In this document: positions 1 through 28,991 of the stretch, in pieces
Position numbering within the stretch: the stretch's first letter is position 1
Layout of the letters: every line of letters begins with the position of its first letter
Source of the DNA: Vermamoeba vermiformis
Lineage: Eukaryota
DNA length: 28,991 nucleotides
Direction of reading: 5' to 3'
Assembly: GCA_045837725.1 (NCBI GenBank)
Contig: JBEWZL010000309.1
Coordinates: 62,001 to 90,991 of the forward strand
Made by a program: the position numbers and the translations under genes
Notes under the pieces: model-generated
The model's database searches: none
What the model was told of the DNA's origin: nothing
What the model saw: the letters and a program-made list of their open reading frames with translations, nothing else

Positions 1-1266
1 GGTTAAAAAGAAATTCATAAAGAAAATTTAAAAGATACTGAAATTAACGGCTAAATAGCAGTCGGAGCGTAAAGTGACGGCGTACCTTTTGCATAATGGG
101 TCAGCGACTTAATTTATCTAGCAAACTTAAAATTTTAAGTTTAGGTGTAGCGAAAGCGAGTTTTAATTAGAGCGTTAAGTTAGATAAATTAGACCCGAAG
201 CCAAGTGATCTAACCATGAGCAGGTTGAAGGTAGCGTAATACACTATTGGAGGACCGAACCGACGTCTGTTGAAAGAGACGCGGATGACTTGTGGTTAGG
301 AGTGAAAGGCTAAACAAACTTGGTGATAGCTGGTTTTCTACGAAATCTATTTAGGTAGAGTGAGGTGTTATAAATTTAGTAGGTAGAGCACTAAATAAGC
401 TAGGGATTTCGATAATAATATTTTGAACTTATTGAAACTCCGAATGACTAAATTTTAAGCGCTTTAATCAGACTGCGAGTGCGAAGATTCGTTGGTCAAA
501 AGGGGAACAGCCCCTCTTGTAAGTTAAGGTCCGGAAGTTAATTCTAAATAATTAAGATTGCTCTTTTACGTTTAATGTTAGCAGGTTGGCTTAGAGGCAG
601 CCATCCTTTAAAGAAAGCGTAACAGCTCACTAACAATTTGTTTTAGAGTTTCAACAATAATAGGTTTTATAGATTTACACCGAAACTACAGATTAATTTT
701 TTTGGTAGTAGAATGAACTGTACGCTTTGAAGTTAAAATGTAAGTTTTAATCGAGCCTTCTGTTTTAAGTATGCTGACATGAGTAGCGCAAATAATGTTT
801 TTAAAAATCATTATCACCGAATAACCAAAGTTTTCTTCGCTAGGTTCTACCACGAAGAGTTAGTCGGCCCCTAAGTATTAAATGATAATTTGATATAATG
901 GGTTTTGTGATTAATATTTACAAACTAGTTTTAGTGACGTAAGTCATTTTAAATAGAATTCCATTTAGATTTGGAATTCTATTTAAAATGACTTACTACA
1001 AAATAACTAAAACTTACTACTATTACATTAGTAGTTTTAACCGTACTGAAAACCGACACAGGTGGTTAAGTAGAGAATACTAAGGTGACTGAGAGAAGGG
1101 TATTGAAGGAACTCGGCAAAATGACTCTGTAACTTCGGGAGAAAGAGTACCTTTTTTACATGAAAGCTTTTTAGAGTAATATCTAAAGGTTTATACTAGT
1201 TAGAAAGGTGGCACAGAATAGGGGGTAGCGACTGTTTAATAAAAACACAGGACTCTGCTAAATCGT

Positions 1267-1304
<38 letters not shown>

Positions 1305-1358
1305 TAGGTAAAAAGGATTGGTTAAAGCCAAGAATTGAAGCCCCAGTAAACGGCGGCT

Positions 1359-1398
<40 letters not shown>

Positions 1399-1674
1399 TT
1401 AATTGCTGACGCGCATGAATGGTGTAACGACTTCCCCACTGTCTCCAGTACCTACTCAGCGAAATTGAATTCTTCGTGAAGATGCGGAGTACTCGCAGCA
1501 AGACGGAAAGACCCTATGCACCTTTACTTCACCTTTGTACTGTTTAAGAAAAATAAATGTGTAGGATAGACATTAGCCTATGAGAACTTGGCTCCGGCCA
1601 ATTTTTGAGGCAACAATGAAATAGTGTTCTTTTATTTTTTTTGAACTAATTGATATTTAAGACAATGCATGGTT

Positions 1675-1705
<31 letters not shown>

Positions 1706-1922
1706 AAGTAACGGAGGCGTGCAAAGGTAAACTCAAGATTTTCTGAATCTTTAGAGCGCAATGGTATAAGTTTGCTTGACTGTTAGGCAGACACGCCAAA
1801 CAGGGACGAAAGTCGGTCATAGTGATCCGGTGATATTATGTGGAAAAGTCATCGCTCAACGGATAAAAGGTACGCTAGGGATAACAGGCTAATGATCCCC
1901 AAGAGTCCTCATCGCCGGGATC

Positions 1923-1957
<35 letters not shown>

Positions 1958-1971
1958 AGCAGAAGTAGGTT

Positions 1972-2022
<51 letters not shown>

Positions 2023-2330
2023 ACGTCGTGAGACAGTTTGGTCCCTATCTACTGTGAGAATGAGAATGTTAAAGCCCTAAGCCTAGTATGAGAGGACCGG
2101 ATGTTTAAAGTTTAACTTGTTTTGGGTGTATCAATTGTTATCCAGCTGTCACACTAGTCGCATTGCTGGGACGCTACATACATTATTTTTAACTGCTGAA
2201 ATAATATAAGTAGGAAAAATTCTTTAATGTTCTTATACATGAAAGTCTAATACTAAGACGAAATAGGTTAGCAGTACAAACATCGCAATATGTTAGCTAG
2301 CTAATACTAATTTTTATGAAATTTGTGGAT
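1..2330 (+). rRNA. rnl: Mitochondrial large-subunit (23S-like) rRNA; 5' end lies outside the window, 3' end approximate
   Basis: Conserved LSU motifs in order: gtaccttttgcataatggg, gacccgaagccaagtgatcta, aggaactcggcaaa, gtaactatgacggtcctaaggtagcgaaattccttgtcgg, gggataacaggct, gtttggcacctcgatgtcggctc, gagctgggtt...gtgagacagt, and the sarcin-ricin loop at about 2085-2096. No intron seen. Confidence 0.97.
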
Positions 2331-2407
2331 TAAGTTTATGAATAACGGGATTATAAATGTGGTGAAATGTACAGGTTATAATATAAAAATAACTAATATA
2401 AAATTTT

Positions 2408-3208
2408 ATGAAAAGACATTTATTCCATTTGGTTGATCGTAGTCCTTGACCTTTTTTAACAGCTTTTAGCTTGCTTTTTATGACTACAGGTACTGTTATG
2501 TATATGCACTTTTATTTATTCGGTGGTTACTTAGCAATGATTGGTTTTATAATGTTAGTAATAACTTTAGTGGCTTGGTGACGAGATGTTATTAGGGAGT
2601 CTACCTATTTAGGTTATCATTCAACTGCTGTTCAAAGAGGGTTGAAGATTGGTTTTATATTATTTATTGCTTCAGAAATTATGTTTTTCGCTGCCTTTTT
2701 TTGGGCATTTTTTCATTCTAGTTTGGTTCCTTCTATTTGAGTTGGTGCTGAATGACCTCCGGTTGGTTTATCTGTTTTTAGTCCATATGGTGTTCCACTT
2801 TTAAATACTTTAATTCTTTTAACTTCTGGTGCTTCGATTACTTGAGCCCATAGAGCTGTTTTAGGAAAGCTGTACGAATATGCTGTCGGGGGTTTTGTCG
2901 CTACTATTACTTTAGCAATTTTATTCATTTTAATGCAGCTTCAAGAGTATGTTTCTGCTCCATTCGGTATTTCTGATGGTGTGTATGGTTCAGCGTTCTA
3001 TATGCTTACAGGTTTGCACGGCCTTCATGTAATTGTGGGTACGATTTTCTTGATTGTTTGTTTTATAAGATTTATGCAGAAACATCTTACTCCTGGCCAC
3101 CATTTAGGTTTTGAGTTTGCTGCTTGATACTGACACTTTGTGGACGTAGTTTGACTTTTCCTTTACTTTTCTGTTTATTGTTGAGGTAATTGAATTGTAA
3201 TAAGTTAA
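2408..3208 (+). CDS. cox3: Cytochrome c oxidase subunit 3 (266 aa, code 4)
   Basis: Starts [15 protein letters not shown]; contains [24 protein letters not shown] and AAWYWHFVDVVW. TGA falls at conserved Trp positions. ATG 2408, TAA 3206-3208. Confidence 0.97.
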
Positions 3209-3227
3209 TCTCTATTAAGTCAGAAAA

Positions 3228-3300
3228 GGGGTTGTAGCTCAATTGGGAGAGCGGTTGTTTTGCATGTAAAAGGTTGCAGGTTCAAGTCCTGTCAACTCCA
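3228..3300 (+). tRNA. trnA: tRNA-Ala(UGC)
   Basis: Acceptor GGGGTTG/CAACTCC with the G3:U70 Ala identity pair; anticodon loop tt-tgc-at; T-loop ttcaagt. Confidence 0.93.
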
Positions 3301-3319
3301 GTCGGTTGCTTACCATAAT

Positions 3320-3406
3320 GAGGAAATGGCCGAGCGGTTTAAGGCGGTTCTTTGCTAAGGAACTTTGCGGTCTCCCGCATCGTGGGTTCAAATCCCACTT
3401 TCCTTG
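3320..3406 (+). tRNA. trnS: tRNA-Ser(GCU)
   Basis: Acceptor GAGGAAA/TTTCCTT, discriminator G; anticodon arm gttct-tt-gct-aa-ggaac; long variable arm tgcgg-tctc-ccgca. Confidence 0.94.
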
Positions 3407-3408
3407 CC

Positions 3409-3480
3409 GTTCGAGTAGCTCAGTGGTAGAGCGAATGACTGAAAATCATTAGGTCGGTGGTTCGATTCCACTCTCGGACA
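3409..3480 (+). tRNA. trnF: tRNA-Phe(GAA)
   Basis: Acceptor GTTCGAG/CTCGGAC; anticodon arm aatga-ct-gaa-aa-tcatt; T-loop ttcgatt. Confidence 0.95.
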
Positions 3481-3510
3481 GCAATAGGTGGTTATGCGCC
3501 CGCCTATTGC
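3481..3510. other. GC-rich stem-loop directly after trnF
   Basis: gcaataggtgg / ccgcctattgc gives an 11-bp stem with one G-U pair and an 8-nt loop. Confidence 0.7.
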
Positions 3511-3512
3511 CG

Positions 3513-3713
3513 CATCCGGAACAAGCAGGCTACTGCTTGGTATGTGTTGTGTTAAGTGCTCGTGCGTCAGGGTTGGCAGGGTGTAGCGGAATTGGCTAAC
3601 GCGCTGGTTTTGGGTACCAGAAATTGCGGGTTCAAGTCCCGCCGCCCTGCCAACCCTGACGCACGAGCACTTAACACAACACATACCAAGCAGTAGCCTG
3701 CTTGTTCCGGATG
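3513..3713. repeat. Perfect 64-bp inverted repeat pair (3513-3576 / 3650-3713) flanking trnP
   Basis: catccggaacaagcagg...gtcagggttgg is the exact reverse complement of ccaaccctgac...cctgcttgttccggatg, and pairing runs on into the tRNA acceptor stem. Confidence 0.97.
3577..3650 (+). tRNA. trnP: tRNA-Pro(UGG)
   Basis: Acceptor CAGGGTG/CGCCCTG; anticodon arm ctggt-tt-tgg-gt-accag; T-arm gcggg-ttcaagt-cccgc. Confidence 0.93.
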
Positions 3714-3812
3714 TGTTTAAGATGCGCTTTAGAAGTTTATAAAACATTTTTGAGGCTAAGTCGTATGCGGTATCGACTTTATTTAATAAAAATAAAAATA
3801 AAATAAAAATAT

Positions 3813-5489
3813 ATGCCTTTGGTTGTTTTATCTTCTGCCTTATTGGTTCTTTTAATTGCTCAACCTGAGCTTTCTTTTTTTTCTGATTTATTTTTTTATG
3901 ATTTTACCTTAGAAGTTTTACATTCTATGTTTTTCTGATTTTTTAATAATTTTGGTTCTACTTATAGTTATTCCTTTAATTCAGATTTTGGGTTTCAAAA
4001 TCTAAGCTTTATGAAGTTAGATTATAATTATAATTATAGAACATATTTTAGCCAGACCTATTTGCACGCTGCTTATAATAAACACATGAAACCATATAGA
4101 AATCTGCTTAATGTAGATCGAATGTTTGGTGATTATAATGTTCGTACTTACGGAAAATCGAAAAAACATGCGTGAGCTATGAAGCATACGCGTATTTTTT
4201 TATTGCTCTATTCACATACTCTTGAATGCTATGCCTTTAGTCCTAAGCTTATGTCTTCCTCTTTTGTAATGTTTTATTTTAAGCGACATCATTTTTATTC
4301 TACTCTGGAGATGTTTTATGCTTCGATTTATTTAGGTATGATTTATTTTTTTTCGTTTACTTATACTCGTATGATAGAGGATGGTTCCTTAAATAGACGA
4401 GAAACTGAGGAGATTGATGAGGAGGAAGCTCAAAATCATTGATATTTTTTTCGTGAAGATAGACGTGGTGTTATTGAGCCGTCTATCGAAGATAATGAAG
4501 AGGTGAATTTCGCTTATCCGCAACATCCTGTTGAATGAGATGACAATGGGCATTTTTATCGTTGAGAAATTTATTTTTTTATGTTTCTGTTTTCTTTTTT
4601 AATTTGTTGGGGTGTCTCTCAGTCTGCTGCCTCCATGTTTTATTATGATCAATTTATAGACTTACACTTTATGGGCTGAGCTACGACTTTTGGTTTTATT
4701 TTTATATTTTGACGTATATTCTTTTTAGTTCAGTTTTTTACATATTTTAACAGATTTAATATTCGGCGTTTTTTATATTCAAAAATAGTTTTGCCTATTT
4801 TTAATGTCACTTTAGTTTTTATATTTAAGCTATTTCATGCGCACCTATGAGCTTTTTTTTATGCCACTTTAGCTCGTGTTGTAAAAATTTCAGATTTAGT
4901 ATCAACAGGTCAGTTTAACTTTGAGATGAATTTATATAAAGCTTCTTTAAAGGAGACTTCAAAGAATTTATTAGTGAAATTTTATCGTTATATATATTCC
5001 TCTTTTCAAAAAAATTTAAATTTTTTTGAAAAGAGGAATATATATGATTTTTTGTTATCTTCTAATTTAACTTTTACTTATAACAGTAAGAAAACTGTTG
5101 ATAAAATTTTTTACTATATTTATCAAAAGGACAGGGTTTTTTCTAACATATTTTCCATTACATCTTCCTATATTGATAATTATCGCCACCATAATGGCTT
5201 TTTTTTCCCTAAAAATATGTACTTAACTACAAATAAGTTGTCTTTTTTTTCTGCTTCTATTTTACCACCACCTTTTCCATTGTATCTAGATTATTTTAAT
5301 GTAAACGATTTGCCGATATGGGGTGCTGATTTTTTTTTTAGTTTAAACCAAAATGTTTTTGGAGTTGCTGAAGCGAGTGAAAACTGGTTTTTTTCGCGAC
5401 AATATAACACTCATTTTAATGTTTTGAATTCAAAGAGTCCTACAAAGAGGGTTAATAATAATAATAGTAATAATAATTTTTTATGTTAG
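3813..5489 (+). CDS. orf558, unidentified putative membrane protein
   Basis: Continuous frame in code 4 from ATG 3813 to TAG 5487-5489, read codon by codon between the supplied fragments 4179 and 4926. Hydrophobic segments flank an acidic loop (RRETEEIDEEEAQNHW...IEDNEEV). Confidence 0.85.
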
Positions 5490-8216
5490 TTTTTAGGTTA
5501 TTTATTTTATTTTTTAAAATTATTTTCTTTTCTTTTCTTTTGATTGTGAGGTATTTTCTTTTATTTTTGTTTAAATTATTTTATTTTTTAGTTTTTTTAC
5601 CTATTTACATCGTTTTTCTTTTTAAGTCTGTTTTTTTACTTTCGTTGTTTCTTTTTCGGAGTATCTTTGTTGCTTTGTTTTATAAGTTTTTGGGGTTTTG
5701 ATCTTATATAAAAGTAGCTCATATAATTGAACCATATGCTCAATTGGTGTATCATTTTGGTACTTTAAAAGTAATAAAAGAGCGTTTGATGCGCCGTTAT
5801 TACTTTTATAGACGGTCTTATTATGTATGTGGTTATTCGGTCAAATTTTTGATCAAAGCGATCCTAGCGGTTGAACCGAACGCTTTATTAATAAAGCGTT
5901 CGGTTCAACCGCTAGGATCGCTTTGATCAAAAATTTGAAACTTACCATCTTCACCTACGCGGGTTGGTCATAGGTTTCGTATTGGGCGCAGGTTAATAAA
6001 ATTTTTTTTGGGTATTGTAACACTTTTTTATCCTATTCAACTTTTATTGAAATTCGGTCTTTGGTATATCACTGGTTATTTGGTCTCTTTATTGAGATTT
6101 TTACGTCGTAAAAAAATTATAAAGACTAAAAAGCAGATAAAATTAATTTTAAGAATGATAATTTGAATAAAGTTACTTTTTGTTTGAAGTGACTTACCTT
6201 TTGTTTTGATTTTTAAACCTGGTATTTCGAAAAAATATCCTCAATTTGAGGATATTCAACCCGATACTCGCGTTATTAAGCATGAAGTTTGACAATTTGC
6301 TCTATTGAGGGATTGTTATTTTGATTACGAAGATGTTTTAAATGGTTATTATATATTTCATATAGTACGGCCATTTAGTAGAGTTTTTTTTAATTTAATT
6401 ATTTTTAGTTTTGTTTTGATTTATTTTATAATAATAAATTTTTTATATATTTTACAATTTTTTTATTTACTATTTTATGTACCCTTTAAGTTTATTTACA
6501 TTTATTCTTTATTAACTGCAGGTATTTTGCTTTTAAAACTGGTTTTAGTTCTTGCTTACTTAGTTCCGATTGTTTATATTCTTGCAGTTTTATTATTATC
6601 TTACTTTTTATACCGTTTTGTATTAATTAAATATTATTATTTTTATTCTCAAAAATATTTAGCTATTTTTCAGTATTTTATTTTTTTTAAAACCCCCAAC
6701 CTTTCATCAATTATCGGTCGCTTTTATTTGCTTTTTTATTATGTTGTTTTTAAGCTTAGATCATTAAATTATTTAGTTTTTTCTAATATTGAAGATTTTT
6801 TTTCTATAAAAAGATTATTTCGTTTTAATTCAAACTTAAGATCGATTTTAAACTACTTTTTTGGTGTAAACCCTCATTATGCTAATTTGTTATATTATAA
6901 TACCTCTTATATTTTTAGAAGAGTACGACCATATTTTTTAAGATTTAATAATGTTCAATTTATTCCTTACTTTTTTAAAACTCAAAAAGCTTCTCGAATT
7001 ACGCCTGACCAAATTAAGTCTTTTTTAAAAATCGGCTTAAATAGCAAATACCCTATGTACTATTTTGAGAGACTTTTTGATTTGGAATATTCAAGATTGG
7101 AGCTTGAATACGAGTTGCCTTATTATTGATCATTTGTTCGGCAAGCACATTCCTTAAACCAAGGGTTATTACACCCTAAATTTCATGTTTATGGTTTTTT
7201 TAACTTTTTAAAGTTCTATTGGAATTATTTTAGTTTTTTAAATACTAATACTATACTTGATACAAGTTCAATATACGCTCACGACTTTATACAATTATTT
7301 AATTCTTCGGCATCTCAGATTTTTTCTCTTTTAGTTAATGACTTTATTGAATTGTTTAAGATTAAGAAGTTTAAATTGTATACTTCTACAGCAGTTACTG
7401 GTTTTCTAAATAATTCGCAGTATTTCAAATTATCATCGTTAAGCGCTTCTACGCAATGGCATTTAATCCATGTTAAGTATTATGATAAATTGCTTCATTT
7501 TTTTTGAGATTATTATGATGCATTGTTGATTCGTGTAGTTTACTACTACTATTCTGTTCTTGCTACCCCCAACGCTGTTAAAATACATTCTTTTTTTAAT
7601 GATTACGCTGAAAAAGCGCGCCATTTGGTTGGGTGATATGTCTTTGCGTTTTATGAGCGTATGATGGGAAAACTTTTTTTAAATGTAAATAAATTTGAAG
7701 ACTATTACGATGTCAACTTTGATAAGTCCATCGACTTATATAATTCTTATTTAATACATTTTAAAAAATTTCTTGGCGTTGATTCTTTTAACTCTCTTTT
7801 TAGGAAGCGATTTGAGGTACAAAAACAGAGCTTTGAAGAAGAAATTTCAGATGATGTAGAAAAATCAGTTCGTCTTATGAACTTTGAACAAAAACTTAAT
7901 GCTCAACGAAAAAAAAATTATAATGATACCATGTCAGACTTTTTTACTGGTTCCTTTTCTTTTTTTGGTGGTTTTTACACATTTTTTCGTACAAATGTTT
8001 TTGAATTTATGACGGTACTTTATGTGCGTTGACGTGAGTATATTCATACTTCTATAAGTAGGTGGTCAAGGTCTAAAAAGGTTTTTGTTTTTTTAATTTA
8101 CTTTTTTAAAACATTTTTTGTGCTTTGGATTTGTATATTTATGATGATTGTTCTTTTTTCTCTTTTTTTGATAAAAGAGTTTATAATAAAAATAATAAAA
8201 AAAATTAAAAAAATAT

Positions 8217-8224
<8 letters not shown>
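5483..8224 (+). CDS. orf913, unidentified F/Y/L-rich putative membrane protein
   Basis: Supplied fragments 5483, 5744, 6305 and 7661 share one frame and are separated only by TGA. ATG 5483 overlaps the orf558 stop; ends TAA 8222-8224. Confidence 0.85.
5841..5938. repeat. Perfect 98-bp palindrome (two 49-bp arms, no spacer) inside orf913
   Basis: tcaaatttttgatcaaagcgatcctagcggttgaaccgaacgctttatt | aataaagcgttcggttcaaccgctaggatcgctttgatcaaaaatttga. Confidence 0.97.
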
Positions 8225-12735
<4,511 letters not shown>

Positions 12736-12754
12736 ATCTATATAGAAAAAAATT

Positions 12755-13447
12755 ATGCCGAAGTTGATAAAGTATCAGTTTAAACTTTACAAAAGGTTCG
12801 AGCTGGACGTTTGGGGGTTGTTAAACAGCAACCCCGTTTTTGGTCATCCTGTTGTTAAATTTTTTCAGGATTCCTACCGTTATAGGGCTGAGAGGGCAAA
12901 ACAAAGATTTAGACAATTTATTTATCGGATTGATATAATTAACCCAGATAAAGCCCACAAGCGAAAGAAATGAAAATTTGTGTCTATGCAGCTTGTTAGG
13001 TTATTTTATAAGGGTATAAATCAGCGTAAGGTTTTTAACTTTTCCAGAATGTCGTCTGCTTCTTTTGGTTTGTGGGTTAATAATTTTTTACTTTTAGTGG
13101 AATCTCGTATTTCAACTTTTCTTTATAGAGTGAATTGGGTACCAAATATACTGTTTTTAAGTCAATTTATAAATCATGGTAACGTCATAGTAGATGCAAA
13201 AATTCCGTTAACAAATAATTTTATGATTAAACCTTTTCAAATTGTTAGATTATTGCCGCGTACTGTAATTAAATTACGTTCGAATTTTGTTTTTAGGTTA
13301 AGAAACAATATGGTGTATTTTAATACTCCTAGGTATATTTTTTTGAATTCTAAAATGATGTTCGCTTGCATTTTTTCTAACCCCAACTTAAAGGATATAT
13401 CTTTTCCTGTTTTACTTGATATATATAGATTAAATGATATAACTTAA
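12755..13447 (+). CDS. rps4: Ribosomal protein S4 (230 aa)
   Basis: S4-domain signature LVESRISTFLYRVNW...SQFINHGNVIVD; two supplied fragments joined by TGA 12971-12973. Confidence 0.88.
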
Positions 13448-13456
13448 TTAAATAAT

Positions 13457-15463
13457 ATGTATTTGTTAGTTTTATATTTTCCTTTGCTTTCCTTTTTTTT
13501 ATTAAGTCTATTTGGTAGATTTTTTGGCCGTCAAGGTTCTGCTATTATTGCTTTTTCTCTAATGTTTCTTACAACCTTGTTGTCTTGATTTTCATTTTTT
13601 GAATTAGGTGTTTCAAAAAGCTTAATCCGTTTGAACCTTTTTACTTGATTGAATATTGATGTTTTAGATATTACTTGGGGTTTTCTTTTTGATTCGGTAA
13701 CAGCTTTGATGTTGATTGTTGTAACAACGATTTCATTTTTTGTTCACTTGTATTCCATTTCATATATGGATCACGATCCTCATCTTCAAAGATTTCTTTC
13801 TTATCTCTCGCTTTTTACTTTTTTTATGCTAATTTTGGTTACGGCGGACAATTTCTTACAGATGTTTGTTGGTTGGGAAGGCGTAGGGTTGGCTTCGTAT
13901 CTATTGATTAGTTTCTGATTTACTCGATTGGCTGCTAATAAGTCTGCTATCAAGGCTATGGTAGTTAATAGGGTTGGTGATATAGGTGTTGTTATAGCCA
14001 TCTTAGTTATTTTTGATCTTTTTAATACTCTAAATTATGGCTCAGTTTTCGCTTTAGTTCCTTATTTGCATAATATGGACTACAGCTTTTTAAATTTTTC
14101 TATTAATTCGCTTGATTTGATATCATTGCTTTTGTTTGTGGGGGTCGCTGGTAAATCGGCGCAAATTGGGTTGCATGTTTGGTTACCCGACGCTATGGAA
14201 GGCCCAACACCCGTTTCAGCTCTTATACATGCGGCTACAATGGTGACTGCTGGTGTTTTTATACTTGTTAGGGCTTCCATATTTTTTGAATACTCAAATT
14301 ATTCACTTGGTGTTGTAACATTCTTTGGTGCTTTAACGGCTTTTCTTGCTTCTACGGTTGGGGTTTTTCAAAATGATATAAAACGTGTAATAGCTTATTC
14401 GACTTGTAGTCAGCTAGGTTACATGGTTTTAGCTGCAGGTATGTCTTTATATTTTGTAAGTTTTTTTCATTTGTTTACTCATGCTTTTTTTAAAGCGCTG
14501 TTATTTTTAGGTGCTGGTTCTGTTATACACGCGCTGGGTGATGAACAAGATATGCGTCGTTATGGTGGTACTATTTCTTTATTGCCGTTTTCATATGTAT
14601 TATTTTGGTTAGGTTCCTTAGCGCTTATGGGTTTTCCTTTTTTGGCTGGGTTTTATTCAAAAGATCTTATAATAGAACTTGTATTTTCGTCGTTTAGGAT
14701 TGATGCTTTTATAATAGGTTGGCTTGCGATTTTAGGTGCTTTTTTTACGGCTTTTTATTCCTTTAAAATTATTTATTTAACTTTTCTTCAATATCCGTCT
14801 AGTTACCGTTCTTACTTAGATCATTGTCATGATGCTCCACTTATTATGTATATTCCTCTTTTAATTTTATCTTTTTTAAGTATATTTTCTGGTTTTATTT
14901 TTAAGGATATAATTTTATCTCCAGCTTCCGGTTTTTGGTCTAATTCTACAACATTCTGATTATCTAATAGTGTTTTTTGGGACGCTCACTTATTATCACC
15001 GTCTTTAAAACTAATGCCGTTATGCTTTAGTTTGTTAGGCTGCTTTATTTCATTTTTTATTTATAATTTTTCAATGTTTACCTCTACTCTCACAAAACAG
15101 GCGTCCATTTTAAATAGTATATACTTATTTTTTAATAGAAAATGATATTTTGATAATGTTTACAATGACTTTGTGATGAGTAAAACAATAAATTTTGGCT
15201 ATTATTTTTTTGTAAAATCAGTAGATAAGGGTATTTTAGAATTTTTAGGTCCGTTAGGTTTAATGAATTTTTTTAGGTCTGCTTCATATAAGGTTTCTGG
15301 TTTCCAGTCTGGTTTAATCTACCATTACGCTTTTATTTTTCTATTAGGCCTATTATTACTTTTGACTTTATTTGCTTTTAATTTTCCGTGGTTGTATCTC
15401 TTTGAACCTGGTTTGTTGTTTGTTATTGTTTTCAGCACTTTAGTTATTTTACTTTTTAACTAA
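13457..15463 (+). CDS. nad5: NADH dehydrogenase subunit 5 (668 aa)
   Basis: [11 protein letters not shown] start; [64 protein letters not shown]. Confidence 0.97.
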
Positions 15464-15499
15464 TTTTTTTTAACTAGTTAAAACATTAAAAATTTATAA

Positions 15500-15573
15500 G
15501 AGCCCGTAGTTTAAATGGTTAAAATTCGCCGCTCATAACGGTTGCGATGAAGGTTCAAATCCTTCCGGGCTTA
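15500..15573 (+). tRNA. trnI: tRNA(CAU), probably Ile (lysidine-type trnI(cau)), copy 1
   Basis: Acceptor GAGCCCG/CGGGCTT. The tagtttaaatggttaaaa...ccgctcataacggt pattern resembles mitochondrial trnI(cau) and lacks the initiator GGG/CCC anticodon stem. Ile versus Met is inferred. Confidence 0.8.
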
Positions 15574-15620
15574 TGTGAAATTGGAGCTAACGTTTATAGA
15601 AATTTTTCTTCTTTCTTTTT

Positions 15621-17093
15621 ATGTTTTTTAATTCTATTACCTTTAAAGACTCGGCTACCCCCTTCGCTGAAGCTTTAGTTGAGTTACATCATGAAATTAT
15701 GTTTTATTTAGTTGTAATTGTTAGTGTTGTTATATTTATACTTATTAATGCTATAAATATAACTCGTGTTAGGGAGTCTTACTTTTATGTTAATATTTTT
15801 AGTAGCGTGGGGTTTTTAAAAGCCGCGCTTTTGAATACCATTTTTTTTCCAGCTTTTAATAAGTTTCTTTATTCTTCGTATTATTCTAGATTTTACTCGT
15901 GGATAATAAATACTTTAACTGATCTAGTTTACATTATCGCTACGAAAGGTTCCTCTTATCTTACTTATTTATTAAGGTTAATAATGTTTGTTAAATCTTT
16001 GTCTTTAAATTTTTTGTCAGTGTTTTCTAAACTTGAGTCTTTTGTAGCTAAACTCTTTGGTGATTATAGTAACTTAGGATACAAAAATTTGTTCCCTAAT
16101 AGTATTGTTTCTAATGGGTTCTTTTATAAAACTCGTAATTCATCTTCTTATTTAATGTATTTATCTAACATTATCTCTTATTTGTCTATAATTTCAATTT
16201 TCAACGACTTAGATTATAAAAATTTTTATAAAAATAGGGAATTCTTATTCACTCATTTCTATAATTTATCAAAAGAAAGTGCATACAAATTATCTTCTCG
16301 GTCCATTGTAAATAGCTTAGATTTAAATTCTCTAGAAAATCTTTATTCTTATAATAAAATACCTCAAATTGTAGAGCTAAGTTCTCATTTTTCAGTATTT
16401 TTTAGCTCTTTTTTAAAGAATAAATTTAATTTCAGCAATTCATTATATGTAAGTTCTTTTAATAGACTTTCTCCAGTTGATGTTGCAACCCCTCGTTCGC
16501 TTTATTCTTTTATAAATGCTCAATCTTATACTGTTCACAACACTAAGTTAGAGATTATATGAACCATTATTCCTACAATTATATTAATTTTTATTGCTGT
16601 TCCCTCATTTATATTGCTTTATTCTTTAGATGAAGTCATTAATCCGTCAATCACTTTAAAAGCAATTGGACATCAATGGTATTGATCGTACGAATACTCT
16701 GACTATACTGAAGAAAACTCGATAAATTTTGATAGTTACATGATTACAGAAAATGATTTGGAGTTAGGGCAGTTTAGATTACTTGAAGTAGATAATAGGG
16801 TAGTGCTTCCTATTAATACTCATATTAGGGTATTGATAACAGCGGGTGATGTTCTTCATTCTTGAGCTGTTCCTTCGATGAATGTTAAAGCTGATGCTGT
16901 ACCTGGTAGGTTGAATCAGTTAACTCTTTTTATTAAACGACCTGGGGTTTATTATGGTCAGTGTAGTGAGTTGTGTGGTGTTAATCATGCATTTATGCCT
17001 ATTGTTATTGAAGCTGTCTCTCTTTGAAATTACTCAAATTGATTATCTAGTCGTTTTTCAGAAGCGGGCGTCGAATTTGAGTTAGCTAACTAA
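15621..17093 (+). CDS. cox2: Cytochrome c oxidase subunit 2 (490 aa) with a large in-frame insertion between TM1 and TM2
   Basis: FKDSATP...[62 protein letters not shown] 17091-17093. Confidence 0.95.
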
Positions 17094-17114
17094 ATTACGT
17101 TTTTTTTATTTGAT

Positions 17115-18569
17115 ATGCTGTTCCAGCTTTTTTTTAAAATTTTATTTTTTATTCCCTTATTGAATATTTTTTATCTGTTTTTTTTTAATTTTTATAATCG
17201 TTTGATTACATTGTTCTTAACTTTATTTTCTTTTTTTCTTACTATATTGTTAATAATTCTTTTTAATTACTCAAGTTTTGATTCTCAATTTAAATTGGAT
17301 TTTTTTCATTCGACCTTTTTTAACGTTGATTATTCATTGTCCTTGGATGGCCTTTCCATGCTTTTTGTTTTTTTAACAAACTTATTAATTTTTTTGTGTA
17401 CTCTCTTAAATTGATCTTCTGCTTATAAACTAAGGGAGTTTCTTATATGTCTTATTTTTGTTCAATTCTTTTTATTAAATGTTTTTTGTGTTGGGGATTT
17501 GATTTTATTCTATATATTTTTTGAAGCAATTTTAATGCCTTTATTTTTAATGATTGGTATTTGAGGTTCGCGAGAACGTAAAGTGTGGGCTGCTTATCAA
17601 TTTTTTTTATATACTTTATTTGGTTCTGTTTTTATGCTTATCGCTATCATTTTTGTTTATTTGCATGTAGGTTTTACCGATTTTTATACTTTGAGTTACG
17701 TTAGCTTTAGTTTAAATCGTCAGTTTATCTTATGGGTGTTATTTTTTTTTGGTTTTGCTATAAAAGTTCCAATGTTTCCCGTGCATATATGGCTTCCTGA
17801 GGCTCATGTTGAGGCTCCAACTGCCGGTTCTGTTCTTTTGGCGGGGGTTCTTTTAAAATTGGGGACTTATGGCGTTTTAAGGTTTTTAATTCCACTTTTC
17901 CCAGTTGCTTCTATGTATTTTGCTCCACTTGTTTTTGTATTTTCATTATTAGGGGTTTGTTATGCTTCTCTCGCTACTTTAGTTCAGGTTGATTTGAAAA
18001 AAATTGTTGCTTATTCTTCTGTTGCCCATATGAGTTTTGTTGTTTTAGGGTTATTTGGTTTTAATATTCAAGCTATTTCGGGTAGCATCTTTTTAATGTT
18101 GAGTCATGGTTTAGTTTCTGGTGGTCTCTTTTTTTTAGTTGGTTTTATATATGAAAGATATAAAACTCGTCTTTTACCTTATTATGGTGGTTTAGTTACT
18201 TTAATGCCAATATATTCTTTTTTCTTTCTTTCTTTTTCATTGGCTAATATGGCATTACCAGGTACAAGTAGTTTTATAGGTGAGTTTTTAATAATGTTAG
18301 GTTTGTTTTCTTTTAATTCTGTTGCGGTTTTAATAGGTTCTTTAGGAATGGTTTTTAGTGCCGGTTATTCTTTATGATTATATAATAGATTGTTAACCGG
18401 TTCTTTGAAATCTTTGTTTATAAAGTTTTATTCTGATGTAACTTTTCGTGAATTTACTATAATGTTTATTCTTTTCTTTTTCGTTATTTTTACTGGTTTT
18501 TATCCATCTCTATTCTTAGACATAATGTCTCCTTATGCGTACATGTTTTATGAGCATATTTTATTTTAA
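17115..18569 (+). CDS. nad4: NADH dehydrogenase subunit 4 (484 aa)
   Basis: LDGLS, IGIWGSRERK, HIWLPEAHVEAPTAGSVLLAG, DLKKIVAYSSVAHM, LPGTSSFIGE; TAA 18567-18569. Confidence 0.97.
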
Positions 18570-18576
18570 ATTTATT

Positions 18577-20061
18577 ATGTTTTACGGTAATTTATTTTCT
18601 TCTGATTTGATTTTATTATCTCCGGGTTTATTTTTAATTTTTACTCTTTTGATAATTGTTCTTTATTCTGTTTTTGTTTCTAAAAGCTTATTTTCTCAAT
18701 TTCTTGTTGAAGACATTACTTTAAAAGTTGCGTTTTGTATATCCTTGTTTGTGTTTCTTTTATTGAATCAAATTTCTTTAGATTGAAAATCTTTTAATTT
18801 TTACTTTTCTTGAGATCTAATTTCTAATGTTTCTTTGATAGTTGTATCTCTTTTATTAATTATGGTTTTTATAAGTTCTTATACTTATTTTAAATATGAG
18901 GAAGTTTTTACTTTTGAGTTCGCCATTTTGGCATATTTTTATTTTATTGGTGTTTATTTGTTATTCTTATCTAATGATTTTTTTTCTCTTTACTTGGGTG
19001 TAGAATTGCAAAGTTTTGTATTATATGTCCTTTGCGCGTATAAGAGAGATGCTTTTTCGTCTGAGGCGGGTTTAAAATATTTTGTTTTAGGTGCTTTTTC
19101 TTCGGGTATTTTATTATTTGGTGTGTCTCTTATGTACGGTTTTAGTGGTAGTACTAATTTTGATGATATTTATTCCTTATTTTATCTATACTCTGAAGTT
19201 TTATCTTCTAATGTGGGTTTTTTGGTGGGTTTTATTTTTTTTTCTGTTGGCTTTTTGTTTAAACTAGGTGTGTTCCCATTTCATATGTGAGTTCCCGATG
19301 TTTATGAGGGTTCTCCGACTATAGTAACGACCATATTAGCGGCGGTTTCAAAATTTGTTATAGCTGTTGCTTTTATAAAAATATACATGTATGTTTTTTT
19401 TTCTTTTTCTTTCTATTGATTTCGTATTTTTTTAATTTTAGGTTTGCTTTCAGTTGTTTTTGCTAGTATTGCTGCACTTTATCAAGATAAGATAAAGCGA
19501 CTTTTAGCCTACAGTGGTATAGCTCATATGGGGTACGTAATGCTGGCTATTTCATCTAACAGTATTGAAGGTTTTTTTGCTGCTTACTACTATCTTTTAG
19601 TTTATTCATTTACAGGGCTCGCTATTTTTATTATTCTTTTATCTGTTCGTAAATATACTAATTATTTAAAAATTAAAAGTTTATCAGATTTTTCAAGCTT
19701 ATTTAGAAATAACCCAGTTATTGCTATTTCTTTTTCTATTTTTATGTTCTCTTTAGCTGGAATACCTCCGTTAGCTGGTTTTTTTAGTAAATTATTTGTA
19801 TTTTTGTCTCTTATAAAAGTTGGAAGTTATTTAGCTTCAATTATAGTCATTGTTACTAGTGTTGTTAGTGCTGTTTATTATTTGTGAATTATAAAAATTG
19901 TATTTTTTAAGGATTACGAAGTTAAGACGTATTATTTGCCTATAAACTTAGTTCAATCAAATATTATTATTTCTATTTTAATTTTAAATATATTTATAAT
20001 GGTGTTTCAGAATGCTGTGTCCGTTTGACTGATAAATTTGATATTTTCTTGGTATTTTTAA
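18577..20061 (+). CDS. nad2: NADH dehydrogenase subunit 2 (494 aa)
   Basis: [65 protein letters not shown]. Start placed at ATG 18577, just after the nad4 stop. Confidence 0.95.
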
Positions 20062-20062
20062 T

Positions 20063-20317
20063 ATGCCTTCTAGTAAAATCATTATTCGATTTGAGCGAGT
20101 AGGGAGATACAAGGCCCCTCTTTATAATGTAGTTGTGACTAAAGGTAACAAAAAACAGCATACAAAATTTTACTCAAAAATTGGGTTATATTTGCCTCTT
20201 TATAGTAGCAGATTTTTTTTTATTAATCTAAAAGATCTAGGTTTTTGACTATCTCACGGTGCTAAAGTTCGGGGCCGTTTATCAAAATTATTACTGAATT
20301 TATTAAAATTTAATTAA
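20063..20317 (+). CDS. rps16: Ribosomal protein S16 (84 aa)
   Basis: IIRFERVGRYKAPLYNVVV...KIGLYLP...FWLSHGAK matches the S16 pattern IRL.R.G.K..P.Y.IVV...G.Y.P...WL..GA. Confidence 0.85.
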
Positions 20318-20318
20318 T

Positions 20319-20627
20319 ATGCTTTTAGATTTTCCTAAAACCCTTCCAGGTGATGTTTTAGATGTAAAAATTTTTATAAACGGTTTCGCTAAATATTTTA
20401 AAGGTTTGTGTATTTCCGTAAGAGGCCGTTCTTTGGTTAATCGCAATTCGGGTTTGACTGTGAGGAATTATTTACACAAAAATGGTATGGAATTTTGTTT
20501 TTTTCTTCATTTAAATATTATTTTGAGCTTTAATTTGTATGACTATCAAAGAAAACGGTTTGCTTACCGTGCGTCGAAGCTGTTTTATCTACGTAATAAA
20601 CTTAATCGTGAAAGTCTAGTTTTTTAG
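20319..20627 (+). CDS. rpl19: Ribosomal protein L19 (102 aa)
   Basis: PGDVLDV...FKGLCIS...LTVRN...GMEFCF...RASKLFYLR matches the L19 pattern GD.v.V...F.G.vI...FTVR...GVE..F...RAKLYYLR. Confidence 0.88.
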   Translation: MLLDFPKTLPGDVLDVKIFINGFAKYFKGLCISVRGRSLVNRNSGLTVRNYLHKNGMEFCFFLHLNIILSFNLYDYQRKRFAYRASKLFYLRNKLNRESLVF

Positions 20628-20628
20628 T

Positions 20629-22647
20629 ATGTCTTCCTTTATTAATTTTTGAGTTGATGATATTTATACTTCAGTTCCCAAAACTTTTACTGTTTTGCAG
20701 GCATGTAGTGCGGCGGGGGTTGAAGTTCCGAGATTTTGTTATCATGAAAAGCTTTCTATAGCAGGTAATTGTAGGATGTGTTTGGTTGAAGTAAGTAATA
20801 GTAAAAAACTTGTTGCCTCGTGCGCTGTTCCTGTATCAGAAGGTTTAAAAATTTATACCAATAATTTAAGGGTTAAAAAAGCAAGGGAAAGTGTTTTGGA
20901 ATTCTTGCTTGCCAATCACCCTCTTGATTGCCCAATTTGTGATCAGGGTGGTGAATGTGACTTGCAGGATATAACTGTAGCGTTCGGTTCTGATCGTGGT
21001 CGGTTTTATGAGATAGAAAAACGTGCTGTTGAGGACAAATATTGTGGGCCTCTAATAAAAACTGTCATGACTAGGTGTATTCATTGCACTAGATGCATAC
21101 GGTTTATCTCAGAAGTGTCGGGCTATCCAGATATGGGTACTACTGGTAGAGGTACTAGAATGGAGGTTGGAACGTATATTACTCGGGCTTTGATGGATGA
21201 GCTTTCTTCTAATATAATCGACCTTTGTCCTGTTGGTGCTTTAACATCTAAACCTTATTCTTTTACTAGTCGACCCTGGGAACTAAATAGTATTGAGTCG
21301 GTTGACGTTTTTGATACTCTTTGTAGTAATATCCGTTTAAGTGTTTATGGTAATAAGGTTAAACGTATTTTACCTCGAATTAACGAACAACTAAATGAGG
21401 ATTGGCTATCTAATAAAACACGTTATATATATGATAGTTTCGACTTACAAAGGATATCTACCCCTTTATTAAACTTATCCAGTTTCGCTTCTTTATTAAC
21501 GGGGTACCATAACGTGAAATTGTGAATCTCTGTTTCTTGAAAACAAATTTTGTTGGTTTGCTTGCATTTTTTAAATACTTATAGAATTAACTTTACATTT
21601 GGCCCTCATTTAGATTTGGAAACTATTTGTTCTTTTAAACATAATTTTTCTTTGTTAGGTATTTTAAACTGTCGTGCTTATAATCATGATTATTCTTCAT
21701 CTTATTTTTCTTCGATACGTGTTAAGGATGTTGAAGCTTATTCCTCTTTTTTGTCCGTTAATATTTATTTAAGAAATGAGATCCCTCTTTTAAATACTCG
21801 TGTTAGAAAGAGTAATAACTATTATATGTCATCTTTTAAGTTTTTTTGTGCAGGTGTGGGTACTAATTATTTTACTTACCCTGTTATGCTTGTTTCTAAT
21901 AATGTTAATTCGTTGAATAGAGTTTTAATAGGGAAAAGTTACCTAAGTAAAACTTTAATGAAATTAAAAAATCGTTTTGTAGTATTTTATAAACAAGATT
22001 ATTTTTATCTTTTTAGCAAATTTTTTAAGTTGTTCTTTAGTCCTGCTTTTATAAAAATCGATAATTCGTTATCAGACCTTATGCTTTCTCATTTGGGGTT
22101 AAAAAATCAGTTTTTTGTAAAACACGGCTATGAGGCAAATTGTTTTTATTCCATTGGGCTTGATACTAGTTTGGAGTATTCACCTTTAATATATCAAGGC
22201 CACCATGGCAACAATGTAACTGTTGATTCGCTTATTATAATGCCGGTGCCTGTGTTTAGTGAGAAATCTTCTCATTTTTTAAATTTAGAGGGTTTAACAC
22301 AGAAATCACATGCTGCGGTATCTCATGATAAATTAGTTAGAAAAGATTGGGAGATATTTATGGCCTTAATAGAGTTTAATTCTCTATTGAATTTAAACTC
22401 TATTAAGCCTGATTACATTACAAGTATATTTTATAATTATAGTATAAAACTCCCAAATTTTTTTCCTTTTTGGGTTGAGAATACTAATTATTTTGGCCCT
22501 AACGTTACTATTGGGGGTTTCTTGAAAAATTCTTTGTTTTCGATTAGGGTATTAAATTATTATTGAAATGACTTACTTTCCTATAATTCAAAAATTATGT
22601 CTAAATGTGCTTCTATAATTAATATTAATAATGTTTCGTATAAATAA
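20629..22647 (+). CDS. nad11: NADH dehydrogenase subunit 11 (75-kDa/NuoG homolog, 672 aa)
   Basis: [65 protein letters not shown], and a C-terminal NYYWND...SKIMSKC. Confidence 0.95.
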
Positions 22648-22648
22648 T

Positions 22649-23641
22649 ATGTTATTAGAATTAACAGAATTCCTTCTCCAGTCTCTTGGATTAATAGTTC
22701 CTGTATTGCTTTCCGTCGCGTTTTTTACGCTTTTAGAAAGAAAAGCTATGGCTTCTATGCAGCGACGTAAAGGACCCAATGTTGTTGGTTTTTTTGGATT
22801 TTTACAACCTTTTGCTGATGCGTTAAAACTTATTGTAAAGGAGCCTGTAATACCTAAAACGTCTAATTATAATCTTTTTATAATAGCCCCTATTCTTGCC
22901 TTAGTTTTATCACTAGCAAGTTATGTTGTTATTCCAATTGATAAAGTAAAAGTATTGGCTGATATAAATGTTGGTGTTATGTATCTTTTAGCTATTTCAT
23001 CTTTGAATGTTTATTCTGTCATTATTGCCGGTTGAGCGAGTAATTCCCGATATGCTTTTTTAGGCGCTCTTCGTTCTGCTGCTCAGATGATATCTTATGA
23101 AGTTTCTATAGGTATAATCATTATGACAGTAGTTATGTGCGCAGGTTCATTAAATTTATCAACAATCGTGTATGCACAAGAAGAGTGTTGATATATTATT
23201 CCTTTATTTCCTTCTTTTATTTTATTTTTTATTTCAGTTTTAGCGGAGACTAATAGAGCTCCTTTTGATTTAGTCGAAGCAGAGGGTGAACTGGTTGCAG
23301 GTTACTATGTTGAGTATTCCGGTATTCTTTTTGTACTTTTTTTTATTGCTGAGTACGCTAATATGATACTTATGAGCATTCTTTCTGTTATAATGTTTCT
23401 AGGTGGTTGGTATACCCCATTTGAATGACTTTCTGTGGAGCAGTCTGCTTTTTTTTTTTCTTTAAAAATTTTTTTTATAATGTTTTTATTTGTATGGGTT
23501 CGAGCTAGCGTTCCGCGTTTACGTTATGATCAGCTTATGTCGTTTGGTTGGAAAGTTATTTTACCATTGTCACTCGGCTGATTTTTTTTCACTGCTAGTA
23601 TTTTATATTTTCTAGATGGTTTTCCACCTTTTGATTTTTAG
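22649..23641 (+). CDS. nad1: NADH dehydrogenase subunit 1 (330 aa)
   Basis: [65 protein letters not shown] 23639-23641. Confidence 0.97.
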
Positions 23642-23642
23642 T

Positions 23643-24056
23643 ATGTTTTACTTGGGGTTTAGTGATTGTGCTTCCTCAGAGTTGTGTTTTTTGGTTTGCT
23701 TTTCATTTATGTTTTACTATTTTCATGCAAAAAAAAATTATGTTTATAGGTTTTTGGGGGGTAGACCTTTATCGTCTCTGGCAGAGTTAATTAGCGAAAA
23801 TTTTGCTTTTGACGAGTCCTTTAGTCGTGAAACTTTTTTTTCTGAGTATGGTGATCTTATTGAGTACTCTGCTTTGTATGAGGCTTGGTTTTATGAGCCC
23901 GATGCTATTGAGGAAGCGGTAGAGCAGATTGAAAATACGATAAGAAGAGATGATTCTAGAAAAGAACTTCAAAAATTTATTCAAAATGAAGTTACTGAAA
24001 GATGATTTATGGTTTATAGGAAATATTATGATCCTAAGTATATGTGGTATTCTTAA
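23643..24056 (+). CDS. orf137; possible divergent ATP synthase subunit b (atp4)
   Basis: Fills the nad1-nad4L gap exactly, with stop-T-ATG junctions at both ends. N-terminal [17 protein letters not shown] followed by an acidic, probably helical tail. Confidence 0.75.
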
Positions 24057-24057
24057 T

Positions 24058-24354
24058 ATGTTAGGTTACTTGTTATTATCGGCTGTGCTTTTAATCTTGG
24101 GTGTCTTTGGTGTTTTTCTTACCCGTAGACATTTAATTTTAATCTTAATTTCAATAGAGTTAATTTTACTTTCAGTAAATCTAAATTTCGTTGTTTTTTC
24201 GGTTTATTTGGATGATATAGTTGGTCAAGTATTTTCTTTGTTTGTATTAATGGTTGCTGCTGCGGAGTCTTCCATTGGTCTTGCTATTTTAGTTGTTTAT
24301 TATCGTTTATTCGGTACGATTTCGGTTGATTTTATAAACTTGCTTAAAAGCTAA
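24058..24354 (+). CDS. nad4L: NADH dehydrogenase subunit 4L (98 aa)
   Basis: [15 protein letters not shown]...[28 protein letters not shown]. Confidence 0.96.
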
Positions 24355-24444
24355 TTTATGCGTATTCGGAGGAGTTAAGATAAACGATATAAAATTTATA
24401 ATTTAACAAATAAAGACAAAGATGTATTAAAGTTTAGTTTATAA

Positions 24445-24518
24445 GAGCCCGTAGTTTAAATGGTTAAAATTCGCCGCTCATAACGGTTGCGATGAAGGTT
24501 CAAATCCTTCCGGGCTTA
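24445..24518 (+). tRNA. trnI: tRNA(CAU), probably Ile, copy 2 (identical to 15500-15573)
   Basis: Sequence identical to copy 1. Confidence 0.8.
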
Positions 24519-24519
24519 T

Positions 24520-24600
24520 GTGGGTATGGTGAAACTGGTAAACACACTATTTTTAGAAAGTAGCGCCTAAAGCTTGTGGGTTCAACTCCCACTACCCACA
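24520..24600 (+). tRNA. trnL: tRNA-Leu(UAG)
   Basis: Acceptor GTGGGTA/TACCCAC; anticodon arm ctatt-tt-tag-aa-agtag; extended variable arm. Confidence 0.93.
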
Positions 24601-24610
24601 TCATGATTAA

Positions 24611-24693
24611 GAGGGGGTGGCCGAGTGGTCAAAGGCGGTAGACTGTAAATCTACTAACTCCGGTTTTCGCGGGTTCGAATCCCGCCCTCCTCA
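24611..24693 (+). tRNA. trnY: tRNA-Tyr(GUA)
   Basis: Acceptor GAGGGGG/CCTCCTC; anticodon arm gtaga-ct-gta-aa-tctac; long variable arm. Confidence 0.95.
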
Positions 24694-24708
24694 ATAGATA
24701 TATAGATA

Positions 24709-24796
24709 GGGCAGATGGCTGAGTGGTTTAAAGCGCTATTCTTGAAAATTAGTTCAGGCCAAAAACCTGACACGGGTTCAAATCCCGTTCTGCCCT
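24709..24796 (+). tRNA. trnS: tRNA-Ser(UGA)
   Basis: Acceptor GGGCAGA/TCTGCCC; anticodon loop ct-tga-aa; variable arm tcagg...cctga. Confidence 0.93.
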
Positions 24797-24797
24797 T

Positions 24798-24870
24798 GCA
24801 TCTATAGCTTAATTGGTAGAGCAACACTCTTCGAAAGTGGAGGTTCCATGTTCAAGTCGTGGTAGGTGCG
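24798..24870 (+). tRNA. trnR: tRNA-Arg(UCG)
   Basis: Acceptor GCATCTA/TAGGTGC; anticodon arm cact-ct-tcg-aa-agtg; T-arm ccatg-ttcaagt-cgtgg. Confidence 0.9.
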
Positions 24871-27800
24871 TTTTTTGAAGCTTGTTTCCATTAGGGATAA
24901 TTTATGATCAGCATATGTTTCACATTGCTTTAGTGTTTTATTCCTTTCTATTTTATCTTTTTAGTTAAAGTAGTTATTATGGGAAAACTCATGTTCAAGT
25001 CGTGGTAGGTGCGTTTTTTGAAGCTTGTTTCCATTAGGGATAATTTATGATCAGCATATGTTTCACATTGCTTTAGTGTTTTATTCCTTTCTATTTTATC
25101 TTTTTAGTTAAAGTAGTTATTATGGGAAAACTCATGTTCAAGTCGTGGTAGGTGCGTTTTTTGAAGCTTGTTTCCATTAGGGATAATTTATGATCAGCAT
25201 ATGTTTCACATTGCTTTAGTGTTTTATTCCTTTCTATTTTATCTTTTTAGTTAAAGTAGTTATTATGGGAAAACTCATGTTCAAGTCGTGGTAGGTGCGT
25301 TTTTTGAAGCTTGTTTCCATTAGGGATAATTTATGATCAGCATATGTTTCACATTGCTTTAGTGTTTTATTCCTTTCTATTTTATCTTTTTAGTTAAAGT
25401 AGTTATTATGGGAAAACTCATGTTCAAGTCGTGGTAGGTGCGTTTTTTGAAGCTTGTTTCCATTAGGGATAATTTATGATCAGCATATGTTTCACATTGC
25501 TTTAGTGTTTTATTCCTTTCTATTTTATCTTTTTAGTTAAAGTAGTTATTATGGGAAAACTCATGTTCAAGTCGTGGTAGGTGCGTTTTTTGAAGCTTGT
25601 TTCCATTAGGGATAATTTATGATCAGCATATGTTTCACATTGCTTTAGTGTTTTATTCCTTTCTATTTTATCTTTTTAGTTAAAGTAGTTATTATGGGAA
25701 AACTCATGTTCAAGTCGTGGTAGGTGCGTTTTTTGAAGCTTGTTTCCATTAGGGATAATTTATGATCAGCATATGTTTCACATTGCTTTAGTGTTTTATT
25801 CCTTTCTATTTTATCTTTTTAGTTAAAGTAGTTATTATGGGAAAACTCATGTTCAAGTCGTGGTAGGTGCGTTTTTTGAAGCTTGTTTCCATTAGGGATA
25901 ATTTATGATCAGCATATGTTTCACATTGCTTTAGTGTTTTATTCCTTTCTATTTTATCTTTTTAGTTAAAGTAGTTATTATGGGAAAACTCATGTTCAAG
26001 TCGTGGTAGGTGCGTTTTTTGAAGCTTGTTTCCATTAGGGATAATTTATGATCAGCATATGTTTCACATTGCTTTAGTGTTTTATTCCTTTCTATTTTAT
26101 CTTTTTAGTTAAAGTAGTTATTATGGGAAAACTCATGTTCAAGTCGTGGTAGGTGCGTTTTTTGAAGCTTGTTTCCATTAGGGATAATTTATGATCAGCA
26201 TATGTTTCACATTGCTTTAGTGTTTTATTCCTTTCTATTTTATCTTTTTAGTTAAAGTAGTTATTATGGGAAAACTCATGTTCAAGTCGTGGTAGGTGCG
26301 TTTTTTGAAGCTTGTTTCCATTAGGGATAATTTATGATCAGCATATGTTTCACATTGCTTTAGTGTTTTATTCCTTTCTATTTTATCTTTTTAGTTAAAG
26401 TAGTTATTATGGGAAAACTCATGTTCAAGTCGTGGTAGGTGCGTTTTTTGAAGCTTGTTTCCATTAGGGATAATTTATGATCAGCATATGTTTCACATTG
26501 CTTTAGTGTTTTATTCCTTTCTATTTTATCTTTTTAGTTAAAGTAGTTATTATGGGAAAACTCATGTTCAAGTCGTGGTAGGTGCGTTTTTTGAAGCTTG
26601 TTTCCATTAGGGATAATTTATGATCAGCATATGTTTCACATTGCTTTAGTGTTTTATTCCTTTCTATTTTATCTTTTTAGTTAAAGTAGTTATTATGGGA
26701 AAACTCATGTTCAAGTCGTGGTAGGTGCGTTTTTTGAAGCTTGTTTCCATTAGGGATAATTTATGATCAGCATATGTTTCACATTGCTTTAGTGTTTTAT
26801 TCCTTTCTATTTTATCTTTTTAGTTAAAGTAGTTATTATGGGAAAACTCATGTTCAAGTCGTGGTAGGTGCGTTTTTTGAAGCTTGTTTCCATTAGGGAT
26901 AATTTATGATCAGCATATGTTTCACATTGCTTTAGTGTTTTATTCCTTTCTATTTTATCTTTTTAGTTAAAGTAGTTATTATGGGAAAACTCATGTTCAA
27001 GTCGTGGTAGGTGCGTTTTTTGAAGCTTGTTTCCATTAGGGATAATTTATGATCAGCATATGTTTCACATTGCTTTAGTGTTTTATTCCTTTCTATTTTA
27101 TCTTTTTAGTTAAAGTAGTTATTATGGGAAAACTCATGTTCAAGTCGTGGTAGGTGCGTTTTTTGAAGCTTGTTTCCATTAGGGATAATTTATGATCAGC
27201 ATATGTTTCACATTGCTTTAGTGTTTTATTCCTTTCTATTTTATCTTTTTAGTTAAAGTAGTTATTATGGGAAAACTCATGTTCAAGTCGTGGTAGGTGC
27301 GTTTTTTGAAGCTTGTTTCCATTAGGGATAATTTATGATCAGCATATGTTTCACATTGCTTTAGTGTTTTATTCCTTTCTATTTTATCTTTTTAGTTAAA
27401 GTAGTTATTATGGGAAAACTCATGTTCAAGTCGTGGTAGGTGCGTTTTTTGAAGCTTGTTTCCATTAGGGATAATTTATGATCAGCATATGTTTCACATT
27501 GCTTTAGTGTTTTATTCCTTTCTATTTTATCTTTTTAGTTAAAGTAGTTATTATGGGAAAACTCATGTTCAAGTCGTGGTAGGTGCGTTTTTTGAAGCTT
27601 GTTTCCATTAGGGATAATTTATGATCAGCATATGTTTCACATTGCTTTAGTGTTTTATTCCTTTCTATTTTATCTTTTTAGTTAAAGTAGTTATTATGGG
27701 AAAACTCATGTTCAAGTCGTGGTAGGTGCGTTTTTTGAAGCTTGTTTCCATTAGGGATAATTTATGATCAGCATATGTTTCACATTGCTTTAGTGTTTTA

Positions 27801-28991
27801 TTCCTTTCTATTTTATCTTTTTAGTTAAAGTAGTTATTATGGGAAAACTCATGTTCAAGTCGTGGTAGGTGCGTTTTTTGAAGCTTGTTTCCATTAGGGA
27901 TAATTTATGATCAGCATATGTTTCACATTGCTTTAGTGTTTTATTCCTTTCTATTTTATCTTTTTAGTTAAAGTAGTTATTATGGGAAAACTCATGTTCA
28001 AGTCGTGGTAGGTGCGTTTTTTGAAGCTTGTTTCCATTAGGGATAATTTATGATCAGCATATGTTTCACATTGCTTTAGTGTTTTATTCCTTTCTATTTT
28101 ATCTTTTTAGTTAAAGTAGTTATTATGGGAAAACTCATGTTCAAGTCGTGGTAGGTGCGTTTTTTGAAGCTTGTTTCCATTAGGGATAATTTATGATCAG
28201 CATATGTTTCACATTGCTTTAGTGTTTTATTCCTTTCTATTTTATCTTTTTAGTTAAAGTAGTTATTATGGGAAAACTCATGTTCAAGTCGTGGTAGGTG
28301 CGTTTTTTGAAGCTTGTTTCCATTAGGGATAATTTATGATCAGCATATGTTTCACATTGCTTTAGTGTTTTATTCCTTTCTATTTTATCTTTTTAGTTAA
28401 AGTAGTTATTATGGGAAAACTCATGTTCAAGTCGTGGTAGGTGCGTTTTTTGAAGCTTGTTTCCATTAGGGATAATTTATGATCAGCATATGTTTCACAT
28501 TGCTTTAGTGTTTTATTCCTTTCTATTTTATCTTTTTAGTTAAAGTAGTTATTATGGGAAAACTCATGTTCAAGTCGTGGTAGGTGCGTTTTTTGAAGCT
28601 TGTTTCCATTAGGGATAATTTATGATCAGCATATGTTTCACATTGCTTTAGTGTTTTATTCCTTTCTATTTTATCTTTTTAGTTAAAGTAGTTATTATGG
28701 GAAAACTCATGTTCAAGTCGTGGTAGGTGCGTTTTTTGAAGCTTGTTTCCATTAGGGATAATTTATGATCAGCATATGTTTCACATTGCTTTAGTGTTTT
28801 ATTCCTTTCTATTTTATCTTTTTAGTTAAAGTAGTTATTATGGGAAAACTCATGTTCAAGTCGTGGTAGGTGCGTTTTTTGAAGCTTGTTTCCATTAGGG
28901 ATAATTTATGATCAGCATATGTTTCACATTGCTTTAGTGTTTTATTCCTTTCTATTTTATCTTTTTAGTTAAAGTAGTTATTATGGGAAAA
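24847..28991. repeat. Tandem array of about 29 apparently identical 143-bp units, truncated by the window end; each unit starts with the last 24 nt of trnR
   Basis: catgttcaagtcg recurs at 24847, 24990 and, on the same period, 27421 (24847+18x143). 4145 bp / 143 = 28.99 units. No variant units seen by eye. Confidence 0.98.

Follow-up and report, generated by a model that had tools for sequence, protein, structure and literature searches.

How does a mitochondrial tRNA gene come to lie at the tip of a perfect inverted repeat, and how is its product freed? The question is raised by trnP(ugg) of Vermamoeba vermiformis, the sole tRNA-Pro gene type of this mtDNA (ARAGORN, whole contig). The window, that is the whole stretch of DNA that was analysed, comprises the final 28,991 bases of contig JBEWZL010000309.1 (90,991 bp) and contains rnl, cox1-3, nad genes, rps16, rpl19, large unassigned ORFs and 10 tRNA genes, all on one strand and with TGA read as Trp. 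Its Cox3 clusters at 90% with Vermamoeba vermiformis Cox3 YP_003540842.1 and has 98% identity to a near-identical database copy; the window is therefore mtDNA of the V. vermiformis group. There are also lineages whose Cox3 has an identity of about 84% and 80%. The repeat is found in the gene run cox3-trnA-trnS-trnF-trnP (Table 1; positions are those of the window unless the contig is named), and the sequence between trnF and the left arm has a GC content of 59% (3481-3512). Further along the window are three large tandem ORFs (558, 913 and 961 aa; 3813-11102) without a Pfam match, a Cox2 of 490 aa with a long insertion ahead of its second transmembrane segment (15621-17093), and two identical trnM(cau) genes 9 kb apart (15500-15573 and 24445-24518).

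Table 1. Features of the trnP locus and sister repeats in the window.
Feature	Position	Strand	Basis or remark
Sister perfect repeat, 25-bp arms, inside rnl	939..996		
trnF(gaa)	3409..3480	+	ARAGORN and Rfam tRNA, 73 bits; upstream neighbour of trnP
GC-rich hairpin, 11 bp, one G.U pair, immediately outside left arm	3481..3510	+	Fold
Left arm, the 5' leader of trnP	3513..3576	+	Exact complement of right arm
Nested 7-bp hairpin in left arm	3522..3539	+	Mirror at 3687-3704
Outer acceptor-like word	3567..3573	+	Pairs with 3653-3659; that register has U6-A67 and A73
trnP(ugg), intact cloverleaf, C1-G72, discriminator C73 paired with G-1	3577..3650	+	Rfam 61.5 bits full-length, ARAGORN
Right arm, discriminator and 3' trailer	3650..3713	+	Pairing stops abruptly at outer end 3513/3713
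AT-rich spacer, 23% GC, two weak hairpins, precedes 558-aa ORF (start 3813)	3714..3812	+	
Sister perfect palindrome, 28-bp arms, no spacer, phase 1, in 558-aa ORF	4990..5045		
Sister perfect palindrome, 49-bp arms, no spacer, phase 1, in 913-aa ORF	5841..5938		

A preliminary description of the locus had reported exact reverse complementarity between 3513-3576 and 3650-3713, with pairing continuing into the acceptor stem as a helix of ~71 bp, and both statements are borne out in the assembly. Watson-Crick pairing includes acceptor pairs 1-5 and reaches 3581 and 3645, giving perfect arms of 69 bp (3513-3581 and 3645-3713); with U6.G67 and G7-C66 the helix comes to 71 bp. The description was also accurate in its GC-rich arms (53% GC vs 31% in the window), its nested hairpin, which folds at -9.6 kcal/mol, its C after G72 (position 3650), and its accctga word (3653-3659) and doubled cagggt (3568-3573 and 3577-3582). 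Since the inversion by itself produces the hairpin of the second arm and the mirrored motif, each counts as one observation, not two. The outer acceptor-like word may be the scar of an earlier 9-nt slip. No Rfam family matched the left arm at threshold, and the Rfam score of the tRNA itself compares with 43.5-73 bits for the other tRNAs listed.

Such a structure is unlikely by chance, with a fold z of -19.8 and none of 100 shuffles as good. Acceptor-stem extension was 0-3 bp in the other 24 of the 25 tRNA genes scored in this mtDNA, and across 80 unrelated cox3 loci it was 0-5 bp in all of the 132 tRNA genes scored. In folding snapshots computed in silico, the extension starts once the trailer emerges and attains full length at 3713, with weak local hairpins displaced on the way.

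The repeat is confirmed as real in the assembly and is probably real in the cell. Its locus is present twice in the contig, in identical copies with trnP in the same orientation, because the contig carries a 35,657-bp inverted duplication; the two copies are non-independent evidence. This duplication is perfect (contig 1-35657 and 53970-89626), and its inner end, inside cob, joins a 17-bp tandem array via a common word of ~11 bases. The published order trnR-rrn5-like-atp1 implies a circle of ~51 kb, which leaves two readings of the duplication: a linear molecule bearing giant terminal repeats, or an artefact of assembly. At the window's end (24847-28991) there are 29 exact copies of a 143-bp unit, with 19 copies at the opposite contig end. 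Every unit opens within the T arm of trnR(ucg) and thereby duplicates the 3' end of that tRNA; the array is telomere-like or of the control-region type.

That the trnP repeat was itself produced by fold-back during assembly or library construction is quite improbable. The large duplication on the same contig, possibly artefactual too, and the failure of searches to yield independent DNA for the trnP locus would fit such an origin. However, the inverted copy ends after 64 nt and unique collinear sequence then resumes, an independent GenBank record and proteins from JGI and ENA match the sister repeats described below, and hairworm repeats of this sort were proved real by nuclease enrichment (PMC6649704). 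The searches for a second source covered metagenomes (80 loci listed, Cox3 identity at most 61%) and genomes (80 loci listed, at most 54%), in scans that may omit near-identical records. Exact patterns of the locus had no match in viral and genome contigs, and a viral protein scan gave two weak loci. Chance ORFs across the arms, used as markers of other assemblies, were found in none of 26 candidates from a protein collection and in none of 2 and none of 7 exact look-ups. In a run index, 17 of the 24 runs listed hold at least half of the sequence words of 2400-5400, of which only ~2% test the second arm; these matches show that the lineage is widespread.

The preliminary description had also offered a palindromic mobile element as the source of the repeat. 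An element of this type, or a MITE, enclosing or having captured trnP would account for perfect terminal inverted repeats that are GC-rich and end abruptly, but this origin is already largely refuted and must be regarded as highly improbable. The arm is confined to this one locus, with no dispersed copy elsewhere in the 43-Mb assembly, it is unrelated to the arms of the other repeats, and the flanks at 3512 and 3714 contain no direct repeat that could represent a target-site duplication. Across the rest of the mtDNA, the similarity of the arm was not above that of shuffles (score 32 vs mean 34), and the arm has one 9-mer and no 10-mer in common with the rest of the window. Among the best 10 of 831 and the best 10 of 336 records, plasmid and phage matches cover parts of the tRNA, not the arms.

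Two further candidates were tried and rejected. A 5S-like RNA in the arms was dismissed, since a search of 3200-3830 with 5S families gave no match up to E 10 and the published locus is elsewhere: the Amoebozoan mitochondrial 5S-like gene sits in the order trnR, rrn5-like, atp1 (supplement of PMC4267664). The 96-nt trnF-trnP spacer was considered as a relic tRNA or other known RNA, and no Rfam match exceeded chance. Its fold z is only -1.6, it has no similarity to the rest of the mtDNA, and the two 10-mers that it has in common with trnH are at chance level (E 2.7).

The trnP repeat has company in this mtDNA. The 50,925-bp monomer contains 21 perfect inverted repeats with arms of at least 15 bp and 17 with arms of 20-69 bp, the one around trnP being the longest of the 17; in five block shuffles of the monomer the longest perfect arm was 13 bp. 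Twelve of the 17 are inside ORFs, and eight of these are in one 830-aa ORF. Most sister repeats are without a loop. All 17 are mutually unrelated, their longest common word being an AT-rich 14 nt, with one 7-mer in common for the trnP arm. When mismatches were allowed, 12 of the 17 were still 100% paired and the others 87-98%. Arm identity is all-or-none and few repeats are decaying, as in palindromes of the Nematomorpha type. The ORF of 830 aa (contig 46600-49092), basic and unnamed, has perfect repeats of 21-47 bp and is a hotspot suited to the study of coding palindromes. A second non-coding case in a tRNA cluster is a 46-bp perfect AT-rich repeat between trnH and trnQ (contig 54373-54471).

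In Nematomorpha, mtDNA contains many long, perfect and unrelated inverted repeats inside ORFs, as it does in Vermamoeba (PMC6649704; PMC10380579). The hairworm repeats are common to lineages while their sequence changes in concert; an origin by template switching or conversion has been proposed for them, with no known function, and the paper leaves open by what mechanism perfect mitochondrial palindromes are made and maintained (PMC6649704). On the best reading, the Vermamoeba repeats match these self-maintaining palindromes. Unlike those of Nematomorpha, the longest Vermamoeba repeat is non-coding and GC-rich, and encloses a whole tRNA with the acceptor stem innermost. In hairworms, contact with repeats is marked for some tRNA genes, and the text examined mentions no enclosed tRNA (PMC6649704).

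The survey in that paper concerns coding sequences only, and the amoeba is unnamed in its main text, while Table S4 gives four coding-repeat rows for Hartmannella (Vermamoeba) vermiformis NC_013986 (PMC6649704). The matching of these rows to the present repeats used the size of the ORF, the phase and the geometry of the repeat rather than sequence, and the column meanings were inferred from a garbled header. The orf552 row (28/0/1, AT 79%) corresponds to 28/0 in phase 1 in the 558-aa ORF (AT 86%), and the orf901 row (52/0/1) to 49/0 in phase 1 in the 913-aa ORF. The orf184 row gives 32/10 vs 37/0 here, with an identical 74-bp span, in phase. The fourth row is one 58-bp repeat in orf819, an exact fit to none of the eight in the 830-aa ORF.

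Homologues of the coding repeats carry information on how such repeats change. For each aligned site it was asked if any back-translation of the homologue permits a perfect repeat, a test that shows compatibility and not the DNA itself. Three homologues of the 830-aa ORF were used (99, 66 and 60% identical; JGI and ENA assemblies), together with three of the 6 matches for a 187-aa ORF, the other three being left out as weak or repetitive. In P0141 (99% identical), six of six covered sites were compatible, one of them, with a 3-residue insertion, allowing arms of 50 nt. P0142 (66%) was compatible at three of four sites and P0143 (60%) at four of five, two of them with centres moved by 3-residue indels, while the 187-aa ORF homologues gave two of three. 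The incompatible aligned sites are thus three: one in P0142, one in P0143, and P0145. The longest compatible arms were 50, 49, 54 and 31 nt, whereas 25 shuffles of each reached at most 26, 23, 22 and 20. For four sites that align without gaps, the solutions with the fewest changes altered 3, 5, 5 and 1 paired positions on both arms, and the paired positions with a residue change in both codons numbered 2, 4, 4 and 0. Compatibility beyond shuffles and changes on both arms together suggest, at the protein level, that the coding repeats are old, real and kept perfect, with centres that appear to be shared and arms that appear to change in concert between lineages. A 20-bp repeat in nad9 has its segment nearly unchanged in three of four homologues, in an alignment too short for the test.

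Taken with the sister repeats, these data suggest that the trnP repeat represents, outside coding sequence, a process which acts genome-wide to make hairpins into long perfect palindromes and to keep them perfect, a reading to which a probability of about two in three is given. The best reading of the locus is as the most conspicuous product of the palindrome-making process known from hairworms; concerted evolution of the trnP arms would be an extrapolation from the coding repeats. The fold-back or template switch seeded by the acceptor stem, put forward in the preliminary description beside the mobile element, is supported by context, namely by 16 unrelated sister repeats and by homologues compatible with concerted change.

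In the proposed mechanism, the nascent sense strand would fold back at the acceptor stem during replication and prime on its own upstream sequence. From there it would copy 64 nt of leader, replacing the former discriminator and trailer, before it returned to its template, with G-1 templating C73 during the switch, and later switches or repair would convert mismatches between the arms. The repeat would then be a burden, not a device. Copying of the leader from the acceptor stem gives a seamless extension in which base 73 is the complement of base -1, as seen (G-1, C73). The sense DNA strand of trnP folds on the acceptor stem at -16 kcal/mol. RNA-gene hairpins are known to prime intrastrand template switches that copy the 5' side of the stem (PMC8794818); in such RNA hairpins an existing hairpin primes the switch, and the stem is extended or perfected. 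The published cases are short tracts in rRNA stems (PMC8794818), whereas in trnP 64 nt outside the mature RNA are concerned and an identity base is lost.

The polarity of the event is hinted at by the same base. A73 is present in three of three other tRNA-Pro genes scored, and C73 as the complement of G-1 would fit a new 3' arm. A weak hint in the same direction may come from the left arm, where 41 of 64 bases are G or T, a sense-strand bias with a likelihood ratio of 259 vs monomer composition and of 4-10 vs rRNA composition. The left arm is probably the original sequence and the right arm probably the copy. The high GC of the leader and of the adjacent upstream hairpin is left unexplained by the template-switch account, the trnP arms having 53% GC vs 5-39% in the sister repeats and 12-42% in most spacers. 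The unconverted U6.G67 pair counts against arm conversion.

An origin at the RNA level was also weighed, in which a Thg1-like 3'-5' polymerase adds bases 5' to a precursor that still has its trailer, the product then being copied back into mtDNA. The nucleus encodes a Thg1-family protein, and such a polymerase would yield exactly a seamless acceptor-stem extension. This route is nonetheless extremely improbable. The arm that it predicts to be new is the 5' one, but C73 and the base skew indicate a new 3' arm; it requires reverse transcription; it leaves 16 sister repeats without a tRNA unexplained; and the additions on record reach eight bases (PMC11404450).

An invertible switch, in which the tRNA core is turned round by recombination of one arm with the other so that trnP is toggled, would have at its disposal identical inverted arms of 69 bp that could recombine. 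It is very improbable in view of the same orientation in both contig copies, the flipped form, which would put the sole trnP on the strand opposite all neighbouring genes, and the sister repeats, most of which have no loop to flip.

Whatever its origin, the 71-bp helix would be expected to bury the RNase P and RNase Z sites. With two leader-RCCA pairs, E. coli RNase P already works more slowly (PMC9433436). PRORP3 depends on a leader that is single-stranded; four additional pairs impair it strongly, and a G-1:C73 pair moves its cleavage site one base upstream (PMC4797305). Long extensions require a bulge at -1, and RNase Z is inhibited when the trailer is paired (PMC8457004). Pairing of leader with trailer is also known from pre-tRNAs and mascRNA, where the acceptor stem is extended via leader, discriminator and trailer (PMC8457004, PMC9433436, PMC4797305), but the known extensions are of a few bp and need a bulge or melting, whereas that of trnP is 64 bp with no bulge. 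A genomic G-1 opposite C73, as in trnP, is found in bacterial-type tRNA-His; unlike there, the trnP pair is in a tRNA-Pro.

The stem could instead have been selected for processing, with leader-trailer pairing cut by a dsRNA nuclease, so that trnP is freed and the cox3-tRNA run is separated from the next mRNA. The model would be the RNase III stems of pre-rRNA, in which leader and trailer pair on purpose. Selected RNA stems usually accumulate G.U pairs and bulges, but neither occurs within the 64 bp, and just one of the 25 tRNA genes has such a stem. The arms are GC-rich like structural RNA, and the nuclear genome has six RNase III-domain matches at four loci. Short bulged leader-trailer pairing aids RNase P on mascRNA (PMC8457004), but the bulge at -1 that is required in the mascRNA and yeast cases is absent from trnP. 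Selection of the stem is accordingly considered unlikely, if less so than the other alternatives to the palindrome-making process. Nothing ties the nuclear RNase III domains or the Thg1-family gene to the trnP locus, and a dsRNA nuclease is one of several possible ways out for trnP. Searches for PRORP and SUV3_C gave no match, and their controls were also without a match.

The overwritten discriminator poses a second difficulty. The nuclear genome encodes an E-type and a P-type ProRS; the latter keeps the RPR motif and we infer that it is the mitochondrial enzyme. Among the P-type tRNA-Pro identity elements, G72 is present and A73 absent, the gene encoding C73 where the mature end may differ. 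The change A73C costs P-type ProRS 54-fold (PMC11229370), and C73 would appear to conflict with a nuclear P-type ProRS that retains the RPR motif. About 440 prolines are encoded in the long ORFs of the monomer. No tRNA genes for Gly, Val and Thr were found in the contig (ARAGORN), so tRNA import must exist.

Two putative outcomes were set against each other. In the first, a detour would yield a working mitochondrial tRNA-Pro: a 3' cut would be made downstream, the trailer would be trimmed by a helicase and exonuclease or by RNase III, and RNase P would then act, after which C73 would be trimmed and A73 added, or C73 tolerated. In the second, cytosolic tRNA-Pro would be imported and the mitochondrial gene would be largely idle. 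The detour is somewhat favoured over the idle gene, the 60/40 split being the author's estimate over these two outcomes. Template-independent 3' editing is known in animal mitochondria (PMC4284800). The more specific proposal, that the sole mitochondrial tRNA-Pro is freed from a bulge-free 71-bp helix by a non-standard route, meaning a dsRNA cut or helicase-driven removal of the trailer, and that the discriminator is then repaired from C to A, is tentative, with the odds against it. If it were true, a self-maintaining DNA palindrome would have obliged an amoebozoan mitochondrion to edit tRNA 3' ends, and the repeat-conversion machinery would be open to direct study in a culturable organism. 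If the tRNA is idle, the palindrome would have silenced a gene whose loss is covered by tRNA import, a less surprising outcome that would still be informative.

The palindrome-making process is already known from hairworms and is tabulated without comment for ORFs of this amoeba. What did not appear in the searches is a palindrome whose loop is the sole intact trnP gene with an overwritten identity base. No description was found of a tRNA enclosed in such a repeat in Vermamoeba, in a literature search that did not include two key papers about this mtDNA. Vermamoeba vermiformis is not among the entries in the supplement of PMC6030915, and the string 'palindrom' does not occur in PMC11702301. 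With at least 17 palindromes in an easily cultured amoeba, one of them around an intact tRNA gene, the mechanism would become testable, with polarity and conversion tracts to be read from a comparison of strains, and the trnP locus provides a natural extreme test of tRNA end processing and of tRNA-Pro identity.

Several observations concern the other tRNA genes. At acceptor positions 1-3 these genes show G.U pairs but no mismatch that would call for 5' editing. A tRNA with a CAU anticodon (contig 61469-61542) has a U7:C66 mismatch and C73. The tRNA for Lys is present only as CUU, and the only tRNA-Trp (contig 37972-38044) has a CCA anticodon although the ORFs read TGA as Trp.
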